Shown: positions 1 through 64,000 of the stretch, one piece after another
How positions within the stretch are numbered: position 1 is the first letter of the stretch
Layout: each line of letters starts with the position of its first letter
Virus record (IMG/VR): IMGVR_UViG_3300036826_000261
Coordinates: 8,693 to 72,692 of that record
Source of the DNA: a virus
Reading direction: 5' to 3' (one strand)
Length of the DNA stretch: 64,000 bases
The notes under the pieces: model-generated
The model's database searches: none
Told to the model about the DNA's origin: nothing
Seen by the model: only the letters and a program-made list of their open reading frames with translations
Made by a program: the position numbers and the translations under genes

Positions 1-106
1 CGAGGTAGATTGTCCTTCGGAATCTGTGCTGGTAACTTGTTTGTTCACGGCCAGTCAATGGCCCTGATGGGGTAGGCACCGCCCTCGCACCAGAGAGGGT
101 ACAGCA

Positions 107-322
107 ATGGCAATTCAACGAGCCTTTGCGCGCGGTGAGCGCGTCAAACTGCAGGAAGCTTTTGCACGTGCGTTGATGGCGAAACGAGATTTGGATTGGC
201 TGAAGCGGCGCGGCACGGTCACCTATTGCAGTCCGCAGACTGTGTACGTGCGATGGGATGGCCGAAACACGCTTGACAATCTGCCGATCAAGGGCGTCGA
301 GCATGCCGAGCAGCGCGAGTAA
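107..322 (+). CDS. small hypothetical phage protein
   Basis: 71 aa ORF, GAGAGGG upstream; no recognised domain. Confidence 0.5.
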   Translation: MAIQRAFARGERVKLQEAFARALMAKRDLDWLKRRGTVTYCSPQTVYVRWDGRNTLDNLPIKGVEHAEQRE

Positions 323-533
323 TATCGAGCTGCGTGTTGCGGCGGACGTCTTCGACCAGTGCATCCATGCACTGTTTCCATGTCGCATCGAAATTGGAAT
401 ACCACCCCGGATCACCGCGGAAGGTTGCAACGTGCGTGCGCTGCCATATCGGCAGCTTCATCAGCGCGGCCAGCAGGATCAGCGCTGCAAACATAAATAC
501 AATTCGACGAGTCAAGGACATGACGCCTCGCAA
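288..533 (-). CDS. small putative membrane protein
   Basis: N-terminal hydrophobic stretch IVFMFAALILLAALM; start uncertain. Confidence 0.35.
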   Translation of the reverse strand: MRGVMSLTRRIVFMFAALILLAALMKLPIWQRTHVATFRGDPGWYSNFDATWKQCMDALVEDVRRNTQLDITRAARHARRP

Positions 534-2226
534 GCCGAGTACAGAATTTCGTGGTTATAAAAACAACCGTGAGCCGGACCCGTGGTGGAAAGGCGGCGTT
601 GCCAAATCGCCAAAGGCCGATGCGAAGTCTAGACTGAAGCAGACGCGAGCACGAGCAGCCAAAGCGCGCGAGCGCGCGATGCCCGGCAAGAAGAAGCCGT
701 CCGGCGATCAGATCATCGGCTGGATACAGCGAAACTGCTACGTGCCTGAAGGCAAGCTGCTGGGGCAGAACTTTCAGCTCGACGAGTGGCAGAAAGACGA
801 GATCAGGCGAATTTACGACAACCCGCACGGCACGCGGCGCGCCATCCTGTCGTTTGCGCGCAAGAACGGCAAGACTTCGCTGGCTGCGGTGCTGATGCTG
901 GTCAATCTGTGCGGCATCTCCGCGATCCCGAACTCTTCGCTGTACTCGGCGGCGCAAAGCCGTGAGCAGGCGGCGCTGATCTTCAATCTGGCTGCCAAGA
1001 TCGTCCGCATGTCGCCGGGTCTGCGCGACGGCGTCACGATCAAGGATTCAACCAAGGAGATGTACTGCCACGAGATCGGCACGCGCTATCGCGCGCTGTC
1101 GGCGGAAGCGTCTACGGCGTTCGGTCTATCCCCGGTTTTCATCGTGCATGACGAGCTGGGGCAGGTTCGCGGGCCGCGCTCGCAACTGTACGAGGCGCTG
1201 GAGACCGCGACCGGCGCGCAGGAGAACCCGCTGTCGATCATCATTTCGACGCAGGCGCCGGCCGACACCGATTTGTTGTCGGTGCTGATCGACGACGCGA
1301 TCGCCGGCCACGATCCGCGCGTGATCTGCAAATTGTACACCGCGCCACTGACGGACGATCCGTTTGCCGAGGAGACGATCAAGATCGCCAACCCGGCCTA
1401 TGGGTCGTTTCTCAATCCGACCGAAGTCATGGCGATGGCCGACGACGCCAAGCGCATGCCGTCGCGCGAGGCCGAATATCGTAATCTGATTCTGAATCAG
1501 CGTGTCGAAGCAGTCGCGCAGTTCATCGCACCGACGGTGTGGGCGAAGTGCGGCGCGCCGGTCGGCGACATCACCAAGTGTCGCGAAGTCTACGGCGGGC
1601 TCGATCTGTCGGAAGCCAACGATCTCACCGCACTGGTGCTGATCGGCAAGATCGATCAGGTCTGGCACGTCAAGCCATACTTCTGGATGCCGGAAGCCAA
1701 CATCTTCGAGCGCGCGAAGACCGATCACGTGCCGTACGATCTATGGCTCAAGCAGGGTTATCTCGAAACGGTGGCCGGCGAAGCGATCACCTACGACGTG
1801 ATCGCGACGCGGGTCTGCGAAATTCTGGCCGAACACCCGGGCTTGCAGAAGATCGCTTTCGATCGCTGGAACTACCCGCAGTTTCGGCCTTGGTTGACGC
1901 ATCACGGTTGGACTAATTCAAAGATTGATCAAAAATGGGTCGAGTTTGGCCAAGGTATCCAGAGTATGTCACCGGCTCTGCGCGAGTTGGAAAGCCGGAT
2001 TCTGCGGCAGGAGATCGCGCACGGAAATCATCCTGTGCTTAATATGAACGTAGCCAACGCGGTTGTTGAAGGAAACAAAGACGCTGCTTTCACCAAAGAT
2101 TCTTCGACGCGCAAGTTGTCTAAGAAGCGTTCGAATGGCCGCATCGACGGCTTGGTAGCTTTGACAATGGCCATTGGTATCGCGCCGATGGCTGCAAAAG
2201 TAGACATCTCCGCTTTGATAGGGTAA
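520..2226 (+). CDS. terL: terminase large subunit (Terminase_1, cos-type family)
   Basis: Walker A ARKNGKT, Walker B VHDE, ISTQ coupling motif, nuclease motifs GGLDLS..D and RIDGLVA; start placed at ATG 520 after AAGGA. Confidence 0.95.
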   Translation: MTPRKPSTEFRGYKNNREPDPWWKGGVAKSPKADAKSRLKQTRARAAKARERAMPGKKKPSGDQIIGWIQRNCYVPEGKLLGQNFQLDEWQKDEIRRIYDNPHGTRRAILSFARKNGKTSLAAVLMLVNLCGISAIPNSSLYSAAQSREQAALIFNLAAKIVRMSPGLRDGVTIKDSTKEMYCHEIGTRYRALSAEASTAFGLSPVFIVHDELGQVRGPRSQLYEALETATGAQENPLSIIISTQAPADTDLLSVLIDDAIAGHDPRVICKLYTAPLTDDPFAEETIKIANPAYGSFLNPTEVMAMADDAKRMPSREAEYRNLILNQRVEAVAQFIAPTVWAKCGAPVGDITKCREVYGGLDLSEANDLTALVLIGKIDQVWHVKPYFWMPEANIFERAKTDHVPYDLWLKQGYLETVAGEAITYDVIATRVCEILAEHPGLQKIAFDRWNYPQFRPWLTHHGWTNSKIDQKWVEFGQGIQSMSPALRELESRILRQEIAHGNHPVLNMNVANAVVEGNKDAAFTKDSSTRKLSKKRSNGRIDGLVALTMAIGIAPMAAKVDISALIG

Positions 2227-2232
2227 ACAAAT

Positions 2233-2301
2233 AACGCAACGGCTGGAGCACTTGCAATGCTCCAGCCGTCACTTGACCTAGCAACCTGTCTGGAGGCTGC
2301 C
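2233..2301 (+). promoter_or_regulatory. structured leader of homing endonuclease gene (copy 1)
   Basis: 12-bp stem ACGGCTGGAGCA/TGCTCCAGCCGT, then GCAACCT..AGGCTGC stem overlapping the GGAGG RBS; near-identical copy at 36315-36385. Confidence 0.7.
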
Positions 2302-2838
2302 ATGCCCAAAGCTTTGGATATCACAAATCGACGTTTCGGACGACTCATCGCCCGCAAGATAGCGGGTCATGTGCGCGGGAACGGAGGCCAAAGTTATATC
2401 GTTTGGTTATGCGATTGCGATTGCGGCAATCGAACCAAAGTAACTACAGCCAATCTTAGACAGCCGGGCGGCACAAAGTCCTGTGGTTGTTATTGGCTGG
2501 ACCTTCAAGGGTCTCGTAATCTTCGTCACGGTCAAACCCGCAATGGAAAAATTAGCGGTGTGTACAACAGTTGGGCCGGCATGATCTAACGTTGTACTAA
2601 TCCCAATTCTCAAGTTTGGAAATACTACGGTGGGCGCGGCATCAAGGTTCACAAGCCTTGGTTTCGTTTCGAAGCTTTCTACGCGTACGTTGGCGATAAG
2701 CCAAAAGGCAAGACGCTAGACCGCTACCCGAATCAAAACGGCGATTACAAACCGGGCAATGTTCGCTGGGCTACGCCAGCAGAGCAGGCCAATAATCGAC
2801 GTCTTCGAAAAAGAGGTTACAGGAGAAAATTCAAATGA
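2302..2838 (+). pseudogene. HNH-type homing endonuclease with in-frame premature stop
   Basis: WLCDCDCGN..TKSCGC N-terminus; TAA at 2587-2589; the same frame continues RCTNPN..YYGGRGI..TLDRYPNQNGDYKPGNVRWAT to TGA 2838. Confidence 0.85.
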
Positions 2839-3908
2839 ATCGCCACGTGATCGAGCACACGGCGCCACCGGAGCGTGGTTTTCGACGCAATCCGCTGCCT
2901 GTCTCACAAGGCAACTGTTTTGTGCGCATGCTGACCGCCAAGGTGATTGGCCAGTTGCGCAACATGGCACCGATCTCGGTCGCCACCGGAATGTGGCCGA
3001 GCGACAGAATCACAGCCGAGATTTTGGAACGCGCATCGAGCGCGCCGGCCATGACGGGCGTAGCCGGTTGGGCTGCCGAGCTGACACAGCGGTTGGTCAG
3101 TGACGCGATCTCGATCATGAGTGGCGTATCGGCCGGCGCCGAAGTGCTGCGGCGCTGCTTGATGCTGGCGTTGGATCGCAACGGCTTTTTGGTGCCGGGT
3201 CTGGTGGTTGACGCTACCGGCGCTTCGTTTGTCGCTGAAGGTGATCCGATCCCGGTGCACAATCTTGCGACGACGCCAGGATCGATTCCGTTTACCAAGC
3301 TCGCCAGCATCGCGGTTTTGACAAGAGAAATGGTTGAATCGAGCAACGCCGAAGCGCTGATCGGCAACGCGCTGGGACGTGCAGCCGGTTTGGCGCTCGA
3401 TGCCGTGCTGTTTTCCAGCGCCGCCGCGACATCAGCAGCGCCGGCTGGCTTGCGCAACGGCATTGGTGCTTTGACGGCAAGCGTCAACACCGATCCGTTC
3501 GCAGCGGTGTTCGAGGACATGGCAACGCTGTTCAACGCGGTCGGTCAAGTCGGCGGTGCCGGCCCGTTTGTTCTGGTTGCGGGTCCCGGCCGCGCGATAA
3601 CCTTTTCCATGCGGGTCGGCGGTGGCGCACAGTTATCGGTTTATCCGGTGGCGTCCAGCTTCGTCGGCAATGACCTGATCGCGATTGCACCACAGGCGAT
3701 CGCGGCTGCGCTCGGCACGGAGCCGGTCATCGAGGCAGCAAAGGCCGGTGTTTTGCATATGGACACGGCGCCATCGGCGTCGCCTTCGGCCGGCGCGCGA
3801 AAAGAGATGTATCAAACCGATTCGATTGCAGTGAAAATGCACTGGCCAGTATCTTGGCTTTTGCGCGATGCGCGCGGCGTGGCGTGGCTGACGCCGGCCT
3901 GGAAGTGA
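2835..3908 (+). CDS. HK97-fold major-capsid-like paralog
   Basis: Aligns by eye with the capsid part of 10168-12456 (APAMTGVAGWAAEL vs APAMTTVAGWAQEL; FVAEGDPIPV vs FVGEGMAIPV; YQTDSIAVKM vs FQTDSLALRM). Confidence 0.85.
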   Translation: MNRHVIEHTAPPERGFRRNPLPVSQGNCFVRMLTAKVIGQLRNMAPISVATGMWPSDRITAEILERASSAPAMTGVAGWAAELTQRLVSDAISIMSGVSAGAEVLRRCLMLALDRNGFLVPGLVVDATGASFVAEGDPIPVHNLATTPGSIPFTKLASIAVLTREMVESSNAEALIGNALGRAAGLALDAVLFSSAAATSAAPAGLRNGIGALTASVNTDPFAAVFEDMATLFNAVGQVGGAGPFVLVAGPGRAITFSMRVGGGAQLSVYPVASSFVGNDLIAIAPQAIAAALGTEPVIEAAKAGVLHMDTAPSASPSAGARKEMYQTDSIAVKMHWPVSWLLRDARGVAWLTPAWK

Positions 3909-3913
3909 TCACC

Positions 3914-5107
3914 ATGAAGCATTTCGCGCAGTTCGAGCCGCCATCGCTGCCGCCGGTGGTCGTGGTCGAGCACACGCCGAAAGGCTGGCGCGGTCTGACG
4001 GCGGACGGTCAGGTGCTCAACGTGGAATCCGCCAACGGGCATCCGGTCGAGATTCCATTCGGCGGCAATCTCGCGGTGACACGCGCGGGTCAGATCATCG
4101 GCTATCGCGATATTCCGGAGCAACCGACGCCTGGGCTGATCGACAGCTACACGCGCTGCTATGATTTGGCGCTGCGCGCCGTGAGAGCCGGCAGGCTCGA
4201 CATGGCACTGACCCACGTCGAGACCGCGATATCGTTCGTGCCGACGCTAACCGCGCGCTACAACCGCGGCATGATCCTGCTCGAACTCGGACGCTGGCGC
4301 GAAGGCTTCGACGACTACGCGTACGCGATGGAGTACGACACGTCGCCGTACATGCGTCCGGAGTATCGCACGTGCCTCGAATGGGGATTGAAGCGCTGGC
4401 GCGGCGAGGACCTTCGCGGCAAGCGCATTCTGCTGGTGCACGATCACGGGTTCGGCGATTCGATCATGATGCTGCGCTATGTGCGCGTGCTTCAGGCGAT
4501 GGGCTCCAACGTCACGTTGTGGTTGCCGCCGGAGCTGCAACGGCTGGCGGCGCCGCTGGCGAAGGTCACCGGCGAGATCGTGCACGCGGATTATTTCTGT
4601 TCGCTGCTGTTCCTGCTGCACACGCTGCAGCAGACACCGGCGACGATTCCACTGCAGCCGTATCTGTCGGTCGATACGAAATTGCGCGGCAAGTGGCAGG
4701 ATCGGGTTGGGCACAAAAAGCCGATCGGCGTGGCGTGGACGCCGGGCCGGACGCACGATGGCGACTACCCGCGCGCCGTTCCGCTCGAATTGTTGCGCAA
4801 GGCGTTGCCTGACGCCGCGCTGGTCAGCGTGCAGCAGCAGGGCGCTGAAGAAGCGCAGGCGTTCGGTGTCGAGCACTACACGTTCGAGGATTTCGCCGAC
4901 TGTGCGGGACTGATGGCATGTTGCGATCGGATCATCACCGTAGACACCGCCGCCGTCCACCTCGCGGGCGCTGTCGGTCATTCGCGGATTTCGCTGTTGC
5001 TTGGTCATTGGGCAAGCTGGCGCTGGTTGTCGCCGTTGTACGAGAACGTTTGCATTTATAGGCAGGCGCCGCCGGGTGATTGGAGCGGCGTGCTGAAATT
5101 GCTTTGA
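3914..5107 (+). CDS. TPR-containing glycosyltransferase (GT-B, GT9-like C-terminus)
   Basis: TPR-like YNRGMILLELGRWREGF, then W.GEDL.GKRILL..DHGFGD.IM..RY and IITVDTAAVHLAGA motifs. Confidence 0.8.
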   Translation: MKHFAQFEPPSLPPVVVVEHTPKGWRGLTADGQVLNVESANGHPVEIPFGGNLAVTRAGQIIGYRDIPEQPTPGLIDSYTRCYDLALRAVRAGRLDMALTHVETAISFVPTLTARYNRGMILLELGRWREGFDDYAYAMEYDTSPYMRPEYRTCLEWGLKRWRGEDLRGKRILLVHDHGFGDSIMMLRYVRVLQAMGSNVTLWLPPELQRLAAPLAKVTGEIVHADYFCSLLFLLHTLQQTPATIPLQPYLSVDTKLRGKWQDRVGHKKPIGVAWTPGRTHDGDYPRAVPLELLRKALPDAALVSVQQQGAEEAQAFGVEHYTFEDFADCAGLMACCDRIITVDTAAVHLAGAVGHSRISLLLGHWASWRWLSPLYENVCIYRQAPPGDWSGVLKLL

Positions 5108-5224
5108 GTGACGGGGTTGGGGAATCCCGGGGAGCCATCATGAACAGCAACCGTCTGATTCGACGACAGCGGCAACGCGAAGATTTTCTCGATCGTTTTC
5201 TCGACGAGATCGACGATAAAACAG

Positions 5225-5773
5225 TTGATGAGGACGTGCGGTTTGATCTGGTATCAAAACAGGTTCGAGGTGCTGCGCCACGCGGCGGCGATAACACCCA
5301 CTGAAGGTCTGGTGCTTGAGTTCGGCGTGGCTTCAGGAAGCACTGTTCGTTGCTTAGCCGAAACACCAGCATTGTGCGAGCGATCCATCTACGGGTTCGA
5401 TTCGTTCAAGGGTTTGCCAGAACCATGGGCGTCGTATCCGGTCGGACATTTCGCTTGCGACATTCCAGAGGTGCCAAAAAATGTCGGGCTCGTGGTGGGG
5501 ATGTTCGAACATACGATCAAGCCGTTTTTGCTGGTTCATCCGAACAACGTTGCGCTGCTTCATATTGATTGCGATCTCTACTCCAGCGCTCGGTGTGTAC
5601 TTGAGCAGCTCTCACCCCGAATCGTCTCCGGTACTGTTATCGTGCTAGACGAGTATTTCATTCTTGTTGAGCACGAGCAGCGGGCTTTCAACGAGTGGCT
5701 GTCGAAGACGGGCCGCAGGTTTCGCAAGGAAGCGCGATCTGTCGAACAGTTGTGCGGCGTGATCGAAAGCTAG
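5225..5773 (+). CDS. class I SAM-dependent methyltransferase (TylF/MycF-like)
   Basis: LEFGVASG, GFDSFKGLPE, LHIDCDLYSS and VLDEY motifs. Confidence 0.85.
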   Translation: MMRTCGLIWYQNRFEVLRHAAAITPTEGLVLEFGVASGSTVRCLAETPALCERSIYGFDSFKGLPEPWASYPVGHFACDIPEVPKNVGLVVGMFEHTIKPFLLVHPNNVALLHIDCDLYSSARCVLEQLSPRIVSGTVIVLDEYFILVEHEQRAFNEWLSKTGRRFRKEARSVEQLCGVIES

Positions 5774-5810
5774 AAAAGCCTTCTCCCGGAGTTGCAATAG
5801 CGGGCGGTCA

Positions 5811-8222
5811 ATGCTAGATAACAGGCATGGACGAGAACAAACAAACAACCGAGACGGCGGAAGAGCGCGAGAAGTTGTTGAATCAGCTCGACGCGACTGG
5901 CCGCAGTCTGGTCGAGCGGATTCTGGCGCAGCATCCGGAGCTGACGGCGGCGGAAGCGATCGCGCACGTCCAGGAGATGGGCGGGCTGTAGTCTCGCGCG
6001 GCGGCGGTGCTGGCCACGATGTGTCCGGCGAGCCGCGCGACGAGCAGGGCCGTTGGACCGATGGCGGCGGCGATGGTAGCGACAGCTATTCCAGCAGCCC
6101 GCCGAGTTCACGTGAAAAAGACAAGCATGTCGCAGCGGTCTACAAGCCGACTGGCGCTGCGGTTACCGCAGCCAAGAAAGCCGGTCGCACGCCGCTGGAA
6201 TTTCATCAACTGACGGCGGACGGTAATCAGCGTTTCCACGATGCGATCATTAAGGCGAAAGAAAACCTGAAGTTCGGCGCGTCGGTGCATGCCTACGATG
6301 CCGCTGACTATCGCGGCATGAAGACCTACGTGACGCCCGACGACAAGGCCGGCTTCGCGCTCAAGCCGGACGGTGATATCGTATCCGCATTCAGTCAGTC
6401 GAAGGCCAAGCGCGCCGGTGATTCGATTTTGGCGTTGGCGGTGCAGCACGGTGGCCGCAAGCTCGACGCGTTCGACACGGTGCTGCCGGCGATCTACAGC
6501 GACAACGGCTTTCGCGCAGTGGCGCGGATTCCCTGGAACGAAGAGTACAAGCCGGCCGATTGGGACAAGAACACGTTCAAGAAATTCAACGGCGGCAAGC
6601 CGGATGTCGTGTTCATGGTGCACGATCCGGCAAACGCCGCGCCCTACAAGCCGGGCGACGGCAAGCGCGTGTCGAGTTACGAGGAAGGTGTTGCCGAGCA
6701 GGACAAGGCGCTGAAGGAGATCGAGAAGGGGCGCGAGCATCCGGGCAAGGGCTATTCCCAGAACGCCTATGTCGATCATCAGGGCGTGATTCACACCTCG
6801 AACGTTTATGACGCGCAGCGCGCGCTGTTCGAGGATCGCAAGGTCGAGCTGACGCAGGTCAAGCAGATATCGACCTTGATCAAGCGGCTCGGTGAGACCG
6901 CCGCGGAGATGGCCGAGCACGGTGAAACTGCGCCGACCTTCAATCTCTGCAACGTCAGCGTCAAGGGCACCAACTTGTTTTGCGCCGACCAGATTGGCAT
7001 TCCGCGCGTCGAGATGCCGGTGATCCGCGCCGGCAAGACCAAGGACTTCATCAAGCATCTCAAGAAGCTTGGCTACAAGATCGAAGAGACCAAGGAGGAA
7101 GCGCGCAATCTTCGTGCCACACAGAACGAGATCAGTGGTACTAAGGTCGCTGCCGCGATGGCGCGGATCAAGCAGGAAGGTTTCTACAAACGTCTCGTGG
7201 TGTCGCGTGATGATTACATTCTCGATGGTCATCATACCTGGGCTGGTCAGCTCGGGCTCGACGCCAAGGATGGCGATCTCGAAGATGACGGCCGCGAAGT
7301 CAAGATCGCGCGGGTCGATATCTCGATCACCAAGTTGCTCGAAGAAGCCGAGAAGTGGACCGGCGGCGCCGGCAAGAAGCCGGCCAGCGAAGCGCCAAAG
7401 GGTTATCAGTTCGTCACGCTGCGCGAGGCGCAGCGGTTACTGGACGTGACGACCTACCAGAAGTTCGTCCTGATTGCGGGGCAGTTTCTTACAGCCAATG
7501 GCCATCTCGCGCGTGGCATCGAGAACATTCGGATCACGGTGCCGATTGCGCGCGAGTTTGACGACGCGCTGCATCCGCATCAGCCGGCCGGGCAGGGTGG
7601 TGGTCAGTTCGCGCCGACCGGCGGCAGTGACAAGCCGGCGGCGCCGAAGAAGCCGGCGGCGTCGCCGGCAGCGGCAGCAGAACCGGCTCAACTACAACCT
7701 GAACCTCCGGGATACGGATTGTCGCCAGCCGAGCACGACAAGCTCGATGATTGGACAATGGGCGAGCCGAAATCGGCGGCCTACAGCAAGATGCGCAAAG
7801 ACCCGAAGATGATCGCGATCATGGCCAAGCTGCCCAAGTACGAGGGCACGGTTTATCGCGGCACATCGTTCTACAAAGGCAAGATCGGTTCGATCAAGGT
7901 CGGGAGCATCGAAGACATCATCGGCAAGACGTTCGATATCTCCAAGCTGTCATCGTCATCGACTGATGGTGCAAAGGCTGCGGAATTTGCTGTAAATGAC
8001 GTGCTGAGCCCGACGACCGGTGAGCTGAAAAAAGGCTATACGGCCGTGGTTTTCAAGATGGATCAGATGAGTGGACATCAGGTGCCGTCGGATATCGATC
8101 GCGGCGTCGAGAAAGAAGTCGTGCTGATGCCGCACACTACTTTTCAGGCGATCAATGTCGCCGATATGACGGAAGCGACCAATGGTGTGAAGTACAAAGA
8201 AGTCACGATGAGGGAAGTATGA
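5811..8222 (+). CDS. polyvalent protein: EPRDEQGRWT motif + GNAT-like + ParB-like + C-terminal ADP-ribosyltransferase
   Basis: KLDAFDTVLPAIYSDNGF; LRATQNEI..VVSRDDYILDGHHTW (ParB/Srx-like); VYRG..SSSS..EKEVVL (R-S-E ART); true start may be later (GTG 6021). Confidence 0.75.
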   Translation: MLDNRHGREQTNNRDGGRAREVVESARRDWPQSGRADSGAASGADGGGSDRARPGDGRAVVSRGGGAGHDVSGEPRDEQGRWTDGGGDGSDSYSSSPPSSREKDKHVAAVYKPTGAAVTAAKKAGRTPLEFHQLTADGNQRFHDAIIKAKENLKFGASVHAYDAADYRGMKTYVTPDDKAGFALKPDGDIVSAFSQSKAKRAGDSILALAVQHGGRKLDAFDTVLPAIYSDNGFRAVARIPWNEEYKPADWDKNTFKKFNGGKPDVVFMVHDPANAAPYKPGDGKRVSSYEEGVAEQDKALKEIEKGREHPGKGYSQNAYVDHQGVIHTSNVYDAQRALFEDRKVELTQVKQISTLIKRLGETAAEMAEHGETAPTFNLCNVSVKGTNLFCADQIGIPRVEMPVIRAGKTKDFIKHLKKLGYKIEETKEEARNLRATQNEISGTKVAAAMARIKQEGFYKRLVVSRDDYILDGHHTWAGQLGLDAKDGDLEDDGREVKIARVDISITKLLEEAEKWTGGAGKKPASEAPKGYQFVTLREAQRLLDVTTYQKFVLIAGQFLTANGHLARGIENIRITVPIAREFDDALHPHQPAGQGGGQFAPTGGSDKPAAPKKPAASPAAAAEPAQLQPEPPGYGLSPAEHDKLDDWTMGEPKSAAYSKMRKDPKMIAIMAKLPKYEGTVYRGTSFYKGKIGSIKVGSIEDIIGKTFDISKLSSSSTDGAKAAEFAVNDVLSPTTGELKKGYTAVVFKMDQMSGHQVPSDIDRGVEKEVVLMPHTTFQAINVADMTEATNGVKYKEVTMREV
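5827..5991 (+). CDS. small helical hypothetical protein (54 aa, not in ORF track)
   Basis: MDENKQTTETAEEREKLLNQLDATGRSLVERILAQHPELTAAEAIAHVQEMGGL; overlaps the 5' extension of the next ORF in another frame. Confidence 0.5.
   Translation: MDENKQTTETAEEREKLLNQLDATGRSLVERILAQHPELTAAEAIAHVQEMGGL
6030..6071 (+). repeat. coding repeat EPRDEQGRWTDGGG, second copy at 8309-8350
   Basis: Identical peptide and near-identical DNA in two adjacent genes. Confidence 0.85.
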
Positions 8223-9808
8223 GCGAAGACAGGCTCGGCGCTCGCATCACGGAAGAGACCGACGACACGGAATGGCTCACGCCGGTCGGGCAGAAGTTTG
8301 ATCCGAACGAACCGCGTGATGAGCAGGGTCGCTGGACCGATGGCGGCGGCAGTGATGACGCCGGGTCGAGCAAGCCGGTCGGCGGTGGCGGCAAGGAAGG
8401 CGGTCAAGGCAAGAAAAAGGTCGAGAAGCTCGCCGATTTCCAGAAGGACGGCGTGCGTATCGATGCCAGTACGGCGGCCGACGACGCCAAGGCGCAAAAA
8501 TTTCTAGAGCGCTGGAATGATAAGATCGGCGAGGCGCCGGCCGAGTTCAAGCAGGAATTTCTCGGTGGCCTCAACGGCACGATGAAAGTTGGTTACGACG
8601 AACGCGAAGACCGAATCGATATCGACGGCCAGATCAAGGACGACAACGGCAGCACGATCGCGGATTATACGCGTTATGTTTTTCCTGGCCAGAACCGGGC
8701 CTATTCCGCTTACTTTGAAGTCAAACGCGCAGCGCAGCACGGAAAAGGTGGCCAGAACATCGGCAAGACGCTGCTTAAAGCCAACGTCGAGATGTATCAG
8801 AAGCTCGGTCTCGACAAGGTTACGGTGTCGGCCAATCTCGATGTCGGCGGCTACGCCTGGGCGAAATACGGCTACGTGCCGACGCGCAGTTCATGGGATT
8901 CATTGCGCGGCGCGATCGCCGACAAGCTGAACGACAACGGTGATCGCGCCAGCCATCGCGCGTCAGGTTCGGGTTATACGCCAGAAGAGTGGGATGCGAT
9001 CGGTAACGACGATCAAAGCCGGATCGAGCGGGCATGGATGGAGTCGGTGCGCGACGAGTTCGTTCAATCCGAAGAGCAGAACTACCGCGAGAGCGGGCAG
9101 GCGATGGAAGATGCCAAGCGCCAGCTCGCCGACAATTTCGATCCAACCGACAAATGGGCCGTGGCCGCGCTCAAGACGTGGCGCGAAGGGCTCGACGACG
9201 AAGGCAAGAGCATTCCCTACACCAACGAGGAATTGCTTAACGCGGTGACGATAGACGATTACTCGTCGCGCTATGGCGAGGGTCGTGACGATCCTGACAT
9301 CGAGATCGACGACAAGCAGCTTCCTGATTTGCAGCCTGGACAGGGGACGCTGCCCGGCATCGAGGTAGCGCCTGCGCTTAGCGATGACACACGCGACAAA
9401 ATCGTTAGTGTGCTTACTGAGGCGTTCAACGAACAGGCTGAAACCGACGCCGACAACGCTGATTATACGCCGGATGATCACTACATTCGCGAGTCCATGG
9501 GCGAGTACTGGGATTCGATGAGCGATCGCGACAAGTACGCCTGGGCCGAACGCAACAGCGAGTTGCCGGAATATCCGCTCGATGACGACGAGGATGTCGA
9601 GCCGGTCGAAGTAGCGGATGACACACAGCGCAGTGCGCTGTTGAAATTGACCGATAGCAATAATCCGAAGGCGCTGTGGGCGATCGCCGATTCACCGGCG
9701 GGCAAGGATTTGCTGCTCAATACCACTTGGTCCGGTGTGCTTGATCTCAAGGACAAGGACACCATGGATCGTTTCAACGCCTACGTCGGCAAAAAGAAGG
9801 CCGCTTGA
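8219..9808 (+). CDS. polyvalent protein with FDPNEPRDEQGRWT motif and GNAT-like acetyltransferase domain
   Basis: Q..G..IGKTLLKANVEMYQKLGLDKVTVSANLDVGGYAWAKYGY; long acidic insertion. Confidence 0.7.
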   Translation: MSEDRLGARITEETDDTEWLTPVGQKFDPNEPRDEQGRWTDGGGSDDAGSSKPVGGGGKEGGQGKKKVEKLADFQKDGVRIDASTAADDAKAQKFLERWNDKIGEAPAEFKQEFLGGLNGTMKVGYDEREDRIDIDGQIKDDNGSTIADYTRYVFPGQNRAYSAYFEVKRAAQHGKGGQNIGKTLLKANVEMYQKLGLDKVTVSANLDVGGYAWAKYGYVPTRSSWDSLRGAIADKLNDNGDRASHRASGSGYTPEEWDAIGNDDQSRIERAWMESVRDEFVQSEEQNYRESGQAMEDAKRQLADNFDPTDKWAVAALKTWREGLDDEGKSIPYTNEELLNAVTIDDYSSRYGEGRDDPDIEIDDKQLPDLQPGQGTLPGIEVAPALSDDTRDKIVSVLTEAFNEQAETDADNADYTPDDHYIRESMGEYWDSMSDRDKYAWAERNSELPEYPLDDDEDVEPVEVADDTQRSALLKLTDSNNPKALWAIADSPAGKDLLLNTTWSGVLDLKDKDTMDRFNAYVGKKKAA

Positions 9809-9811
9809 GCG

Positions 9812-10012
9812 ATGCCGAAGCCTGAAAAAGAATTGTACTACCGCGACAAGGGCAAGCGGCATGATGAGACATTGCACACGCCGATTCTCGCTGAGGGCGA
9901 CCACGCAGCCGCGCAGAAGATCAGCGACAAGGTCGCGCGTGAGATCGGTTTAACCGACGCCGAGATCGAGGCATTGCACGCGCCAGTCCCACCGAAGAAG
10001 ACAGGCAAGTAA
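9812..10012 (+). CDS. small hypothetical protein
   Basis: 66 aa, directly after 8219-9808. Confidence 0.6.
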   Translation: MPKPEKELYYRDKGKRHDETLHTPILAEGDHAAAQKISDKVAREIGLTDAEIEALHAPVPPKKTGK

Positions 10013-10056
10013 GACACCAGCATTGTGAGCCCGGGGGGTCGCGATGTGAGTGAACG

Positions 10057-10158
10057 ATGGTGTTCGGCCCGCTAGACAACGTTTCCAAACAAACCTGGAT
10101 TCTGATCGTTGTGATCGCCGTTGTGGTGGTCACGGCGATTTTGTTGGTTCAGCTATAG
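10057..10158 (+). CDS. 33 aa single-TM peptide
   Basis: MVFGPLDNVSKQTWILIVVIAVVVVTAILLVQL. Confidence 0.4.
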   Translation: MVFGPLDNVSKQTWILIVVIAVVVVTAILLVQL

Positions 10159-10167
10159 GAGAAGCTC

Positions 10168-12456
10168 ATGCCGATCAAGCCGCACAAGGGCGAGAGCCAA
10201 AGCGATTTCATGGGTCGCTGCATGCATGAGCTTGGCCAGAGCGACACCGAGCGTCCGCAGGATCAGAAGGTCGCGATCTGCATGAGCGCGTGGCGTGATG
10301 CGCATGGCGGTGAGCCGCCGAAGAAGTCGTGCGATCCGAACGACTATGACGACGATGAGCACGAAGAGTTTATGGCCGATTGTATCGATGAAGGCGGCGA
10401 CGAAGACGAATGCGCAATGCGCTGGAACGAGGAACGCGGCGCAAAGCCGCCGGTGCAGCGCGTCGAGCATAAGCCACTGTATCACAAGACCCACAGCGGC
10501 ACCGTGCAGGAAATGGAGTTCGTCATGTCTGACGAAACCGTTGATCGCATGGGTGATGTGATCTCGGCGAGCGGCTGGGAGCTGGAGAACTTCCACAAGA
10601 ATCCGGTTTGTCTGTTCAATCACAGGGCTGATTTCCCGATCGGCCGATGGAAAAATCTGCGCGCTGAGAAAGGCGCGCTGCGCGGCTATTTGCAACTGGC
10701 ACCGGAGGGCACTTCACCGCGGATCGACGAAATTCGACGGTTGGTCGAGGCCGGGATTCTGTGTTCGGTCTCGGTCGGTTTTCATCCGCTTGAAAGTGAG
10801 CCGCTCGACAAGAAAGCCGGTTCGTTCGGCGGCATGCGTTTTCTTAAGCAGGAATTGATCGAAACTTCGCTGGTCAGCGTGCCGGCGAACCCGAATGCCT
10901 TGGCGATTGCCAAATCGCTGGGGGTCAGCTCCGCAACAATCGACGTCGTCTTCGCCAAGCACGGCAACAGAGAGGACGTCAGGACGCGGGACTTCACTGC
11001 CAAGCACGGCAACACGTCTCATGATCGAAGGGGCAGGATTATGCCCGAAGTTCAACTGTCACAACGCATTATCGATCTGCAGCAGCAGATCGCGAACCTG
11101 CAAGAAGGATTGCAGGCGCATCTCGATAAGATGGACGACACCAATGTCAGCGATGCTGATATGCAGAAGACCAACGATTACAACGCAAGAATCACGCAGA
11201 TGCGTAACAACCTTGCGGGGTTGATCGAGTCCGAAAAGAATCTCGCCGCGTCGGTGGATTCTGTTGTCGATCAGCGGCGGCAACGCGCGCTGGCGACGAC
11301 ATCGATGAGCAGAGACCCGGAGATCGTCAGTCCGGCAATTCTCAGGCAGTCGAAAAAGGACTGGGAACCGATCGACTACCTCGTGCACGCAGGTGTTTGC
11401 CACGCGCTGGCGAAAATCTGCGGAACGTCGCCGCACTTCGAGATGACGCGCATCTACGGCAACGACGACGCGCACAAGACGGTGCTCGACTGGACCATGC
11501 GCGCAGCCGCAGCACCGGCCATGACGACGGTGGCCGGCTGGGCGCAGGAGCTGGTGCATCAAATCTACGCTGACATGATGGCGCTGCTGTTGCCGCAGTC
11601 GGTGTTTCCGCGGTTCTCTGCCAAGGGCATGACGCTGAGCTTCGGCAACGCCGGCAAGATTCTGCTGCCGACGCGCTCGGCAACGCCGTCGATCGCCGGC
11701 TCGTTCGTCGGTGAAGGCATGGCGATCCCGGTGCGGCAAGGTGCGTTCACCAGCCAGACCTTCACGCCGAAAAAGATGGGCGTGATCACGACTTGGACTC
11801 GCGAGATGGGCGACCACAGCATTCCCGCGATCGAGGGCGTGCTGCGTGAAGCCATCCAGCAGGACACTGCGATCTCGCTGGATTCGGTTCTACTCGACGC
11901 CAATGCGGCGACCACGATCCGTCCGGCTGGTCTCCTGAACGGTGTCGGTGCGACGACGGCGACGGCCGGCGGCGGTGTTGCGGCGGTGGTCGGCGATATC
12001 AAGGCTCTGCTTGGTTCGCTGGTCACGGCGACTAAGGGCAATGTTCGTTCCCCGGTATGGCTGATGAACCCGGTGGACATGCTGTCGGCCTCGTTGGTGT
12101 TTGCCGCCAACACTGGCACGTTCCCGTTCCGCGACGAGATCGGTCGCGGCACGCTGAACAATATCCCGATCATCGACTCGGCCACGGTGACGGCCAAGAC
12201 GGTGATCCTGACCGACGCGGCGGATTTTGTCGTCATGCAAGGCGACAACGTGCGCTTCGACATCTCGGATCAGGCGACGTTGCACATGGAAGACACCAAT
12301 CCGCTCGATCTGGTGTCCGGATCGCCCGGTGTCGTGGCGTCGCCGCAGCGCTCGCTGTTCCAGACCGACAGCCTCGCGCTGCGCATGGTCTTCCCGGTGA
12401 ACTGGGCGTTCCGCCGCAGCGGCATGGTCAGTTGGACCCAGAATGTGACATGGTAG
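10168..12456 (+). CDS. HK97-type prohead protease-major capsid protein fusion
   Basis: Protease motifs DRMGDVI, LFNH..PIG, SVSVGF, ETSLVSVPANPNA; coiled-coil delta domain; capsid motifs FVGEG.AIP and LFQTDSLALR; AGGAG RBS. Confidence 0.93.
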   Translation: MPIKPHKGESQSDFMGRCMHELGQSDTERPQDQKVAICMSAWRDAHGGEPPKKSCDPNDYDDDEHEEFMADCIDEGGDEDECAMRWNEERGAKPPVQRVEHKPLYHKTHSGTVQEMEFVMSDETVDRMGDVISASGWELENFHKNPVCLFNHRADFPIGRWKNLRAEKGALRGYLQLAPEGTSPRIDEIRRLVEAGILCSVSVGFHPLESEPLDKKAGSFGGMRFLKQELIETSLVSVPANPNALAIAKSLGVSSATIDVVFAKHGNREDVRTRDFTAKHGNTSHDRRGRIMPEVQLSQRIIDLQQQIANLQEGLQAHLDKMDDTNVSDADMQKTNDYNARITQMRNNLAGLIESEKNLAASVDSVVDQRRQRALATTSMSRDPEIVSPAILRQSKKDWEPIDYLVHAGVCHALAKICGTSPHFEMTRIYGNDDAHKTVLDWTMRAAAAPAMTTVAGWAQELVHQIYADMMALLLPQSVFPRFSAKGMTLSFGNAGKILLPTRSATPSIAGSFVGEGMAIPVRQGAFTSQTFTPKKMGVITTWTREMGDHSIPAIEGVLREAIQQDTAISLDSVLLDANAATTIRPAGLLNGVGATTATAGGGVAAVVGDIKALLGSLVTATKGNVRSPVWLMNPVDMLSASLVFAANTGTFPFRDEIGRGTLNNIPIIDSATVTAKTVILTDAADFVVMQGDNVRFDISDQATLHMEDTNPLDLVSGSPGVVASPQRSLFQTDSLALRMVFPVNWAFRRSGMVSWTQNVTW

Positions 12457-12484
12457 ACTTTACTTTACTGGTATCATACTGATA

Positions 12485-12520
12485 GGGTGCCCTCTGTCAA
12501 CTTAAAAACAGAGGGTATCC
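12485..12520 (+). promoter_or_regulatory. RBS-sequestering hairpin before HNH-AP2 gene
   Basis: GGGTGCCCTCTGT / ACAGAGGGTATCC stem covers GAGGG just upstream of ATG 12522. Confidence 0.6.
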
Positions 12521-12521
12521 A

Positions 12522-13202
12522 ATGCGCCAATTGACAATCGAGAAAGGCGACAAATTCGGAAAACTTACGGTGATCCGAGAGGTTGCTAAGATTGGTCATT
12601 ACCGGGCTTTCAAGCTCAAATGTGAATGCGGAAACACCACGACGGTTAAGCTCAACGCGTTGCGCAAGAAAAAACGTCCAACACTTTCGTGTGGATGTTT
12701 GCATATCGCATCCTTGGGTAATCGTCGCACACATGGGATGTCAAAGACACTGACTTATACGACATGGCTAGCGATGAAGAATCGTTGCGAAAATCTGAGC
12801 CACAAAGCCTATGTGAACTATGGTGGACGCGGCATTCGTGTTTGCAAGCGGTGGCAAAAGTTCGAGAATTTCCTCGAAGATATGGGGGAGCGACCGAACG
12901 ATCAGTCTGAGATCAGTCGCATAAACAACGATGGCAATTATCAACTTGATAATTGCGAATGGACCGATGACGGGACGGCGCAGATTCGCAACCGTCGAAA
13001 ACAAAAAGATACGAGCAGTCGATTTCGTGGTGTTGATTATTGGGTGTCCAATAACAGTGTCACCGAAGGCTGGCGTGCTCGTATCACGATTGACGGCAAG
13101 CTACATCACATCGGTCTGTTCGACCGGGAAAAGAAAGCAGCGCGTGCCTACGATGAAGTCGCGCGTTTGCATAAGGGATACATTCTCAACTTCCCGAAAT
13201 GA
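12522..13202 (+). CDS. HNH homing endonuclease with C-terminal AP2 domain
   Basis: KCECGN..SCGC, YGGRGIRVC, RINNDGNY...NCEW, SSRFRGV..WRARI..HIGLF..AARAYD; lower GC than flanks. Confidence 0.9.
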   Translation: MRQLTIEKGDKFGKLTVIREVAKIGHYRAFKLKCECGNTTTVKLNALRKKKRPTLSCGCLHIASLGNRRTHGMSKTLTYTTWLAMKNRCENLSHKAYVNYGGRGIRVCKRWQKFENFLEDMGERPNDQSEISRINNDGNYQLDNCEWTDDGTAQIRNRRKQKDTSSRFRGVDYWVSNNSVTEGWRARITIDGKLHHIGLFDREKKAARAYDEVARLHKGYILNFPK

Positions 13203-13294
13203 AAATTATGAACGTCGGCACTTATGCATAGGTGCCGGCGTTGAGATGTCGCGTTCCTCGTGGTGACGGAGTCCTTGACCGACACGGGGCGTCT

Positions 13295-13332
13295 GGGCGG
13301 AAGTGACAGCAAATGGGCTTCCGCCCCTTTTT
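13295..13332 (+). terminator. intrinsic terminator
   Basis: GGGCGGAAG/CTTCCGCCC stem followed by a T-tract. Confidence 0.6.
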
Positions 13333-13352
13333 CCCGAACAACGGAGATCATC

Positions 13353-13661
13353 ATGGCTGAACAGCATTTGAGTGAAAACGCACGGCGCGAGCTGGAGGCG
13401 AACCGCGAGGCGCGTGCCGAATCCTATCGGCAGTTCGCCGAACGCACCAAGGGCAAACCGACGCCGACGCAGGACGAGAACGATCGCGCCATGCTCGGCG
13501 AATCTTTTATCGGTGTCGAGCACGAGCATGACGGCTCCGATCCTGATCCGAACGAGGAACAGCGTCGGCAGTTCGAAGCGCAACGCGGCGGCAGCTATCA
13601 GACGCGGCAAACGCAGGCGCGTCCGGCGCATCAGCCGTCAAAGCCGGCATCATCGAGCTAA
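13353..13661 (+). CDS. hypothetical head-region protein
   Basis: GGAG RBS; KPTPTQDEND motif; lies between capsid and portal. Confidence 0.65.
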   Translation: MAEQHLSENARRELEANREARAESYRQFAERTKGKPTPTQDENDRAMLGESFIGVEHEHDGSDPDPNEEQRRQFEAQRGGSYQTRQTQARPAHQPSKPASSS

Positions 13662-13725
13662 CAACAACCAAACGGCCCCGGTCTTTGCCGGGACCGTTGT
13701 CTCCAGCGCAAAGGTCCGGCATGTC

Positions 13726-15189
13726 ATGGGCGCTCGCGAGTTGCTCGCGCGTGGATTGCGCACGCTTACCAAGGCGGTCGAAGGCGCGCCGCGACCAGGG
13801 CCGTACAGTCTACCCGTTACGGGCGGCTGGCTGCCGGACGGCAGTCCGACCAACTGGTGGCAGCTCGGGCAGGACCCGAATCCGTATGGCACGCGATCGG
13901 CGATGGTGGAAGCGTGCATATCGGCCTACTCGCAGACCATCGCGATGTGCCCCGGCGATCACTGGCGCAAGAAACCCAAGGGCGGACGCGAGCGTGTCGC
14001 CAATTCGGCGCTGTCGCGCATCCTGAAGAAGCCTAACGCTTACCAGACGCCGTCCGATTTCATGCTCAATGCGGTGCGGCAGGTCTATCTCGACGGCAAT
14101 GCGTACGCGCTGGCGCTGCGCAATGACCGTTTCGAAGTTTCAGAATTGCATTTGATGGACACACGGCTGTGCAAGCCGGTCGTCGCGACTACCGGTGATG
14201 TGTTCTACCGGTTAGCCGGTAACGCCGTGATCGAGAAAATGATGCTCGACGAATACCCGCTCTTGGTGCCGCAGCGGGACGTTCTGCACATCCGCTTGCA
14301 CGCCGACCGGCGATACCCGTTTCCGCTGTGGGGCCAGACGCCGTTGCTGTCGGCCGCAGCGGACATGGCGACAACGGATGCGGTGATGTCGCAACAGATT
14401 CAGTTTTATCTGAATCAGGCGCGGCCATCGGCGGTGCTGACCACTGATCTCGATCTCGACGCCGATCAGGTAGTGGCGTTGCAGGATCGCTGGGATGAGC
14501 GGTCGCGTGCGATGGCGCAGGGCAAGACGCCGGTGTTGACTCACGGCCTGAAGGTGATGCCATGGGCGTCGGTCGGTCGCGATGCGCAGCTCGCCGAACT
14601 GTTGAAATTCTCGAAAGAGAATATCGCGCTGGTGTTTCGCGTACCTTTGGCGGTGCTCGGGCTCGGCGGCGCGACCTTCGGATCGACCGAAGCGCTGATG
14701 CAGTTCTGGATTTCGACCGGTCTGGGATTTGCGCTCAACCATGTCGAGCAGGCGTTCGATCGGCTGTTTCAGCTCAAGGGCCAGCCGGATGAGTACACCG
14801 AGCTATCAACCAAGGCGTTGCTGCGCTCGGCGGCCAAGGATCGCATCGAGGCGTTGAAGGAAGGCGTCATGGGCGGCATCTACTCGCCCAACGAAGCGCG
14901 CAACGAAGAGGATTTGGATAGTGTGCCGTTCGGCGACGAGCCGCGCGTGCAGCAACAAGTGGTGCCGTTGAGCGCGGCTTCAGCCATTCAACCGGGCGCA
15001 GGCGGCGCGACGGGGCCGCATCCGCCGCCCGCGCCGCCGGCCGGCGGCCAGCCGCCTGCGGGAGGCGTGCCGATCGTTTCGTCTCAACCATCTTCGAAAG
15101 CCGACAGTTATGACGATGCAGCCTCAATCGAACGGGAAAGCCGACGAATTTTTGCTGCCGCCGCCAGAGTCTACCGACATCCTACTTGA
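13726..15189 (+). CDS. portal protein (HK97 family)
   Basis: VEACISAYSQTIA, PNAYQT..F, LDGNAYA, VLHIR, IALVFRVP, GIYSPNEAR..EDL. Confidence 0.92.
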   Translation: MGARELLARGLRTLTKAVEGAPRPGPYSLPVTGGWLPDGSPTNWWQLGQDPNPYGTRSAMVEACISAYSQTIAMCPGDHWRKKPKGGRERVANSALSRILKKPNAYQTPSDFMLNAVRQVYLDGNAYALALRNDRFEVSELHLMDTRLCKPVVATTGDVFYRLAGNAVIEKMMLDEYPLLVPQRDVLHIRLHADRRYPFPLWGQTPLLSAAADMATTDAVMSQQIQFYLNQARPSAVLTTDLDLDADQVVALQDRWDERSRAMAQGKTPVLTHGLKVMPWASVGRDAQLAELLKFSKENIALVFRVPLAVLGLGGATFGSTEALMQFWISTGLGFALNHVEQAFDRLFQLKGQPDEYTELSTKALLRSAAKDRIEALKEGVMGGIYSPNEARNEEDLDSVPFGDEPRVQQQVVPLSAASAIQPGAGGATGPHPPPAPPAGGQPPAGGVPIVSSQPSSKADSYDDAASIERESRRIFAAAARVYRHPT

Positions 15190-16936
15190 TGCGTGGCGCA
15201 AGATTCTCGGCGAAACGCTGGCGGAAGAGCGCGCCAATTGGCAGCGCAGTCGCGAATTGTCGGAAGCGCGATCCGCGCAGATCATCGCCGAGCTGAAGAC
15301 GCAATCGATGCAGCTCGTCACCGAGCTGGCGACGCGCACGTTCGAGTTGGAGCGCAAGCTTGAAGCATTGGTGCATCAGAAGTTGTCCGATGCCGAAGTC
15401 ATGATAAAAGATCGCTTGTCCAACTTGCGCGATGGTGCGCCCGGCGAGAAGGGTGAGCGCGGCGAGCGCGGCGAGAAAGGTGATCCGGGTGGCATCGGGT
15501 TAACAGGGCCGCAAGGCTATGCCGGTGAACGCGGCGAAAAGGGTGAACGCGGTGCTGTAGGTGCGCCCGGGCCGCAAGGATCGCAGGGCGAGCGCGGCGA
15601 GAAGGGCGAGCGCGGTGACGTTGGTACTGTCGGGGAGACGGGCGAAAAAGGTGATCGGGGCGAGCGGGGCGAACCAGGAGAAAGAGGCGAACATGGCGAA
15701 AAAGGCGAGCAAGGCGAAAAAGGCGAGCAAGGCGAAAAGGGCGAGCGCGGCGAACAAGGACCGCGCGGTGAAGCGGGTACGCCCGGGCGGCAAGGCGAAA
15801 AAGGCGAAAAAGGCGAAGCGGGCGAGGACGGCAGCGACGGACTGACCATCATCGGACCCGAAGGCCCGTGCGGGCCTTCCGGTCCGCGTGGTGAGCGCGG
15901 CGAGACCGGGCGGGAAGGTCTGCGCGGTCAGCCGGGCGCAATGGGTCCGGTCGGCGGGCAAGGCCCGCGCGGCGAACCGGGCGAGCCCGGTGCACCGGGT
16001 GCGGATGGCCCGGCAGGTCCGGCAGGCTCGGTCGGTCCAAGCGGACCACCGGGCGAGTCCGGCGCACCGGGCGATATCGGCCCGATGGGTCTGCGCGGAC
16101 CTATGGGCGAGCGCGGTGAGCGCGGTGAGCGCGGCGCCAAGGGCGATCCCGGCGATATCGTGATCGGTCCGCAAGGGCCTGCAGGCGAACGTGGTGAGCG
16201 CGGCGCACCGGGCGCGCATGGTCCGACAGGTCCGGTCGGTCCACGCGGTGAACAGGGCAAGCCGGGGCGTGACGGAGTTGACGGAGTACGCGGCGCACCG
16301 GGCGCGCATGGTCCGACAGGTCCGGCTGGTCCGCGCGGCGAGCCGGGTCTACCTGGGCGTGACGGAGCTGACGGAGCGCGCGGCGCCGATGGCGCACGTG
16401 GCGCCGACGGCGCGCCGGGGCGTTTGCCGCCGGTCAAGCAGTGGCAAGCCGACGTCGTGTATTATGCCGGCGACGTGGTGAGCCACGAGCGCGGATCGTA
16501 TCAGGCGCTGAAAGACACCAGCCGGCAGCCGGGCCGTAATCACGATTGGATTTGCATCGCCAGCGGCGGCGTCGATGCACGGTCGCCGCATGTGCGCGGC
16601 ACCTATGATCCAACGGCCAGCTATCAGGCGCTCGACATCGTTGTCAGCAACGGCGGCAGTTTCATCGCCAGGAAAGACGATCCGGGCGAGCTGCCGGGCG
16701 ACGGCTGGCAATTGATGGCGCGGCAAGGCCAGCGCGGCGTTGCCGGCGAGAAGGGCGAACGCGGCGAGCCCGGCGCACCGGGAGCGAAAGGCGAGCCCGG
16801 CGAGGTGGTGTTCAAGGGCTGGACCCATGACTGGAAAAACTTCGTTGCCGTGCCGCTGATGGCCGATGGCAAGCGTGGTCCGACCTTGGAGCTGCGCGGT
16901 TACTTCGAGCAATTCCAGAAAGACACCGATGGCTGA
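15110..16936 (+). CDS. collagen-like (Gly-X-Y) fibre protein with N-terminal coiled coil and C-terminal CBM-like repeats
   Basis: About 100 Gly-X-Y triplets (about 15434-16420); W...VVYYAGDVVSH and Y.ALDIVV.NGGSFIA. Confidence 0.85.
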   Translation: MTMQPQSNGKADEFLLPPPESTDILLDAWRKILGETLAEERANWQRSRELSEARSAQIIAELKTQSMQLVTELATRTFELERKLEALVHQKLSDAEVMIKDRLSNLRDGAPGEKGERGERGEKGDPGGIGLTGPQGYAGERGEKGERGAVGAPGPQGSQGERGEKGERGDVGTVGETGEKGDRGERGEPGERGEHGEKGEQGEKGEQGEKGERGEQGPRGEAGTPGRQGEKGEKGEAGEDGSDGLTIIGPEGPCGPSGPRGERGETGREGLRGQPGAMGPVGGQGPRGEPGEPGAPGADGPAGPAGSVGPSGPPGESGAPGDIGPMGLRGPMGERGERGERGAKGDPGDIVIGPQGPAGERGERGAPGAHGPTGPVGPRGEQGKPGRDGVDGVRGAPGAHGPTGPAGPRGEPGLPGRDGADGARGADGARGADGAPGRLPPVKQWQADVVYYAGDVVSHERGSYQALKDTSRQPGRNHDWICIASGGVDARSPHVRGTYDPTASYQALDIVVSNGGSFIARKDDPGELPGDGWQLMARQGQRGVAGEKGERGEPGAPGAKGEPGEVVFKGWTHDWKNFVAVPLMADGKRGPTLELRGYFEQFQKDTDG

Positions 16937-17588
16937 ATACACGGTCAAGGTTCTGGTGCCGGCCACCGGCACTGATCTGTTGACGCTTGACGAAGCCAAG
17001 ATGTGGCTGGGCATCACTGCGGGCGACACCTCGCAAGATGCGCTGATCGCAAGCTTGATCGACGTGTTTTCCGAAGAGATCGCCGAGCGACTCAACCGGC
17101 ATCCGACGGTGACGATCGGCTATGAGGAAGTGCAAGAGACATGGCGCGATACGCAGAACGGCCGGATTCATCTGTCGCATTATCCGGTCAAGCAAGCCGA
17201 TCTCATCAGCGTGTCGGACGCCGGTGTGATGCTGACGCCAGATCAGTACGAGCTTGCCGAGAACTCCGGCAAGCTGTCCAATATCAGTGTCGGCGGCGCC
17301 GAGCCGGTGAGTTGGACGCATCCGGTCGTGGTGCACTACAAGGGCGGCTACGCGTTGCCGGACGACTGCCCATTTCCACTGAAACGCGCGGTGGTGCTGT
17401 TGATCCGTGAGGAACGGATTCGCATGGTGCAGATGCAGACCGCCGGCATTCGTCAGATTTCGCACAAGGAAAGCCGGGTGGCGTTCTTCGATCCGAACGC
17501 GCTGTTGATTCACTCGGCCAGCGCCAAGTCGCCGACGCTGCAGGCGCTCGACAGCATTCTGTATCACTACATGCGGTTCCCGGTCTGA
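16929..17588 (+). CDS. head-tail connector (gp6-like)
   Basis: LLTLDEAKMWLGI..D.LI..LI, V.YKGGY..P..P.PLKRAV; position. Confidence 0.75.
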   Translation: MAEYTVKVLVPATGTDLLTLDEAKMWLGITAGDTSQDALIASLIDVFSEEIAERLNRHPTVTIGYEEVQETWRDTQNGRIHLSHYPVKQADLISVSDAGVMLTPDQYELAENSGKLSNISVGGAEPVSWTHPVVVHYKGGYALPDDCPFPLKRAVVLLIREERIRMVQMQTAGIRQISHKESRVAFFDPNALLIHSASAKSPTLQALDSILYHYMRFPV

Positions 17589-17956
17589 TGTTCAACATCG
17601 AAGCGCGCACCGAGAAGATCATCGAACGGTTCGATGCGATGACCGAGAAGCTCGACACGTTCGGGGCTACCGACATGCCGAACGAGCTGACCGCTTGGCA
17701 GGTCGAGGACATGCACCGGAGATATCCGGAAACCAAGGTAGAAGAGGATCAGGCGAGCACGGAGATTTTCCCGCGTTCGCGCACTTATGCGCAGACGCAT
17801 CCGCATCGGGTGGCGAAGCCACGGCGACAGATCGCCGCGATGCCGGTGCTGCGTCGTCAAACGAAATTGCAGCATCCGGTGCTGCGTCAGGCGCTGCTCG
17901 ACATGCTGCATACGCGCATGGCCACGCTGCTCAACGGAAAGATCACATGGCGATAA
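17588..17956 (+). CDS. hypothetical neck-region protein
   Basis: Translationally coupled ORF in head-tail cluster. Confidence 0.55.
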   Translation: MFNIEARTEKIIERFDAMTEKLDTFGATDMPNELTAWQVEDMHRRYPETKVEEDQASTEIFPRSRTYAQTHPHRVAKPRRQIAAMPVLRRQTKLQHPVLRQALLDMLHTRMATLLNGKITWR

Positions 17957-18333
17957 ATTTCTCGGTGACGAACTATCTGCCGGCGCAGAACATCTTCGGG
18001 CGCAGCATCACGGTCTACCCGATCAAGTCACAGCCGGGCGAGCCGGCTTATGTCGCTCGCGGCATTCTGGAAACGCGCGGCACCGCGATCCAGACCGATG
18101 CCGGCATGGTGGTGATGTCGGATCAGGAAACCATTCTGGATATCCGTGAAGCCGAGTTCGGCGTGATGCCGGTGCAAGGCGACTTGATCGAGATTCCGGC
18201 CGAGAACAGCATTCCGGCGGCGGGCACCTTCGAGATCACCGATGCGGCGTGGAATGGTGGCGGTGAAGTGACGTTGACGATCCGGCGCTACGAGCCGCCA
18301 TCGAACACCTTCGTGATTCCCACAGCGAGCTGA
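17947..18333 (+). CDS. head-tail joining protein (FII-like)
   Basis: FG..ITVYP..ARGI..LDIR..EF...PVQGDLIEI pattern; position. Confidence 0.65.
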   Translation: MAINFSVTNYLPAQNIFGRSITVYPIKSQPGEPAYVARGILETRGTAIQTDAGMVVMSDQETILDIREAEFGVMPVQGDLIEIPAENSIPAAGTFEITDAAWNGGGEVTLTIRRYEPPSNTFVIPTAS

Positions 18334-19046
18334 TGCGGCTTCCTCCGGAAAACATCGACACCGGCAACACCGGCACGATCCTGGACACCCAAAGCTATGC
18401 CTGGGTGCTGCTCGATTGGGTGTTCAATCGGCTGTCGAATGATCCGTTTTTTGTCAACTTCACGGTGGCGCGGATTTCGTCGGCGCTGCCGGTCGAGGTG
18501 TGGAATCAGGTGCCGTTTCTCGGGGTGTTTCTCACCGACGAACCACTGACGCCGGACAGCGCGATCAACCAGACAACGGTTCGGTTCGCGCACAGTGTGC
18601 AGATTGGTTTTCAGATCATCCTGCGCAACAACGACAGCGACAAGCTTCTGAAAGACCTTGATGCGGTGTCGTGGTTCATTCTGCGCACGCTGTTGCGCGA
18701 CAGCGACTTGACCAACATGTTCGACAACGCGTCCGGGGCGGCGTTCGAGGGCTTTACGAGTGGCCGGGTGTCGAAGCCGCGTTATGGTCTTTCCGGCAGC
18801 AAGAACGAAACGCCGGTCGCGGAACGCGTGGTCAGTCTGACCTTCCGGTTCGTGACGATCTGGGCGCCGTACGGTTTCGACGATCTCGATCAGATTGTAG
18901 TGACGACGGCGTTTCCGATCGGCGGCACTGCGCAGGAGCAGGCGGCGGTCGAGCAGGTCACGCTGGTTTACGATTTCACCGAACAGACAGTCACACGCAA
19001 GGCTTTTGGGCGCGCGACCAGCATCGGCCGGGCGCAAGGCGTCTAA
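18333..19046 (+). CDS. putative tail terminator/completion protein
   Basis: Position before sheath; coupled start. Confidence 0.55.
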   Translation: MRLPPENIDTGNTGTILDTQSYAWVLLDWVFNRLSNDPFFVNFTVARISSALPVEVWNQVPFLGVFLTDEPLTPDSAINQTTVRFAHSVQIGFQIILRNNDSDKLLKDLDAVSWFILRTLLRDSDLTNMFDNASGAAFEGFTSGRVSKPRYGLSGSKNETPVAERVVSLTFRFVTIWAPYGFDDLDQIVVTTAFPIGGTAQEQAAVEQVTLVYDFTEQTVTRKAFGRATSIGRAQGV

Positions 19047-19058
19047 CAACATCAGGAG

Positions 19059-19427
19059 GTGGTCATGGTGGACGAACAGATGAATGCTGGATTGGCAGAG
19101 CGCGAGCAGCGCAAGGCTGAGCGTGTGAAGCGGGTGCGTGAAACGGCCGGCTTGCCGCCGGTGCGCGTGCTGCCGGCCAATGATCTGATGCGCAAGCATC
19201 TGCGGCATCCGTCCAACAAAATCGGTTTTCGCGCCGAGGGCAGTGCCGAGTGGCCCAATGACAGCTTCACGCAGATGCGTTTGCGCGACGGCGATATCAC
19301 GTTGGAGGAAAAGCCGGCCGGACAGGAAGCTGGCACGCAGCCGCAACCGCAGCCTGAAGCATCGCAAGGGCACGCCGAGACGCACAGCAGTCAAGGATCA
19401 GCACAGGGCGGTGAGCCCACCACCTGA
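19059..19427 (+). CDS. small Mu gp38/DUF2635-like protein
   Basis: HP..IGF.AEG...WPNDSFT..RLRDGDIT immediately before a Mu-type sheath. Confidence 0.55.
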   Translation: MVMVDEQMNAGLAEREQRKAERVKRVRETAGLPPVRVLPANDLMRKHLRHPSNKIGFRAEGSAEWPNDSFTQMRLRDGDITLEEKPAGQEAGTQPQPQPEASQGHAETHSSQGSAQGGEPTT

Positions 19428-19454
19428 CAACTCTAACTTCTTTGGAGGGCTAAC

Positions 19455-21023
19455 ATGCCTGTCTCATTTGCCAACATTCCTGCCAACATAAAGGTCCCAT
19501 TGTATTGGGTCGAAGTGGACCCTTCGATGGCGGGTCTGCCAAGTATCAATCTACGCGCACTGTTGGTTGGTATCAAGACCACCGCAGGCGCGGCGCCGGC
19601 AGATATTCCGCTGCCGATCGGCAGTCAGGCGCAAGCCGACGCTGCGTTCGGTCAGGGCAGCGAACTGTCCCGGATGTTCACTGCGTTCTACGCCAACAAT
19701 TTCGCCAACGAGGTATGGGGCTTGCCGGTGGCCGAACCGATCGGCGGTGTCGCGGCGAGCGGCACGATCACGTTCACGACGCCACCGACCGCAGCCGGCA
19801 CTGTCGATTTCTATATCGGCGGCGTGCATGTGCCGGTTAACGTGGCGACGACGGACACCGTGACCACGATGGCGGCGGCAACCGCAGCGGCGATCAACGC
19901 GATGGATGAGTTGCCGGTGACTGCGTCGGCGGCGGTTGGCGTGGTGACGTTGACTTGTCTGTGGAAGGGCATTCTCGGCAACGACATCACGGTGCAAATG
20001 AACTACTACGGCACGCGCGGCGGTGAAATCACACCGCCCGGGCTCGCCGTGACGCTGCCGGCGACCGGTCAGTTGGCCGGCGGCACCGGCACGCCGATCT
20101 TTACCAATGCAATCCTCAACATGGGTGAAGAACCGTTCGAGTATGTCGCGATGCCGTACACCGATTCGACGTCGTTGGCGGCGTGGAACCAGGAATACGG
20201 TTTCACAGATACTGGACGCTGGGGTTGGCAGCGGCAATTGTTCGGCCATGTGTTCTCGGCCAAGCGCGACACCTATTCCAATCTGATCACGTTCGGCGGC
20301 ACGGTGAACTCCGGTGTCGAGTCGATCATGGCGGTCGAAGTCAAGGCGCCGTCGCCGGTGTTCGAATGGACGGCGGCTTATGTGGCCAAGGCGCAGCGCG
20401 CTTTGATCAATGATCCGGCGCGACCGTTGCAGGCGCTGACTTTGAACGAGATCAAGGCCGCGACGATCAACAACCGGTTCAAGTTCTCCGAATTGAACTC
20501 GCTGGCGTCAACCGGGTTCGCGATCCAGAAGATCGGCGGTGATGGTCAGCCGATGATTGCGCGAGAGAACACGACTTATCAGCTCAATCTCTACGGCCAG
20601 CCGGACGATGCTTATGAGCTGGTCACCACGCTGGCGACGCTGGCCAAGCTGCTGCGCAATCAGCGGCAGGCGATCACCAGCAAGTATCCGCGGCACAAGC
20701 TGGCCAATGACGGCACCAAGTTCGGACCGGGTCAGGCGATCGTGACGCCGGGTATCATCAAGGGCGAGCTGGTCGCGCAGTACAGTCAGGACATGTTCTC
20801 CGGGCTGGTCGAAGACCTGACCAATTTCAAGGCGCATCTGATTGTCGAGCGCGATCCCGACAATCCGAACCGCGTCAACGTGCTGTACCCGCCCGATTTG
20901 GTCAATCAACTGCGCATCTTCGCCGTGCTGGCGCAATTCCGTCTGCAGTACGATCGTGGCGTAGACACCGCTATCATCGGACCGGCATCGCCGCCGTTCA
21001 ACGCCGCGTCGGGCAACCCATAA
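19455..21023 (+). CDS. contractile tail sheath protein (Mu gpL-like)
   Basis: MPVSF.NIP...KVPL, FGQGSELSRM, DPARPLQ, KYPRHKLA.DGT, VERD..NPNRVNVL.PPDLVNQLRIFA. Confidence 0.95.
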   Translation: MPVSFANIPANIKVPLYWVEVDPSMAGLPSINLRALLVGIKTTAGAAPADIPLPIGSQAQADAAFGQGSELSRMFTAFYANNFANEVWGLPVAEPIGGVAASGTITFTTPPTAAGTVDFYIGGVHVPVNVATTDTVTTMAAATAAAINAMDELPVTASAAVGVVTLTCLWKGILGNDITVQMNYYGTRGGEITPPGLAVTLPATGQLAGGTGTPIFTNAILNMGEEPFEYVAMPYTDSTSLAAWNQEYGFTDTGRWGWQRQLFGHVFSAKRDTYSNLITFGGTVNSGVESIMAVEVKAPSPVFEWTAAYVAKAQRALINDPARPLQALTLNEIKAATINNRFKFSELNSLASTGFAIQKIGGDGQPMIARENTTYQLNLYGQPDDAYELVTTLATLAKLLRNQRQAITSKYPRHKLANDGTKFGPGQAIVTPGIIKGELVAQYSQDMFSGLVEDLTNFKAHLIVERDPDNPNRVNVLYPPDLVNQLRIFAVLAQFRLQYDRGVDTAIIGPASPPFNAASGNP

Positions 21024-21050
21024 GCATTTCTCAAATAGCAGGAGGATAAA

Positions 21051-21416
21051 GTGGCGACACGCTTCGCAGGGACCGCCTTTGTGTCGGTCGATGGTCAGCA
21101 ATACGCATTGCGCGGCAATTTGACCGTGTCTCCGTCACCGGTCGAGCGCACCATGATCGCCGGCCAGGACGGCGTTCACGGTTACCAGGAATTGCCGCGC
21201 GTGCCTTACGTGGAAGGTGATTTCTCCACGATCCCCGGCTTCAGTCTTGAGACGCTGTTGACGCAGACCGATTCCACGGTGATCGCGCAATGCGCCAACA
21301 CTTACGAGTACGTGCTGCACAACGCGGTGATCAAGGGCGGCTTCGAGGCCAACACCCGCGATGGGCAGGTGCGGATTCGCTGGGAAGGTCTAAATTGCGA
21401 AGAAATCCAACTGTAG
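21051..21416 (+). CDS. tail tube protein (Mu gpM-like)
   Basis: AGTA...VDG.QY.L.G, ER....GQDGVHGY.E.P..PYVEG; follows sheath. Confidence 0.9.
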   Translation: MATRFAGTAFVSVDGQQYALRGNLTVSPSPVERTMIAGQDGVHGYQELPRVPYVEGDFSTIPGFSLETLLTQTDSTVIAQCANTYEYVLHNAVIKGGFEANTRDGQVRIRWEGLNCEEIQL

Positions 21417-21418
21417 CG

Positions 21419-21506
21419 CGTCTAATCGCGACTTAGTCCGCACGTGAAGTCGGACAAGAGCTTAACAGCCGTCTTGCGACAGCCAGAGCGTCGTCGCGAT
21501 TAGGCG
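21419..21506. ncRNA. putative structured RNA
   Basis: 14-bp closing stem CGTCTAATCGCGAC/GTCGCGATTAGGCG enclosing an internal GTCCG..CGGAC hairpin. Confidence 0.35.
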
Positions 21507-21556
21507 ACAAGCAGACATTAGCACAAACCCCTGAAACAAGAAACGGAGCTGGGCCG

Positions 21557-21760
21557 ATGACTCAGCGCACTGACGATCGACGGCTGAAGCATTTCGCCTA
21601 CACGCATCTGCCGCCGGCCTATCAAGAAATCAGCAAGCCGTGCTGCGAGCTGGCCGAGCACATGGCGAAGCTGTTGCCGGACAATCCCGAACTGACGGCC
21701 GGCTTGCGCAAGCTGCTCGAAGCCAAGGACTGCTTCGTGCGCGCCCGCATCGAAGGCTGA
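21557..21760 (+). CDS. Acb2/Tad1-like helical hairpin protein (candidate nucleotide sponge)
   Basis: F.Y.HLP...Q..SKP..ELA......P..PELTAGLRKLLEAKDC.VRA. Confidence 0.55.
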   Translation: MTQRTDDRRLKHFAYTHLPPAYQEISKPCCELAEHMAKLLPDNPELTAGLRKLLEAKDCFVRARIEG

Positions 21761-21796
21761 ACAAACTCACCGGAAGCCAACACAGGAGTTGTTACC

Positions 21797-22225
21797 ATGT
21801 CGATAGCTGACGCTACCGAAAACGCTATTCTCTTGCTGATTTTCAACGCTACCACCTGGGCGAACTACGCCAACAATGCTTCGACGTCGCCGGAGACCAA
21901 CATCATTTGCGCGTTGCACACCGCAGACCCCGGTGACGCCGGCGCGCAGAATACGTCCGAGATCGGCTATTCGTCCTATGCGCGGGTCAACGTCGCGCGC
22001 ACCTCGGGCGGCTGGACGGTGACCGCCAACAGCGTCAGTCCGGTCGCCGCGATCAACTTCCCGGCCGGCACCGGCGGCTCCGGCACTGCATCGTTCTTCT
22101 CGACCGGCAAGTCCGGCGGCGGCGCTTCGCCGATTTTGTGGAGCGGTACAGTAACACCTAATATCGTGTGCGGCAGCGGTGTCACGCCGAGCCTCTCGAC
22201 GGCGACGACGATCACGCTTGACTAG
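21797..22225 (+). CDS. small tail/fibre-associated structural protein
   Basis: ENAILLLIFN..ALHTADPGDAG....E..Y.SYARV pattern common in phage tail regions. Confidence 0.7.
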   Translation: MSIADATENAILLLIFNATTWANYANNASTSPETNIICALHTADPGDAGAQNTSEIGYSSYARVNVARTSGGWTVTANSVSPVAAINFPAGTGGSGTASFFSTGKSGGGASPILWSGTVTPNIVCGSGVTPSLSTATTITLD

Positions 22226-22250
22226 GATGCAGCGTGAAAACCGGGAGATC

Positions 22251-22319
22251 ATGAAGGCGATCGTCTTCATGATTGTCGTCGGGCTGATCGTTTATGTTCT
22301 GGCGATGTGGCTGGGTTGA
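22251..22319 (+). CDS. 22 aa hydrophobic peptide
   Basis: MKAIVFMIVVGLIVYVLAMWLG, GGGAG RBS. Confidence 0.35.
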   Translation: MKAIVFMIVVGLIVYVLAMWLG

Positions 22320-22320
22320 C

Positions 22321-22425
22321 GTGATGCCGTCATTTGCGACGGCGATCACCTTGAGCCAAGCCTGCCAATACCCTGCTTGGCCTCGCCGGGGGCACGCCGT
22401 GACACGTCCCGCCAAACCATGCCTA
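22321..22425 (-). ncRNA. stand-alone GGY-NN guide-like RNA (mini-array 1) with terminal hairpin
   Basis: Minus strand TAGGCAT GGTTT GGCGG GACGT GTCAC GGCGT.. GGCA GGCTT; same start motif as the main array; hairpin 22321-22349. Confidence 0.75.
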
Positions 22426-22434
22426 AGAGCTTTG

Positions 22435-22463
22435 CAGCTAGGTGTGCTCAGCAGCCCTGTCAA
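22435..22463 (-). promoter_or_regulatory. sigma70-like promoter for mini-array 1
   Basis: TTGACA-N17-TAGCTG on the minus strand, about 9 nt before TAGGCATGG. Confidence 0.65.
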
Positions 22464-22483
22464 CCTGTGAAAGTAAATGAATC

Positions 22484-22942
22484 ATGGATAGTTGCAAGGC
22501 TATGCGAGAATGCCTCGAAGAGATGGATGTCGATGGCGCCCGTTCACTCTGGCATCTTATTGCGCCCAACATGCCGCAGCCGAGAAGTAATTACGAGGCC
22601 GCTTGCACATTGCACATGGCAAGGACAACCGCAACGTGGATGACACCACGTCAGCGTTATTACAGCCATCGTTGGTGCCTCGATCACGGCGTGATGTCAT
22701 TGCTGCCGGATCACGAGAAGCCGGCAGCCGAGCGGATGTATCCGCAAGTCGCAAGTTCGGTCGGCATCTCGGTGAAGGGGATATCCGATCTGACGGCGCC
22801 GGTGGTGCCGCATGTGCGCAGCGCGATGGAGCACGCGGTGCTCGAAGCCTACGCCGACGGCCGCAAGGACGACATTCCGCATATCAAGCTGCGGATGAAA
22901 GAGGCGCGCGCCACGACGATGCGCAAGCTGTTGGGGAAATGA
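22484..22942 (+). CDS. hypothetical protein
   Basis: 152 aa ORF with phage-like codon usage. Confidence 0.6.
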   Translation: MDSCKAMRECLEEMDVDGARSLWHLIAPNMPQPRSNYEAACTLHMARTTATWMTPRQRYYSHRWCLDHGVMSLLPDHEKPAAERMYPQVASSVGISVKGISDLTAPVVPHVRSAMEHAVLEAYADGRKDDIPHIKLRMKEARATTMRKLLGK

Positions 22943-22955
22943 ATGGAGTGTCCCA

Positions 22956-23228
22956 ATGGCTCAAACGCTGGTGCTGATCGATTACGATCTAGAGACCCAC
23001 GAAATCAGGAGGATTATTCATCCGGAGGACGATACGCAGATCGTCCAGCATCCGTGTGAGTCCGGCAATCATGAGCGATGGGGCCGCGTCGAAGCGGATC
23101 ACAAGCGCTTTCCGATCGTGATCGATGAAGCAGGAAACGCCCGGCCGCTGTACGGTTTGCAGGAATGCATCGACGAAGTTGAGCGCGTCACCGGACGTCG
23201 GCCGCGAATGATGCCACATAACGAGTAG
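22956..23228 (+). CDS. hypothetical protein
   Basis: GGAG RBS; precedes the large Gly-rich gene. Confidence 0.55.
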   Translation: MAQTLVLIDYDLETHEIRRIIHPEDDTQIVQHPCESGNHERWGRVEADHKRFPIVIDEAGNARPLYGLQECIDEVERVTGRRPRMMPHNE

Positions 23229-23233
23229 CCACG

Positions 23234-26200
23234 ATGGCTACTTATGTTTTTGTTGTCAGTGGCACGACGACCGGCGCACCGCCCGGTGATTATCAGGCCA
23301 CGGGCTCGACCTGGGACGTTATCGGCGGTGGTGGTTCGGGCGCAGTTGCCAGTGGTGGCGTGCAGCCGAATGCTGGTGGCGGTGGTGGTTGGTCGCAGAT
23401 CGTCAACGTCGCGTGGTCGTCGGCGCAGACCGTGCAAATCGGTCAAGGCGGCGCGGCGAAATCGACCACCAACACGGCCGGCGCGGCGGGCACCGCGACA
23501 TGGGCACGCATCGACGGTGGCGGCACCGCGCCTGCGACGACCGCGCAAGGCGTCTTAGCCAATCCCGGCAGTGGCGGCCTCGTCGGCAGCGGGACTGGCA
23601 CGGCCGGCGGTTCGGTCACCGGCGCAGTTGGCACCACGACGCGCGCGGGCGGCAATGCCGGCGCTGAAAATGATACATCGTACGCCGGTCCCGGCGCTGG
23701 CGGCGCAGCCGGTCCGGGCGGCGCGGGCGGCACGGGTGGCGCTGATTCGCAGAACGGTCCGTACGGCGGCTCAGCTGGCGGCGGCGCCAATGGCGGCGGC
23801 GGTGCAGGCGGCGCCACCACGGGCGGGCAAGTTGGCACCCAAGGCGGTGCGTCGATCTCGACCGGCAATCAGACCGGCGCATCGGGCGGCACCACCAATA
23901 CGGCGCCGACAGCCGCGAACGCGGGCAGCAATGGATCAGGCGGCGGCGGTGGCTCTGGTAGTACTTCGTCGGGCACGGCAGCCGGGCGCGGTGGCGACGG
24001 CGGCGCCGGCAAGGAATACGATTCGTCGCACGGCTCCGGCGGTGGCGGCGGATCGGGTGGCGGCAACACCGCAGGCGGCACCAACGGTCAAGGCGGCACC
24101 GGTGGTCTGTACGGCGGTGGTGGCGGCGCATCGGGCTCCGGCAGTTCGGGTCTCGGCACTTCCGGCGCAGGCGCGCAGGGTCTGCTCGCGATCACCTACA
24201 CGCCGAGCGGCGGGGCGCCGACGTGGGCCTTTGTCGGCGTCACAAGTGTCGTATCAGTTACAGCAGCAACGCACACGCTGAGCGAACCCGCAGGTGTGCA
24301 GCAGGGCGACTTGCTCGTTGCTGTGATTTCATCGCGTATTGCTTCCACGACATCGATCACCTTGCCATCTGGCTGGTCGCTGGTCGCTGAGGCAAAGAAC
24401 AATAACACGCTCACGACGTCGAGTGCCGCAGCATCCGGCATGATGGCGTACTGCGTGCGGGGCGCCTCGGCGCCAAGCTTTACTTTTACGCACCCGACTG
24501 CACCCAGTGTTGCGCTAGGCTATGTCGTTGCTTATCGCAACAACGATCCGAGCCCTTTGGACGTCCATACGGCTTGGACCACAGCGACGAACACGACAGC
24601 TGTTTCCGGCGCAGGCGTCACTACGGGTTTTGCTTCAGACCTGATCGTGGTTGGCACCTGTGGCGGTCAGGAGGCGACGTGGACAGCGTTGTCTGCGGCA
24701 ACCGATCCGTCCGGGGCTAGCGGCACTGGTGGCCAGACCGGAAACCCGGTGACGGGGTCTTGGCTGGAGCGCGCTGAAAACACTACTACGACCGGCGCCG
24801 ACACGTCGTTGGGAATCTTCGATGCGGTACGCGGCACGGCCGGCGCGACTGGCAATATATCGGTCACAGCCGGGACGGCTGCGGCGCATGTGCTCGTCAT
24901 TGGCGCCTTCAAGCTTGCGCCGCCCGCTGGCAATAACGGCGCGGCGGCGGGCACTGGTACTGCGAGCGCGGTCGGCACCGGGCTCAAGATCGCGCAGGGT
25001 GCCGCAGCGGGCACATCTACCGCGAGCGCGACCGGCAGTGGTGCGGGCAGCGGCCAAGGCGTCGCGAGCGGCACCGGTGCAGCGAGCGCGGTCGGCATCG
25101 GGCTCAAGATTGCGCAGGGTGCTGCAGCGGGCACATCTACCGCGAGCGCGACCGGCAGCGGCGGCGCTGTTGCTCCGGCTTTCGTGCAGCACGTTACGCC
25201 GAACGCGTTTCAAGGCGGCAGTTCTGCAAGTGCGACCGGCGCGGCGGTGGGCGTCGGCAATTGCGTCGTCGGCGCGGTGTCGTGGCAGCGCGCCGACACG
25301 CTCGATCTCACGTCGGTCACCGACGACAAGGGCAACACTTACACGATCGTGGATCGTGGAGGCGATCCAGGTAACGCACAGACTCACGTCACTTTCATTC
25401 TCTGGAATATCACCAACGGCCCTTCGACGATCACGGCGAACTTCAGCCAGTCTGAAGGCATCAACGACATCGTCTGGGATGAATATTCGGGAGTTCTGAC
25501 TACCGATCCGCGCGATGGTCACGCGATCAATCTGCAAAGTCCCGCCAGCAACACCACCGATGCGGCGACGTCGGGCAGCATTACGACCACCGTCGCCAAC
25601 GATCTGATCTGGTCGTCGATCGTTGATTGCCAAGGCTCCAGTCAGAACGGCTACGCGGCGGGCACCGGCTACACCAAGCGCGGCACGTTCTGGCTTTCTG
25701 GTTACGGCGCGACCGAAGACAAGACCCTGGCCACGCCGGGCAGTGTCGCCGGCACGTGGACGCTGACCACTTCGTCGGTTGTTGCGGTTGCGGTGATCGC
25801 GCTGAAGCCGGCTTTGCCGGCTGGTGCCGGCAGCGGTGCGGCTGCGGGCACCGGCGCCGCCAACGGCGTCGGACAATCGACGGCGGTGGCTGCCGGGTCG
25901 GCCGCCGGCACTTCGACCGCGAGCGCGACCGGCAGCGGAGCGAGCAACAGCACGGGGTCGAGCGCAGGCACCGGCGCAGCGAGCGGCGTCGGGCGCAGCA
26001 CATTCCTCGCCACGGCAGTCGCGACCGGCACGGGCGCGGCCTCGGCGACCGGGACTGCGGCAGCGGCCGGCACAGGCAATGCGTCGGGCGCGGGTGCAGC
26101 GTCCGCCACCGGGGCCGCCACGGTGGTGGCGACCGGCAGCACCGCCGGCACCAGCAGCGCGCAGGCGCAAGCCGCCGGGCAGGGCGCGACGTCCGGAACC

Positions 26201-27958
26201 GGCACGGCAACGGGCATTGGGCGGGCCACAGCCGCCGCTACAGCGGCGTCCGCCGCGACCGGCACCGCGACAGCCGCCGGCACCGGGATCGTCTCAGCGC
26301 CCGGCGCCGCTGCGGGAACAGGCGCTGCAGCGGCCACCGGGGCGGCGCTGTTCAGCGCCACCGGCAGCGCGGCGGGAACCGGTATTGCGCTGGGGGTGGC
26401 GCCGAGCCTTGGCAGCGCCACCGGCATCGGTGCGGCCAGCGCGGTCGGACAATCGACAGCGGCGGCGGTCGGCAGCGCGACGGCGACCGGCACCGCCACG
26501 GCGACCGGTACCGGCATCATCTTTTCGCCTGGGGCGGCGGCCGGCACCGGCGCGGCCAACGCCACCGGATCGGGCGTCGGCGTCACACAAGGCGCTGCCG
26601 CCGGCACCGGCGCGGCGTCCGGGGTCGGACAGTCTACAGCGGTTGCGACCGGATCGGCGGCGGGCGTCGGGGTCGCGTCAGGGGTCGGGCTCGCCAGTGC
26701 GCAGGGCGCTGCCGCCGGCCTCGGCGCGGCGTCCGGGATCGGGCGATCGACGGCGCTGGCGACCGGCAACGCGGCCGGCACAGGCACCGCGTCTGGAATT
26801 CAGCAAGGCACCTCGATCGCGGTTGCCGCCGGCACCGGGTCGGCACAGGCGCAAGCCGCTGGGCAAGGTGCCGCTGCCGGTCTCGGCGCGGCCAGCGCGA
26901 CCGGCCAAGCGACGGCGCGCAGCCCGGGCAATGCCGCCGGTACCGGCGCGGCACAGGCGCGAGCCGCCGGGCAAGGGGCGACGTCCGGCGTTGGAACGGC
27001 TTCTGGCATCGGCGCCAGCCTCGCCAGTGCGGTCGGCGCAGCGGCCGGCACTGGCACAGCGGCGGCGCAATCGTTGCAGGGTGGGCTCGGCAGCGCCGCC
27101 GGCACCGGTGTGGCGAGCGGCATCGGGCGATCGACGGCGGCAGCCGTCGGCAGTGCGGCTGGTCTCGGGTCGGCGGCGGCGGTCGCCAGCAGCCTGTCGA
27201 TTGGCGCGGCCACCGGCACCGGCGTGGCTTCGGCGGTTGGCGTCGGGGCGAGCAATTCGGTCGGCGCATCTGCCGGAGTCGGCAGCGCGGCGGCGCAATC
27301 GCTGCAGGGCACGGTCGGCGTTGCCGCCGGCACCGGGACGGCCACTGGCGCCGGGGCGGCGTTGGTTCGGCAGCCGGGCAGCGCGGCCGGGATCGGCGCA
27401 GCCAACGCGGTCGGCACCGGCATCTTTGTCGCGGTCGGGTTTAGCTCCGGTCTCGGCGGCGACACCGGCGAGGCGACGGCGCTGGCGTCGGCGCAAGGCC
27501 ATGCCGTCGGCACCAGCACGGCGACGGCGCCGGGCAGCGGGTTCGAGATCGGCGACGGCAGCGCCGCCGGTCACGGCGTCGCGACCGGTGTCGCCAAATC
27601 GGTCAATGCCGGCGTCGGCGCGGCGGCCGGGCTCGGCACGCTGCAGGCGGTGGCGCGGGTTATCGGTGCAGGCGTCGCGCAGGAAGCGTCCGATGTCGCC
27701 AATGGCGTCGCTTATTGGGTGCCGGAAGGCACCGCGCAGGAAGCGCCCGACACCGCGCACGGCACCAGCGGCAAGCGCTTCAGCGAGGATTTCATTGCCG
27801 AGATCGCGCCGCCGCCGGAGCTGGCGGGCGAGATCGAACCGACACCGGCGTTCACCGGGCGCAAGCGCTCGGCCGATCTGGTGGCGCAACTGTCCGCCGC
27901 GTCCGCGTTCACTGGGCGCACGCGCAACAGCCAAGATTTTATCGGACGCATGCCATGA
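23234..27958 (+). CDS. large Gly/Ala-rich virion fibre/decoration protein
   Basis: Polyglycine-rich N-terminus, two beta-rich modules, then more than 600 aa of GAAAGxGxA repeats. Confidence 0.8.
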   Translation: MATYVFVVSGTTTGAPPGDYQATGSTWDVIGGGGSGAVASGGVQPNAGGGGGWSQIVNVAWSSAQTVQIGQGGAAKSTTNTAGAAGTATWARIDGGGTAPATTAQGVLANPGSGGLVGSGTGTAGGSVTGAVGTTTRAGGNAGAENDTSYAGPGAGGAAGPGGAGGTGGADSQNGPYGGSAGGGANGGGGAGGATTGGQVGTQGGASISTGNQTGASGGTTNTAPTAANAGSNGSGGGGGSGSTSSGTAAGRGGDGGAGKEYDSSHGSGGGGGSGGGNTAGGTNGQGGTGGLYGGGGGASGSGSSGLGTSGAGAQGLLAITYTPSGGAPTWAFVGVTSVVSVTAATHTLSEPAGVQQGDLLVAVISSRIASTTSITLPSGWSLVAEAKNNNTLTTSSAAASGMMAYCVRGASAPSFTFTHPTAPSVALGYVVAYRNNDPSPLDVHTAWTTATNTTAVSGAGVTTGFASDLIVVGTCGGQEATWTALSAATDPSGASGTGGQTGNPVTGSWLERAENTTTTGADTSLGIFDAVRGTAGATGNISVTAGTAAAHVLVIGAFKLAPPAGNNGAAAGTGTASAVGTGLKIAQGAAAGTSTASATGSGAGSGQGVASGTGAASAVGIGLKIAQGAAAGTSTASATGSGGAVAPAFVQHVTPNAFQGGSSASATGAAVGVGNCVVGAVSWQRADTLDLTSVTDDKGNTYTIVDRGGDPGNAQTHVTFILWNITNGPSTITANFSQSEGINDIVWDEYSGVLTTDPRDGHAINLQSPASNTTDAATSGSITTTVANDLIWSSIVDCQGSSQNGYAAGTGYTKRGTFWLSGYGATEDKTLATPGSVAGTWTLTTSSVVAVAVIALKPALPAGAGSGAAAGTGAANGVGQSTAVAAGSAAGTSTASATGSGASNSTGSSAGTGAASGVGRSTFLATAVATGTGAASATGTAAAAGTGNASGAGAASATGAATVVATGSTAGTSSAQAQAAGQGATSGTGTATGIGRATAAATAASAATGTATAAGTGIVSAPGAAAGTGAAAATGAALFSATGSAAGTGIALGVAPSLGSATGIGAASAVGQSTAAAVGSATATGTATATGTGIIFSPGAAAGTGAANATGSGVGVTQGAAAGTGAASGVGQSTAVATGSAAGVGVASGVGLASAQGAAAGLGAASGIGRSTALATGNAAGTGTASGIQQGTSIAVAAGTGSAQAQAAGQGAAAGLGAASATGQATARSPGNAAGTGAAQARAAGQGATSGVGTASGIGASLASAVGAAAGTGTAAAQSLQGGLGSAAGTGVASGIGRSTAAAVGSAAGLGSAAAVASSLSIGAATGTGVASAVGVGASNSVGASAGVGSAAAQSLQGTVGVAAGTGTATGAGAALVRQPGSAAGIGAANAVGTGIFVAVGFSSGLGGDTGEATALASAQGHAVGTSTATAPGSGFEIGDGSAAGHGVATGVAKSVNAGVGAAAGLGTLQAVARVIGAGVAQEASDVANGVAYWVPEGTAQEAPDTAHGTSGKRFSEDFIAEIAPPPELAGEIEPTPAFTGRKRSADLVAQLSAASAFTGRTRNSQDFIGRMP

Positions 27959-28377
27959 ACCTTGTCGATCTGTTTGCAGGAGATGACTGGCAACTGAACT
28001 TCACGCTGCTCAACGCGGACGGCACGCCGTTCGATCTGACCGGCGGTCCGCAACTGCTGTGGACTTTGCTTAATCGGCTGAACCATCGGCTGATCGAATC
28101 CAACGAAGTCACTTACTCGATCACCAACGCGACTGCAGGTCAGTTCTCGGTATTGGTGCCGGCGATGATCACGACACGGCTGGCGGCGGCGATCTGCGAG
28201 CACGTGTTGCGGGTGATCTCCGGCGGTGTCGCCGCGACGCCATTCGCTGGACAGATCAACGTGCATGTCGATCCGTGGGCGGCGGCGCCGGCACCGTCGC
28301 AGAGCAACGTCGTCAACATGACGGCGAAGCTGCGTCGTGATCAGGATCGCGCGGCCGGCGAAGGGCGGGTCGGATGA
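27955..28377 (+). CDS. BppU-N-like Ig-fold adaptor
   Basis: GDDWQLNFTLLNADGTPFDLTG..TNATAGQFSV. Confidence 0.6.
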   Translation: MNLVDLFAGDDWQLNFTLLNADGTPFDLTGGPQLLWTLLNRLNHRLIESNEVTYSITNATAGQFSVLVPAMITTRLAAAICEHVLRVISGGVAATPFAGQINVHVDPWAAAPAPSQSNVVNMTAKLRRDQDRAAGEGRVG

Positions 28378-28748
28378 CCGTCAGCTATATCGCGGCGCTG
28401 AAGACCACGCGGATGCAGGCGGTGATCAACGCGATCGATGCCGGCACGGCGGGCACGCTGGAGATGGGCACCGCCGGTATGGGCACGGTGCTGGTGACGT
28501 TCAGCCTGAACAAGCCGTCGTTCTCGCTGTCGGGCGACACCATCACGATGATCGGCGCGCCGAAATTCGCTGCCGCCAGCGCCACCGGCACGGCCGCCAA
28601 TGCGCGGATCAGGAGCAGCACCGGCAGCGTCATCGTGTCGGGTTTGACGATCGACACCGCTGGCGCCGACATCAACTTGAACGACACCAACATCGTGGCC
28701 GGCCAGAACGTCACGCTGTCGAGTTTCTCGATTACGCATGCACCATAG
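28374..28748 (+). CDS. small structural protein
   Basis: A.ATGTAANARI...G......GADINL..TNIVAGQNVT pattern. Confidence 0.6.
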   Translation: MTVSYIAALKTTRMQAVINAIDAGTAGTLEMGTAGMGTVLVTFSLNKPSFSLSGDTITMIGAPKFAAASATGTAANARIRSSTGSVIVSGLTIDTAGADINLNDTNIVAGQNVTLSSFSITHAP

Positions 28749-28757
28749 GGAGAGCAC

Positions 28758-29183
28758 ATGAATAAGCCCGAACGCGAAGGCTTTGTGAAAGACGAACCGG
28801 TCGAGATGAAGGACGTCACGCCGCAACATGACACTGAACTGGATTTGCCGCAGGACGCGCCGGAATGGCCGCTGACGATCAAGCTGCTGCACAAGCCGAT
28901 CCAGAAATCGCGCACCGAGATGCTGCACGAGATCACGTTTCGCGAGCCGAATACGCTCGACATCGTCCGCTGCGGCGGCAACCCGTGTCGGATCGAAATC
29001 GCCGATGTCGGCGGCAGTCGCGCGGTGTTCAACGCCGTGATCGACGACCGCAAGATGATGACGCTGATGGCCAATCTGTCCGGGCTGCTGGAGCCGCAGA
29101 TTCAGAAGATGGACCCGCGAGACTATAACAGTTGCGCTTATCGGTTGCGCAGCTTTTTTCTCCCGGAGCAAGGTCTCTTCTAG
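28758..29183 (+). CDS. tail assembly chaperone
   Basis: IKL..PI......EITFREP...DI; L..M...D; ends RSFFL; upstream of the tape measure gene. Confidence 0.8.
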   Translation: MNKPEREGFVKDEPVEMKDVTPQHDTELDLPQDAPEWPLTIKLLHKPIQKSRTEMLHEITFREPNTLDIVRCGGNPCRIEIADVGGSRAVFNAVIDDRKMMTLMANLSGLLEPQIQKMDPRDYNSCAYRLRSFFLPEQGLF

Positions 29184-29371
29184 AAGGCGGCCTTGCTCCG
29201 AATCCGGAGGAAATGATTATCAACGCTTATCGGTTGGCGGATCGTTACAAACAAGACCCGATGACGTTTTTGCAGCAACCGTTGTCGCAAATAAACATGC
29301 ACGTTTACTACACGCTCAAACTGATCGAGTTGCAGAACGCGGCACGGGCGCGTGAGAATGAAGACGAGTGA
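29153..29371 (+). CDS. -1 frameshift extension of tail chaperone (gpGT/gpE'-like)
   Basis: C TTT TTT at 29153-29159; -1 frame open to 29371; alternative own ATG at 29213 with GGAGG. Confidence 0.6.
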   Translation, partial: LFSPGARSLLEGGLAPNPEEMIINAYRLADRYKQDPMTFLQQPLSQINMHVYYTLKLIELQNAARARENEDE

Positions 29372-29562
29372 AAAGCATGAAGGGTGACCCGTTCCCAGAT
29401 CACCCTTCACTTGTGCCGACCATGACGAGACCGGCCCGGCCAGACGGCGCCAAGGCCAAACCCCGACAAACCACGCCTGCCAAGTCTGGCTTTGCTTGGC
29501 CAAATCTTACCGCGCCAGACCTTGTCGCGCCGAACCGCGCCTGTCCTCGCCTGCCATGCCTA
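29372..29562 (-). ncRNA. stand-alone GGY-NN guide-like RNA (mini-array 2) with terminator
   Basis: Minus strand TAGGCAT GGCA, 14 pentamers, GGCA, then a second unit; stem TGAAGGGTGA/TCACCCTTCA followed by TGCTTTT. Confidence 0.8.
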
Positions 29563-29572
29563 AGAATTGGTG

Positions 29573-29601
29573 TAGGTAGTTTATTTGTTTGCGACTGTCA
29601 A
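29573..29601 (-). promoter_or_regulatory. sigma70-like promoter for mini-array 2
   Basis: TTGACA-N17-TACCTA on the minus strand, about 10 nt before TAGGCATGG. Confidence 0.65.
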
Positions 29602-29618
29602 GTTCGGGAATCGTTGTA

Positions 29619-32114
29619 ATGGCGACTGAACAAGAGCAACTGGAACTTGTCGTCACGCTTGATGATCAAGAAGCGCTGGCGAAGCTTGCCAATCTGAAAA
29701 ATCAACTGGCCAACATGGGGTCAGGGTCTTCGGGGTTTGGCAAGGTCGGTGAGAGTGTCGAGCGTGCAACCAAAGGCGTCAAGGATTTAAGCTTCGAGAT
29801 CGCCAAGGGCACGTTCTGGGGCAACATGTTTGCCGAGGCAGGCAAGGAAGTTCTCAAGTTCGGCGAAAAAGTTGTCGAGAGCGCGACGGACATCCAAGGG
29901 TTATCGAAATCGATCGTCGATCTTTCGACGACCGCTTCGCGCATGGGAACAAGTTTAGGTCAACTGCGCTCCAATCTGCGCGTGTTCGATGAAATGGGAG
30001 TCGATGCCGGCAAGGCCACTGCGACATTGCAGGGTTTGGCCGATTCGATGGGCGATCTGCAAACGATTAACGGTCGGCTGCGCGGTCAATTGCGCAGTGG
30101 CGGATTTCTCGAACTACAGGAGATGCTGAAGGTTCTGCAAGACGCTGACGAGGCGAAGACGGTCGAAGAGTTCGGCGAGACCATGCGCAAGGCCGCCGAG
30201 AAGGTGCGGGAGCGTTGGACCGATCTCGCCGGTCCTGAAAAAGGCGCAGAGATGCAGCGGCGGTTTCTGGCGTTGCTCAAGGCGCCGGAGCTGGATCAGC
30301 TCGAAGGCAAACTCGGCAAAATAAACAAACAACAAGATGAGTTTTCCAAAAGACAGGAAACCATTCTGAAGCAATTCTACGCGGCTAGTCGCGGTATGGC
30401 GGAAGGTCTTGAGCGCATCGGGCAAGCGATCGGCACGGTGGTTGCAGCGATGAATTTGCCGTGGATGCAGACATTGGCCGACACGTTCAAAGCTGGTGCG
30501 GAATACGCCGAACGCATTGCGCTGGCGCTGACCAAGTTGAATGTCACACCAACAGAGGCAAAAAGCGCGATCCAAGACACGTTCGGCAAGTTTGGTCTAG
30601 GTGTGCCGGCGCCGAGTTTCAACGAGCGTTTCGGGACATGGCCCGGTGCGACCGCGGCGCCGATGAAATTCATCGGCGGCAGTGTGCAGGGCGGTGAGTG
30701 GGACAGCCGCAATTTCACGGCCAGCGGCAACGATTTTTGGCGCAATCTGCAGGGTCGCGGCGACGTCGATATCGAAGACCGGCGCAATCTCGAAGATAAC
30801 ACCGATCAGACCAAACAGCTCACTGAGCAGATGCGCCAGCTCAATGATGCATTGACCAATCCGATGGCGACGGGACGTGGCGGCGGCTTGGCTGCGATGG
30901 GCGCAGCGCTCGGTCTCGGCGATCTCGGCGGTGGCGGTGGCGGCGGCGGTGGCGGCGGCGGCGGCGGTCGTGCGCGACCGTGGGCGCTACGCAGTCCGAG
31001 TGATGCGCCTTACGGCAATGATGCTGGACCCGGCACCGGCAAGGGTGCCGGTGAATCCCCTGCGGCCATGGGTGCCCCACCGGGTCCCGGCGGTCCTGGT
31101 GGCATTACGGCGCCGGCCGGGACGCCGATCATGCGCGGCGGCACTACAACGGTGACGACGGCGAGCGGGCACAAGTTTCAGGTTGCTGCCGCCTACGCGA
31201 AAAATTTCCAGGGCTTCATCAACGATTACGAAGCGGCTGGCGGTGTCATCGGTCCCAATTCCGGCACGCTTGGCAGTCGGCCGAGCAATGCATCTGGACA
31301 TCCGATCGGTACGGCGTTCGATCTCAATCAAGTCGCGCGCAACGTTCGCAAGGGTGGCGTATCGCTGCCGCAGGAGCAAGAGGAAGCGCTGGCGAAAAAA
31401 TGGGGTCTTGTCTCGGGCAGCCAGTGGCGCAATCCCGATGCCGGACATTTCGGCATTCGCAGCGCCAAGGCAGCGCGCGACGCGTTGATCGCCAATGGCG
31501 TGCCGGAGGGTGAAGCCAACAAGATCGTCGGCGGTGCCGCCAGCGGCGGGGCGGTCGGCGGCAGTGCCGGTGATGCCGCCAAGGTTAGGGGCTCATGGTT
31601 CGGCAACGCACCGGGTTGGCATGACCCATCCGAGCCGGTGGATAGTCCGAAGAGCAATCGGCCCGGCATTGCGTTGCCGTCCAAAGCGACGCTTGGTCAG
31701 ATGTTCGAGGTGACGACGCCGGACGGTCGCAAATTTATGTTGCCGCAAACCGATGTCGGACCGGCAGCGCGCACCGGGCGCGGCGTTGATATCACGGCGG
31801 CAGCGGCGGCGAGGATGGGTTATACCGCGAAGAATTTTCCGACCGATGAACGCTTCATGGTGCAGCCGGCGTCCAAAAGCATGGACGCAGCGATTGCCCG
31901 TGGCGCGGAGCTGGATAAGGAGCGCGAAACGACGGTGACCGGCAAAGGCCATTTGAAAGTCGATATCAATGGCCCACCCGGCACGCGAGCGAGCGCGACG
32001 GGCGAAGGGCTGCTGAAAGACACCTCGATTTCGCGTGCGACGCAGATGGCGCCGGCCAGCTCCGGGCCGACCAATCCGGCCGGCGACACGCCGTACGTGT
32101 TCGGCGGGACTTAA
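29619..32114 (+). CDS. tape measure protein with M15-like peptidase and DPBB/RlpA-like domains
   Basis: Helical N-terminal half; SGHPIGTAFD..KWGL..G..W..PDAGHF; GSWFG..IALP..DVGP..GRGVDIT. Confidence 0.8.
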   Translation: MATEQEQLELVVTLDDQEALAKLANLKNQLANMGSGSSGFGKVGESVERATKGVKDLSFEIAKGTFWGNMFAEAGKEVLKFGEKVVESATDIQGLSKSIVDLSTTASRMGTSLGQLRSNLRVFDEMGVDAGKATATLQGLADSMGDLQTINGRLRGQLRSGGFLELQEMLKVLQDADEAKTVEEFGETMRKAAEKVRERWTDLAGPEKGAEMQRRFLALLKAPELDQLEGKLGKINKQQDEFSKRQETILKQFYAASRGMAEGLERIGQAIGTVVAAMNLPWMQTLADTFKAGAEYAERIALALTKLNVTPTEAKSAIQDTFGKFGLGVPAPSFNERFGTWPGATAAPMKFIGGSVQGGEWDSRNFTASGNDFWRNLQGRGDVDIEDRRNLEDNTDQTKQLTEQMRQLNDALTNPMATGRGGGLAAMGAALGLGDLGGGGGGGGGGGGGGRARPWALRSPSDAPYGNDAGPGTGKGAGESPAAMGAPPGPGGPGGITAPAGTPIMRGGTTTVTTASGHKFQVAAAYAKNFQGFINDYEAAGGVIGPNSGTLGSRPSNASGHPIGTAFDLNQVARNVRKGGVSLPQEQEEALAKKWGLVSGSQWRNPDAGHFGIRSAKAARDALIANGVPEGEANKIVGGAASGGAVGGSAGDAAKVRGSWFGNAPGWHDPSEPVDSPKSNRPGIALPSKATLGQMFEVTTPDGRKFMLPQTDVGPAARTGRGVDITAAAAARMGYTAKNFPTDERFMVQPASKSMDAAIARGAELDKERETTVTGKGHLKVDINGPPGTRASATGEGLLKDTSISRATQMAPASSGPTNPAGDTPYVFGGT

Positions 32115-32117
32115 ACC

Positions 32118-32720
32118 ATGCCGACGATCCGCGAATTGCCAAGCGCGTGGCGCGAACGGTTGTTGCCGGCGCATTTCGACGGCCGGATGTTTCATGTCGA
32201 GAGCGGTTCACGTGAATCCGGTCGTCGGGTCGTCGTGCATGAATTTCCGAAAAAAGAGGACCCTTATTCCGAGGACATGGGCAAGCGCGCGATTGCGTTC
32301 ACGGTGCGTGGTTATTGCATTGTCTATCCGCACGATGACCCGTCCGCGACATCGCTCTATCGCCAGGATTATCAGATCGCGCGCGATGCGTTGATTGAGC
32401 GGTTGGAAACCGGCGGCACGGGCGTGCTGCAACTGCCGACGCTGGCGCCGCTCAAGGTAAAGTGTCAGCGCTACCGGATCACGGAGGAAGAAAAAACCGG
32501 TGGCTATTGCGTGTTCGACATGCAGTTCATCGAGGCCGGCGTGCAGCCGTTCATGCCGAACGTCGATACGGCAACGAACCTTCGCATGCAGGCGGATCAG
32601 CTCAAGCAGCAGGTCGCCAGTGTCTGGGCCGCGCAACGCGCCAAGACCGGTCTTGAGGATACCAGACTCAAATTCTTGACCGGACCGCCGCCGCCGAGCA
32701 CAGGCACGCAACGACGATGA
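32118..32720 (+). CDS. Mu gpN-like DNA circularisation protein, N-terminal part
   Basis: WRERLLPA.F.G..F.V......GRRVVVHEFP..EDPYSEDMG. Confidence 0.88.
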   Translation: MPTIRELPSAWRERLLPAHFDGRMFHVESGSRESGRRVVVHEFPKKEDPYSEDMGKRAIAFTVRGYCIVYPHDDPSATSLYRQDYQIARDALIERLETGGTGVLQLPTLAPLKVKCQRYRITEEEKTGGYCVFDMQFIEAGVQPFMPNVDTATNLRMQADQLKQQVASVWAAQRAKTGLEDTRLKFLTGPPPPSTGTQRR

Positions 32721-33385
32721 TCAAAACCGACGCCGTTGAAGCGCAGAAAATTCTAGACCCTGTTCTGGTGTCGCTGTTGAGCTGGGCGGCGACCACGGGG
32801 CGCGCCGGGTCGGCGTTGCGCACCATGGTCGGCGACGTGCGGGCCTACGCAATGCCGCTGTTGCAGAATGACATGATCGAGTTGCCGCTGATGACCTGCT
32901 TCAATCTGGCGGTCGCCACCGGCATCAACATCTATCAGGTCGAGACGGTGCGACGTACCGCAGCCGCACAGCCGGCGGTGTCGGTCGGCGCGATCATGAC
33001 CAAGGATACGCTGATCCAGATCGCGCTGGCGACGGCGGGCGTGGTGATCGCCAATATGACGTTCACCAGCCGGCAGGATGTCGATCAGATCAGAAACGCC
33101 GTCAACGTCGCGTTTGCGGAGATCGAGGAAATCCTCGCCGATCAGATGGACGCGATGTCGTGGCGCGCGGTGATCAAGCTGCACGCGGCGATCATCCATC
33201 ATCTGGTCGAGACCGCGCGGCCGTTGCCGCGCATGCTGAACTACCGCTTCGCGGATTCATTGCCGAGCGTGGTGCTGGCGCATCGATTGTACGCCGACGC
33301 GTCGCGCGCCGACGAGCTGGTCAAGGAAAACAAGATCGTGCATCCGGGTTTCTGTCTGCGCCAAGGGCAGGCGTTGTCGTCGTGA
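32717..33385 (+). CDS. Mu gpN-like C-terminal part as a separate gene
   Basis: LPSVVLAHRLY.DASRADELV.EN.IVHPGF. Confidence 0.8.
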   Translation: MIKTDAVEAQKILDPVLVSLLSWAATTGRAGSALRTMVGDVRAYAMPLLQNDMIELPLMTCFNLAVATGINIYQVETVRRTAAAQPAVSVGAIMTKDTLIQIALATAGVVIANMTFTSRQDVDQIRNAVNVAFAEIEEILADQMDAMSWRAVIKLHAAIIHHLVETARPLPRMLNYRFADSLPSVVLAHRLYADASRADELVKENKIVHPGFCLRQGQALSS

Positions 33386-33570
33386 TGTTCTGGGTGGAAA
33401 TCGCCATCGCGACGATCATCGGCTTTCTGGTCGGCGTGGTGACGATGGGCACGTTTCTCAAGAGCGTCAGAAACATCGAGATGGAGGATCGGATCGTCAG
33501 CATGATTCGCGATGCGCAAGAGCGAGCGCTGCGGGATCGCGAGGTGCCGCCGGGTCCGCCCAAGAGTTGA
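33385..33570 (+). CDS. small membrane protein
   Basis: MFWVEIAIATIIGFLVGVVTMG..; coupled start. Confidence 0.5.
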   Translation: MFWVEIAIATIIGFLVGVVTMGTFLKSVRNIEMEDRIVSMIRDAQERALRDREVPPGPPKS

Positions 33571-33577
33571 GTTGACC

Positions 33578-35047
33578 ATGGACCGGCTTTACATCAGTCC
33601 GCTGCCGCAACCGAAAAGCGGTTACGAGGCGCCGGATACTCCGCAGTTTGGTCCGCAGGCCAATCAGAACGGCGTGCTCGACGCCGCGATCGCGCTGGAC
33701 CACATCGTGACGCGGCCGGACTTGGTGCGGGTCGATGCGGACGGCAGCATCAGCGAGATCGCGACGCTGATCGTCGGCGGTCTGAAGTTCGAAGACTGGG
33801 AATCGGTGTGGATTCAGTGGAGCTGGGCCGACGCGTTCTCGCAATTCAGGTTCTCCTGCGCCGAGCGCGAGCCGTATCCGCTGCCGGGACAGGTGCTGCA
33901 ATTCGCGCCGGGCACCACGGTCGAAATCTATCTCGGCGGCGTGCAGGTGATCACCGGCGTGATCATCACCCGGCAGGTGGCCTACGACGCGGAAAGCCAT
34001 GTCGTGCAGTTGCAAGGCGTCAGTTCGTCATGGTTCGCGGCGCGTTCCGGCATCGATCACAAGACATCGGATTTCGATGGCAAGAGCTTCACGCAGATCG
34101 CGTCCGAGATACTGGGGCCGACCGGCGTCGGGTTCACGACGGTCGGTGAGATCGACGAAACGCCGTTCAAGTCGGGCGCGACGCCGTCGGCCGGCGAGAC
34201 CATCATCGCGTTTCTGGAGCGGCTGGCGCGCGATCGCAAGATCATCGTCAGCAACACGCCGGATGGAAAATTCTTGTTCATCGGTGACCACGAGTGGCCG
34301 CCGACTGGCGATCTGATCGAGGGTATCAATATCAAAAAGATGCAATGCGTGATCTCCAGCGACACGGCGTATTCGGATTTTGTCGTCAAGGCGCAGAAGG
34401 CGGCAAGCGATTCCGAGTGGGGCGCCAAGGCCAGCGAGCAGGAAGCGCGGGTCAAGGGCTCGCTCGGTCCGTACAGCATCCTGCTCACCGCGATCGAGCA
34501 TCCGGTGTGGACGGCGGCGGAAGTCGCCAAGCGGGCGCAGACCGAAAAGATGTGGAATGACGATCTCGGCCGGATCGACGCCAATGTGCTGGTCTATGGC
34601 TGGTTTCGCCCGTTGCCGCAGGTGATGCAGACCAACACGCCGCCGGACATGACGCTCGGCGGACCGACCACCGGGCATACGCTGTGGATGCCGGGCGACG
34701 ACGTGATCGTGCATTCGCCGATGGCGATGCTGTATCAGCAGCCGCTGAAGATTCGCACGGTGACATGGACGCAGGACAACAACGGCGGCACGCAGACATT
34801 GCTGCAATGTACCTTGCCGGAAGGTCTCAATGGGCATCCGGTGCCCAAGGCGCGGTCTGATCCCAACAAGCCGGCGGAAACACCGGCCGATCAACCGGAA
34901 AATCCGCCGGTCGATCCGCCGACACAAGCGCCGGCCACCGTGTCGCCGCCCGGCGATTGGATGCCGGACTGGCTGAGGCGCCTGCAGATCGGTCCGACGT
35001 TCGATGAGCGGTTCGGCAACTGGCCGAACAATGCACCGGGGGGTTGA
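33578..35047 (+). CDS. baseplate hub protein (Mu gpP/gp44-like)
   Basis: FEDWESV.I......F.F, VITG.I, GETI.AFLERLAR. Confidence 0.85.
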   Translation: MDRLYISPLPQPKSGYEAPDTPQFGPQANQNGVLDAAIALDHIVTRPDLVRVDADGSISEIATLIVGGLKFEDWESVWIQWSWADAFSQFRFSCAEREPYPLPGQVLQFAPGTTVEIYLGGVQVITGVIITRQVAYDAESHVVQLQGVSSSWFAARSGIDHKTSDFDGKSFTQIASEILGPTGVGFTTVGEIDETPFKSGATPSAGETIIAFLERLARDRKIIVSNTPDGKFLFIGDHEWPPTGDLIEGINIKKMQCVISSDTAYSDFVVKAQKAASDSEWGAKASEQEARVKGSLGPYSILLTAIEHPVWTAAEVAKRAQTEKMWNDDLGRIDANVLVYGWFRPLPQVMQTNTPPDMTLGGPTTGHTLWMPGDDVIVHSPMAMLYQQPLKIRTVTWTQDNNGGTQTLLQCTLPEGLNGHPVPKARSDPNKPAETPADQPENPPVDPPTQAPATVSPPGDWMPDWLRRLQIGPTFDERFGNWPNNAPGG

Positions 35048-35071
35048 TCACGCAAGAGGAACGATCAACCG

Positions 35072-35320
35072 ATGAAGACGGCTTTGATTCTGTTAGCACT
35101 GGCGCACGCATCGCCGGTGCACGAGTTCTACAGCGACGCCTGCTGCGCCGGTCAGCACTGCCATCCGGTGCCGTGCGAGGAAGTGATTTCGACCGACAAC
35201 GGTTGGATATGGCACGGTCGTAATTTCGAGAAGCACATGCTGCGCATCGCGCCGGACGGCGCCTGTCATGTCTGCGTCGCCGCCGCGCCGGTTTGTATCT
35301 ATCTGCCACCAAAGGTCTGA
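35072..35320 (+). CDS. small Cys-rich exported protein
   Basis: Signal-like N-terminus; Y...CC...CHPVPC..PDG.CHVC..CIYLP. Confidence 0.6.
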   Translation: MKTALILLALAHASPVHEFYSDACCAGQHCHPVPCEEVISTDNGWIWHGRNFEKHMLRIAPDGACHVCVAAAPVCIYLPPKV

Positions 35321-35322
35321 TC

Positions 35323-36303
35323 ATGCATCGCTCGACACCCGCGGACACCTTGCGTCGCGCCTATGACAGCGGCGGCTGTCGTACCTGCATCGACAAGGTC
35401 GATGACAGCCGCATGATGCAGGAGATGGCGGGAAATTTCATGAAAGGGGAGTCCCGCAAGGCGCTGGAGGCGGCGCAGAACTACGGCTTTTCGTCGGTGG
35501 TGATGCCAGCGACCAAGGGCAGCGATGGTCAGATTCAGGAATGCGCCGAGGGGTTTATTTCCTTTCTGGGCGGCAACCGGTCGTTTCCGGTCTGCACGGT
35601 GATGGATGATCGACGGCATCGGCCGATGCAGTTGCCGCCGGGCGCCAGCGCGCAGTACGGACCGAACACCGACTACGGCCGCGCGCTGACCTTGATCAAG
35701 CCGACGCCGCAGGACCAAGGCAGTTCGGGCGGCTCGTCCGGCGGCGGCGGCAGCACACGCGATTCCAGCGGTGGCGGCAGCAGTAGCAGCGGCGAGTACG
35801 GCGCGTTCATGGTGGTGCCGCATCCGCAGGAATATGCCTCAATGCGGCACATTAACAACAAGAAGCAGCCGCGACCGCAAGGCGCGATGGGCACGCAGCA
35901 AGGCGGCGGCGGCGGCGGCCAGTCGCAACAGGGCGATCAGCAGCAACAGTACAATCACGAGAAGGGCGACAGCATCAACACCGAGATGCGTTGCACCAAC
36001 AGCCGCATCGAGTTTCGCAGCGGCGACACCGTGGTCGGCTACTACGACAAGAGCGCGTCGAAATGGGCGTTCATCGGCGAGGTGCATCTCGGCGTCGAGA
36101 GTGCTTCACATCGGGTGTACGGCGTCAACGGCGATGTCGGCATGACCACGGCATCATCCGGTAGCGGCGCGGTGCTGGTCAATGCGACGCAGCCGGGACC
36201 GCCAACCTCATTGGACAATCAACCCTACGTGCTGGCGATGGAGCAGCGGTTCGAGGCGCGCATCGCCGAGCTGGAAGCAAGACTTGCCGCACTGGGAGGC
36301 TGA
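35323..36303 (+). CDS. baseplate spike/assembly protein (Mu gp45-like)
   Basis: VDDS..MQE, E.R...E..QNYGFSSV, FLGGNRS.PV...DDRRHRP. Confidence 0.85.
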   Translation: MHRSTPADTLRRAYDSGGCRTCIDKVDDSRMMQEMAGNFMKGESRKALEAAQNYGFSSVVMPATKGSDGQIQECAEGFISFLGGNRSFPVCTVMDDRRHRPMQLPPGASAQYGPNTDYGRALTLIKPTPQDQGSSGGSSGGGGSTRDSSGGGSSSSGEYGAFMVVPHPQEYASMRHINNKKQPRPQGAMGTQQGGGGGGQSQQGDQQQQYNHEKGDSINTEMRCTNSRIEFRSGDTVVGYYDKSASKWAFIGEVHLGVESASHRVYGVNGDVGMTTASSGSGAVLVNATQPGPPTSLDNQPYVLAMEQRFEARIAELEARLAALGG

Positions 36304-36314
36304 TATACAATAGA

Positions 36315-36385
36315 AACGCAACGGCTGAAGCATTGGAAGTGCTCCAGCCGTCACTTGACCTAGCAACCTTGTAGGGAAGGCTGCC
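36315..36385 (+). promoter_or_regulatory. structured leader of homing endonuclease gene (copy 2)
   Basis: Near-identical to 2233-2301. Confidence 0.7.
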
Positions 36386-37006
36386 ATGCCCAAAGTTCTG
36401 TCTAGCACAAACCAACGCAAGAAGCAGTGTGCGGCTGCATCTCGTCGATATAGAGCCAAGCATAAGCAGAAACACGCTGCGCTGAACCTTGTCAGTTACT
36501 ACCGATTAAAATCTGATCCTGAGTGGTTAGCGAAACGTCGCGCTAAGGCGACGATAAACGCACGAAAATGGCGTGCCGCAAACCCTGAAAAATGTCGAGC
36601 AGCACAGCGTCGATATCGCAATAAAGATAACAACCGAGAAAAAATAAACCAACGAACTAAACGATGGTTAGCAGCCAATCCAGACCAACTTTTGAAACGT
36701 CGTGCGCAGTCCTTAGCTTGGGCGAAAGCCAATCTAGGTTTGCATCGTAAATACAAACTAGGCATCACGCCAGAACAGTTTGGTGCAATGCTAGAATCTC
36801 AACAGCATAGATGTTTGGTTTGTCGGATCGATTTGCGAACACTGCGCGGGAAAAACGTTCATCTTGATCATTGCCATAGCACAAACCGTGTTCGAGGAAT
36901 TTTGTGCCACGGATGCAATACAGCTCTTGGTTTCATGAAAGAGAATGCCGCTAATTTGAGGGCGCTAGCGGACTACATAGAAGGGTTCTCGACATGTCGT
37001 GTCTGA
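36386..37006 (+). CDS. endonuclease VII-domain homing endonuclease
   Basis: Q..RCLVC...HLDHCH.TNRVRGILCHGCN.ALG; basic N-terminus; AT-rich. Confidence 0.9.
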   Translation: MPKVLSSTNQRKKQCAAASRRYRAKHKQKHAALNLVSYYRLKSDPEWLAKRRAKATINARKWRAANPEKCRAAQRRYRNKDNNREKINQRTKRWLAANPDQLLKRRAQSLAWAKANLGLHRKYKLGITPEQFGAMLESQQHRCLVCRIDLRTLRGKNVHLDHCHSTNRVRGILCHGCNTALGFMKENAANLRALADYIEGFSTCRV

Positions 37007-37242
37007 ATCTGGCTTTCCTCGAAAATTTGATCGTCTGGGTGATCATCGTCGCGGCGATCGTCGCGGTCATCAAGCTGCTGTTGCCGCCGCTCAACTCTTT
37101 CACGCCGTTCGGCATTCCACTCGGGCAGATCGTGATGATCATTCTCTACGCGATCATCGCGATCTTGATCGTGTATCTGATCTTCAGCCTGCTGGCGTGT
37201 CTGCTCGGGAGCGGCCCGCCCTTTCATACCCTTCGACCATAG
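36994..37242 (+). CDS. two-TM membrane protein (holin candidate)
   Basis: Two long hydrophobic helices. Confidence 0.55.
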   Translation: MSCLNLAFLENLIVWVIIVAAIVAVIKLLLPPLNSFTPFGIPLGQIVMIILYAIIAILIVYLIFSLLACLLGSGPPFHTLRP

Positions 37243-37354
37243 CGGCCAAGTCGAAGTCACGCCACCGAACCCGGCGACGCCTGACCATCCCAGTCAGGTG
37301 GCGCCGCTGCCGCCTGAACCGCCGCCGCCACCGAGCATTTGCAAAGGCTGCTGA

Positions 37355-39718
37355 ATGCCCGACATCCGTCTGGTGCAGAACAGGCTGTTTCCCGGTCAGG
37401 GCGTGGTGCAGACCGATTGGCTGTTGCGCAGCAACGGCACGCTTGACGACACGCAGGCGTTGGCCACCGCGATCATTGTCGCGCTCGGCACTGATCGGTT
37501 GGCCGACTCAAGCGACACGCTGCCGGACCCCGATGACACCAACCGGCGCGGCTGGTGGGGCGATTATCAGGCGCAGGACATCTGGGACGGCTGGCCGATC
37601 GGCTCGCGGCTGTGGCTGCTGCAGCGGTCCAAGATCACCGGACCGGAAGCCCGCGAGGGCGCCACCACGGTGCTGGTCACGCAGTACATCCGCGAATGTA
37701 TCCAGCCGTTCATCGACCGGCGCATCGGGTCGAGCTTCACGGTCGAGGCCACCCGGGTCGGCAAGGAGCAGATCGACGCGCTGATCCGCATCTATCGCGG
37801 GCCGATTGTCGAAATCGAACTGCGCTACGCCATTCTGTGGGATGAAACCACGCCGCAGGCGACGCCGCCCGCGCCCTGGGCGCCGCTGGCGCCGATGACG
37901 AATCGCGGTCGTGGATCGGCGCGCGGCACCGGCAGCGCGGTCGCCGATGGCGACATGATCATCGATGCAGGTGTTGCCAAGGGTGCTGCGGCGTCGGCGG
38001 GCAGCACGGCGAGCGGTGTCGGCACCAAGAAGCTGACGTCGATCGGGATGGCGCCGGCCGGAATTATTGGCGTGGCGGCGGTCGGCAACTGGAAGATCGC
38101 CGTGCCCGGCGCGGCGGCTGGACATGGCAGCGCGGCGGCGGTGCCGACCGTGTTCGGTGGGGTGGGTGCGGCGAGCGGCATCGGCGTTCTTAACGGCTAC
38201 AGCGCGGTCGCGACCAGCTACACCGATATCTACAACGTGCAGAATGTCGCCGGTTGGCAGGACTTTGCAGGCTATCGTGGGTCGTATCGGCAGGTCGTGC
38301 AACTGATCGGCGACAGTCAGGGCAAGATTCGGATTCTGGTCGAGCAGTTCTGCGATGCGGCAGCGGGTCATTTCTCCGATACGACGCATGTGTCGTTCGG
38401 CAAATGGGCGGGCACTAATGCGGACACCACGACGACACCGGTCGAATTGAAATTTGGCGGTGTGTCCGGCTTCACCGGGCCGCGCTCCGGTGCGCAGTTT
38501 CAAACACTGTTGTCCGACACGGTGGCGCATCCCGGTTTCACCTTGGCGACGGGCGATTCGATCGTCGTCATCTTCGATACGCCGACCAGCGATGCGACGG
38601 CGCATCTCGGCGGCGAAGCCTGGGGCGAAGGCGCGTCATCGTTCTGGTGGTGGAATAACTCGCCGCTGGAGACTTGGAATATCGCCGCACCGGGTGTCAC
38701 GGCTGGCGGCACCAGTTCGCAGGTGGTCGCGCTGTCCAAGGTGCAGACCGCGCCGGCTGGTCCGACCGCGTCGATCGCGGTCGGCGCGGCAAGCGGCAGC
38801 GGCACGGCGCACGGTGTTGGTCCGCCCGCGACCATCACGGGCACTGGCGCGGCTTCGGCCACCGGCGCGGCGAGTGGGGTTTACGCTACGGCGACGTTGA
38901 TCTGGGCTGACGAGTTCACGGCACCGCTTAATCTAGCGTCGGATTCCAATCCGAACGGCACGTGGCGGCCGAACGCGATCTGGCAAGATATCAACCAGGG
39001 CTACCAGGACTTCGCCGGCACCAACTGGGATATCTCGCCGAACGATCCGGCGTGGGCGGCTTATCCGCCTTATAGTCAATCCGGCAGCGTGCTGACGCTG
39101 TATTCGTTCCGGATGCCGTCCGACATGGTCGCGCATACCCGCGCGCAGATGGACGCGCAGGGCAATTCCAATCCGGTGCCGGCGTGGTGCGGTTGTCAGT
39201 TGTCTACCAACTCGGTGGTGCGCAAGTTCAAGCAGCCCTACTATGTCGAATGGAAAGCGCGCTGGCCGATCGATGGCCAAGGCATGTTCCCGGCGCTGTG
39301 GATGTTCTCCAGCGATTTCAGTCTCGATCCGCAGAACAAGGGTTCGGCCGAGATCGACATGCTGGAGATCAACGGGCATGGCGGCTGGTTCAATACCAAT
39401 CTGCATCAGCGTAACACCGATCACAGCGGCTATGACTCGGCAGGCTACGGGCCGTTCACCGGCGACACGCAGGGTTGGCACACTTACGGTGTCGATCGGA
39501 CGTCCACCTACATTCGGTTCTATCGCGACAACGTGCTGCTCTATGAAGCAACCGGCACCGATGCGTCATGGTTCAACGACGTCAACATGGACATCCTGAT
39601 CAACTTCGCGATGGATGCGTACTGGTTTTACAGTTACGGCCTCAATTCCGATACCACCACGCCGTCGCCGATGACGATGGAGGTTGACTATGTCCGCGTC
39701 TACTCCAGCAAGCCCTAA
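37355..39718 (+). CDS. Mu gp46-like baseplate wedge protein fused to a C-terminal GH16 glycoside hydrolase
   Basis: L.TAI.VAL.TDRLA..D.....RRGWWGD..IGSRLWLL.RSK; then LIWADEF, G.GMFPALWM, AEIDMLE, WHTYG, MEVDYVRVY. Confidence 0.85.
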   Translation: MPDIRLVQNRLFPGQGVVQTDWLLRSNGTLDDTQALATAIIVALGTDRLADSSDTLPDPDDTNRRGWWGDYQAQDIWDGWPIGSRLWLLQRSKITGPEAREGATTVLVTQYIRECIQPFIDRRIGSSFTVEATRVGKEQIDALIRIYRGPIVEIELRYAILWDETTPQATPPAPWAPLAPMTNRGRGSARGTGSAVADGDMIIDAGVAKGAAASAGSTASGVGTKKLTSIGMAPAGIIGVAAVGNWKIAVPGAAAGHGSAAAVPTVFGGVGAASGIGVLNGYSAVATSYTDIYNVQNVAGWQDFAGYRGSYRQVVQLIGDSQGKIRILVEQFCDAAAGHFSDTTHVSFGKWAGTNADTTTTPVELKFGGVSGFTGPRSGAQFQTLLSDTVAHPGFTLATGDSIVVIFDTPTSDATAHLGGEAWGEGASSFWWWNNSPLETWNIAAPGVTAGGTSSQVVALSKVQTAPAGPTASIAVGAASGSGTAHGVGPPATITGTGAASATGAASGVYATATLIWADEFTAPLNLASDSNPNGTWRPNAIWQDINQGYQDFAGTNWDISPNDPAWAAYPPYSQSGSVLTLYSFRMPSDMVAHTRAQMDAQGNSNPVPAWCGCQLSTNSVVRKFKQPYYVEWKARWPIDGQGMFPALWMFSSDFSLDPQNKGSAEIDMLEINGHGGWFNTNLHQRNTDHSGYDSAGYGPFTGDTQGWHTYGVDRTSTYIRFYRDNVLLYEATGTDASWFNDVNMDILINFAMDAYWFYSYGLNSDTTTPSPMTMEVDYVRVYSSKP

Positions 39719-39825
39719 ACCCAAAGAAGACCCGGCGCCGATTCCGAGCGTTCCGAACGCGCCGCGCGGACGCACCGAGTGGCCGCCGCACTACGACAAC
39801 CCGCCAGAAAAGAAAATCGCGTAGC

Positions 39826-40929
39826 ATGCCCTGGTCAACTCCGACGCTTTACGACGTGCGCGTGCTGGTGCGCGATTCGATTCAGGCCATGCTGCCGGGT
39901 GCCGACGCGATGGTCCCGAACAGCGTGCTGCGCGTGCTGTCGGACAGCCAGGGCGCGCAATGTCACGCCGTCTTGCAATATGTAGATTGGCTGGCCAGAC
40001 AGCTTTTGCCGGACACCGCCGAAACGGAGTGGTTGGATCGACACGGCAAAATCTGGTTGAAGAACGCCGACGGATCGACCGGGCGCAAAGCCGCCACGCT
40101 GGCGTCCGGTACCGCGACGTTCACCGGTGTGTTCAGCACCATCATTCCGATCGGTCAGCAGCTCGTGGCCGGCGAGATCGGTTACGAGACTACGGCGCAG
40201 ATCGAAATCGATGTCGATCCGACGCCGTGCCCGGTGCGGGCGCTCGATCCGGGCACGATCGGCAATCTCGATCCGGGCACCGTGCTCAATCTGACCGATG
40301 CGCCGATTGGCGCCGATGCCGGCGCTACCGTGGTGACGATGTCCGGCGGCACCGATGAAGAGACCGACGAAGAATTGCGGGTGCGTGTTCTGATGCGCAT
40401 TCAGCAGCCGCCGATGGGCGGCGACGCCAACGATTATGTCGCCTGGGCGCTGGCGGTGCCGGGAGTGACGCGGGCCTGGGCGATCTCCGAGATGGGCGCC
40501 GGCACGGTGACTGTGCGCTTCATGATGGATGATCTGCGCGCCAGCAACGGCGGCTTTCCGACTGACGATGATATCACGATGGTGACCGGCTACATCGACA
40601 CCGTGCGTCCGGTGACGGTGAAGGATCGCTGGGTGCTGGCGCCGATCCCCGAATACATCAACTTCACGATCAAGGGTCTGTTGCCGGACACCGATCCGTA
40701 CCGTGTCTCGATCGAGGATGCGGTGCGCACCATGCTGCGCAACAAGGCCGCACCGGCGCAGACCATCAACGGCGTTCCGATCCCGGCGCAGACGATCTAC
40801 GCGGCATGGGTGTCGGAAGCCATCATGAGCGTGAGCGGCGTGATCGGCTTCACGCTTTTGATGGACGATCATCCGATGCCTTACAACGGTTCACTCGCGG
40901 TGCTCGGAACAATTCTCTATGAGCGATAA
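39826..40929 (+). CDS. baseplate J-like protein (Mu gp47)
   Basis: QLLPDTAE.EWLDRHG, GGTDEETDEELR.R, GG.ANDY..WAL.VPGVTRAW. Confidence 0.92.
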   Translation: MPWSTPTLYDVRVLVRDSIQAMLPGADAMVPNSVLRVLSDSQGAQCHAVLQYVDWLARQLLPDTAETEWLDRHGKIWLKNADGSTGRKAATLASGTATFTGVFSTIIPIGQQLVAGEIGYETTAQIEIDVDPTPCPVRALDPGTIGNLDPGTVLNLTDAPIGADAGATVVTMSGGTDEETDEELRVRVLMRIQQPPMGGDANDYVAWALAVPGVTRAWAISEMGAGTVTVRFMMDDLRASNGGFPTDDDITMVTGYIDTVRPVTVKDRWVLAPIPEYINFTIKGLLPDTDPYRVSIEDAVRTMLRNKAAPAQTINGVPIPAQTIYAAWVSEAIMSVSGVIGFTLLMDDHPMPYNGSLAVLGTILYER

Positions 40930-41809
40930 GCATATCCGCCGCGACGGCGACGACTACGGCACTGAGCTGATGCTGTTGCTGCCGAGCGGGCAGGCATGGC
41001 CGAAAGACCCTGGCTCGACGCTCGATCTCGTGATCCGCGGTTTGGCATTCTACTACGGCGTAGTCGATGGCCGTGCCGCCGATCTGTTGGAGATCGAAAG
41101 CGATCCGACGCAAACCACCGGTGCGTCGTTGCTGCCGGATTGGGAGCGCAACTGGGCGCTGCCCGACGCCTGCGAGGTGCATCCGCCGACCGACGATCAG
41201 GGACGCCGCGACGAACTGATGTTCAAGATGACGCTGCTGGGACGACCGGACCGGCAGTTCTTCATCGACTGGGCGGCACGGCGCGGCGAGACCATCACGA
41301 TTAGGGAGTACGCGCCGTACATGTGCGGCATTTCTCGGGTCGGCGAAACGCGAGTTATTACTACGGCGCAGAACAGGACGCCGATATCGCAACATAAGTC
41401 AGCGGCGTTGTCGGCGCCGCCAGTGTCACCACCGCCGCCGGTGCTGTCGTTGTCGGCATCGCCGCCGATGGTCGAGGGGTTCGTGATTTCGCCCGGCGCC
41501 GCGAGCGGTCACGGCGTTGCGATGGGGATTCCGTCGGGCGTGCGGATTTCGGCTGGCGCGGCGGTTGGCACGAGCTACGCGACATCGAAGCCGTCCAATG
41601 TCGCGGGCGACGTGATGTACGATCAATATTATCGCTGGCAACTCGGTCCGACCGGGCTGCGCTACTACTGGCTGGTCGATCTCGAACACACGCTGACCGG
41701 CATCGAGTGCCTGTTCCGCCGCTACAAGCCGGGCCACACCCACGTCGTGTTCACCTATCGCTCGCAGCTCGATCGCGCCATCAGCCTCTATCCGTGGCTC
41801 GGAGTGTAG
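40919..41809 (+). CDS. Mu gp48/YmfQ-like baseplate protein with Ala/Gly insertion
   Basis: LLP.G.AWP, E.DP..T..LLPDWER...LPD.C, IECL..RYKP.HT.V.F.Y. Confidence 0.85.
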   Translation: MSDKHIRRDGDDYGTELMLLLPSGQAWPKDPGSTLDLVIRGLAFYYGVVDGRAADLLEIESDPTQTTGASLLPDWERNWALPDACEVHPPTDDQGRRDELMFKMTLLGRPDRQFFIDWAARRGETITIREYAPYMCGISRVGETRVITTAQNRTPISQHKSAALSAPPVSPPPPVLSLSASPPMVEGFVISPGAASGHGVAMGIPSGVRISAGAAVGTSYATSKPSNVAGDVMYDQYYRWQLGPTGLRYYWLVDLEHTLTGIECLFRRYKPGHTHVVFTYRSQLDRAISLYPWLGV

Positions 41810-41812
41810 AGA

Positions 41813-42619
41813 ATGAAGTACAACTCGCCATGGAACGATCCGGACACCAACGATCCTTATGTCAACGGCCAGCCGGCGCAGGGCGTCGAAGGCAGCGTGA
41901 TTCCGGCCGAATCGATCGAGTACCCGCAGCGCGAGATCGTCAACACCATCGCGCAGAACGGTTTCTTTCCGACCAACAGCGACACCAATCAGCTCGGTCG
42001 CGCGGTGCAGCTCGATCTGTGCAACTTCGGGGTCGATTACGGCATCGCCAACGAAATGGCCGTGACGCTCGATCCGACGCCGCTCAACTATCATGTCGGT
42101 CTGAAGATTTTCATTCTGGTCGCGCAGGCGAACTCCGGCGCGACCGTGCTCAATGTTAACGGGCTCGGCGCGGTGCCGGTGCGGCATCCTGATTTGACCG
42201 AGCTGTCGCCGGGTGACGTGATCCCCGGCGGCATCGCGCTGGTCTATCACGACGGCACGCAATTCCAGCTCTTGTTCGGCGCCAAGTCGGCGGCGGGGCC
42301 GGCAGGACCGCAAGGCGCCACCGGACCGGCAGGAGCGACCGGCGCGACCGGCGCCACCGGCGCGACCGGCGCCAAGGGCGACAAGGGCGCGACCGGGCCG
42401 CAAGGCCCGTCAGGCGCACCGGCTTCGCTGATCGTCGGGCTCGGCGGCATCGGCTCGTATTTGTTCAACATCACCTATCTGGGCGTCTACGACGATTCGA
42501 GCCTGACCTACGCGATCAATCAACTGGGCTACGGCGGCACCTGGGCGCAGCACGGCATCGTGCAGCAAGGCTGGTTCTCCGGCGCGCTGGCCGAGTTCTT
42601 AGGCCAGAGGATCGCGTGA
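41813..42619 (+). CDS. tail fibre protein 1 (short collagen segment)
   Basis: YVNG.P..G..GS.IPA..IE.PQREIVN.I; N.GAT.LNVNGLG; GPQGATG repeats. Confidence 0.8.
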
Positions 42620-43449
42620 TGCAGTACAATCCGCCGTGGGACGCCTTCGAGGCGGGACTGTTCGACGCGCCTTATGTCAACGGCGACGAGCACAAGGGCA
42701 TCGCCGGCAGCATCATTCCGCCGCAGGCGATCGAGCTGCCACAGCGCGAGATCGTCAACTTCATCACGCAGAACGACATCAGCCCGTCCAATGCCGATCT
42801 CACGCAGCTCGGTCGCGCGCTGCAGCTCGATCTGTGCAACTACGCGGTTGACACCGGCGTGCCGAACGCGCTTGCCGTGACGATCGATCCGACGCCGAAA
42901 ACTTATCAGGCCGGTCTGAAGCTGTTCATTCTGGTCAACTACGCCAACACCGGCGCCACGACATTGGTGATCAACGGCATCTCGCCGGTGCATCCGGTGC
43001 CGGTGCGGCATCCCGGCGGCGTGGTCGAGCTGGCGCCGAACGATCTGTTACCGAACGCCATTGCGCTGGTCTATTACGACGGCACGGTGTTTCAACTGCT
43101 GTTCTCGGCGCGGCCGACCGCAGGACCAGCCGGCGCGATCGGTGCGCAAGGTCCGCAAGGCGCCACTGGCGCCACCGGCGCCACCGGGGCGAAAGGCGTC
43201 AGAGGCGACACCGGTGCCGCCGGGCCGCCCGGTCCGGCGGGCAGTTCAGCCGGACTGATCGTCGGCTATGGCGGCGTCGGCAGTCTGGGCTTCTTCAACA
43301 CTTACTATTCGATCTATGACGCCACGTCCTTGAACTACGCGCTCAACGCGCTGCTGGGCGTCGGCGGCACGTGGTCGGATCGCGGCACCGTGACGCAAGG
43401 CTGGTACTCCGGCGCGTTGACCGAGTTCATGGCGCAGAGGATCGCATGA
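42619..43449 (+). CDS. tail fibre protein 2, tandem paralog of 41813-42619
   Basis: Colinear similarity along the whole length (PQREIVN, QLGRA.QLDLCN, QGW.SGAL.EF..QRIA). Confidence 0.8.
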   Translation: MQYNPPWDAFEAGLFDAPYVNGDEHKGIAGSIIPPQAIELPQREIVNFITQNDISPSNADLTQLGRALQLDLCNYAVDTGVPNALAVTIDPTPKTYQAGLKLFILVNYANTGATTLVINGISPVHPVPVRHPGGVVELAPNDLLPNAIALVYYDGTVFQLLFSARPTAGPAGAIGAQGPQGATGATGATGAKGVRGDTGAAGPPGPAGSSAGLIVGYGGVGSLGFFNTYYSIYDATSLNYALNALLGVGGTWSDRGTVTQGWYSGALTEFMAQRIA

Positions 43450-43787
43450 TCAACACCACGCGCACCATCGTCTCGGCTGTCAATCCGGTCCGCTATCAGG
43501 ATGATTTCGCGGTGTGGCTGAAGGTCTGGTTCGAAGAGTTGAGCGAACCAGTGCTGTTCTGCGCGATCCCGTTCGATGTCGAAGTGCACGGCCGCGAGCT
43601 GTGGATCAGGGCGATGGCCGGCGAATACGGCCCGGTCGATGTGCGGCCGAAGCCTGACATGCCGGTCGGCCGGTTCAAGATCACGCGGCTGCCGGGACCG
43701 CGACTGATCCAGATGATCGAGAGCAAGCAGTTCTGTTGCGAGCCGCTGGCCGATGACGATACCAACGGGCCGATCAAATGGCGATGA
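43446..43787 (+). CDS. tail fibre assembly-like protein
   Basis: V.F.A.P.D.E.HGRELW.RA.AGEYGPV. Confidence 0.65.
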   Translation: MINTTRTIVSAVNPVRYQDDFAVWLKVWFEELSEPVLFCAIPFDVEVHGRELWIRAMAGEYGPVDVRPKPDMPVGRFKITRLPGPRLIQMIESKQFCCEPLADDDTNGPIKWR

Positions 43788-44149
43788 CGCTTGATCTAAC
43801 CACCTATACCGATTCCGATCTGGTCGAGAGCTTCATCTATCAGCTCGTGGACGGCACGCCGATCGATCTGACCGGCTACTCGTTGCGCATGCACGTGCGC
43901 AAGCACGCGGAAGACGCTACCGCGCTGTTCGAGTGCTCGACCTTCAACGGACTGATCTGGTGGAATGATATCGTGGGCGGCGCGTTCACCCTGCAGATAC
44001 CCGTCGCGATCCTGGTATCGCTGTCGCCCGGCACCTACACGCAATCGCTGATCGCCACGCAGCCGGTGTCGCTGCTGCGGCGTGATTTGTGGCGCGGCTC
44101 GTTGATCCACGCCGCCGGTCCGACACGTTGGGATTTGGGCACGCTATGA
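43778..44149 (+). CDS. BppU-N-like adaptor
   Basis: [16 protein letters not shown]. Confidence 0.6.
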
Positions 44150-45432
44150 CCAGAAAAATTATCGGCGAACAACACCCCAACGTGCGGGCGGGCACCAGTC
44201 CGCCGCATCCTGCGCAAACCGATTCGACCGTGCCGGTCACCGACGTGGTGCAGATCGGTCCGCCGGGGCCGCCCGGCCCGAACGGTCCGCCGGGACCGCC
44301 CGGCCCGACTGGCGCGGTCGGGCAGACCGGTCCGCAGGGGCCGCAAGGCCCGCAGGGACCGCAAGGCCCGCAGGGCTCGCAAGGCCCGCAGGGACCATCC
44401 GGGCCGCCCGGCGGCCTCGGCGAAGCGCCGAGCGACAGCACGTCCTACGGCCGCAGAAACGCGGCGTGGTCGTCGGTCACCGAAGAGGCGCCGAACGACG
44501 GCCAGACCTACGGTCGCAAGAACAAGGCATGGGTGGTCGGCGGCGGCGGTGGCGCCACGGTCACCGCGTCGGATACGCCGCCGGGCTCGCCGAGCGCCGG
44601 CAGCCTGTGGTTCAACACAACCAACGGCCAGCTCTACATCTATTTCAACGACGGCACATCGTCGCAATGGGTGTTCGCGTCGGGTGGCGTGCAGAATCAA
44701 CCGCAGGTGCCGCGCGGCGCGCTCGGCGGGTTGACGCTGTCCACGGCGGGCAGTTCGGCGACGTTCACGGTGCAGCCCGGACGCGCTGCGGATTCCACCG
44801 CTGCATTGCTGATGAACCTCGCATCGGCGATGAACAAGACCACCAGCGCATGGGCGGCGGGCAGCGGCAACGGCGCGCTCGACACCGGCGCGATCAGCGC
44901 GGCGGCTTGGTACCATGTCTTTTTGATCATGAACCCGACGTCGGGCGCGGTCGATATCCTGATCTCGCTGTCGGCGACGGCACCGACCATGCCGTCCGGC
45001 TACACGCTGTTCCGGCGCATCGGCTCGATGCTGACCGCGTCGTCGCTGTGGGTGAAATTTTCGCAGCGCGGCGACGAATTTTTGTGGGATGCGCCGGTCG
45101 TCAACGCCAGCGCAGTCGCGTTCACCGTGACTGCGACATTGCTGGCGCTGGGTGTGCCGCCGGGGATTCAGGTCAACGCGTTCGGGCAGGTGCGCGCCGA
45201 CTACGCCACCAACGCGGCGACTTTCACGCTGTCATCGCCGGACATCACGGCGCCGGTGGTCGGCAGCGCCACGTCATCGTTGGTGGTCTCGGGTACTTCC
45301 ACCAACTCGGTCAGTTACTTCAACATCCGCACCAACACCGCGCAGCAAATCCGTTATCAGGCCAACGGCACCGGTCCGACCTTCAGCCTGGGCACGTTCG
45401 GCTGGATCGATCGTCGCGGCAAGGACGATTAG
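44146..45432 (+). CDS. collagen-containing fibre protein
   Basis: GPQ repeats, EAP.DG..YGRKN.AW, P...GSLWFNT..GQLYIY. Confidence 0.75.
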
Positions 45433-45433
45433 C

Positions 45434-46948
45434 ATGCTGGATTTTCCCAATTCGCCATCGCTCAATCAGTTGTTTCCGACCACCAACCCGCAATGGCAGT
45501 GGAACGGCACGGCGTGGACGCCCTATGTGCTGTCGCAGGTGTCCGGGCTGCAGGTCAAGGTTCGGGTGTTCACTTCGACGCAGACCTACGCGCCGACGCC
45601 CGGCTTGCAATTCGCAATGGTTGAATGTCTCGGCGGCGGTGGCGGTGGCGGCGGCTGCGGCGGCGCTGCATCGCAATCGGTCGGGTCGGGCGGCGGCGCG
45701 TCCGGCTCGTACTCGCGGTCGCTGTTGAGCGCCGCGCAGATCGGCGCGTCACAGGCCATTACCATCGGCGCGGCGGGCTCTGGCGGCGCGTCCGGGCAGA
45801 ACAACGGCGGCACCGGCGGCCAGACATCGTTCGGTGCACTGGTGACGGCGCCGGGCGGCGGCGGTGGTGTCGCCGGCAGCGGCGCGGCCAGCCCGTCGAA
45901 CGGCATTGCCGGCGCGGCGGGTGTCGGTGATTTCGCGATCCGAGGCAATGATGGCGGTTCCGGCATGTACGTGCCTTCGGCCACCGCGACCGCCTATGGC
46001 GGCTTCGGCGCGCCGAGCCAGTTCGGCGGCATGGCGTGCGCGCTGCAAGCGGCGTCATCGGCCTCGAACGGCAGTACGGGCAAAGGTTACGGTGCGGGTG
46101 GCTCGGGCGGCGCCTCGATGGGCGTTGCGACCACGGCGTCCGGCGGCGCCGGTGTCGCGGGCGTCTGTATCGTCACCGAGTTCGGCAATTTCGGCTATGT
46201 GCCGCCGATCTTCGTCATGCGTTCGTATCTCGCCGGCTATACGTTGTCATCGCCAGGGTCTTCGAGCTTGTTCACGGCGCAGCCGGGACAAGCCGCCGAT
46301 TCGACCAATGCCGACTACATCAGCCTGACGGCGGCGATCAACAAATCCACTAGTGCGTGGGCGGCCGGCACCGGCAATGGCGGGCTCGACACCGGCGCGA
46401 TCGCGATCAACACGTGGTACCACGTTTTCGCGATCAAGAACCCAACGACAAATGTCGTCGATATTCTGATTTCGCTATCGGCGACGGCGCCGACCATGCC
46501 AAGCGGCTACACGCTGTTCCGGCGCATCGGTTCGATCAAGACCAATTCGTCATCGCAATGGAAGGGGTTCAGCCAGCGTGGTGATGAATTTATCCTGACT
46601 GAAACGCTGACCCAAGATGTTAACACAACAACTCTCGGCACAACGGCGACGCCGTACACCTTGGCGTCGGTTCCGAGCGGCATTCAGGTCATCGCGATGT
46701 TTCGCGGCTCGATGCAAAACGCAGCAGGAAACGCCATCACGATTTCGTCACCGGATGAATTGTCGGTGGCGGTCAACACCCCCGCCGGCAACTTGACGAT
46801 CTCGAATGGCGCTGGGTTGACAGTTGATTTCCAACTGCAGCTTCGAACTAACACAAGTCAGCAGATTCGCGCGGTGTCGCTGAATGCGAACACAACTTTC
46901 TATGTCGTGCCGTACGGTTGGCTCGATCGGCGCGGCCAAGACAACTAA
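45434..46948 (+). CDS. Gly-rich fibre protein sharing a C-terminal domain with 44146-45432
   Basis: MLDFPNSP..WQWNGTAW; shared [32 protein letters not shown]. Confidence 0.75.
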   Translation: MLDFPNSPSLNQLFPTTNPQWQWNGTAWTPYVLSQVSGLQVKVRVFTSTQTYAPTPGLQFAMVECLGGGGGGGGCGGAASQSVGSGGGASGSYSRSLLSAAQIGASQAITIGAAGSGGASGQNNGGTGGQTSFGALVTAPGGGGGVAGSGAASPSNGIAGAAGVGDFAIRGNDGGSGMYVPSATATAYGGFGAPSQFGGMACALQAASSASNGSTGKGYGAGGSGGASMGVATTASGGAGVAGVCIVTEFGNFGYVPPIFVMRSYLAGYTLSSPGSSSLFTAQPGQAADSTNADYISLTAAINKSTSAWAAGTGNGGLDTGAIAINTWYHVFAIKNPTTNVVDILISLSATAPTMPSGYTLFRRIGSIKTNSSSQWKGFSQRGDEFILTETLTQDVNTTTLGTTATPYTLASVPSGIQVIAMFRGSMQNAAGNAITISSPDELSVAVNTPAGNLTISNGAGLTVDFQLQLRTNTSQQIRAVSLNANTTFYVVPYGWLDRRGQDN

Positions 46949-46963
46949 CAGAGGTTTCACGAC

Positions 46964-47728
46964 ATGGACCTGTTCGTCATCACACTGGCCGATGGCATTC
47001 CGATTGCCGGCGACGGCGATGTCAAGACCATCAACGCGCTGATGGAAGACGGCGCGCTTGCCACCATCGGGCGGCTGTCGGACGCGGCAGTGACGTCAAC
47101 CGACGCCACGCCGGTCTCGGTGGTCTCGCTGCTGAAGCAGCTCTCGTCCACTATGCAGGACATCCGCGGCGATCTGCCGTCGTCGCTCGGCACCGGCGGC
47201 GGGCTCAAGATCGAGGGCTCGGGCACGCCGCTGCCGGTCACCGGCACATTGACGACCGTCGAGAACCAGGGCGCGGTCGCGGTGACGACGTTCACCTGCG
47301 GCACCTCGCCTTACGGTGCCGGCGAGGTGGTCGGCGTCGGCGGCGGCAACGCCGCGCTGTTCTTCGCCGCGATCGCTACCGGCGCGGCGGCGATCGAAAT
47401 CCGCTCGGCGGAACTGATGATCGCCCGGAGCGCGGTGATCTCCGGCGAAACCACCTACCGGCTGCACCTCTACAATGTCACACCGCCGTCGGCACTGGCT
47501 GATAGCGTGGCGTTCGATCTGGCGGCCGGTGACCGTTCGGCCTATCTCGGCTATATCGATTTCGGCACCTTGCAGGTGCTGGGCTCGACGCTGTTTTCCG
47601 AAGTGCTCAATGTCGGCAAGATGATGAAGACCGCCAGTGCCGGCATCTACGGCTATCTGCAGACCATCGGCGCGTTCACGCCGACCGCTGCGCAGTACCG
47701 CATCACGCTGGGGGCGCGACAACAGTGA
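46964..47728 (+). CDS. hypothetical structural protein
   Basis: GAGG RBS; beta-rich C-terminus. Confidence 0.6.
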   Translation: MDLFVITLADGIPIAGDGDVKTINALMEDGALATIGRLSDAAVTSTDATPVSVVSLLKQLSSTMQDIRGDLPSSLGTGGGLKIEGSGTPLPVTGTLTTVENQGAVAVTTFTCGTSPYGAGEVVGVGGGNAALFFAAIATGAAAIEIRSAELMIARSAVISGETTYRLHLYNVTPPSALADSVAFDLAAGDRSAYLGYIDFGTLQVLGSTLFSEVLNVGKMMKTASAGIYGYLQTIGAFTPTAAQYRITLGARQQ

Positions 47729-47735
47729 GGACCGC

Positions 47736-47996
47736 ATGGCACTTGTGCAAGTCGATATGAGCAACTGTGTGGTCGTATCGCCCCGCGACAGCATGACACT
47801 GGGGGAGTTGATCGCGATCGCCCGGGAATGCAAGAACTTCAGCCTACGCGATCTCGAACGCGCCACCGGAATTTCGTCCGCGCTGCTCAGCCAGATCGAG
47901 ACCGGCAAGATCAAGAATCCGAGCTTCGCCAAGGTGGTGCGGATCACCCGCGCGCTGGGCATCAGCCTGGATCGCGCCGCGAGCACCGTGCGATGA
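47736..47996 (+). CDS. XRE-family HTH regulator
   Basis: SLRDLERATGISSALLSQIETGKIKNPSF. Confidence 0.85.
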   Translation: MALVQVDMSNCVVVSPRDSMTLGELIAIARECKNFSLRDLERATGISSALLSQIETGKIKNPSFAKVVRITRALGISLDRAASTVR

Positions 47997-48080
47997 GCTG
48001 CGCCCGCTGCCGCGCGATTCGCCAGATGGTGCGGGCGGCATTGAACTGGCCGTCGCGGTCGCCCGCGACGGCCAAGCCGG

Positions 48081-48401
48081 TCACTTTGAGAAGTGCGCCT
48101 CCAGCGCGTCGCAGCACAGCCGCAACTGGGCGCCGCGTCCGGTCACCGCCATATACCTGACGTCGAGCAGTTTGCAGATCGCGCCGGCCAGCAACGCGGC
48201 GTCCATGCCGCGTGCCGAGCGGGCGCCGTTTTTCAGTGTGAGCCCTTTCATGTCTTCCGGGTTGGCTCGCACTTTATGCGGCTTGATCGAACCGGTTAAC
48301 CCGAACACCTGGGCGAAGCTCTCGACGCCGGCTTCGCTGATGAAGGCGTGATCGTAGGCGCGCAGGTTCTTGATGGCATTCAACTTGACTGGATCAGGCA
48401 T
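48081..48401 (-). CDS. hypothetical protein
   Basis: MPDPVKLNAIK.. with GGAG RBS; isolated antisense moron-like gene. Confidence 0.55.
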   Translation of the reverse strand: MPDPVKLNAIKNLRAYDHAFISEAGVESFAQVFGLTGSIKPHKVRANPEDMKGLTLKNGARSARGMDAALLAGAICKLLDVRYMAVTGRGAQLRLCCDALEAHFSK

Positions 48402-48639
48402 TTTCAAAACTCCGTTGTGTGGTTCATCAACACGCCAAGCATAGCAAATCGATTTTCGCCAGATCGTGTAATTTGTTTGTTTGCAAGTGTGATGTACTAC
48501 ACTGTCGGCAGAAATCAACCGCGAAACAAACTTGTTGACTCGGAAAACGCTGGAGCAAGCGGGCCTGAATCGACCAGTGTGACGCGCGCAAGCATCGGGA
48601 GTTGAGCTGCAACAATTCGTGAAGCGAGGGGGAAATGCC

Positions 48640-48900
48640 ATGAACACACTTGTGGTTTGGTACGTGCTTCTCACCACCGTTCCGGGATCGCTGCTGACCT
48701 ACGCGCGGCCGATCGGCCCGTTCACCTACGAGCAGTGCCATCGCATGGGCGAGGTGGTGCGCGACATGAAGTGGTCGGAGATCGCCTCGATCGAGTGCCG
48801 CAAGGCCGTCCGGTTCGAGGTGTGCGAGCTGCCGGACATGCCGCACACCAACTGCTGCTGCCCGATCTTCGAGCGCGGCAAGGGAGACCGATTGCTATGA
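48640..48900 (+). CDS. small Cys-rich protein
   Basis: GAGGGG RBS; hydrophobic N-terminus. Confidence 0.5.
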   Translation: MNTLVVWYVLLTTVPGSLLTYARPIGPFTYEQCHRMGEVVRDMKWSEIASIECRKAVRFEVCELPDMPHTNCCCPIFERGKGDRLL

Positions 48901-49859
48901 AAATTGTCATATCGTCTGGCCATGGCCTCTATGTCCGTGGCGCCAGCGGGATACTCGACGAAGTCGATGAGGCGCGTCAGGTGGTCGAGGCGGTCGCCAC
49001 GCATCTCGACGCGCTCAACGTGGCCGTGACGGTGTTTCACGACGACGTGTCCCGGTCGCAGGATGAAAATCTGGAGCGCATCACCGATTTCCACAACGCG
49101 CAGGGCGCGCACGATCTCGATATCTCGGTGCACTTCAACTGCTACGAACAGACCAGCGAGCCGCGCGGCGTCGAGGTGCTGTTCGTGTCGGATTCCGATC
49201 TCGCCGACGACTTGTCGAGCGCGATCGCGGCGTGCAGCGGCCTGATCGATCGCGGGCCGAAGCACCGCGACGATCTGTACTTTCTCAACAACACCGAGTC
49301 GCCGGCGATCCTGATCGAGGTGTGCTTCGTCGATAGCAAGGCCGACGCCGAGATTTATCAGGCCAAGTTCGACGCGATCTGTCGCACCATCGCCGACATC
49401 GTGTCCGGCAACCCGGCGAAGCAGCCGCTGCCGCCGCCGCAGGTGCTGCTGCACGACACCGGGCCGTGCTCGTGGTTCGGCGGCCCCGACGACACCGGGG
49501 TCGATGCCGACGAAGGTCTGGCGTTTCTCTACGACTACGACGACGCGCCGCATCTGTTTCTCGACGAACAGCCGGCCGGCACCAGCGGGCTGGCGCGGCG
49601 GCTCGATCCGAACCGGCCGTACATCGCCTGTCGTTGGGACTACGATGTGACGCCGAAATCCATGCTGGCCGATCCGCGTCAGATCGCGATGGTGCGCGCG
49701 GTCAAGAACGGCAAGTGCGCGTTCGCGTGGCCGGCGGACTGGGGTCCGCACCAGGACACGGGACGCGTTGCCGATCTATCACCGCGGCTGCTCGATCTGC
49801 TCGACATCGAGACCGACGACGATGTCGAAGTGATCTATCCAGCGAAGCGCAAAGCGTGA
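48897..49859 (+). CDS. endolysin: N-acetylmuramoyl-L-alanine amidase (Amidase_3) + DPBB-like C-terminus
   Basis: ISSGHG, E, DISVHFN, LYFL.NT..PAILIEVCFVDS; SWFGG..ADWGPH..TGRVADLSP. Confidence 0.9.
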   Translation: MKIVISSGHGLYVRGASGILDEVDEARQVVEAVATHLDALNVAVTVFHDDVSRSQDENLERITDFHNAQGAHDLDISVHFNCYEQTSEPRGVEVLFVSDSDLADDLSSAIAACSGLIDRGPKHRDDLYFLNNTESPAILIEVCFVDSKADAEIYQAKFDAICRTIADIVSGNPAKQPLPPPQVLLHDTGPCSWFGGPDDTGVDADEGLAFLYDYDDAPHLFLDEQPAGTSGLARRLDPNRPYIACRWDYDVTPKSMLADPRQIAMVRAVKNGKCAFAWPADWGPHQDTGRVADLSPRLLDLLDIETDDDVEVIYPAKRKA

Positions 49860-49863
49860 TGCC

Positions 49864-50106
49864 ATGTTGAGTCTCGCTGTCGTGCTGATCAGTCTGCACG
49901 CGCCGAACGGTGACAAGATCGATGTCAATCCGGACAGCATCACCAGCATGCGCGACCGCGCGGCGCAGCACGATGCCGACGAGAGCTTGGTGGCCAAGGG
50001 CATCGAATGCATGATCAATCTGAGCGACGGTAAATATGTTTCGGTGACCGAGCACTGCGACAAGGTGCGTGAACTGATCAAGGCTGCAACGGGAGCGGAC
50101 AAATGA
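49864..50106 (+). CDS. small FlbD-like protein
   Basis: L..PNG..I.VNPD.I..M...C.I.LSDGK...V.E....V..LI. Confidence 0.5.
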   Translation: MLSLAVVLISLHAPNGDKIDVNPDSITSMRDRAAQHDADESLVAKGIECMINLSDGKYVSVTEHCDKVRELIKAATGADK

Positions 50107-50903
50107 GCGAACCGATCAATCCGCTGGTCGTCGATCTGTCGCACTGGGATTTGGCGGACGACTATGACGCGGTGAAAGCTGCCGGCATTGTCGGCGTGAT
50201 TTTCAAGGCGACCGAAGGCCAGAGTTACACCGACGCTACCTATGTGCAGCAGCAGCAGGCGGCGAAGAAAGCCGGCCTGAAATGGGGCGCCTATCACTTC
50301 GCCGACGGCAGCGACGTCGATGGTCAGGTGGACAACTTCATGAACTTCGCCTGCCCCGATCCCGATGAGCTGTTCTGTCTCGACTGGGAGGACAATCCCG
50401 GCGGCAGCAAGATGTCGCTCGATCAGGTCAAGGATTGGATCACCCAAGTCGAAAACCGGCTGGAACGGCCGGGCGAGTGCGTGCTGTACGGCGGCAACAC
50501 CATCAAGGAAGCGCTCGACGAAGCCGATGAGTTTTTATCGCAGCGCCGGCTGTGGCTGTGCCAGTACGGCAGCGATCCGTCGTGGCCGGACACCTGGGAC
50601 ATCTACTGGCTGTGGCAGTACACCGATGGCGAGTACGGCCCGGCGCCGCACGCGATCGACGGCATCGGTCCGTGCGACATCAATTCCTACAGCGGTCCAA
50701 CCGAGCAGTTGATCGCGGAATGGGCGGCAGGCCACGCGCAGCCGGCACCGCCGCCGCGACCGCCGCAGCCGTCGATCGATCAGGTCAACGTCCTGATCGC
50801 GGCGCCGGCCGGCGTGGTGGTCAAGGTGCGGCAATTGCAGCTCGGTCACGGCCTGTCACGCAAGACCTTCAAGGAGCTGCGCCAGCAGGAAGCCAATCCT
50901 TAA
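50103..50903 (+). CDS. GH25 lysozyme (second endolysin)
   Basis: VDLSHW, FKATEG..Y.D, GAYHF, LDWED, LWQYT. Confidence 0.9.
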   Translation: MSEPINPLVVDLSHWDLADDYDAVKAAGIVGVIFKATEGQSYTDATYVQQQQAAKKAGLKWGAYHFADGSDVDGQVDNFMNFACPDPDELFCLDWEDNPGGSKMSLDQVKDWITQVENRLERPGECVLYGGNTIKEALDEADEFLSQRRLWLCQYGSDPSWPDTWDIYWLWQYTDGEYGPAPHAIDGIGPCDINSYSGPTEQLIAEWAAGHAQPAPPPRPPQPSIDQVNVLIAAPAGVVVKVRQLQLGHGLSRKTFKELRQQEANP

Positions 50904-50943
50904 AACTACATGAGCGCCTCGGGGGTACCGGGAGCTGACTGCC

Positions 50944-51258
50944 ATGTACACGCCAGAGCTGGCGCGACGCACCATCGTGGTGCTCGCGATGCTCGTCGTA
51001 TTGGCCTCCGGCAGCGTGCGCGGTGATTCGCCTCTGCATCTGATTCACGTGCACGGCCCGGACGGCGAGCAGGAAATCGACGTCAATGTGCAGGAGATTT
51101 CCTCGATCCGACAGCCGCGCGAGAACACCGAACAGCATTTCGCCAAGGGTATGAACTGCATGATCTACATGACCAACGGCAAGTTCATTCCGACATCGGA
51201 AACTTGCAAAGAGATCGTGAAGTTGATCGCCGCACTCGATGCGACGACCGACAAGTAA
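50944..51258 (+). CDS. exported FlbD-like paralog of 49864-50106
   Basis: Signal-like N-terminus then LIHVHGPDG..IDVN..I.SIR..C.IYMTNGK....E.C.EI.KLI. Confidence 0.5.
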   Translation: MYTPELARRTIVVLAMLVVLASGSVRGDSPLHLIHVHGPDGEQEIDVNVQEISSIRQPRENTEQHFAKGMNCMIYMTNGKFIPTSETCKEIVKLIAALDATTDK

Positions 51259-51261
51259 TTC

Positions 51262-51726
51262 ATGGGGGTGCCAGTGGAGCAACTGGAGATCACGTTCGGT
51301 GGTCCGCTGCGCATTGTCGTGGAGCAACCGCAGCCGACCGACATCACAGCCCGGCTGACAATCATCATCAACGGTTTCAAGATCACAGGAGAACGCCTGA
51401 TGTACACGCTGCCCGTCGATCATTTCGCGCAAATGGAAGTCTCTTACGTCGATGCCAAGGGCAACCCGGCCGAGATCGACGGCCCGGTGACGTGGCAGTC
51501 GTCGGACGACACGGTCGTAACGCTCGATGTCGATCAGTCGGATTCCTCGATCGTCAAGGTGACGCCGGTCGGCAAGATCGGACAGGTGCAGATCACCGCG
51601 ACCGCAGACGCCGATCTCGGCGCCGGTGTCAAAACCCTGGTCACGCCATGCGATATCGAAGTTGTCGCCGGAGAGGCAGTTGCCGGCACCATCCAGCCGC
51701 TCGGTGAGCCTCAGCCGATCGGATAA
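51262..51726 (+). CDS. Ig-like domain protein
   Basis: DAKGN......VTWQSSD..VVT..G..QITATADAD; alternative start 51400 with AGGAG. Confidence 0.6.
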   Translation: MGVPVEQLEITFGGPLRIVVEQPQPTDITARLTIIINGFKITGERLMYTLPVDHFAQMEVSYVDAKGNPAEIDGPVTWQSSDDTVVTLDVDQSDSSIVKVTPVGKIGQVQITATADADLGAGVKTLVTPCDIEVVAGEAVAGTIQPLGEPQPIG

Positions 51727-51751
51727 CTCTGAACCAGCAAAGGAGACTTGA

Positions 51752-52486
51752 ATGGCGACCATGTCGAAAAAGGCAATCATCACCTGGGAGACCGACGACG
51801 GCAGCGGGCCGCCGGTCGGCATCTGGCCGGAGCCGGGCTATCCGGCGCACCCGATTGCGCCGGGCGGACCGCCGCCGGGCGTGTGGCCGGGACCGGGCTA
51901 TCCGGCGCACCCGATCGTGATTCCGCCGGACAAGCCCGGTGAGCCGCCGACCGTGATCTGGCCGGGGCCGGGCTATCCGGCGCATCCGATCGCGCCGGGC
52001 GGACCACCGCCGGGTTATTGGGGTGGCGTGGCGCCGCCGTTGCCGACACATCCGATCGCACCGGGTGGACCGCCGCCGGGCATCTGGCCGGGGCCGGGCG
52101 TGCCGACGCCGCCGATCCATTATCCGCCGATCATCTGGCCGCAGCCGCCGGAGGGCGGACCGCCGATCGCGATCGATCCGGGACATCCCGAACATCCGAT
52201 CGTAATTCCGACACCGCCCGGCACGGTGTGGCCGCCGGATGCATCTATCGAGCATCCGATCGTGCTGCCGCTGCCGCCGGAAATCTGGCCGAAGCCGGGG
52301 GTGCCGACGCATCCGATCGTGATTCCGCCGGAGCAGCCACCGGAGAAGCCGCAACTGATCACGTGGTATGCCGGCTGGTCGGACAAGACCGGTTGGGTCG
52401 TGGTCGGCGTGCCGAACGTGCCGCATCCGACGCCGTCGAAGGCCGGCGGACCGGGCGGACCGGGCGGGCCGAAGAAAGGGCCATGA
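51752..52486 (+). CDS. proline-rich repeat protein
   Basis: Repeats of WPGPGYPAHPI(A/V); AAGGAG RBS. Confidence 0.75.
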   Translation: MATMSKKAIITWETDDGSGPPVGIWPEPGYPAHPIAPGGPPPGVWPGPGYPAHPIVIPPDKPGEPPTVIWPGPGYPAHPIAPGGPPPGYWGGVAPPLPTHPIAPGGPPPGIWPGPGVPTPPIHYPPIIWPQPPEGGPPIAIDPGHPEHPIVIPTPPGTVWPPDASIEHPIVLPLPPEIWPKPGVPTHPIVIPPEQPPEKPQLITWYAGWSDKTGWVVVGVPNVPHPTPSKAGGPGGPGGPKKGP

Positions 52487-52528
52487 CGTCGCCGTAAACA
52501 ACCGTTTCAACCTTCCTCCCTAGACTTG

Positions 52529-52565
52529 AGCCGGGTGGCCCTCCAAGCGCCCGGCTTTCTTTTTT
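52529..52565 (+). terminator. intrinsic terminator ending the late operon
   Basis: AGCCGGG/CCCGGCT stem + TTCTTTTTT. Confidence 0.75.
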
Positions 52566-52670
52566 GCCTGCACGATGTTTTTGCCGGCGAAAAATTTTCT
52601 TGACTTTTCGCCAAACCCGTCGCTCGCTTCCCGGATTCGTAAAATCAAAATGCTAAAGGGAGAGAAGCAA

Positions 52671-53549
52671 ATGGCGAAAAAGGCACCCGTCAGTGAAATC
52701 ATCGAAATCCAAGCTATCGAAATGGCGTCGCTGGATTTCCATGTGGTCGGCACCAGCCCGTTCATCATGCATCGCTTCAGTCAGAAGGCGTGGCAGGAAT
52801 TGCTGCTGCCGTCGATCCGCGAAAACCGCGCTAGTCTCGAACAGAAGCTCAAGCATGATCCGTATGCAGAATTTCGTGGCGCGTTCTATCGCAACAGCAA
52901 TCCGCGCGCCAAGACGGCGTACCATATTCCAAACGGCGCGTTTCACGGCGCGATCGCCAGCGCCGCGCTCGACATGCCGGGTGCCAAGAAGGCGCAGATC
53001 GAGCGGTTGACCAAGATCACCAGCGTCAACATCGAACTGTATGGCATCCCGAAAATCTTTTGCAGCATGGTGCGTAACAGCGACATCTCGCGCACGCCAG
53101 ATGTGCGCACCCGGCCGATCTTCCCGCGCTGGGCGTGCACGGTTTCGGTGCGCTACGCGAAGAACGCGTTGACGGCCAAAGCCGTCGCCAATCTGTTCGG
53201 CGCGGCGGGCGAGATCATCGGCATCGGTGATTGGCGCGGTCAGAAGGGCGGACCGTTCGGCGCGTTCCGCACCAACGTGTCGGTGAACGATAAAGAGTTC
53301 AAGAGCATCTTGAAGGAAGGCCGCGTCGCGCAATTGAAAGCTTACGACAAACCGTTGTTCTACGATGAAGACACGGAAGAAATTTTAACGTGGTTCGCCA
53401 CCGAGGTGCGCCGCCGTGAGTTGGAAGGCAAGATGCGCAGCGATAACGTCAAGGAGTTTCGCGTTATCACCGAGCGCGGCAAGGAGCGCGGCAACGGCGA
53501 GTTGGTGAGCCTTGACGACAAGCGGCGGACCCGTCGAAAGGCCGCGTGA
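52671..53549 (+). CDS. stand-alone Cas7/RAMP-like RNA-binding protein (Vipr-like effector)
   Basis: VVGTSPFIMH first strand, IP..AF..AI..A, R.RP.FP.W, and C-terminal Gly-rich loop GIGDWR..KGGPFGAF typical of RAMP-fold proteins; no other cas genes in the window. Confidence 0.75.
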   Translation: MAKKAPVSEIIEIQAIEMASLDFHVVGTSPFIMHRFSQKAWQELLLPSIRENRASLEQKLKHDPYAEFRGAFYRNSNPRAKTAYHIPNGAFHGAIASAALDMPGAKKAQIERLTKITSVNIELYGIPKIFCSMVRNSDISRTPDVRTRPIFPRWACTVSVRYAKNALTAKAVANLFGAAGEIIGIGDWRGQKGGPFGAFRTNVSVNDKEFKSILKEGRVAQLKAYDKPLFYDEDTEEILTWFATEVRRRELEGKMRSDNVKEFRVITERGKERGNGELVSLDDKRRTRRKAA

Positions 53550-54043
53550 TGGCGAAAGCCACCAAACACGACCGCATCAAAGCGGCGTTGGAAGCGATCA
53601 GGCGCTCGCATCGCGGGCGCTTGACGGCGCGGGCCGTGGTCGAGGCGGCCAAAAATCCTAGGCACCCGTTGCACAGTGAATTTGAATGGAACAACCAGAA
53701 AGCAGCGGATCAGCAACGCTTGGAGCGTGCGCGCGAACTAATCAGATACGTCACGGTCGTGGTCGTTGATGCAACGCGTAAAGTCGAAACACGATTTTAT
53801 GCGCACGATCCGCGAACGCCGCATCGTGAAGGCTATGTCAGCATCTTGGAGATGAACCGCCGCGATGCTGAACAAGATGTGGTCAACGCTATCGCGATCT
53901 GTCAATCGACGATCGATCGCGCGCTCAGCAAAGCGGAATTTCTCAGCGCGAAGCATCGTGGTGTTTCACGATTGTTGAAAAATGCAGTTGCTACCCTTGC
54001 CGCCGCGCATGATCTGCTCGAAGGCTCGGCGGCAGCGGCGTGA
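53549..54043 (+). CDS. accessory protein coupled to the RAMP-like gene
   Basis: LT..AVVEAA..P.HPLH..FEW....AA...RL..AR.LIR motif; start overlaps the RAMP stop. Confidence 0.7.
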   Translation: MAKATKHDRIKAALEAIRRSHRGRLTARAVVEAAKNPRHPLHSEFEWNNQKAADQQRLERARELIRYVTVVVVDATRKVETRFYAHDPRTPHREGYVSILEMNRRDAEQDVVNAIAICQSTIDRALSKAEFLSAKHRGVSRLLKNAVATLAAAHDLLEGSAAAA

Positions 54044-54048
54044 AGTCA

Positions 54049-54269
54049 TAGGCATGGCAGGCTAGGCAAGGTGCGGCCCGGCCGGAGTAGGTTCGGTGCG
54101 GCAAGGCAGGCATGGCCCGGGAGACGCGGTGAAGCGTGTCCGTGATCTGGTAGCGTCGGGTAAGGCGGCGTTGGATGGGGTGAGGCGAGGCAGGCTTGGT
54201 CAGGTCTGACGAGACTGGGCGCGGTAGGTTTTGGCGCGGTACGGCAAGGCGTGATGCGGTAAGGCAGGC
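54049..54269 (+). ncRNA. GGY-NN pentamer array, block 1 (3 units)
   Basis: Starts TAGGCATGGCA; GGCA separators at 54056, 54105, 54189, 54263 (spacings 49/84/74 = 5n+4). Confidence 0.85.
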
Positions 54270-54527
54270 ATGGCCAGAAACACAGCGGATAAGGTTCTCG
54301 AAAACAAGTTGCGGCTGATCGCCAAACGGCGGGGTTTGTTTCTTTCGAAATCCCGTCGTCGCGATCCGTTTGCGCTCGACTTTGGTTATGAGTTGAGAGA
54401 CGCGCAACAGCACGTCATCGAAACAGCGTGCAGTCTTACTCGAATCGAAAACTTGTTAGCTCTCGGTCGGACGGGGCGGAAACGTTTAACAGTCGAAGGA
54501 TGGCGTCACATCATCCTTGGTAAGTAG
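54270..54527 (+). CDS. small basic protein embedded in the array
   Basis: ENKLRLIAKRRGL.L.KSRRRDP.ALDFGY; non-repetitive, lower-GC insert. Confidence 0.65.
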   Translation: MARNTADKVLENKLRLIAKRRGLFLSKSRRRDPFALDFGYELRDAQQHVIETACSLTRIENLLALGRTGRKRLTVEGWRHIILGK

Positions 54528-56488
54528 GCATGGCAGGCGTGGCCGGGCCGGGTTGTCCCCGGTGTGGCAGAGCATGGCAGCGCAGGGTTGACATGGCAGG
54601 GCAGGCAGGGTCCGTCGTGGTCGCGCGGGATTGGGCGGGGCAAGGCACGGCACGATGCTGGTCTGGCGAGGCGTGGCAGGCATGGCTGGATCAGGCGTGA
54701 CGAAGCTTGGTGTAGCTAGGCCGGGTGCAGTGTAGGCATGGCGAGGCAGGCGCGGCGGGACAAGGTCCGATATGGCGTGGCGCGGTCTGGTTCGGTCTGG
54801 CCGGGTTTGGCAGGCAAGGTGCGTCGAGGCCAAACATGGTGTGACAAGGTACGGCGCGGCCTGATCTGGGCTCGACTGGGCAGGCGCGGTGGGTTCTGGC
54901 TCGACATGGTTAGGCGAGGCCCGGTGATGCCCGGCATGTTGAAGTGCGTCCTGGCAGGCGTGGCGGGGGTGCGTGCGAGGCGGGACCGGGCAAGGTCGGG
55001 CACGTTATATGGTCTGGCTGGGCACGGCTTGGCGGGTCACGGCAAGGCACGGCCGGCAAGGTTTGTCCGGAACCGGTTTGGCTTGGCGAGATGCGATTAG
55101 GCGAGGCGAAGCGAGGCCGGCTAAGCGTGACTTGGTCGGGTAGACGTGGCCGGGCACGGTAGCGGCGTGGATCGGCCGGCGACGCTAGGCTTGTCGTCGA
55201 TCGGCATGACATGGCGCGGCACGGCGAGGCGTGGTTCGGCCGGCGCGATTAGGTGTGGTCGGAATCGGCATGGCTCGGTGTCGCGTGGTCTGGCGTGGCT
55301 CGGCTGGGCCGGCTGGCGGGATTTGGCTTGATGCGGTCAGGCAAGGTCCGGCCCGGATCGGCGCGGCATGGCCGGCGTGGTCTGGCTTGAAGTGGTTGGG
55401 ATTAGGCGTGGCGCGGTATGACGCGGTGAGGCAGGCGGGGAGTGGCTAGACGTGGCTGCGCGCAACAAGGTCGGTCAAGTCCTGGTTTAGGCGTGGTGTG
55501 ACGCTGTGAGGCAGGCAAGGCCCGGACGGGCAAGACCGGATTAGGCATGGCGATGCTGGGCCGGCGGGGCACGGTGGAGGCCCGGACGGGCACGGCCGGG
55601 CAAGGCGTGGCAATGCAAGGCAGGCAAGACTTGGCAGGGCGCGGCCCGGCGAGAAATGGTTTGGCGCGGCGCGGCAGGCATGGCAGGGCGATACATGGTC
55701 AGGCGAAGCACGGCACAGCAGGGCAGGCGGGACTGGGTGTTCTGGGCACGGCTGGGCACGGCCGAAGCATGGCCGGCGAGGCTTGTCCTGGCACGGCGGG
55801 GCTGAGGCGTGGCAGCGTTTAGGCGCGGCCGGCGAGGCTTGTCCTGATTCGGCGGGGCTCGGCTTAGGCGCGGCCGGGTCGGTCACGGCAAGGCAGGCAC
55901 GGCTAGGCGTGGCAGGGAGCGGCAACGCCGGGTCGGGCGTGGCTGGGCTAGGCGACGGCGAGGCGAGGCGTGGTGCGGCAGGCGCGGCATGACAAGGCGC
56001 TGTGAGACCCGGCTTGGCAGGGTGCGGTACGGCATGGCTCGGCAGCGCTAGGCTTGGCAGGCACAGGTGATGCGGCGCGCGACAAGGCGGGACAGGGCGA
56101 GGCCGGCGCGGCATGAAAAGGCGCGGCGCGTTCGGGTGCAGCGCGGCGGGGTTGCGGCAAGGCACGGCTCGGCAGGACCGGCGGGGCTGGGCGTGTCTGG
56201 GCACGGCTCGGCGCGGCACGGCACGGTCCGGCAACGCCGGCAGCGCTGGGCGAGACATGGCATGGCTTGGCGGGGCTGGACACGGTGAGGCGAGGCAGGC
56301 GCGATCTGGCGTGGTTTGGCGTGGCGGGGCGAGGTACGAGCTGGGCGAGGCGAGGCAGGCGTGGTCGGGCGCAACGCGATGTGGTGTGACTGGTCGCGGC
56401 TCGCTGCGGTACGGCCCGGCAGGCGGGACTGGGCGTTGCTGGATCAGGTTCGGCCCGGCATGGCTAGGCGTGGCAGGCGGCGCAGGCG
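54525..56488 (+). ncRNA. GGY-NN pentamer array, block 2 (about 30 units)
   Basis: Continuous 5-nt periodicity of GG(C/T)NN with GGCA/GGCC tetramer separators about every 45-85 nt; only low-complexity spurious ORFs. Confidence 0.9.
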
Positions 56489-56522
56489 CTGATTATCCGT
56501 TAGAAAAAAGGAATCCCAACTG

Positions 56523-56846
56523 ATGGACGACAAGGATTTCGTACGTTTTGTCGAGCTGGCCGAGCAGGAGCTTGTTGCGCGCGGCCAGATCATCGAAGCT
56601 GGTTTTTCCGGCTTCAAGCTCATCTTCGAGCAGAACTGGTCGCCCGAAACCGAACGGCTGAGCCGCATCGCGTTCTATGCCGGCGCACAGCATCTGTACG
56701 TGACCCTGATGCGGATCATGGATCAGGGCATCGAACCGACCGAGGCTGACATGGCGCGGATGGCGCGGGTGCACGATGAGCTTGCGCGCTTCGAAGAAAC
56801 CATTTTGCAACCGGCAGCGAAGAAGTACAGAGAACGCAGAAACTGA
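56523..56846 (+). CDS. hypothetical protein
   Basis: AAGGA RBS; R.AFYAGA.HL motif. Confidence 0.65.
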   Translation: MDDKDFVRFVELAEQELVARGQIIEAGFSGFKLIFEQNWSPETERLSRIAFYAGAQHLYVTLMRIMDQGIEPTEADMARMARVHDELARFEETILQPAAKKYRERRN

Positions 56847-56883
56847 TCACACTCATGCCATCCAGACTTCGACGATCTTGGGG

Positions 56884-57081
56884 TCATGAAACGCGGTCGT
56901 CAACATCGGCGCCTCTCACGGATGTCGCGCAAGCGATCAGCGCGCAGCCGAGATGTTCGGCCTGCTGCGGTGTCAGCCACACGGTGTCGCTCGGCAGATC
57001 GATATACACATAGCCCTCGCCGTTGTCACAGCACGTGACAGAAGCTTCGGGATCGCAGTAGCTGGCGCGTTCGCGCGTCAT
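56884..57081 (-). CDS. hypothetical protein
   Basis: V.LTP.QA..LG.ALI pattern. Confidence 0.5.
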   Translation of the reverse strand: MTRERASYCDPEASVTCCDNGEGYVYIDLPSDTVWLTPQQAEHLGCALIACATSVRGADVDDRVS

Positions 57082-57313
57082 GTTTCGAGACCTTCATCAT
57101 TGCAAGGAGATCGCTGCACAGATCGATCAGCTTCGACAGCAGCCATATCTCGATCATCAGCAGGATCAACAGTACGCCGAGCAGCGGCGCGATGTAGACC
57201 ACCGCAATGCACAGCACCTCGCAGGCATCGCGAAAAAAGGACGAGAGGCATTTGCGCCCTCTCGTCCGAGTATTCCGGTGAACGCGGATCGAGCCCCCGG
57301 AAATCGGCGTCAC
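57026..57313 (-). CDS. putative membrane protein
   Basis: Hydrophobic central segment; coupled to upstream ORF. Confidence 0.4.
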   Translation of the reverse strand: MTPISGGSIRVHRNTRTRGRKCLSSFFRDACEVLCIAVVYIAPLLGVLLILLMIEIWLLSKLIDLCSDLLAMMKVSKHDARTRQLLRSRSFCHVL

Positions 57314-57579
57314 GTCGCTTCGTCTTGCTGCCTCGATCTCAGCGCGTCGTCCTGTCGGCGAACGTTTTCACAGTAATCACTCAGCGTGGTGTTGCGGTCG
57401 TACATCGCGGTGCCCTTCTCACAGATGCGGCCGTTGCTGGCGGCAGCGGCAATGTTCTCGATGGCCTTTTGCAACAGACTGATGCGATTCATCAAGCGGG
57501 AATTGTGCGCGATCGAACGTGACAATTGCGCGGCGATCGCCTGATCGGCGCGCGCGATCCGTGACTGTTCGGTCGTCAT
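57310..57579 (-). CDS. hypothetical coiled-coil protein
   Basis: GAGG RBS before MTTEQSR. Confidence 0.5.
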   Translation of the reverse strand: MTTEQSRIARADQAIAAQLSRSIAHNSRLMNRISLLQKAIENIAAAASNGRICEKGTAMYDRNTTLSDYCENVRRQDDALRSRQQDEAT

Positions 57580-57595
57580 GATCGGCGCCTCTCGG

Positions 57596-58048
57596 TCAGA
57601 GCTGTCCGCGCGCCACAGCGCGAAAATAGCCTGCTTCAGCTTCGGCAGCGTTCGCATAGGTGCCGTCTTCTCGTATTCCGACAAGGATCGGTGGCGGCAA
57701 AGGTATGACGTGATTCGGGTGGCGCCAGAGGTGCAGCACGCGAGGGTTATTGTCAATCCATTGCGATCTCGGCACGTGCAGTTGAAGCACGGTTTCCTCC
57801 GGCTCGAAAAACATGTCCTTGGCCATGCTCATTTCGGTCCAGTTCGGAATCCGATGGCGCACCGACACCGAGACGTGCTCCCAGCCTTCGGCGCGCGGAT
57901 CAAGACCATCGGACGCGATGATGCGCAAATCGGCGCCGGTCGGGCCTCGGATCAGGAAAGCGCCGTTCGGGCCGTGGCCGATCTCGAACCCTGGCACCTT
58001 GATCCGCTTGGCTTCAACCTCCGGGGGTAAGATTTTGCGCATGGACAT
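57596..58048 (-). CDS. conserved phage protein
   Basis: GWEHVSVS...R.P.W.EM...KD.FF..EE....HVP......N....LHLWR. Confidence 0.7.
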   Translation of the reverse strand: MSMRKILPPEVEAKRIKVPGFEIGHGPNGAFLIRGPTGADLRIIASDGLDPRAEGWEHVSVSVRHRIPNWTEMSMAKDMFFEPEETVLQLHVPRSQWIDNNPRVLHLWRHPNHVIPLPPPILVGIREDGTYANAAEAEAGYFRAVARGQL

Positions 58049-58258
58049 TTCTCCAAAGGCAAGCAGCATGATGGGCGAGGGGGGTAGGGTCGCCATCATG
58101 CTGCCGTGCATCGACGCTAGGTTGCCCTAGCGCTGGGACCGCGGACCCACCAGCAATCCGCGGCCCCATCCACCGGAACGATCCGACGCTTGCGACGTCG
58201 AACCGTCCGGCGACGCACCTGCCACGGGATGAGCAAAGACCCGTGACAGAGTCTCGAC

Positions 58259-58627
58259 TTAAGGCAGTACGTTCGTAAAGCCGCCGCCGACATTGGCGCC
58301 GGCATTCGCACCGGCGGCGATGGCCGCAGCCGAACCGCCGAGTGCACCGGCCGTGAAAGTGCTGGAAGCACCGAGGTTCGAGTTCTGACCGATACCGGCC
58401 GTCAACGAGCCCGCAGGCGTGTTGACCGCGACACCGGCCGCCGTGCCGCCATTGACCTGCGTACCGGCTGCGACGCCGATAGCGAGACCTTGGGACGCGA
58501 CTTGCGACGCCTGCTGCGTGGTGGCAAAGCTGCCAGCGCCGCCGATGGCGAGCTGTGACGCTGCGTGCGCCGGGACGGCGAACGCGAACAGCGCCAGAAC
58601 GGATGCACTTGCAATCAATTTACGCAT
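58259..58627 (-). CDS. exported Gly/Ala-rich protein
   Basis: Signal peptide MRKLIASASVLALFAFAVPAHA. Confidence 0.65.
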   Translation of the reverse strand: MRKLIASASVLALFAFAVPAHAASQLAIGGAGSFATTQQASQVASQGLAIGVAAGTQVNGGTAAGVAVNTPAGSLTAGIGQNSNLGASSTFTAGALGGSAAAIAAGANAGANVGGGFTNVLP

Positions 58628-58728
58628 AGTCTCTTCCTTCATTGCTGCCGACAAAAGATCAGCGGTCCCGATCACGGCAGTGACGATCGGGGCGCAACGT
58701 GCCGGCTGGTGCGGCGCCGTTCAGGGAA

Positions 58729-59472
58729 TCAGTTCTTTGCCCACATACGGCAGAGATGTCTCTTCACGTTATACTCGTAGCAAACCCTCTCCTTGCCGGT
58801 CTTGCCGTCGATCAGATTGATCGGCGTGCCCGGCACGTACAATTTGTCGATTTCGGCTTGTTCGGTCTCGGATGCCTGCATGACGACAGGCGGTGGCCCG
58901 GCCGGATTGTAGGCTGGTCCGCCGAAGATCGGACCGGGTCCTGCAGCGGCCGATTGAACTTGCGGTAGATATTGTTGGCATACCGCCGGATTGGCGTAGC
59001 GAACCGATTCCTGCTCGCACATTACGCCTACGGCCATTTGACGGAGATTCATGTTCCAGAGCAGTTGCGCGTTTTGCCGTGCCGTGCAGCCGCGATCCTC
59101 GATGGTGCCGCCGAACGTGAGGCCGAATCCGGTGACGGCGCCGCCGCCCGACACCGATCCGAGACAACTGCCGAACGAGCTTGTCAGGCCGGGCGCCGAA
59201 ATCTGCGGCGTGGTGTCGATCCTTTGATGGCCGTTGAGGGTCGTGGTGGTGGTGCTCGCAGTCTGCGCCGGAGCGCCTGCGATATTGACGTTGCCGCCGG
59301 TGGCGACCGCTTGGCCGCCGGTGGCGTTGCCACCGCCGATCGCGGTGGAGCTTGAGCGCGACAGCGCCGCGGAATTCGATCGCGAATTGGCGATGCCGAT
59401 CGCGGTTTGCGCGTGCACGGAGGTGACGCCGACAGCCGCCCACACGGCGGCAGTCCAGATAATGCGTTTCAT
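58729..59472 (-). CDS. exported protein with low-complexity N-terminus and Cys-containing domain
   Basis: Signal peptide MKRIIWTAAVWAAVGVTSVHA; APGL....CLGSVSGG....G.TFGGT..D..C. Confidence 0.65.
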   Translation of the reverse strand: MKRIIWTAAVWAAVGVTSVHAQTAIGIANSRSNSAALSRSSSTAIGGGNATGGQAVATGGNVNIAGAPAQTASTTTTTLNGHQRIDTTPQISAPGLTSSFGSCLGSVSGGGAVTGFGLTFGGTIEDRGCTARQNAQLLWNMNLRQMAVGVMCEQESVRYANPAVCQQYLPQVQSAAAGPGPIFGGPAYNPAGPPPVVMQASETEQAEIDKLYVPGTPINLIDGKTGKERVCYEYNVKRHLCRMWAKN

Positions 59473-59623
59473 GGCTGAGAACCTCGCCCCGTTATTGCCC
59501 TGACAATACCCTAATCGTGGCAGGCTCGACAATCGAGGACAAGACTCCGAGCGGGCATATCGGACCGGAACAGCCCGCAGTGTGATTTTGCGGTCACATG
59601 TTCATCAGCCGTTCATTCGCGCG

Positions 59624-60199
59624 TCACACGTCCGGTTCGCCATCGTCCGACGTGTTTGTTTCGGACGCTGCGGGCTCGCCCTCGTCGATTGACGGTGTGC
59701 GCGCCCTGATCCGGGCGATCGCCTGCTGCGCGGCGCGGCGGGCGTCGTCGGCGAGCTTGGAGGATTTCTGAATCTCGGCGGACACCGCCTGTGCTTCCTG
59801 GCGATAGGCCATCGCCGCTCGGTGGCATTCCTTGACCACGGCGCTGATCTTGATCTGTACCTGTTCGTTGTCCTTGATCACCACCATGGTGTCTTGATCA
59901 CAGCGATGCGCCAAGCTTATCAGCTCTTGGGCCATCGCTTCCATGGCTTTCGCGGTCTGCTCGTACTGGATGGCCATCGCTTGCGCCGACATCTGGCCAG
60001 CGTCGCTGACGCCCGCGAGCGGCTGGACGAGCGCGGGAATGTCGCGCAGCCGCCGCACCGGCGATTGGGTCTGCTGCACCAAGGAGCTGATCGCGCTTTC
60101 CACGTCGTCGTCATCGTCGAATGGCGGCTCTTGTTGCGGCTGCGGTTGTTGACGTGCGAAGATCATCGACTTGCCCTCCGGTTTCTGGTCGTCGGTCAT
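59624..60199 (-). CDS. coiled-coil hypothetical protein
   Basis: Long Ala-rich heptads. Confidence 0.6.
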   Translation of the reverse strand: MTDDQKPEGKSMIFARQQPQPQQEPPFDDDDDVESAISSLVQQTQSPVRRLRDIPALVQPLAGVSDAGQMSAQAMAIQYEQTAKAMEAMAQELISLAHRCDQDTMVVIKDNEQVQIKISAVVKECHRAAMAYRQEAQAVSAEIQKSSKLADDARRAAQQAIARIRARTPSIDEGEPAASETNTSDDGEPDV

Positions 60200-60204
60200 G
60201 GTGA

Positions 60205-60474
60205 TTAGTTCGCTTTACACAGCAGCGTGACGCTGTAGGGATCGTCGCGCCGGCCGGCGACGGTGATCAACCCGCGCAATCCGCATCGCGTGCAGACCAC
60301 CAGCCAGTCGCCGCAGCGTGGCGCCGGGTACGGCAGCGAAACATGACAGTGGCGCGCGATCACCGGCGCGCCGCGCGTCAGGTCCAGCGCCACGCCGTTC
60401 GGAAAAGCGGGATCAGCGGGCTTGGTGGCTTCGCGTCCCTTGTCGATGAACGTCACTTTGAACTGTTCGGTCAT
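60205..60474 (-). CDS. small Zn-finger-like protein
   Basis: LPYPAPRCG.W.V.C.RCG. Confidence 0.6.
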   Translation of the reverse strand: MTEQFKVTFIDKGREATKPADPAFPNGVALDLTRGAPVIARHCHVSLPYPAPRCGDWLVVCTRCGLRGLITVAGRRDDPYSVTLLCKAN

Positions 60475-60788
60475 GGACTGTTCAGCCGATCGACCACCAC
60501 GCCGATGATCGACATCGCATCGTTGTTGCTGTCGCGGGTCAGCGCGTGCCTGATGGTGTCCAGCTCCACGCCGTGCTGCAGGCACAGCGACAGCAGGATG
60601 GCGCTGTCGCGGGCGATCGCTTCGATCTGCTCACCGCTCTTGCCGCCGGTGATGAACACCTCGCCGGGCTGGTCGTCGGCATAGTAGCCGATCGAGACGG
60701 TGTGCGGCGCGCGCAAGCCGCCGAACGGCACATCAAAGGTCTCGATGCGCCGTCGCTTCGGCAGCAATCGGCGCTGGGTCTCGGTCAT
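60471..60788 (-). CDS. stand-alone TSCPD-like domain (class II RNR C-terminal)
   Basis: R..LP.RR..ETF..G.Y.D..PGEVFI..GK.G......D.AI..SL.LQHGV. Confidence 0.75.
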   Translation of the reverse strand: MTETQRRLLPKRRRIETFDVPFGGLRAPHTVSIGYYADDQPGEVFITGGKSGEQIEAIARDSAILLSLCLQHGVELDTIRHALTRDSNNDAMSIIGVVVDRLNSP

Positions 60789-60943
60789 CCGTTGCAGCTC
60801 TTCTGTTTTTGCGCGTGCAGTTCGGAATCTTCATCATTGGTGAAAGCATGGCACCGGACGCAATAGGCGTGGATGATGTCATTCGCGTTATAGCTCACAA
60901 AGCCGCAACGCGGGCAGGTGAACGATGGCGGTGCGTTTTTCAT
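60785..60943 (-). CDS. small Zn-ribbon protein
   Basis: FTCPRCG.VSYN.ND....YC.RCH. Confidence 0.6.
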   Translation of the reverse strand: MKNAPPSFTCPRCGFVSYNANDIIHAYCVRCHAFTNDEDSELHAQKQKSCNG

Positions 60944-61149
60944 TCGCTGCGGGCTTTCAGAAAGGCGATCGTGGCGCGGGCTTCCTCGATCCACGCCTCG
61001 ATGCCGGCGATGGTCTCGCGAGCCTTGAGCCGGTCGCGCACGGTCTTGTCGCGAATGCCCTGCAAGGTCGGCAGCTCGACCAGCGGCGGCGGCGACACGA
61101 TGGCGGTCGCCACGCGCACGGCCGGCGGTTTCGGTTTACGCTTCGGCAT
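60940..61149 (-). CDS. hypothetical protein
   Basis: Coupled small ORF. Confidence 0.5.
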   Translation of the reverse strand: MPKRKPKPPAVRVATAIVSPPPLVELPTLQGIRDKTVRDRLKARETIAGIEAWIEEARATIAFLKARSE

Positions 61150-61468
61150 AGACTCGGGCCTTGCTCTTCGGGTTGTTCTTTGCGCGCTTGGCCGGCACCA
61201 GACGGTTATTCCAACCGCGCAGCTTGTTGGGCCGGGTGGTGCGCTCGATCCGCCATGCTTCTTTGTTGCGCTCCAGCTTCATGCCGAGCGTGATGATGGC
61301 GCGGCTGAGCACGATGCCGGCATGAATTGGCGCTTCGATATTGCCTGTGTAAACCTTCGGCATCAGATCGGTGGACGTCATGTTGCCTTGCTTCTTCAGC
61401 AGAGCCTTGAAGATGGCCAACTCCATCGGTGAGTAGTTGTTTCCTTTCAGACTCTCGTGGGTGCTCAT
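61136..61468 (-). CDS. putative winged-helix DNA-binding protein
   Basis: YSP.ELAIF..L.......S.DL...VY pattern. Confidence 0.5.
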   Translation of the reverse strand: MSTHESLKGNNYSPMELAIFKALLKKQGNMTSTDLMPKVYTGNIEAPIHAGIVLSRAIITLGMKLERNKEAWRIERTTRPNKLRGWNNRLVPAKRAKNNPKSKARVYAEA

Positions 61469-61634
61469 GATGTTTGTTTCAACCTTGGTTGGTGGGTTTT
61501 GTTTGTCGGCAAAGTAGCAGAACTAAGGAAATAAACAAGTTGCTGTGGAACTCGAACGATCTCGACATCATTCTGATTGCAGCAGTGCTGGCGACGATCA
61601 TCGCGCTGGTGATCATCGATCGCGAACTCTAGGG

Positions 61635-61853
61635 CTATTTATTTGCTTTCTTTTTACCGTCAAGAGCGGTGGTTAGGGCGGCGGCTATTTGCTGGACAGC
61701 CTCAAATTCCATTCTGCGCATTTCTATGGGATCGAGTGGCGTTCTTTGGTTGCCAGCTTGCTCGATCCTGGCACACGCTGAACTGAAAACTCGACGAGCT
61801 TTGTTTAAAGCGCTGTCACCTCTAAGCAATTCCATCACTTCTGCATCAGTCAT
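61635..61853 (-). CDS. hypothetical protein
   Basis: Coupled small ORF. Confidence 0.5.
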   Translation of the reverse strand: MTDAEVMELLRGDSALNKARRVFSSACARIEQAGNQRTPLDPIEMRRMEFEAVQQIAAALTTALDGKKKANK

Positions 61854-62065
61854 CGGCGCTTCTCCGGGGTTGACGTGCCGAGCGTGTTGCCGCGCGCGTC
61901 ACGATAGGTCTTGTTGCCGACGCTATCGATGGTCACGGTGCCGAGCGTGTTGCCGCGATTGTCGCGGAAGGTCTGCTGGCGCGGCTCGGCGTGCGTGTGC
62001 GACCACGCCATCAGCAGATAGATCAGTACGACCACAGCCGCTAAAATTCTCACGTCCAACATCAT
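61850..62065 (-). CDS. small exported protein with RD.RGNTLGT repeats
   Basis: Signal-like N-terminus; two RD.RGNTLGT repeats. Confidence 0.55.
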   Translation of the reverse strand: MMLDVRILAAVVVLIYLLMAWSHTHAEPRQQTFRDNRGNTLGTVTIDSVGNKTYRDARGNTLGTSTPEKRR

Positions 62066-62068
62066 AGT

Positions 62069-62281
62069 TCAGCTTATCCTTAGCTTGTTTTTCCATTTGG
62101 CGACGCAATTTGGGCAAGCATGTTTCCACAGTCCGTTGTCGTTGAAGACACGCCAACCGAAAAAATTGACCGCCACGCGTTGCGCTCGCATGCGATTGGA
62201 ATTGCTGACTGGCGTGGATTGTGCCGGGCAGCTATCGCATTTAATAAACGCGCGCTTGCTGTCGGTTTCGCTGGCGGTCAT
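62069..62281 (-). CDS. small Zn-finger protein
   Basis: CDSC ... GW ... H.CPNC. Confidence 0.55.
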   Translation of the reverse strand: MTASETDSKRAFIKCDSCPAQSTPVSNSNRMRAQRVAVNFFGWRVFNDNGLWKHACPNCVAKWKNKLRIS

Positions 62282-62841
62282 AAGAAATCTCTTCGCATCT
62301 CACGGATCAATTCGGCGTAGCGCTCCATGAACGCATCCTTGGCGTCGCGCGGCGACCAGCACGGCAGCGCCGGCAGCTCGAACGGCGTGCAGCCGGGGAA
62401 GATGTCCCACGAGGTGTGCCCGGGCGGCATCAAGAGCTTGATCTCGGTGAGCAGCATGCGCCGGTCCGCGATATCGATCTCGTCCGGCAGCGGATAGCTG
62501 ACGCCGAGCCGTTCGAACACCACGCTCTCGATGCGTTTCTCGATCACCTTGTAGTCCGGCAGCAACGCCTTCAACGGCCGCGCGACGTCATGAACGAAGG
62601 CTTCCGCGGCGTCGTGCAGCAGCGCGTTGTACGCCTGCTCCGGCGCGACCATCTGACTGACAAGCACCGAATGCTCGGCGACCGAATAGAACGCGCGGCA
62701 ATGGCCGGTGAAGCGGCAGAGATTGCTGAGCGCATGCGCGATGTCCTCGATGGTGAAATTGCATTCTTCCGGGTTGGTGAAATCGAAGTTGTTGCCGCTG
62801 TACAGCGTGATGGTCGGATTAATGGATTGTCGAATGGTCAC
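62278..62841 (-). CDS. HD-domain phosphohydrolase (phage YfdR/YfbR-like)
   Basis: IEDIAHALS..CRF.GH...FYSVAEHS..ALLHDAAEA..D...PLK..AD..ML.TE; GTG start with GAGAGG RBS. Confidence 0.88.
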   Translation of the reverse strand: MTIRQSINPTITLYSGNNFDFTNPEECNFTIEDIAHALSNLCRFTGHCRAFYSVAEHSVLVSQMVAPEQAYNALLHDAAEAFVHDVARPLKALLPDYKVIEKRIESVVFERLGVSYPLPDEIDIADRRMLLTEIKLLMPPGHTSWDIFPGCTPFELPALPCWSPRDAKDAFMERYAELIREMRRDFL

Positions 62842-62861
62842 GTGAACCTCTCTTGCTTGGT

Positions 62862-63140
62862 TTATGATTTCAATTGCAATGATTCGACGATGCGTCGAAC
62901 GCGCTTTCGTCCGGTCGCCGTAAGCTTGTAGGTTCGCCGCAACGGCCGCCTTAGCGCGTGCGGGTTGCCGTTTTCCAGCAGGCTGGTGAGCCATCCTTCG
63001 CACTCCAGCCGATGCAGCAACGGATAGAGCGTTCCGGACTTGAGATCGGAATTGCGCAGGATATCAATGCCAGCCAACCCTTTCGGATGGCGAATCAACA
63101 GGCTCAACACCGTGAGACCTTGTGCGGAAAGCTGGGTCAT
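62862..63140 (-). CDS. PadR-family winged-helix regulator
   Basis: SGTLYPLL.RLE.EGWL.S....RR.Y.LT.TG. Confidence 0.85.
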   Translation of the reverse strand: MTQLSAQGLTVLSLLIRHPKGLAGIDILRNSDLKSGTLYPLLHRLECEGWLTSLLENGNPHALRRPLRRTYKLTATGRKRVRRIVESLQLKS

Positions 63141-63144
63141 GCCG

Positions 63145-63351
63145 TTAGCTGAAATGCGACGCGCGGCTGGCGGCCGGCAGCTCCGCGCACCAGTCGAGAT
63201 CGCTGCGCAGCGTGGCCTTGGCAGTGCGGTCGCCGCCATAACGCACGAACACATAGTCCGCATTGAACGACGTAATGACGCCGTCCTCTACCGTGTGATT
63301 GCGGCGGTAGACCACCGCGCGGCCGATATCCTTGTCAGTCGGTTCGATCAT
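63145..63351 (-). CDS. hypothetical protein
   Basis: DIGR.VVY......E.GVITSFN..YVFVRY. Confidence 0.6.
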   Translation of the reverse strand: MIEPTDKDIGRAVVYRRNHTVEDGVITSFNADYVFVRYGGDRTAKATLRSDLDWCAELPAASRASHFS

Positions 63352-63617
63352 TTCGAATCTCCGTTGTTACGCCAATCCTCAAAATCATCGTCCTGTTGCA
63401 CCAAATCGGACAGCGCCTGGACGCGCGGTTCAAGCTCGCGCCGGATCGCGGTCTCGATCAGCGCCACGAACTTGTGGTGCACCTTGGCGGCATGCGGACA
63501 GTCGCGCCGGGCGTCGCCGAGCTGGTCGAGACAGACCAGGGCGCAAGTGCCTTCACCGGTCTCGAACCGGCCGCTTTTGCAGATCGCTTTCGCGATGACG
63601 TCTCGCAGCAAGGTCAT
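63348..63617 (-). CDS. hypothetical protein
   Basis: Coupled ORF, Cys cluster. Confidence 0.5.
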   Translation of the reverse strand: MTLLRDVIAKAICKSGRFETGEGTCALVCLDQLGDARRDCPHAAKVHHKFVALIETAIRRELEPRVQALSDLVQQDDDFEDWRNNGDSK

Positions 63618-63961
63618 GATTCACTCCGTTTCGGCGGCTCGGTCACCGTCAACCGGCGTTCCTCGAACTGATAGCCGAGATTGTCAACGCGCCGCTTGGC
63701 GCGCTTCATGTTGTCGCTCCAATCGTGATCGGTGTAGAACACCACCTTGCGCGCCAGCGGATAGAACGCGAAACCGGCGTCGGCGAACCGTTCGCGATAG
63801 ACCTTTTCCAGCTCGTTGAAGATCGGCTGAAAATGCAGATGGCTGGAGAACGGCACCTCGCCGCGCCGCATGCAGTCGGCGCAGGCTTCGATCGCGTAGA
63901 CTCTGTTCCACTCGGCATTGTTGGCGAACGGTGTTTCGACGACGACGACGATATCGGTCAT
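63614..63961 (-). CDS. conserved phage protein (nucleoside-deoxyribosyltransferase-like fold, tentative)
   Basis: V.VETPFA..N..YA.....DC..RGE.PF.SHL..VVFYTD..WS..M; GGAGG RBS. Confidence 0.6.
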   Translation of the reverse strand: MTDIVVVVETPFANNAEWNRVYAIEACADCMRRGEVPFSSHLHFQPIFNELEKVYRERFADAGFAFYPLARKVVFYTDHDWSDNMKRAKRRVDNLGYQFEERRLTVTEPPKRSES

Positions 63962-64000
63962 GTCACCTCCAGAGGGGTTTTTATCCCCGTTGCAGCAGCG

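What the first reader, a model, noticed from the sequence alone, without database searches (positions are those of the whole stretch)
22133..22463. Orphan guide beside the gene it targets; this phage's allele differs by synonymous Leu/Ser switches
Seen: a minus-strand unit with its own TTGACA-N17-TAGCTG promoter and terminal hairpin has NN = AT TT GG GT AC GT CC GA CA AG AT. Its gapped reverse complement is AT CT TG TC GG AC GT AC CC AA AT (ILWSGTVTPNI). The adjacent gene 21797-22225 encodes exactly ILWSGTVTPNI at 22133-22165 (ATT TTG TGG AGC GGT ACA GTA ACA CCT AAT ATC). Nine of 11 dinucleotides match, and both mismatches are six-fold-degenerate swaps (CTN to TTG, TCN to AGC), the only synonymous changes in this peptide that alter codon positions 1-2. 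Inference: the guide attacks the common allele in related phages while self is recoded to be immune, an allele-exclusion or gene-drive-like cassette.
Basis: partly seen in the sequence, partly recalled or inferred. Interest (0 to 1): 0.95.

Follow-up and report, generated by a model that had tools for sequence, protein, structure and literature searches.

The report
Solo VIPR guide RNA beside its target
This short repeat is a stand-alone guide-RNA gene of the recently described phage VIPR silencing system, and its code spells the neighbouring virion gene as many rival phages write it, while the phage's own copy differs at two of the eleven letter pairs the guide reads.

Summary

- **The unit:** 22463→22321 (minus strand) has 11 NN-GGY pentamers.
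- **Match to self:** read with one skipped base, it matches 22133-22164 at 19/22. The next best hit is 16, and 1 of 3000 shuffled guides reaches 19 genome-wide.
- **The system:** it is VIPR (Vipr RAMP protein, Vap, GGY/NN vrRNAs, 1-nt skip rule; three 2026 bioRxiv preprints). The phage carries vipr, vap and a 2.4-kb array at 52671-56480.
- **Membership:** the protein family profile hits PDB "SUSP1 Vipr protein" at E 5e-8, with the GGY-binding RPIF…GDWR residues aligned.
- **Targets elsewhere:** the guide matches 22/22 in 26 IMG/VR contigs, always in frame in homologues of the neighbouring gene. The self-type TTG/AGY allele is the rarest class, at 2 contigs.

- Relatives without the guide also carry TTG/AGY.
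- A self match of 86% lies above the published ≥80% target-calling threshold, so self-immunity is unproven.
- No nuclease was found, so a cleavage-based gene drive is unsupported.
- No expression data cover the unit.

This scan has noted similar target-linked solo guides on other DNA.

The parts
22435..22463 (-). Promoter-like region of the solo unit: TTGACA (22463-22458), a 17-nt spacer and TAGCTG (22440-22435)
   Evidence: Read. The same layout precedes unit B. The tool's sigma-70 scan does not call it, because the -10 hexamer matches the consensus at only 2 of 6 positions.
22355..22428 (-). Solo vrRNA repeat tract. Leader TCTTAGGC (22428-22421), then 11 NN-GGY units (first NN at 22420-22419, last at 22369-22368), then punctuation TGGCAGGC and TTGGC.
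   Evidence: Segmentation. Of the 10 spacers, 6 are exact GGY and the others are GAC, GTC, GCC and AGC. One unit is 6 nt long. For comparison, 326 of 493 spacer triplets in the main array are GGC or GGT.
22321..22349 (-). Terminal hairpin of the solo unit (11-12 nt arms, 6-nt loop, no U tract)
   Evidence: kept in the centroid structure.
22226..22483 (.). 258-nt insertion between the gp80-like gene and orf152. It carries the solo unit (minus strand) and a 22-codon hydrophobic ORF (22251-22319, plus strand).
   Evidence: Among the 62 pattern-matched IMG/VR contigs scanned, orf152 follows within 60 nt in 35, and none of the 13 gaps of 61-400 nt holds a strict GGY run longer than 2. One search gives examples L001, L004, L009, L017, L021 and L024; L264 is shown.
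22133..22165 (+). Self near-target: codons 113-123 (ILWSGTVTPNI) of the neighbouring gene. The match is 19/22, with mismatches at Leu TTG and Ser AGC.
   Evidence: GC3 here is 4/11 against 0.83 in the rest of the gene.
21797..22225 (+). Target-bearing gene, 142 aa, Pfam PF23140 (Gp80, podophage GP4 fibre I protein; E 1e-8) and phrog_240
52671..53549 (+). vipr gene (292 aa from the ATG at 52671). A RAMP/Cas7-like protein that would load the solo guide in trans, 30 kb away.
   Evidence: AF2 model pLDDT 87.8. Foldseek top hits are all Csm3, Cmr4, Cas7-11 or type VII Cas7. VIA Z up to 9.3. The family profile hits PDB 36pp_D 'SUSP1 Vipr protein' at E 5e-8.
53546..54043 (+). vap-like accessory gene (165 aa), overlapping the vipr stop codon
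   Evidence: 6078 relatives at E<=0.001. Model pLDDT 92.9. Only weak winged-helix regulator matches, E 0.03-0.5.
54044..56480 (+). Main vrRNA array: about 493 NN-GGY units (425 of 5 nt, 44 of 4 nt, 24 of 6 nt). It is punctuated by GGC-A-GGC and interrupted by an 85-codon ORF at 54270-54527.
   Evidence: Its first unit (54063-54107) matches the phage's own vipr at 52863-52888 at 16/18, and 0 of 400 permutations reach that.
29379..29575 (-). Second solo unit (B) with the same promoter-like layout and leader. Its first guide (14 NN) matches the adjacent tape-measure-like gene at 29667-29707 at 21/28, in the same sense.
   Evidence: 13 of 3000 permutations reach 21. No perfect target was found in IMG/VR.

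Best explanation
The unit is a solo vrRNA gene of a VIPR system. It is a short guide RNA of eleven NN-GGY pentamers, transcribed from its own promoter-like site and ending in a hairpin.

**How it would work.** It would be loaded by the Vipr protein that the same phage encodes 30 kb away. This is established for SUSP1 VIPR and inferred here. One Vipr protomer binds each repeat, hides the GGY and presents the NN. The filament then binds double-stranded DNA whose target strand pairs at two of every three bases, and this blocks transcription.

**What it recognises.** The skipped base falls on the codon wobble position. The guide therefore recognises the conserved peptide stretch ILWSGTVTPNI of the gp80-like virion gene in many diverged phages. 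Its most likely role is to silence that gene, and possibly the late operon behind it, in competing relatives or satellites that carry the common CTN/TCN allele.

**The phage's own copy.** It lies 60-90 nt from the inserted cassette. It mismatches the guide at units 8 and 10 of 11 through Leu and Ser codon-family switches. That may spare it, so weapon and resistant allele would be inherited together.

**Shown versus inferred.**
- Shown: the architecture, the statistics of the match, the natural perfect targets and the Vipr homology.
- Inferred: expression, loading, that 86% identity is too low for self-binding, and the benefit in competition.
- Unresolved: whether the self allele was recoded under selection or simply inherited or imported.
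For: **Match and perfect targets**
- Match statistics: 19/22, next best 16, and 1 of 3000 shuffled guides reaches 19 genome-wide. The best hit lies about 170 nt from the unit.
- The extraction of the NN string is objective.
- Perfect 22/22 targets occur at 28 sites in 26 IMG/VR contigs. All are in frame in gp80-like homologues (27 ILWSGTVTPNI, 1 MLWSGTVTPNI) of 48-78% identity.
- Among the first 80 homologue loci, 31 match the guide better than self does: 22/22 in 4, 21 in 8, 20 in 19.
- Among 60 unique metagenome alleles, 7 are 22/22. These include four of the closest relatives, L265-L268, at 81-82% identity.
- Allele classes: 26 contigs are guide-type and 2 are self-type.

**System identity**
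- Array.
- RAMP fold.
- Profile hit to SUSP1 Vipr at E 5e-8, aligning R138 and D177-W178-R179 to residues invariant or nearly invariant in the family. Their role in GGY binding comes from the paper text.
- The same vipr-vap-array synteny is seen in G001. L158 has vipr followed directly by an array, with no partner gene seen.

**Context**
- The 258-nt region is an insertion.
- Two other guides behave alike. Array unit 1 matches the phage's own vipr at 16/18, with 0 of 400 permutations as good. Solo B1 matches the adjacent tape-measure-like gene at 21/28, with 13 of 3000 as good.

**Published biology, read here as text**
- The skip rule, dsDNA binding, silencing and targets in competing phages.
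- Solo vrRNAs, and self-match scores lower than non-self scores.
- Engagement starts near the 3' end of the vrRNA. Both self mismatches lie in the 3'-proximal units.
Against: - No evidence of transcription. The one RNA-library contig laid covers 21688-21943 only, and the -10 hexamer is poor.
- The self identity of 86% exceeds the >=80% threshold that the VIPR authors use to call targets. It is close to the 89.2% mean of a functional natural targeting. No mismatch-tolerance data were found in the three papers; the structure paper has 0 occurrences of 'mismatch'.
- TTG/AGY alleles occur without a guide in G001, L229, L264 and L004.
- The gene tree leaves it unresolved whether these share ancestry with the self allele.
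- The unit has one 6-nt repeat and only 6 of 10 exact GGY spacers, so the published strict caller might split it.
- No conserved pseudoknot tail like that of type II vrRNAs was identified.
- Virion proteins are diffusible in co-infection, so the benefit of silencing a rival's structural gene is not obvious (my reasoning).
- 29 of the 30 main-array units tested have no significant target in this genome. None had a significant hit (p<=0.05) in the 80 relatives' loci.
Confidence: 0.6

Rival explanations
1. The solo vrRNA acts on the phage's own gene as a self-regulator. The 19/22 match would be enough for Vipr binding at 22133-22164. The complex would throttle or time transcription through the late structural operon. 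In the same way, array unit 1 would feed back on vipr itself.
For: - Self identities of 86% (unit A) and 89% (array unit 1 on vipr) lie above the published >=80% calling threshold.
- All three significant matches in this genome are to nearby genes of the phage itself.
- In L158 the first array unit also matches its own vipr, at 19/26.
[quoted passage not shown] Easier melting or R-loop-linked deamination at a site that is really bound could produce this. That reading is my inference.
Against: - The guide is a perfect 22/22 match to foreign alleles and an imperfect one to self. A self-regulator would be expected to match self best.
- Both mismatches are codon-family switches in the 3'-proximal units, where SUSP1 VIPR begins engagement.
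- The authors found no self hits at >=80% in the clades they examined, and they report lower self than non-self scores for solo guides.
- A roadblock inside the phage's own tail-gene operon would be costly.
Confidence: 0.2
2. The unit is a decaying or silent remnant. It was once a vrRNA, perhaps brought in by recombination at a junction that often receives selfish inserts. It is no longer expressed or loaded, and its resemblance to the gene is historical.
For: - The -10 hexamer is weak and the tool calls no promoter.
- 4 of 10 spacers depart from GGY and one repeat is 6 nt long.
- No RNA cover.
- No orthologous unit was found in 80 IMG/VR loci, 62 pattern-matched contigs or 80 metagenome loci.
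- The scaffold pattern search in metagenome contigs found 0 matches.
Against: - All 11 NN still spell the conserved peptide exactly, 22/22 to 26 natural contigs. Drift in an unselected guide should have broken this.
- The leader and promoter-like layout are shared letter for letter with unit B.
- The share of exact GGY spacers (6/10) is like that of the main array (326/493).
- The sequence is identical in six soil DNA runs, though five of them may be the source sample.
Confidence: 0.12
3. Chance resemblance between a G-rich intergenic stretch and the neighbouring gene.
Against: - 1 of 3000 shuffles reaches the score anywhere in 145 kb of searched strand, and the real hit is about 170 nt away.
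- An objective segmentation gives the same string.
- The four units after the slip spell I-L-W-S, exactly the conserved residues upstream.
- The leader motif is shared with the array.
Confidence: 0.01

Closest known systems
VIPR systems (Vipr RAMP protein, vap and GGY/NN vrRNAs), defined on Escherichia phage SUSP1 and a Pseudomonas fulva prophage. Sources: bioRxiv 10.64898/2026.04.26.720920 (results and methods sections read) and 10.64898/2026.04.26.720927 (results and discussion read).
   Same: - A minimal two-gene locus in a phage, with a Vipr protein of RAMP fold.
- The profile hits SUSP1 Vipr at E 5e-8 with the GGY-binding R…GDWR residues aligned.
- Guides are built of GGY/NN pentamers.
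- Targets obey the 1-nt skip rule with the skip on the wobble base.
- Targets occur on either strand.
- Targets lie in genes of other phages.
   Different: - Identity to SUSP1 Vipr is only about 21%.
- The array is 2.4 kb of near-continuous pentamers punctuated by GGC-A-GGC. This fits the 'staggered array' legend (figure not seen) rather than the type II layout of ~100-nt vrRNAs with pseudoknot tails.
- Two guides have self matches >=80%. The authors did not find such matches in the clades they checked.
- The VIPR type could not be assigned, because supplementary tables were closed.
Solo (orphan) vrRNAs of F5 satellites and of VIPR-null SUSP1-family phages. Source: bioRxiv 10.64898/2026.10.15.759431 (results, discussion and three methods sections read).
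   Same: - A stand-alone vrRNA far from any vipr gene. [quoted passage not shown]
- It is wobble-aligned.
- It aims at relatives' genes.
- Its self score is lower than its non-self score.
   Different: - Here the phage is VIPR-positive.
- The solo sits directly beside the phage's own homologue of its target, which is a virion gene rather than vipr, a vrRNA or a satellite recombinase.
- Self differs from non-self only by synonymous Leu/Ser codon-family switches. Neither 'six-fold' nor 'sixfold' occurs in that paper, and it argues that escape requires amino-acid changes.
Free-standing homing endonuclease genes of phages ('intronless homing', as with the T-even seg/mob genes; recalled, not read here)
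   Same: - A small selfish insert between two conserved genes.
- It lies next to a conserved coding site that it recognises in genomes lacking it.
- The resident allele is altered at that site.
- The very same junction holds an HNH_3+HTH endonuclease gene in L018/L019 and in L003 (G001).
   Different: No nuclease was found in this VIPR locus. The characterised VIPR action is silencing, not cleavage, so copying of the insert by break repair is not expected.
Virus-borne mini-CRISPR arrays that target close relatives (archaeal viruses; recalled, not read here)
   Same: A viral guide aimed at the allele of a sister virus, with the carrier's own allele mismatched. The proposed role is exclusion of competitors.
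   Different: There are no CRISPR repeats or contiguous spacers. The guide is a gapped pentamer code read by a Vipr filament encoded by the virus itself.

Membership tests
VIPR system | Vipr protein: a single-RRM RAMP fold with a G-loop and thumb | tested here: met
   AF2 model pLDDT 87.8. All leading Foldseek hits are Cas7-family chains, best E 3.4e-6. VIA Z is 9.3 to Cmr4 and 9.1 to Csm3. The profile of 120 homologues hits PDB 36pp_D 'SUSP1 Vipr protein' at E 5e-8.
VIPR system | GGY-binding residues of SUSP1 Vipr (thumb R138; G-loop D177, W178, R179; per the paper text) | tested here: met
   The HMMER alignment puts the family's tRPIF…GiGDWR onto SUSP1 137-183, YRPIF…GVGDWR. R148, W188 and R189 are invariant and D187 is >=90% conserved across 120 homologues. 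H17 could not be placed.
VIPR system | An accessory vap gene next to vipr | tested here: met
   A 165-aa ORF overlaps the vipr stop at 53546-53549. Its homologue follows vipr in G001. The fold gives only weak winged-helix-like matches. Which of vap1-6 it is could not be told.
VIPR system | The guide is made of tandem GGY/NN pentamers (9-16 per vrRNA in type II) | tested here: met
   Unit A has 11 units. Of its 10 spacers, 6 are exact GGY and 4 are one base off. One repeat is 6 nt long. The main array has 326 of 493 GGC/GGT spacers.
VIPR system | A conserved structured 3' tail (a pseudoknot in the SUSP1 clade) | tested here: inconclusive
   Unit A ends in a plain hairpin at 22321-22349. Unit B and the G001 array also end in hairpins. 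No pseudoknot was sought with a model, and other VIPR types have other architectures.
VIPR system | Targets follow the 1-nt skip rule, with the skip on the codon wobble position | tested here: met
   19/22 on self and 22/22 on 28 natural sites, all in frame.
VIPR system | The vrRNA is expressed and bound by Vipr, and the complex binds dsDNA and silences it | not testable with these tools
   Only contigs of one RNA library were available, and they do not cover the unit.
Solo vrRNA (definition in 10.64898/2026.10.15.759431) | [quoted passage not shown] | tested here: met
   The unit lies at 22321-22463 and vipr at 52671-53549, about 30 kb apart on one 72.7-kb genome. The criterion is quoted. Unlike the published phage cases, the carrier is VIPR-positive.
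Homing-endonuclease-type gene drive | A nuclease that cuts the allele lacking the element, so that repair copies the element in | tested here: inconclusive
   No Pfam domain was found in Vipr or Vap. The Vap fold search gives no nuclease match. A weak or missing match does not prove absence. Types III-V of VIPR are reported to carry nucleases.
Homing-endonuclease-type gene drive | An insert beside its recognition site, with the resident allele altered at that site | tested here: met
   The 258-nt insert begins 61 nt after the footprint. The self allele differs at 3 of 22 read bases.

The most novel reading that the evidence does not exclude
Target-linked solo vrRNAs may be 'weapon plus antidote' cassettes. 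The guide against the common allele of a conserved virion gene is inserted right beside a resistant allele. That allele's resistance would come from the one loophole in the wobble-skipping code: codon-family switches at six-fold degenerate Leu, Ser or Arg codons, placed in the 3'-proximal units where the filament starts to engage.

Recombination between related phages would then move guide and resistant allele together. The cassette would spread like the homing endonucleases that occupy the very same junction in sister phages, but by silencing instead of cutting.

The A/T-enriched wobble bases across all three self footprints would be a further, so far undescribed mark of either selection or R-loop mutagenesis at such sites.
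Probability: 0.22. Interest if true: 0.7.

Novelty: new member of a known kind. Interest (0 to 1): 0.45.

Why it matters
The VIPR papers argue that skipping the wobble base makes the guide proof against synonymous escape, so that a target can escape only by changing its protein.

This locus offers a natural test of the exception. The carrier's own allele encodes the same eleven residues and differs from the guide only at a Leu and a Ser codon-family switch. All four allele combinations exist in nature.

Three things would follow if two such switches in the 3'-proximal units abolish binding:
- Six-fold degenerate codons would be the route both to self-tolerance and to escape.
- The placement of solo guides beside a resistant allele would be explained.
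- Mismatch tolerance would become measurable on natural sequences.

If the switches do not abolish binding, VIPR guides also regulate their own phage. Either result extends a system first described in 2026.

Tried and rejected
**Searches that found nothing**
- Rfam: 0 families at gathering score in the window. Only chance-level rows (E 1.7-7.5) appear in 21700-22600.
- RNA evidence: of 7 runs listed, 4 were laid. The one RNA library gave a single 256-nt contig at 21688-21943 and nothing over the unit. This says nothing about expression.
- The DNA runs X1, X2 and X6 carry the stretch without any difference, so they allow no covariation test.
- The sigma-70 scan found no site.

**Relatives of unit A**
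- None was found by blastn or by leader motif in 80 IMG/VR homologue loci.
- None was found by a reverse period-5 search in those loci and in the whole of G001.
- None was found in 62 pattern-matched contigs or in 80 metagenome loci.
- The scaffold pattern with free NN found 0 matches in metagenome contigs.
- Covariation between guide and target across relatives could therefore not be tested.

**Unit B and cross-targeting**
- No close relative of the tape-measure N-terminus was found in IMG/VR or in five related complete genomes. No perfect target for B1 was found in IMG/VR.
- 29 of the 30 main-array units tested have no significant hit in this genome. None has one in the 80 relatives' loci.
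- Cross-targeting between this phage and G001: apart from guide A at 19/22, only one array unit reaches p 0.027, which is not significant after 33 tests.
- Generality: only 1 of 80 units in other array-bearing loci had a local hit, in L158.

**Readings considered and dropped**
- Before the literature search I considered a TRAP- or CsrA-like protein sponge, G-quadruplex or R-loop DNA, a pentapeptide-repeat coding region, and DGR template/variable repeats. I dropped them once the Cas7-like fold and the VIPR papers (onward) explained the anatomy.
- I considered a direct gene-conversion donor for the low-GC3 patch. L264 shares the codon families but only 5 of 11 wobble bases (read), so it is not the donor.
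- The gene tree did not resolve whether the self allele, L004 and L003 share the TTR/AGY state by descent.

**Limits**
- Supplementary tables of the three papers were closed. They may already list target-linked solos, self scores, mismatch data or the type of this Vipr clade.
Full report
**What is there.** The window is part of a single 72,692-bp virus record. Between the 142-aa gene 21797-22225 and the next conserved gene (22484-22942) lie 258 nt that relatives lack (for the Pfam match, PF23140 Gp80, E 1e-8). On the minus strand these 258 nt hold the following, in order:
- TTGACA at 22463-22458;
- a 17-nt spacer;
- TAGCTG at 22440-22435;
- the leader TCTTAGGC;
- eleven NN-GGY pentamers from 22420 to 22368;
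- the punctuation TGGCAGGC;
- a hairpin at 22321-22349.

The tool's promoter scan does not call the site, because the second hexamer is poor. A second unit at 29562 (minus strand) has the same hexamers, spacing and leader. The 9-letter leader occurs only six times in the genome: four times in the large array and twice at these two units.

**Is the match real?** I wrote a segmentation that knows nothing of the target. It rewards G-G-Y at the end of each unit and penalises 4- and 6-nt units.
- Read with one skipped base, the string's reverse complement matches 22133-22164 at 19 of 22 bases. The next best place in the window scores 16.
- Shuffling the order of the eleven dinucleotides reaches 19 in 0 of 2000 trials on the window. 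It does so in 1 of 3000 on the whole genome.
- The true hit lies about 170 nt from the unit.
- Units 1-7 match 14/14. The four units after the single 6-nt repeat match self at 5/8, yet they spell I-L-W-S, the residues that precede the conserved core in homologues. The register therefore continues across the 6-nt repeat.
- One ambiguity remains. The eleventh NN lies in ATTGGC and could be read AT or TT.

**What it is.** At 52671-56480 the phage carries three elements:
- a 292-aa protein;
- an overlapping 165-aa gene;
- 2.4 kb of non-coding DNA made of about 493 NN-GGY units, of which 425 are 5 nt, 44 are 4 nt and 24 are 6 nt, with 326 GGC/GGT spacers.

The protein model (pLDDT 87.8) matches only Cas7-family RAMPs at the top of both fold searches.

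A literature search then showed that the system is published as VIPR. I read the following:
- the results and target-analysis methods of 10.64898/2026.04.26.720920;
- the results, discussion and three methods sections of 10.64898/2026.10.15.759431;
- the results and discussion of 10.64898/2026.04.26.720927.

They report these points:
- Vipr protomers bind one GGY/NN repeat each, hide the GGY and present the NN.
- The filament binds double-stranded DNA in which every third base is skipped.
- The skipped base usually falls on the wobble position.
- Targets lie on either strand, in competing phages and satellites.
- The outcome is transcriptional silencing.
- Solo vrRNAs exist on satellites and on VIPR-null phages.

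Membership is direct. A profile of 120 homologues of the window's protein hits PDB 36pp_D, 'SUSP1 Vipr protein', at E 5e-8. Thumb R138 and G-loop D177-W178-R179 are the residues the structure paper assigns to GGY binding. They align to residues that are invariant or nearly so in this family.

The same vipr-vap-array order recurs in the 62.7-kb genome G001 at 40% protein identity. In the low-GC contig L158 a shorter vipr homologue is followed directly by an array, with no partner gene seen.

The accessory protein model (pLDDT 92.9) gives only weak winged-helix-like matches and no nuclease match.

**What the guide aims at.**
- A scan of IMG/VR for the gapped 22-base pattern finds 26 contigs with 28 sites. 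Every site lies in frame in a homologue of the neighbouring gene, at 48-78% amino-acid identity.
- Among the first 80 homologue loci the guide matches 22/22 in 4, 21 in 8, 20 in 19, 19 (as in self) in 11, and fewer in 38.
- Among 60 unique alleles from 80 metagenome loci, 7 are perfect. These include four of the closest relatives.
- With the other nine dinucleotides held fixed, IMG/VR holds 26 contigs of the guide's CTN/TCN class, 22 CTN/AGN, 12 TTN/TCN (8 Leu, 4 Phe) and 2 of the self TTN/AGN class.
- So the guide spells the commonest allele and the carrier has the rarest.

1. TTG/AGY is not confined to guide carriers.
   - G001 has it and has no guide for this site anywhere in its genome.
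   - L229 has it, with orf152 abutting the gene.
   - L264 has it. It is the closest relative at 85% identity, it has generally A/T-rich wobble bases, and it has no insert.
   - The tree does not resolve whether the state is shared by descent.
   - 'Recoded to be immune' is therefore one of several possible histories. A guide that settled in a lineage that already had the rare allele fits equally well.
2. Immunity is unmeasured. The self match of 86% is above the >=80% threshold used to call natural targets. It is near the 89.2% mean of a working natural targeting. I found no mismatch series in the texts. One point in favour of sparing is an analogy only. In SUSP1, engagement starts at the subunits near the 3' end and proceeds 3' to 5', and both self mismatches lie in units 8 and 10 of 11.
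3. A cleavage-based drive lacks a nuclease.

**Why beside the gene?**
- In relatives the two flanking genes abut. Orf152 follows within 60 nt in 35 of the 62 pattern-matched contigs.
- 13 further contigs have a 61-400-nt gap, with a small ORF in those I read and no GGY run longer than 2.
- 6 carry an HNH gene, 6 show no orf152, and 2 end too soon (examples).
- The 258 nt are thus an insertion, unique so far to this phage.
- The same junction holds an HNH_3+HTH endonuclease gene in L018/L019 and in L003 (G001), so it is a landing site for selfish inserts.

Tight linkage of a guide to a mismatched allele is what selection would favour if relatives recombine often. This is my inference.

The pattern repeats twice in this genome:
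- The first unit of the main array matches the phage's own vipr at 16/18, with 0 of 400 shuffles as good.
- The first guide of solo unit B matches the start of the adjacent tape-measure-like gene at 21/28, with 13 of 3000 shuffles as good. Here the match is in the same sense as the gene, which fits DNA targeting.
- The other 29 array units tested have no significant hit in the genome.

**An unexplained extra.** The skipped wobble bases inside all three self footprints are A/T-enriched.

| Footprint | GC3 inside | GC3 in rest of gene | Share of same-size windows in the gene as low or lower |
|---|---|---|---|
| Unit A on the gp80-like gene | 4/11 | 0.83 | 0.015 |
| Array unit 1 on vipr | 3/9 | 0.79 | 0.025 |
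| Solo B1 on the tape-measure-like gene | 7/14 | 0.68 | 0.114 |

The combined p is 0.003. The structure paper says Vipr makes no base-specific contact with the target, so this is not simple recognition. Possible causes are short imported patches from lower-GC relatives, selection on melting, or deamination in an R-loop. The last would imply that the self sites are in fact bound.

**Verdict.** The object is a solo vrRNA of a VIPR system, a kind described in 2026 preprints. The 'gapped code' is therefore not new, and the scan's own index shows similar target-linked solos noted on other DNA (unchecked notes).

What is particular here:
- a solo guide in a VIPR-positive phage;
- its insertion beside the carrier's own homologue of the target;
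- self and non-self separated only by Leu/Ser codon-family switches;
- two self matches above the published calling threshold.

I rate it a new member of a known kind, of moderate interest, with a testable question about escape and self-tolerance.

Noticed in passing
L018:2488-3270 (also L019); L003:3504-4307 (G001): The junction between the gp80-like gene and orf152, where this phage has the solo guide, holds a free-standing HNH_3+HTH endonuclease gene in sister phages (Pfam E 2e-9 and 8e-8). An HNH gene lies downstream in 6 of 24 contigs with Ser AGN at the site, against 1 of 38 with TCN. The Fisher p is 0.011, but the contigs are not independent and one case is counted from L003.
   Followed up: partly
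window 22133-22165, 52863-52888, 29667-29707: All three places where a guide of this phage nearly matches the phage's own genes have depressed GC at the skipped wobble positions. The values are 4/11, 3/9 and 7/14, against 0.83, 0.79 and 0.68 in the rest of each gene (combined window-rank p 0.003). Foreign alleles of the first site are mostly G/C at these positions.
   Followed up: partly
window 54063-54107 and 52863-52888: The first unit of the main array is antisense to the phage's own vipr gene at 16/18 (YAEFRGAFY region); 0 of 400 shuffles reach this. In L158 the first array unit matches its own vipr in the same sense at 19/26.
   Followed up: partly
window 29379-29575 (minus strand) and 29667-29707: A second solo unit has two guides. 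The first matches the start of the adjacent tape-measure-like gene at 21/28 in the same sense. Its differences look like a diverged allele (DQASAKLANLQNQL against QEALAKLANLKNQL). No perfect target exists in IMG/VR. The second guide has no hit.
   Followed up: partly
window 22251-22319 (+): A 22-codon, strongly hydrophobic ORF with a GGGAG ribosome-binding-like site lies inside the 258-nt insertion, on the strand opposite to the guide. It is absent from relatives.
   Followed up: no
window 54270-54527 (+): An 85-codon ORF interrupts the pentamer array. It has no Pfam or PHROG match, and the pentamer periodicity stops across it.
   Followed up: no
L158:1-1100 (minus strand): A low-GC phage contig has a shorter Vipr homologue followed at once by a GGC-rich pentamer array, with no partner gene in between. 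The array keeps its G+C-rich scaffold in an A+T-rich genome.
   Followed up: partly
L216:10428-11297; L224:1178-2047: Two contigs carry tandem duplicates of the gp80-like gene. Both copies have a perfect 22/22 site for this guide.
   Followed up: no
window 23234-27958 (+): A 1574-aa Gly/Ala/Thr/Ser-rich protein with long low-complexity repeats lies just downstream in the virion module. It was not analysed.
   Followed up: no

Follow-up and report, generated by a model that had tools for sequence, protein, structure and literature searches.

A solo vrRNA cassette beside a near-matching tape-measure gene in a VIPR-carrying phage

VIPR, a system published in 2026, combines the RAMP protein Vipr with guides that are composed of GGY/NN pentamers and read two out of every three bases of the target (10.64898/2026.04.26.720920); its type II exemplars are found in Escherichia phage SUSP1 and in a Pseudomonas fulva prophage (10.64898/2026.04.26.720920; 10.64898/2026.04.26.720927). 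As far as the accessible text of the published surveys goes, about two thirds of the guides have a target at the cut-off of at least 80% of NN pairs, counted with no gap, and a six-unit footprint of a SUSP1 guide is functional. A vrRNA is termed 'solo' when its contig holds no Vipr or when the nearest Vipr lies more than 20 kb away (Lopez et al., October 2026, 10.64898/2026.10.15.759431).

The soil phage considered here was analysed over 64,000 nt of its genome (the window). As in VIPR, to the extent that the available descriptions allow comparison, its RAMP protein is a relative of SUSP1 Vipr, its guides have 9-16 GGY/NN pentamers each, the NN pairs are aligned to codon positions 1-2, the targets are genes of competing elements and no match of at least 80% NN exists in its own genome. 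Unlike the VIPR systems in those same descriptions, its Vipr is far diverged, with only some 47 residues being alignable by sequence profile, its scaffolds are looser (RRY, with 70% strict GGY), its guides are bounded by 4-nt GGCA or GGCC units rather than by a pseudoknot tail, its array extends over 2.4 kb with about 33 guides and its vap gene belongs to no recognisable family. Guides bounded in this manner probably correspond to the 'staggered arrays' mentioned in the available part of the VIPR preprint (10.64898/2026.04.26.720920).

VIPR genes of the phage and anatomy of the solo cassette

A profile built from 22 Vipr homologues matched PDB entry 36pp_D, 'SUSP1 Vipr protein' (E=2.2e-7; next match 0.54), and the top PDB folds retrieved with an AF2 model of the phage protein (pLDDT 73) were all Cas7/Csm3-type RAMPs, eight of them at E<=1e-3. 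Since the Vipr protein is encoded by the phage, 'guide' is the right word for the RNAs considered below. The vap-like product matched no Pfam or NCBIfam family and showed no nuclease family, and its Atlas matches were viral hypothetical proteins only. The grammar of the main array fits GGY/NN pentamers interrupted by 4-nt slips, of which GGCA is the commonest (19/36). The positions of these and all other features are listed in Table 1.

Table 1. Features of the window discussed in the text.
Feature	Position	Strand	Basis or remark
Sister solo cassette	22330..22463	minus	guide 22423-22368
Near-cognate self site of sister guide	22132..22164	minus	in gene 21797-22225
Tail assembly chaperone with frameshift extension	28758..29371	plus	TTTTTTC slippery run near 29155
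Solo vrRNA cassette	29601-29372	minus	antisense, between tail chaperone gene and tape-measure gene
Promoter-like box TTGACA-N17-TACCTA	29573..29601	minus	39 nt upstream of leader
Leader TAGGCATGGCA	29552..29562	minus	common to main array
Guide A, 14 in-register RRY-NN pentamers	29482..29551	minus	parsed from sequence
Second 4-nt GGCA unit, at the end of guide A	29478..29481	minus	sequence parse
Guide B, second and looser run, 12 units, one of 6 nt	29417..29477	minus	sequence parse
Intrinsic terminator, 15-pair hairpin and T-run	29372..29410 (hairpin and T-run 29410-29377)	minus	ends directly after chaperone stop codon
Tape-measure gene, 831 aa	29619..32114	plus	named by position
Near-cognate site of guide A, wobble-aligned, tape-measure codons 16-30	29664..29708	plus	NN match
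vipr (RAMP protein of VIPR system)	52671..53549	plus	profile, fold, phrog_4652
vap-like accessory gene, 165 aa	53546..54043	plus	overlaps vipr stop; phrog_15946, unknown function
Main vrRNA arrays, some 400 units including 36 slips of 4 nt	54049..56480	plus	period-5 parse

The unit antisense to the chaperone/tape-measure junction is a solo vrRNA of the VIPR system. Its outer end at 29601 lies 23.1 kb from the start of vipr and it contains no ORF; when the window was scanned, a period-5 Fourier signal was confined to this cassette and the main array, and no Rfam family was matched at the gathering threshold anywhere in the window. A preliminary description of this DNA had listed a promoter, a leader shared with the main array, 14 pentamers and a terminator, and each of these was found where it had been placed. 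On the minus strand, TTGACA spans 29601-29596 and TACCTA spans 29578-29573, 17 nt apart. A scan for the sigma-70 consensus called no promoter here or at the sister cassette described below, the one at guide A being missed because its -10 box lacks the final T. The 11-nt leader, the last four bases of which (29555-29552) form a GGCA unit, occurs 11 times in the window when up to one mismatch is allowed, against 0.77 expected, with eight of these copies falling within the 54.0-56.5 kb array.

The NN pairs of guide A read GA CA GC TC GC AA CT GC AA TT CA AA CA TT. Eight of its 14 scaffolds are strict GGY and 13 are RRY, a GGY share inside the per-guide range of the main array (0.46-0.91). As with guides in that array, guide A is flanked on both sides by GGCA units, and it has no type II pseudoknot tail. 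The best own-genome match of guide B (16/24, p=0.99, or 17/26 under a hand parse of 13 units) is at the null level, and no exact match to it was found in viral_contigs. MAFFT alignment of the guide A cassette with the sister cassette was uninformative.

A near-cognate site in the tape-measure gene and its relatives

The tape-measure gene follows the Phage_TAC_7 chaperone gene and precedes baseplate-hub genes, and its product matches phrog_2013, 'lytic tail protein', at E=2e-4. The site resembling guide A is in phase with the ATG at 29619, inside a frame of 844 codons, and the NN pairs of the guide fall on codon positions 1-2; this pairing, proposed in the preliminary description, agrees with the '1-nt skip' code given in the accessible text of the VIPR preprint (10.64898/2026.04.26.720920). 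The earlier reading of the site was likewise recovered, and recomputation returned its scores of 8/12 NN pairs without a gap (units 3-14) and 10/14 with one extra codon. Over the full guide, the ungapped self match comprises 8/14 NN pairs and 21/28 informative bases, the highest score at any of some 128,000 window positions on both strands (runner-up, 18/28); allowing the extra codon raises the latter figure to 23/28.

That the second-best ungapped NN match (7/14, at 30294) also lies within the tape-measure gene hints at a composition effect, and a compositionally biased repeat might by chance resemble an Ala/Leu/Lys-rich coding region. Composition-preserving shuffles of unit order, however, reached the ungapped 21/28 only once in 200 trials and the gapped 10/14 in none of 300, the maximum being nine, attained in eight shuffles. 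Together with the recurrence of the match at the homologous site in relatives and the replication of the adjacency in four cassettes, both presented below, this makes chance resemblance a very improbable explanation. Among the 32 parsed guides of the phage, a significant own-genome match was found only for guide A and for the first guide of the main array, which matches vipr.

Relative to both the guide and the related alleles, the self site contains an extra GAA codon and a change from Ser to Leu, and it reads CTG where guide A reads TT. The preliminary description had called two mismatches synonymous Leu changes; CTG does stand opposite TT, but the changes are synonymous only if TT represents TTR. 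Given the broken register, the Ser to Leu change and CTG for TT, the self site is not a target by published criteria, and no target with up to three mismatches was found in the phage's own record. Still, five contiguous perfect units (5-9) are retained and, with a six-unit footprint known to work, some binding of guide A to the self site may be possible.

Relatives of the tape-measure gene are ORFs of 600-960 aa. A total of 64 loci (519 kb) was scanned, of which 20 (L001-L020) were tape-measure loci recovered by protein search and 44 came from a degenerate guide pattern, about half of these 44 being tape-measure alleles. In 11 of the 12 protein-found loci with an N-terminus, the best in-frame match of guide A was at the homologous site, with 13-21 of 28 bases matching. 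Five residues separate the conserved D and L in all nine relative loci in which they could be counted (no count was possible in L011 and L012), as in the guide, versus six in self. The related allele with the best match, in locus L127, follows a chaperone gene the product of which is 77.5% identical to that of the phage; the chaperone stop codon overlaps the tape-measure ATG, and the site is empty, with no cassette. Ungapped, the L127 site matches guide A in 10/14 NN pairs and 23/28 bases and hence exceeds self, so that the refuting condition of the preliminary description, no related allele better than self, did not hold; with the one-codon gap, self equals the L127 base score. L007 and L001 also lack the gap. 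A MAFFT alignment of self and L127 misplaced the gap and was set aside, with the junction being read directly instead. Because two unrelated ORFs, L147 and L131, also reach 23/28 in the pattern-ascertained set, that score is not significant on its own and it is the homologous position that counts. No long pentamer array or cassette was found in the 64 loci, only eight chance runs of 7-8 units within coding sequence.

With 10/14 (71%) NN pairs, L127 is the best target of guide A and lies below the cut-off of at least 80% NN; the one threshold that it clears, with 0.82, is the per-base score of 0.8 used in the October 2026 paper. A perfect target for the exact 14 units was absent from viral_contigs, and an 11-unit degenerate pattern had no match in viral_contigs or genome_contigs. 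Nor did closer relatives of the tape-measure protein emerge: its N-terminal 160 residues matched none of a 5.8-billion-protein set at E<=1e-3, genome_contigs held none, tblastn against GenBank phages returned none, and the 35 records with a related Vipr yielded three distant matches only. When the metagenome collection was searched by protein for tape-measure relatives, metagenome_contigs gave no contigs other than those of IMG/VR. In four soil DNA runs, contigs were identical to the window over 28700-30700, with no variant allele; three of the six runs listed may be the source of the window. Since relatives of this phage are very scarce in the collections, the missing target is weak evidence and, given that only about two thirds of guides in the published surveys reach the NN cut-off, as far as their available text reports, the assignment of guide A to VIPR stands.

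The same absence of a perfect target in viral_contigs and genome_contigs would be expected were the cassette a decaying guide with no living target or a source of RNA that merely competes for Vipr. Such a reading is in line with the six of 14 scaffolds that depart from strict GGY, with a second run that lacks a target and with solo vrRNAs that act by redirecting Vipr being already in print, according to the accessible portion of that work. Against this, guide A stays in perfect register for 70 nt, its leader, its terminator and the pair of GGCA boundaries are intact, scaffold quality falls within the range of the main array, and the collections offer little chance of meeting a target. A relic or sponge is accordingly considered quite unlikely.

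The sister cassette and solo guides of other phages

A second solo cassette lies at 22.4 kb, with its TTGACA (22463-22458) 38 nt upstream of its leader. The sister guide matches a site in the neighboring gene at 19/22, a score reached by none of 200 shuffles, and has no perfect target in its own genome. By contrast, perfect, wobble-aligned targets of this guide were found at 28 sites in 26 other phage contigs, all in homologous genes, 27 encoding ILWSGTVTPNI and one MLWSGTVTPNI. The self copy encodes the peptide of these rival sites and differs only by TTG for CTN (Leu) and AGC for TCN (Ser). The search pattern forces CTN and TCN, such that the 28 sites give no measure of how rare TTG and AGC are, and an unbiased set of homologues of the target gene (2/42 records, one already known) was too small to assess codon-family usage. 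In L215, the TTAGGCATGGCA that precedes the homologous gene is not a cassette, being on the gene's own strand beside a ribosome site.

For both solo cassettes of the phage, the best match in the own genome is significant and lies only about 120-290 nt away. Solo guides or mini-arrays were also seen in two records with a related Vipr, namely G008, where the guide matches its own genome at 20/26, 329 nt away in a portal-like gene, and G023, where the match is 22/30, 138 nt away and divergent; in each, the cassette ends with GGCAGGC and then a hairpin. No exact viral match was found for the G008 portal guide. These cases bear out the earlier proposal that guides disperse as autonomous units next to a homologous locus. 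Across 125 parsed guides, nine had their best own-record match within 600 nt, with about 1.2 expected (0.94 computed, the rest arithmetic). In four guide/self pairs from three phages, six-fold codon-family switches that leave the amino acid unchanged account for 7/15 mismatched units, as compared to a baseline of 313/26,238 (1.2%; binomial P 2e-10).

This pattern bears on whether vrRNA-bound Vipr could instead regulate the phage itself, binding the 5' end of its own tape-measure gene despite the mismatches and forming an adjustable roadblock in the late operon or at the divergent promoter of the cassette itself. The near-match lies 48 nt inside the gene and some 65-110 nt from the cassette promoter, five contiguous perfect units are left, a six-unit footprint functions in SUSP1 according to the accessible text, and G008 and G023 repeat the promoter-proximal, divergent geometry. 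Yet the register-breaking codon is present in self only, the mismatches cluster at amino-acid-preserving codon-family switches, as immunity and not tuning predicts, the sister guide is perfect in 26 other contigs and never in self, and the published surveys, in their available parts, report no self match of at least 80% NN. Self-regulation therefore appears unlikely.

Proposed action and biological meaning

The evidence presented here favors the view that the cassette belongs to the phage's own VIPR system as a solo vrRNA aimed at rival alleles and linked to an immune self allele, and we consider this probable. Reasoning from the published mechanism, Vipr protomers would coat the RRY scaffolds of the cassette RNA, leaving 14 exposed NN pairs to read codon positions 1-2 of double-stranded DNA, with the wobble base being skipped, and binding would silence transcription at the target. 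Guide A spells the conserved tape-measure N-terminal motif D-Q-A-S-A-K-L-A-N-L-... as a rival element would write it, the rival possibly being a related phage or satellite with a homologous tape-measure gene. We infer that the cassette is expressed, that its RNA is loaded onto Vipr and that silencing follows, and which target is the true one is likewise a matter of inference. As guide and immune allele are some 100 bp apart, recombination should rarely separate the pair.

The solo vrRNAs of F5 satellites and VIPR-null SUSP1-like phages, as the available text presents them, likewise lie more than 20 kb from vipr, are aimed at relatives and match self less well than rivals, which was read as avoidance of autoimmunity (10.64898/2026.10.15.759431). 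Unlike those carriers, the present phage keeps its own vipr and vap; its situation therefore differs, in that the guide is dispersed within a phage that is itself VIPR-positive. Moreover, its cassettes are found inside the structural operon and away from the vipr locus, with the near-cognate own gene of each lying within about 100-300 nt, and the targets are structural (tape measure, head or fibre-like protein) and not vipr, vrRNA, recombinase or REP elements, as in the accessible part of that report (10.64898/2026.10.15.759431). Immunity through an indel or a Leu/Ser/Arg codon-family switch is not mentioned in that part (10.64898/2026.10.15.759431), and dispersed guides, or the present clade, may already appear in the supplements of the VIPR preprints.

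As such, the picture is one of single-guide transcription units scattered along the structural operon of a VIPR-positive phage, every unit beside the gene attacked in relatives, with the carrier's copy immunised by an indel or by a change to the other codon family of Leu, Ser or Arg. Tentatively, and with less confidence than is attached to the reading of this one locus, solo cassettes may be selfish modules of guide plus immune allele that insert beside the conserved coding site they attack in relatives and spread in phage populations by excluding or gene-converting the sensitive allele, the carrier being spared by register-breaking indels or codon-family switches. Such switches would be the sole synonymous loophole in a wobble-blind code, and among the sites at which modules land repeatedly would be the chaperone/tape-measure junction.

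Competition between close relatives is familiar from archaeal viruses, in which mini-CRISPR arrays are aimed at related viruses. With the free-standing homing endonuclease genes and marker exclusion of T-even phages, a selfish weapon is carried beside the locus attacked in relatives, while the carrier's own copy is resistant. The modules suggested here would be an RNA-guided analogue of such intron-less homing and marker exclusion, although the cassette has no linked nuclease, the only one seen being an Endonuclease_7 gene 7 kb away; an RNA guide and a trans-encoded protein take its place, and the action is presumably silencing and not cleavage.

The locus bears on how VIPR carriers, described only in 2026, avoid self-targeting and arrange their guides in the genome. 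It offers a concrete, testable rule for distinguishing self from non-self in a PAM-less system, and it points to a predictable way of escaping a code that has been called mutation-proof at wobble positions. The findings further suggest that the guide is passed on together with the immunity in a single linked module, a point of relevance to the origin and spread of such guides.

VIPR components of the phage

[quoted passage not shown] According to the passages of the first that are drawn on here, vrRNAs are composed of GGY/NN pentamers coated by the RAMP protein Vipr, double-stranded DNA is read by the NN pairs with every third base being skipped, most natural targets lie in coding sequence, the skipped base falling on the wobble position, and the outcome is transcriptional silencing of rival mobile elements (10.64898/2026.04.26.720920). 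Passages of the October preprint report vipr-less 'solo' vrRNAs from satellites and VIPR-null phages, as well as tape-measure genes in SUSP1 satellites (10.64898/2026.10.15.759431).

The source IMG/VR virus record, 64 kb of which make up the window, spans 72.7 kb (CheckV completeness 98%), and identical sequence is present in soil metagenome runs. The product of the ORF at 52671-53549 (vipr) belongs to a family of 436 proteins at E<=1e-5. A 22-member family profile matched PDB 36pp_D, 'SUSP1 Vipr protein' (E=2.2e-7; next match, E=0.54), and the best PDB folds for the AlphaFold2 model of this product (pLDDT 73) were Csm3/Cas7-type RAMP subunits. The vipr stop codon is overlapped by a vap-like gene encoding 165 residues, with the arrays beginning six bases past the stop of the latter. 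Upstream, the ORF at 51752-52486 (+) encodes a proline-rich protein of 244 aa bearing PGYPAHPI-like repeats and ends about 90 nt before the longest vipr frame and 185 nt before the vipr start used.

The main array comprises about 400 units, with strict GGY scaffolds in 70% and RRY in 85%, and includes 36 4-nt slips, mostly GGCA or GGCC, which fit the 'staggered arrays' of VIPR mentioned in the first preprint (10.64898/2026.04.26.720920). The first guide of the array (54060-54104, +) matches a site inside vipr (52888, -) at 16/18 bases, a score reached by 0/100 shuffles; targets of this class have been published for VIPR before. Both array blocks open with TAGGCATGGCA (54043-54059 and 54525-54535) at or directly past a stop codon, namely, those of vap and of an 85-aa ORF lying between the blocks (54270-54527), for which no family match was found. 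Elsewhere in the window, a 206-aa gene at 36386-37006 (+) contains a Pfam Endonuclease_7 domain (E=1.2e-19) and shares with a second gene at about 2302 (region 2257-2589, +) an upstream element of some 80 nt (hairpin and ribosome site) and its first three residues.

A solo guide beside the tape-measure gene

The gene starting at ATG 29619 is, by position, the tape-measure gene, being preceded by a Phage_TAC_7 chaperone gene with a TTTTTTC slippery run and followed by baseplate-hub genes; family support is weak (phrog_2013, E=2e-4). Divergent from the tape-measure gene, the preliminary description had placed a promoter, a leader, 14 pentamers of given NN content and a terminator, all of which were found at 29601-29372 (-).

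Solo guide cassettes in this phage and in two other phages with related Vipr
Feature	Position	Strand	Remarks
TTGACA promoter-like box	29601-29596	-	read in sequence
TACCTA promoter-like box	29578-29573	-	17 nt past TTGACA; read in sequence
Leader 11-mer TAGGCATGGCA	29562-29552	-	ten bases past TACCTA; read in sequence
Guide A	29551-29482	-	fourteen single-register pentamers; parsed
GGCA 4-nt units bordering guide A	29555-29552 and 29481-29478	-	parsed
Second run	29477-29417	-	12 looser units past second GGCA; parsed
15-pair hairpin and T-run	29410-29377	-	terminator
Sister solo cassette	22330-22463	-	11-unit guide
Near-cognate site of sister guide	22132-22164	-	antisense of gene 21797-22225
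G008 (L118-L121) distal solo/mini-array	15.7 kb and 41.0-41.35 kb		far from vipr
G023 (L185-L188) distal solos	62.7 kb and 8.9 kb		far from vipr

The guide A scaffolds read, in order, GGC GGA GGC GGT GGC GAC GGT GGC GGT GAT GGC AGC AGC GAC, and the NN pairs GA CA GC TC GC AA CT GC AA TT CA AA CA TT. The leader occurs in 11 copies in the window at up to one mismatch (0.77 expected), eight inside the 54.0-56.5 kb array, and a window scan detected a period-5 Fourier signal only in this array and the guide A cassette. TTGACA and leader lie 39 nt apart here and 38 nt apart in the sister cassette; the TTGACA/TACCTA pair was not called by a consensus promoter scan, and an Rfam search of the window at gathering threshold returned no match. 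The terminator ends one base past the upstream gene's stop codon. The second run may be another guide, or else spacing ahead of the terminator; its own-genome match did not exceed the null, and no exact match was found in viral contigs.

By anatomy, partner protein and code, the cassette element is a vrRNA. Its distance from vipr, 23.1 kb, exceeds the 20 kb by which a solo vrRNA is defined, yet its carrier phage is VIPR-positive. Within the main-text passages of the vrRNA literature covered, no mention was found of guides dispersed in a structural operon, of a guide adjoining a near-cognate gene, of a structural gene as target, or of immunity via an indel or codon-family switch.

When the 14 NN pairs were scored at 3-nt spacing along the entire window, both strands included, the best ungapped match of guide A was at +29667, in codon phase within the tape-measure gene (8/14 NN, 21/28 bases; runner-up, 18/28). 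With one extra codon allowed, 10/14 was attained at +29664. Both previously proposed counts held, the ungapped 8/12 being that of units 3-14. One rival reading, a very unlikely one, is that guide and gene resemble each other by chance: 1/200 unit-order shuffles attained 21/28 ungapped and 0/300 attained 10 with the extra codon. Among the 32 guides of at least nine units parsed in this phage, only guide A and the first array guide had own-genome matches beyond all 100 shuffles.

Tape-measure alleles of related phages

Homologues are encoded at 14 IMG/VR loci, the N-terminus being present in 12. In 11 of these 12, the best in-frame match of guide A within the first 100 codons fell at the homologous site, which follows L-x-V/L-x-L-x-D (13-21 of 28 bases). 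The D-to-L spacing is five residues in 9/9 countable loci (L011 and L012 not being countable), as in the guide, and Ser is shared by the guide and L001, L003, L004, L005, L007, L008 and L009, with Thr in L010 and other residues in L011 and L012. The phage's own allele is thus the odd one out, since, unlike its relatives, it has a six-residue spacing (D-Q-E-A-L-A-K-L) and Leu for Ser. No intergenic gap precedes the tape-measure gene in L007 or L001.

A degenerate 16-base pattern search added 44 loci, of which roughly half are tape-measure alleles. One, L127, encodes a chaperone 77.5% identical to that of this phage and a tape measure only 35% identical overall, with the N-terminus ...LVVTLD-DQASAGLANLKNQL. 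Since the stop of its chaperone gene and the tape-measure ATG overlap, L127 lacks the 247-nt cassette. Ungapped, L127 matches guide A at 10/14 NN and 23/28 bases, so that a related allele does surpass the phage's own (8/14, 21/28), although the latter, gapped, draws level at 23/28; 16 of the matches are imposed by the search pattern, and 23/28 is also attained by two unrelated ORFs of the set. No allele examined attained the 80% NN cut-off given in passages of the first preprint (10.64898/2026.04.26.720920), with L127 clearing only the per-base cut-off of 0.8 in those of the October preprint (10.64898/2026.10.15.759431).

In none of the 64 loci scanned (519 kb; 20 tape-measure loci from the protein search, 44 loci from the pattern search) was a long pentamer array or cassette seen. 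No perfect guide A target emerged from viral_contigs, scanned exactly and with a degenerate pattern, or from genome_contigs, scanned with the latter; four soil runs held no variant tape-measure allele, and close relatives of the phage were nearly absent from every collection tried. A further, unlikely rival reading has the cassette as a relic or a sponge RNA.

Adjacent guides, codon-family switches and a proposed mechanism

The sister guide repeats this arrangement, matching the antisense of the adjoining gene (Pfam Gp80, phrog_240) at 19/22 bases some 200-290 nt off, a score reached by 0/200 shuffles. Its perfect, wobble-aligned matches number 28, spread over 26 other IMG/VR contigs and all inside homologous genes of 143-218 aa. 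The peptide is ILWSGTVTPNI at 27 of these sites and MLWSGTVTPNI at one, and the wobble bases vary freely. The copy in this phage specifies that peptide as well, but with Leu TTG for CTN and Ser AGC for TCN. As the search pattern forces CTN and TCN, perfect rival targets are proven, whereas the rarity of the phage's own codons is not measured by it. No arrays were found at the 26 loci. In the rival contig L215, the gene targeted by the sister guide has TTAGGCATGGCA on its own strand (5732-5743, -), shortly before its ribosome site. In the structural region of the window, a 1574-aa ORF (23234-27958, +) returned no match in Pfam and PHROG searches.

Distal cassettes were likewise present in two of 11 further records with related Vipr (G008 and G023). 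The G008 solo carries the same leader as this phage, and the G008 mini-array is divergent from a portal-like gene, codons ~55-68 of which are matched by the first mini-array guide at 20/26 (329 nt off, p=0.03). A G023 solo, divergent from a 321-codon frame, matches it at 22/30 (138 nt off, p=0.01). Guides placed beside a homologous locus, as earlier proposed, hence recur in all three cases. Solos of both records end in GGCAGGC and a hairpin, and a promoter-like box, CTTGCAGTT.GTGCAAAT, is common to the two G023 solos and their own. The first G023 array guide (52624, +) matches 47568 (+), 5 kb off, at 20/26 (0/100 shuffles). Overall, the best own-record match lay within 600 nt for 9/125 parsed guides, as against ~1.2 expected, one part of this expectation being computed and the second obtained by hand arithmetic.

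The four adjacent guide/gene pairs contain 15 mismatched units, seven of which are Leu, Ser or Arg codon-family switches that retain the amino acid, relative to a baseline of 313/26,238 obtained with these guides and genes at every other in-frame offset (binomial P 2e-10). For guide A, such switches account for two of four mismatched units (guide TT versus CTG, Leu). That the cassette RNA serves in self-regulation is an unlikely reading that adjacency could suggest; this codon-family signature, together with the register-breaking codon, is the strongest evidence against it.

Interference with a rival's allele is, instead, the most likely reading, modelled beyond transcription on the published VIPR mechanism and otherwise founded on sequence relations. 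The cassette RNA would be transcribed from its own promoter and coated by Vipr supplied by the distant operon. With its 14 NN pairs it would then read conserved N-terminal codons of a homologous tape-measure gene belonging to a rival, either a phage or a satellite, and by binding at the 5' end of that gene would obstruct the rival's tail operon. The phage's own allele would be spared, since it loses register past unit 2 and has mismatches at additional units, and the close linkage of guide and immune allele would keep suicidal recombinants from arising.

Follow-up and report, generated by a model that had tools for sequence, protein, structure and literature searches.

The region 52671-56488 of the window (the whole 64,000-nucleotide stretch of viral DNA analysed here) is a VIPR (Viral Interference Programmable Repeat) locus, in which a vipr gene and a vap gene are followed by an array of GGY/NN pentamers (Table 1). 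The host record is a soil myophage genome of 72.7 kb, 98% complete, and the locus is very likely best explained as a VIPR system with a 'staggered array' in a probably virulent phage; searches for integrase families gave zero matches in this 72.7-kb, 98%-complete genome. The original prediction likened the locus to recently reported VIPR-type systems, and these do exist in print, this kind having been first published in 2026 (bioRxiv 10.64898/2026.04.26.720920). The locus is a further member of this already published group. Its added value lies in the targets predicted under a one-base-skip rule, and the locus illustrates the staggered architecture cleanly and at great array length, in the nearly complete genome of a probably virulent phage.

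Table 1. Features of the VIPR locus and of the associated solo element (window coordinates)
Feature	Position	Strand	Description
vipr	52671..53549	+	292-aa minimal RAMP (Cas7-like); G-loop GIGDWRGQKGGPFG; C-terminal helical extension, ~residues 205-292
Own-vipr site homologous to the L029 site	52863..52888	-	unit 1 matches 16/18
vap	53546..54043	+	165 aa; start overlaps vipr stop
vrRNA array section 1	54044..54269	+	five in-phase segments; begins with TAGGCATGGCAGGC at 54049
Guide unit 1	54058..54108	+	nine pentamers, bounded on each side by GGCA|GG; NN code fits vipr of a related phage
85-aa ORF interrupting the array	54270..54527	+	non-periodic, 258 bp; flanked on both sides by GGTAAG..AGGCATGGC
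Sigma-70-like site TTAACA-17-CATCAT	54486..54514	+	10 bases 5' of the section 2 start motif; consensus match only
vrRNA array section 2	54525..56488	+	39 in-phase segments; begins with TAGGCATGGCAGGC
CapV guide unit (predicted)	55313..55373	+	11 pentamers; antisense code [IM]A[DE]GG[FL][CW]A[NK][NK]P = catalytic-Asp block of CBASS patatin (CapV-like) effectors
Cap3 guide unit (predicted)	56421..56477	+	11 pentamers; antisense code LTY[IM]G[DE][CW][HQ]T[HQ]P fits JAMM motif of CBASS Cap3 (JAB) genes
Solo two-unit vrRNA-like element	29430..29562	-	shares the 14-base start motif; then hairpin terminator 29410-29377

The RAMP-like ORF and its coupled gene, both proposed in the original prediction, were confirmed. 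Homologs of vipr are 278-300 aa long and align end to end, and for this reason the ATG at 52671 is favoured over the ATG at 52575 as the start. A profile of 37 homologs aligned by hhalign with SUSP1 agp039 (probability 95.9%, E 6.4e-9, 91 columns), the motifs RPIF..W and G[IV]GDWR..FG.F being common to both, which bears out the proposed RAMP/Cas7-like identity; no alignment signal was obtained between this profile and the SUSP1 gene neighbouring agp039. On profile comparison, the vipr product is a minimal RAMP homologous to agp039. We take agp039 to be the experimentally studied Vipr because it adjoins the only pentamer tract of SUSP1 and residue numbering fits the cryo-EM paper; position next to this tract and residue numbering likewise lead us to take agp038 as vap1. 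In the cryo-EM VIPR preprint, the GGY bases (G1, G2, Y3) are read by D177, W178, R179 and R138. Their aligned equivalents here are D187, W188, R189 and R148, invariant in the 37 sequences; the alignment to agp039 did not extend to the N-terminal half and so gave no equivalents of H17, K33, E71 and M72.

The vap product comprises an N-terminal helix-helix-helix-beta part and a C-terminal helical hairpin (model pLDDT 90.6). The secondary structure, together with weak PadR/AphA-like matches, suggests a winged-helix-like N-terminal part. The gene matches phrog_15946 (E 2.4e-14), displays no BLASTP similarity to the SUSP1 gene adjoining vipr, and is, as expected of an accessory gene, represented by a homolog directly 3' of vipr in 79 of 106 related loci. 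VIPR accessory genes have been named vap1-6, seven VIPR types being published (10.64898/2026.04.26.720920).

Downstream of vap, about 2.2-2.4 kb consist of GGY/NN pentamers. The original prediction described a pentamer array of about 2.2 kb as one block: the periodic GGY/NN organisation stands, but the array is split by the 258-bp non-periodic ORF stretch. The expected lag-5 autocorrelation peak was found, with identities of 0.47 in 54044-54269 and 0.48 in 54528-56488 against 0.25-0.27 in three control stretches of coding sequence from the window, both VIPR genes among them. With 200 dinucleotide-preserving shuffles, section 1 (0.466) compares with a shuffle mean of 0.308 and maximum of 0.38 (z 5.3), and section 2 (0.478) with a mean of 0.317 and maximum of 0.343 (z 17.3). 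In a scan of the whole 72.7-kb genome for GG at lag 5, the array region was the only + strand signal, and the - strand gave a single short stretch at about 29431-29609. Among 394 in-phase pentamers, G1 is kept in 89% and G2 in 81%, position 3 is a pyrimidine in 93% (C 271, T 96, A 15, G 12), and the NN positions use all 16 dinucleotides. Approximately 11-19% of in-phase pentamers deviate from GG at one position, an observation which counts against the explanation.

Phase tracking resolved 44 in-phase segments separated by 42 phase changes (27 of -1, 11 of +1, 4 other). The array holds 30 copies of GGCAGG, as against 31 in the remaining 61.5 kb; the spacings between copies are 5n+4 in 14/29 cases here and in 324/539 cases in the arrays of related phages, with peaks at 49, 54, 59, 44 and 64. 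The units contain about 8-14 repeats and are joined by the 4-nt GGCA (junction GGCA|GG), overlapping the next unit by one base. As originally proposed, we read the GGCA tetramers as unit boundaries because of the 5n+4 spacing across relatives and because the 18/18 match of unit 1, presented below, ends exactly at two GGCA junctions. In an alignment of 30 junctions, no conserved sequence was found beyond GGCA|GG and the pentamer phase, and no SUSP1-type invariant structured 3' tail or pseudoknot was seen at the junctions; thus the staggered architecture fits and type II does not. An Rfam search (E<=1) found no hammerhead ribozymes between units. The array statistics and the staggering also fit the legend of fig. 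S18 in 10.64898/2026.04.26.720920. The anticipated co-occurrence of homologs with such arrays was observed: 73 of 80 viral loci with a vipr homolog carry a same-strand pentamer array at most ~850 bases from the gene, and in genome loci the two co-occur in 17/24. Compared with the 80 viral loci, where the longest arrays reach 2.0 and 1.7 kb, the present array is the longest.

The 85-aa ORF interrupting the array has zero homologs in the 106 related loci, and its Atlas matches are all sub-threshold (0.88 or less). The solo vrRNA-like element stands 24.5 kb from the main array.

According to the rule published in the VIPR preprints, the NN bases pair with the target and one base is skipped between them, i.e. 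every third target base. A search of 1.17 Mb with 142 eight-NN windows of the array gave 1, 11, 0 and 2 hits scoring 15/16 or better for skips 0, 1, 2 and 3, eight of the 11 skip-1 hits coming from guide 1. In silico, the array targets thus appear to follow the 1-nt-skip rule. In the texts of the VIPR preprints, natural targets comprise satellites and prophages as well as viruses and further VIPR systems. Among the long guides, a candidate target was obtained for 3/28 and none for the other 25; the solo vrRNA-like unit and three further guides were searched with zero targets, and this low yield counts against the explanation.

One of these guides displays a 20/20 match to the patatin motif ADGG[LF][WC]ANNP. 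Its 20-base pattern gives one hit in IMG/VR and at least 119 hits in metagenomes, and the 120 sites examined comprise 106 different nucleotide sequences. Every site lies antisense in the coding frame, its skips falling on wobble bases. They read ADGGLWANNP (83), ADGGFCANNP (36) or ADGGFWANNP (1). The 18 site-bearing ORFs tested, of 100 complete ones, all match PADLOC phospholipase 'Effector' models (E 1e-86 to 1e-160), two of two tested match Pfam Patatin, and in 8/9 tested loci the CapV-type ORF is adjoined by a gene scored by PADLOC as 'Cyclase' (oligonucleotide-cyclase), E1-E2 or E2. The CapV guide deviates from GGY in 3/11 units (GAT, GAT and GGA); in SUSP1, GGY>GAY and GGY>GGA substitutions are reported to abolish silencing (10.64898/2026.04.26.720920).

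A second guide fits Cap3 with 19/22 under skip 1 as against 16 under other skips, the best of 20 shuffles reaching 18. It has eight in-frame sites, and the ORF of one site-bearing locus (L131) is a Prok-JAB. No perfect target of this guide was found in IMG/VR, and none at up to two mismatches in 401 genomes. The 120-locus CBASS set was collected with the phage's own CapV guide; therefore it is tested independently only by the Cap3 guide and by the guides of relatives. Searched against these loci, 531 guides of relatives gave 1, 11, 1 and 1 exact eight-NN windows for skips 0-3, from 1, 6, 1 and 1 guides. Under skip 1, a sense-strand guide of L035 matches the same CapV block, a guide of L051 the patatin LCIDGGGI block, a guide of L067 the Cap3 motif YVGDWHTHP, and a guide of L041 the HEXXH of a CapP-like Peptidase_M78 gene. 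The latter gene adjoins an HTH gene, and a patatin gene and an ORF judged cyclase-like by eye run divergently from it, as in the CapH/CapP layout. Neither the phage nor its relatives encode homologs of CapV, Cap3, the cyclase or M78.

From these matches, we are moderately inclined to consider the two guides as aimed, as evolved targets, at the CBASS catalytic motifs (CapV, Cap3), belonging either to the host or to rival mobile elements. The main competing view accepts the VIPR locus as real and regards the CBASS matches as coincidence or as a by-product of codes rich in G, A, N and P, the real targets being mobile elements. In its favour, the metagenome count comes from one scan, made with the real guide only, the Cap3 score is a single position above the best shuffle, and two of the six skip-1 guides of relatives match an SNF2 helicase and ComEC, which are unrelated genes, apparently by chance; moreover, silencing an effector which is already expressed would be of doubtful use for a lytic phage. 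Against it, the fixed 20-base pattern should match by chance at about 1e-12 per site, or by rough estimate ~0.1 times in IMG/VR and about once in the metagenomes, whereas the motif was present in 119 or more contigs and invariably lay in the frame that skips wobble bases, which is beyond chance expectation. In addition, four guides of four other phages match catalytic motifs in genes of CBASS loci, one of them in the same CapV block from the opposite strand, while skips 0, 2 and 3 give one window each. On balance we regard coincidence or by-product as rather unlikely.

If the CBASS motifs are evolved targets, a stronger claim is that part of this array, and of the arrays of relatives, would serve as an RNA-guided anti-defence weapon against CBASS operons; we put it forward tentatively, at slightly less than an even chance. 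That the CapV and Cap3 guides reduce CBASS immunity in vivo is, similarly, conceivable without being the likelier outcome. Blocking capV after entry leaves the pre-made effector protein, and for this reason the anti-defence reading needs CBASS operons induced by infection or operons on incoming or induced mobile elements; on this reading, the block would fall on operons activated in the course of infection or borne by rival mobile elements. The main texts of two VIPR preprints mention neither CBASS nor patatin, anti-defence or counter-defence, and a word count gave zero for CBASS and anti-defence in the third.

With a 1-nt skip, guide unit 1 agrees at 18/18 with a site inside vipr of a related phage (L029, 6187-6212), as against 14/18 with skips 0, 2 and 3. 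The skips fall on wobble bases, and 30 shuffled guides reach at most 15. It scores 17/18 in two further loci (L036 and L037) sharing one sequence and 16/18 in L028. A scan of all IMG/VR retrieved three contigs, one being that of L029 and the other two sharing one unrelated, out-of-phase site. The target encodes a conserved internal vipr motif, FAEYRGAFY, and, judging by these matches, unit 1 is probably aimed at the vipr genes of rival phages.

Alternatively, unit 1 could be a feedback guide acting on the phage's own vipr-vap operon via the homologous site in vipr. It is the first array unit, directly after this operon, and its own-vipr score (89%) exceeds the 80% cut-off for natural targets of 10.64898/2026.04.26.720920, which reports no self-hits found at that level. 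Yet a perfect target is present in another phage, besides the near-perfect one of the two loci with a common sequence, and the two own-gene mismatches are read positions, since they fall at second positions of F/Y codons; perturbation of NN pairing abolished silencing (10.64898/2026.04.26.720920). Furthermore, vrRNAs directed at vipr are reported, and those directed at the vrRNAs of other phages reach a lower score on self than on non-self, a difference interpreted as autoimmunity avoidance (10.64898/2026.10.15.759431). Self-regulation thus seems improbable, and attack on rivals remains the preferred reading for unit 1. As for the tract itself, the many overlapping ORFs of 50-270 aa on both its strands and the variant joins inside it in metagenome contigs could evoke a decayed remnant, a simple-sequence recombination tract or a Gly/Ala/Arg-rich coding sequence, but this is scarcely credible for 5n+4-base units that shift every reading frame, NN diversity beside a kept GGY, an architecture repeated after vipr-vap on the gene's strand in the same 73 loci, and a unit 1 matching its target exactly between its junctions.

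The guide array is best compared with published staggered VIPR systems, which likewise associate a RAMP gene, vap and a downstream GGY/NN array on phages (10.64898/2026.04.26.720920); here, in contrast, the array is split by an ORF and accompanied by a distant solo unit. With the Type II VIPR of the virulent Escherichia phage SUSP1 (NC_028808.2) it shares the RAMP core, G-loop, D-W-R and thumb Arg, a two-gene operon with arrays and, for the predicted code, the 1-nt skip on wobble bases. SUSP1 Vipr is shorter (195 aa) than the present protein with its extra conserved C-terminal helical part, its vrRNAs are reported as ~100-nt units each with an invariant pseudoknot tail whereas only the GGCA junction is found here, and its reported targets are mostly a satellite. 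The solo vrRNAs of the SUSP1 family (10.64898/2026.10.15.759431) similarly target a rival's vipr and stand alone away from the main locus. In our case, the predicted anti-vipr guide lies in the array of a VIPR-positive phage with a Vipr of another clade, and it addresses an internal motif and not gene ends. The backbone of Class 1 CRISPR-Cas (Cas7, Csm3, Cmr4) likewise combines an RRM core with a G-loop and a thumb, places one subunit at each fixed RNA step and flips bases periodically, but its step is 6 nt and not 5, its arrays are of the repeat-spacer type with a period of 60-79 nt and not 5 nt, and here two of five guide bases would be read. A class 1 CRISPR-Cas system was rejected: apart from the 5-nt period, the 98%-complete genome has zero matches to Cas1 and Cas2 families, the positive controls being detected, in agreement with the absence of cas1 and cas2 noted originally.

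By analogy with the VIPR preprints, the array would be transcribed and cut into vrRNAs, and one Vipr protomer would hold the GGY of each repeat, with NN displayed, as the cryo-EM preprint reports and as the original prediction had supposed. The NN bases would then pair with double-stranded DNA, and the bound filament would block transcription. From the target matches we infer that the skipped base coincides with the codon wobble position, so that a guide would in effect read a peptide motif, irrespective of codon usage.

Phage anti-CBASS proteins such as Acb1, Acb2 and the sponge proteins interfere at the level of the cyclic-nucleotide signal. If the anti-CBASS reading holds, the outcome would be the same, but reached through RNA-guided binding of effector, Cap3 or regulator genes. 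A guide written against a catalytic motif would then reach a whole defence-gene family whatever its codon usage: synonymous changes would give the target little escape, and one short RNA would cover many CBASS variants. This would explain the retention of a noncontiguous code. The predicted targets offer a concrete and cheap test of phage RNA-guided DNA binding against immune genes and, if they are true, VIPR would extend from the war between mobile elements to a direct attack on bacterial immunity.

The locus lies in a single virus record of 72,692 bases, rated 98% complete, of which bases 8693-72692 form the window. The phage is a myophage, as judged from PHROG matches to terminase, portal, major head, tail sheath, tube, baseplate and fibres; two endolysins were matched as well. 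Searches of this 98%-complete genome for the Cas1, Cas2, tyrosine-integrase and serine-recombinase families gave no match while positive controls were detected, so the phage is probably virulent. The VIPR (Viral Interference Programmable Repeat) locus is located directly 3' of the lysis genes and a hairpin terminator.

The surroundings display several other features. A small paralogous ORF pair (49864-50106 and 50944-51258, plus strand) has one member on each side of the second endolysin gene, and one of the two gives a sub-threshold FlbD-like Pfam match (23.3 bits, cut-off 24.7). Directly upstream of the locus, a 244-aa proline-rich protein with many PGYPAHPI/GGPPPG repeats (51752-52486, plus strand) is without family match. 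A G+C-rich hairpin with a T run (52496-52571, plus strand) lies upstream of vipr and probably does no more than terminate the gene before it. Alphaproteobacterial sRNA families, suhB/mmgR (32.8 bits, against a cut-off of 41) and SorY, match it below threshold; an Rfam search of 52000-57000 at E<=1 returned nothing else, whether hammerhead, other ribozyme or any other family. In the structural gene region, two copies of a roughly 35-base motif, TGGGCATGGCAGCC..(A)CA(A)GGTTGCTAGG, lie on the minus strand, at 2308 and 36392.

Features of the locus, guides with predicted targets and matching guides of related phages
Feature	Position	Strand	Remark
vipr ORF	52671-53549		292 aa
vap ORF	53546-54043		165 aa; start overlaps vipr stop
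Array tract	to next gene, 56523		2.4 kb, non-coding by structure
Guide unit 1	54058-54108		predicted against rival vipr
85-aa ORF	54270-54527	plus	between the two array sections
CapV guide	55313-55373		predicted against patatin-like phospholipases
Cap3 guide	56421-56477		predicted against JAB genes
Solo two-unit vrRNA-like element	~29430-29562	minus	outside main array
L035 guide	8087-8140		target CapV DGG block matched by unit 55313-55373, sense strand
L051 guide	7827-7878		target patatin LCIDGGGI block
L067 guide	4845-4906		target Cap3 YVGDWHTHP, ten NN exact
L041 guide	8576-8639		target HEXXH motif of CapP-like Peptidase_M78 gene

VIPR systems were published in 2026 (preprints 10.64898/2026.04.26.720920, 10.64898/2026.04.26.720927, 10.64898/2026.10.15.759431 and 10.64898/2026.10.21.760802). 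They are defined by the minimal RAMP protein Vipr, the accessory gene vap and guide RNAs (vrRNAs) of alternating GGY and NN. The NN bases read double-stranded DNA, every third base being skipped, and ‘staggered arrays’ with one-base unit overlap are one of the architectures named in 10.64898/2026.04.26.720920. The parts found here match these published systems, which supports the original prediction of an RNA-guided system, likened there to VIPR-type systems. In Escherichia phage SUSP1 (NC_028808.2), we placed the VIPR locus at the only lag-5 periodic tract of the genome. A profile of 37 Vipr homologs aligned with agp039, encoded beside this tract (probability 95.9%, E 6.4e-9), and gave no alignment with the neighbouring agp038. 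Residue numbers stated in the cryo-EM preprint (D177, W178, R179, R138 and C173; 10.64898/2026.04.26.720927) fit agp039, and the first four correspond to D187, W188, R189 and R148 of our Vipr, invariant in the clade (37 sequences). The analysis found 163 relatives in IMG/VR. A vap homolog immediately follows vipr in 79 of 106 loci. The expected co-occurrence of homologs and arrays was also observed: a same-strand array lies within about 850 bases of the Vipr homolog in 73 of 80 IMG/VR loci, and an opposite-strand one in only 2 of the 80. No conserved tail was seen beyond the array junctions. Judged from its sequence, the locus is a VIPR system of the staggered kind, because of the homology, the conserved residues, the partner gene, the same-strand arrays and the lack of a ribozyme match or conserved tail; it joins an already published kind.

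Compared with SUSP1, Vipr is extended here at its C-terminus by a conserved helical part of about 90 residues, vap is from another family, the units lack a pseudoknot tail, the array is very long with an embedded ORF, and a solo two-unit element is present on the minus strand. BLASTP shows no relation between the 165-aa Vap and the partner gene of SUSP1; in a fold search, the C-terminal helical hairpin of Vap accounts for the match list, and the matches in the viral library are uncharacterised proteins. Pfam searches with Vipr, Vap and the ORFs ORF85 and ORF107 gave nothing usable. Vipr tblastn against 50,697 phage records returned 12 of them at 23-31% identity (Gordonia, Mycobacterium, Pseudomonas, cyanophage) and did not reach SUSP1.

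The pentamer periodicity seen in the original prediction is confirmed. Lag-5 identity is 0.47-0.48 in both array sections and about 0.25-0.27 in three control coding stretches of the window; against 200 dinucleotide-preserving shuffles the two sections give z of 5.3 and 17.3, no shuffle coming near the observed values. Among 394 in-phase pentamers retained by phase tracking, G occupies position 1 in 89% and position 2 in 81%, a pyrimidine occupies position 3 in 93%, and all 16 dinucleotides are represented at positions 4-5. The phase changes are mostly of -1 (27/42) and these sit at 4-nt tokens, usually GGCA then GG; GGCAGG has 30 copies in the array and 31 in the remaining 61.5 kb. In related phages' arrays it is by far the most frequent GGNNGG (676 in 44.9 kb). 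The 5n+4 spacings noticed earlier are real, and clearer in these relatives (324 of 539 GGCAGG spacings, with peaks at 49, 54, 59, 44 and 64). The array unit is GGCA plus about 8-12 pentamers, and successive units overlap, since the final G of the last pentamer, GGCAG, doubles as the first G of the next unit's first pentamer.

The tract is a pentamer array but not a continuous one, as an 85-aa ORF without pentamer period cuts it in two. Both its ATG and its TAG are within array motifs, and GGTAAG..AGGCATGGC is present on both sides, as if the ORF were inserted between two units. No homolog was found among 106 related loci, and its Atlas scores (<=0.88) are leads only. Among six soil-metagenome runs that contain this phage, none is listed as RNA; array contigs were drawn from four DNA runs. 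A 423-base contig of one run spans the ORF, with a depth above its neighbours; others track the array, then diverge into other pentamer sequence (54090, 56061, 56179, 54745-54829), and one carries about 68 extra bases with an 85-base repeat. Co-occurring strains or relatives seem to differ in array content.

By homology with studied VIPR, the array would be transcribed. Section 1 may be served by read-through from vipr-vap, and a weak sigma-70-like site, a consensus match only, lies 10 bases upstream of section 2. The transcript would then be cut at or near the GGCA/GG junctions, and each unit would be coated with Vipr, one per pentamer. The solo element lies between tail-chaperone-like ORFs and a tape-measure-like ORF, in a gap, and is antisense to the late genes. 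It has in common with both main-array sections a 14-base start motif, TAGGCATGGCAGGC, of which the genome contains exactly these three exact copies, and a 15-pair hairpin with a T-rich tail follows it (29410-29377, minus strand). A TTGACA box read by eye before it was not called by the sigma-70 scan. In 1.17 Mb of related loci and five whole relatives' contigs, no target for it stood above shuffles and other skips.

Targets were predicted by applying the published one-base-skip rule to the array guides. Guide unit 1 matches 18/18 read positions inside the vipr of a related phage (L029 6187-6212, peptide FAEYRGAFY); all skipped bases are wobble positions and the match ends exactly at the unit junctions. 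Under skips of 0, 2 or 3 bases it reaches 14/18, and shuffled guides at most 15. Two further loci with one common sequence are matched at 17/18, and the phage's own vipr at 16/18, two F/Y codons being different. An exact scan of all IMG/VR returned the L029 contig and one unrelated out-of-phase site in two contigs, which is about chance expectation. For the SUSP1 family, the preprint 10.64898/2026.10.15.759431 already reports vipr-targeting vrRNAs, and describes vrRNA-targeting vrRNAs that score lower on self than on non-self.

Most long guides of the array (25/28) have no candidate target, and 27 of the 28 do not exceed shuffles or other skips in the 1.17 Mb of related loci and the five relatives' contigs, the latter carrying no homolog of this phage's terminase. 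The second guide reaches 16/18 in the 1.17 Mb under skip 1, where the remaining skips give 14, 15 and 14; we estimate that chance alone would yield about one match of this type over 28 guides. Four further guide patterns, that of the Cap3 guide among them, have 0 exact matches in IMG/VR. Relatives' guides show no exact nine-NN window in this phage's genome. From relative to relative, such matches number two under skip 1, none under skips 0 and 2, and 23 under skip 3, which we take to be array-to-array matches.

The CapV guide, 3 of whose 11 units are not GGY, matches as a 20-base pattern once in IMG/VR and in at least 119 metagenome contigs. All 120 listed sites, which comprise 106 distinct nucleotide sequences, are antisense, lie in frame and encode ADGG[LF][WC]ANNP, the block around the catalytic aspartate in patatin-like phospholipases. 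The 18 site-bearing ORFs tested (100 are complete) all match PADLOC phospholipase ‘Effector’ models (E 1e-86 to 1e-160), and a gene matching PADLOC ‘Cyclase’ (oligonucleotide-cyclase), E1-E2 or E2 adjoins the ORF in 8 of the 9 loci tested. The Cap3 guide decodes to LTY[IM]G[DE][CW][HQ]T[HQ]P. In loci collected with the CapV guide, it fits the JAMM motif of JAB genes at 19/22; other skips give 16, and no shuffle exceeds 18. One matched ORF, Prok-JAB in Pfam, is Cap3 by its neighbours, an E1-E2 gene and a patatin gene. No perfect target of this guide was found in the IMG/VR exact scan (0), nor any with up to two mismatches in 3 genomes (0) or in 401 genomes of one class (0). On one contig (L126 4850-5989), a Shedu (SduA, DUF4263) gene adjoins a CapV-type CBASS operon, so that this contig carries a defence island.

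Guides of relatives provided an independent check. When 531 of them were compared with 120 CBASS loci, a set gathered with this phage's own guide, skip 1 yielded 11 exact eight-NN windows, contributed by 6 guides, and skips 0, 2 and 3 one window each. Four of the six match catalytic motifs of CBASS-locus genes, exact over 8-10 NN. The M78 gene matched by the L041 guide adjoins an HTH gene; a patatin gene and a cyclase-like ORF, the ORF recognized by eye, run divergently from it. This layout is the one described for CapH/CapP regulators (10.1101/2022.04.27.489752; 10.64898/2026.05.16.725639). On metagenome contig L221 (333-3653), a CBASS operon whose regulators are of the CapH/CapP type is matched by guides from two different phages; its HTH and Peptidase_M78 genes diverge from a patatin gene and an ORF that resembles a cyclase.

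Homologs of these candidate target genes are encoded neither by this phage nor by its relatives. The terms ‘CBASS’, ‘patatin’, ‘anti-defense’ and ‘counter-defense’ are absent from the main texts of 10.64898/2026.04.26.720920 and 10.64898/2026.10.15.759431, and a library search gave zero counts of ‘CBASS’ and ‘anti-defense’ for the cryo-EM preprint 10.64898/2026.04.26.720927. A virulent phage cannot clear effector protein made before infection, so an anti-CBASS reading needs infection-induced operons, or operons carried by induced or incoming elements. Operons controlled by CapH/CapP are said to be infection-induced. The chief interest of this locus lies in the predicted guide against a rival vipr and, above all, in the predicted guides against CBASS motifs.
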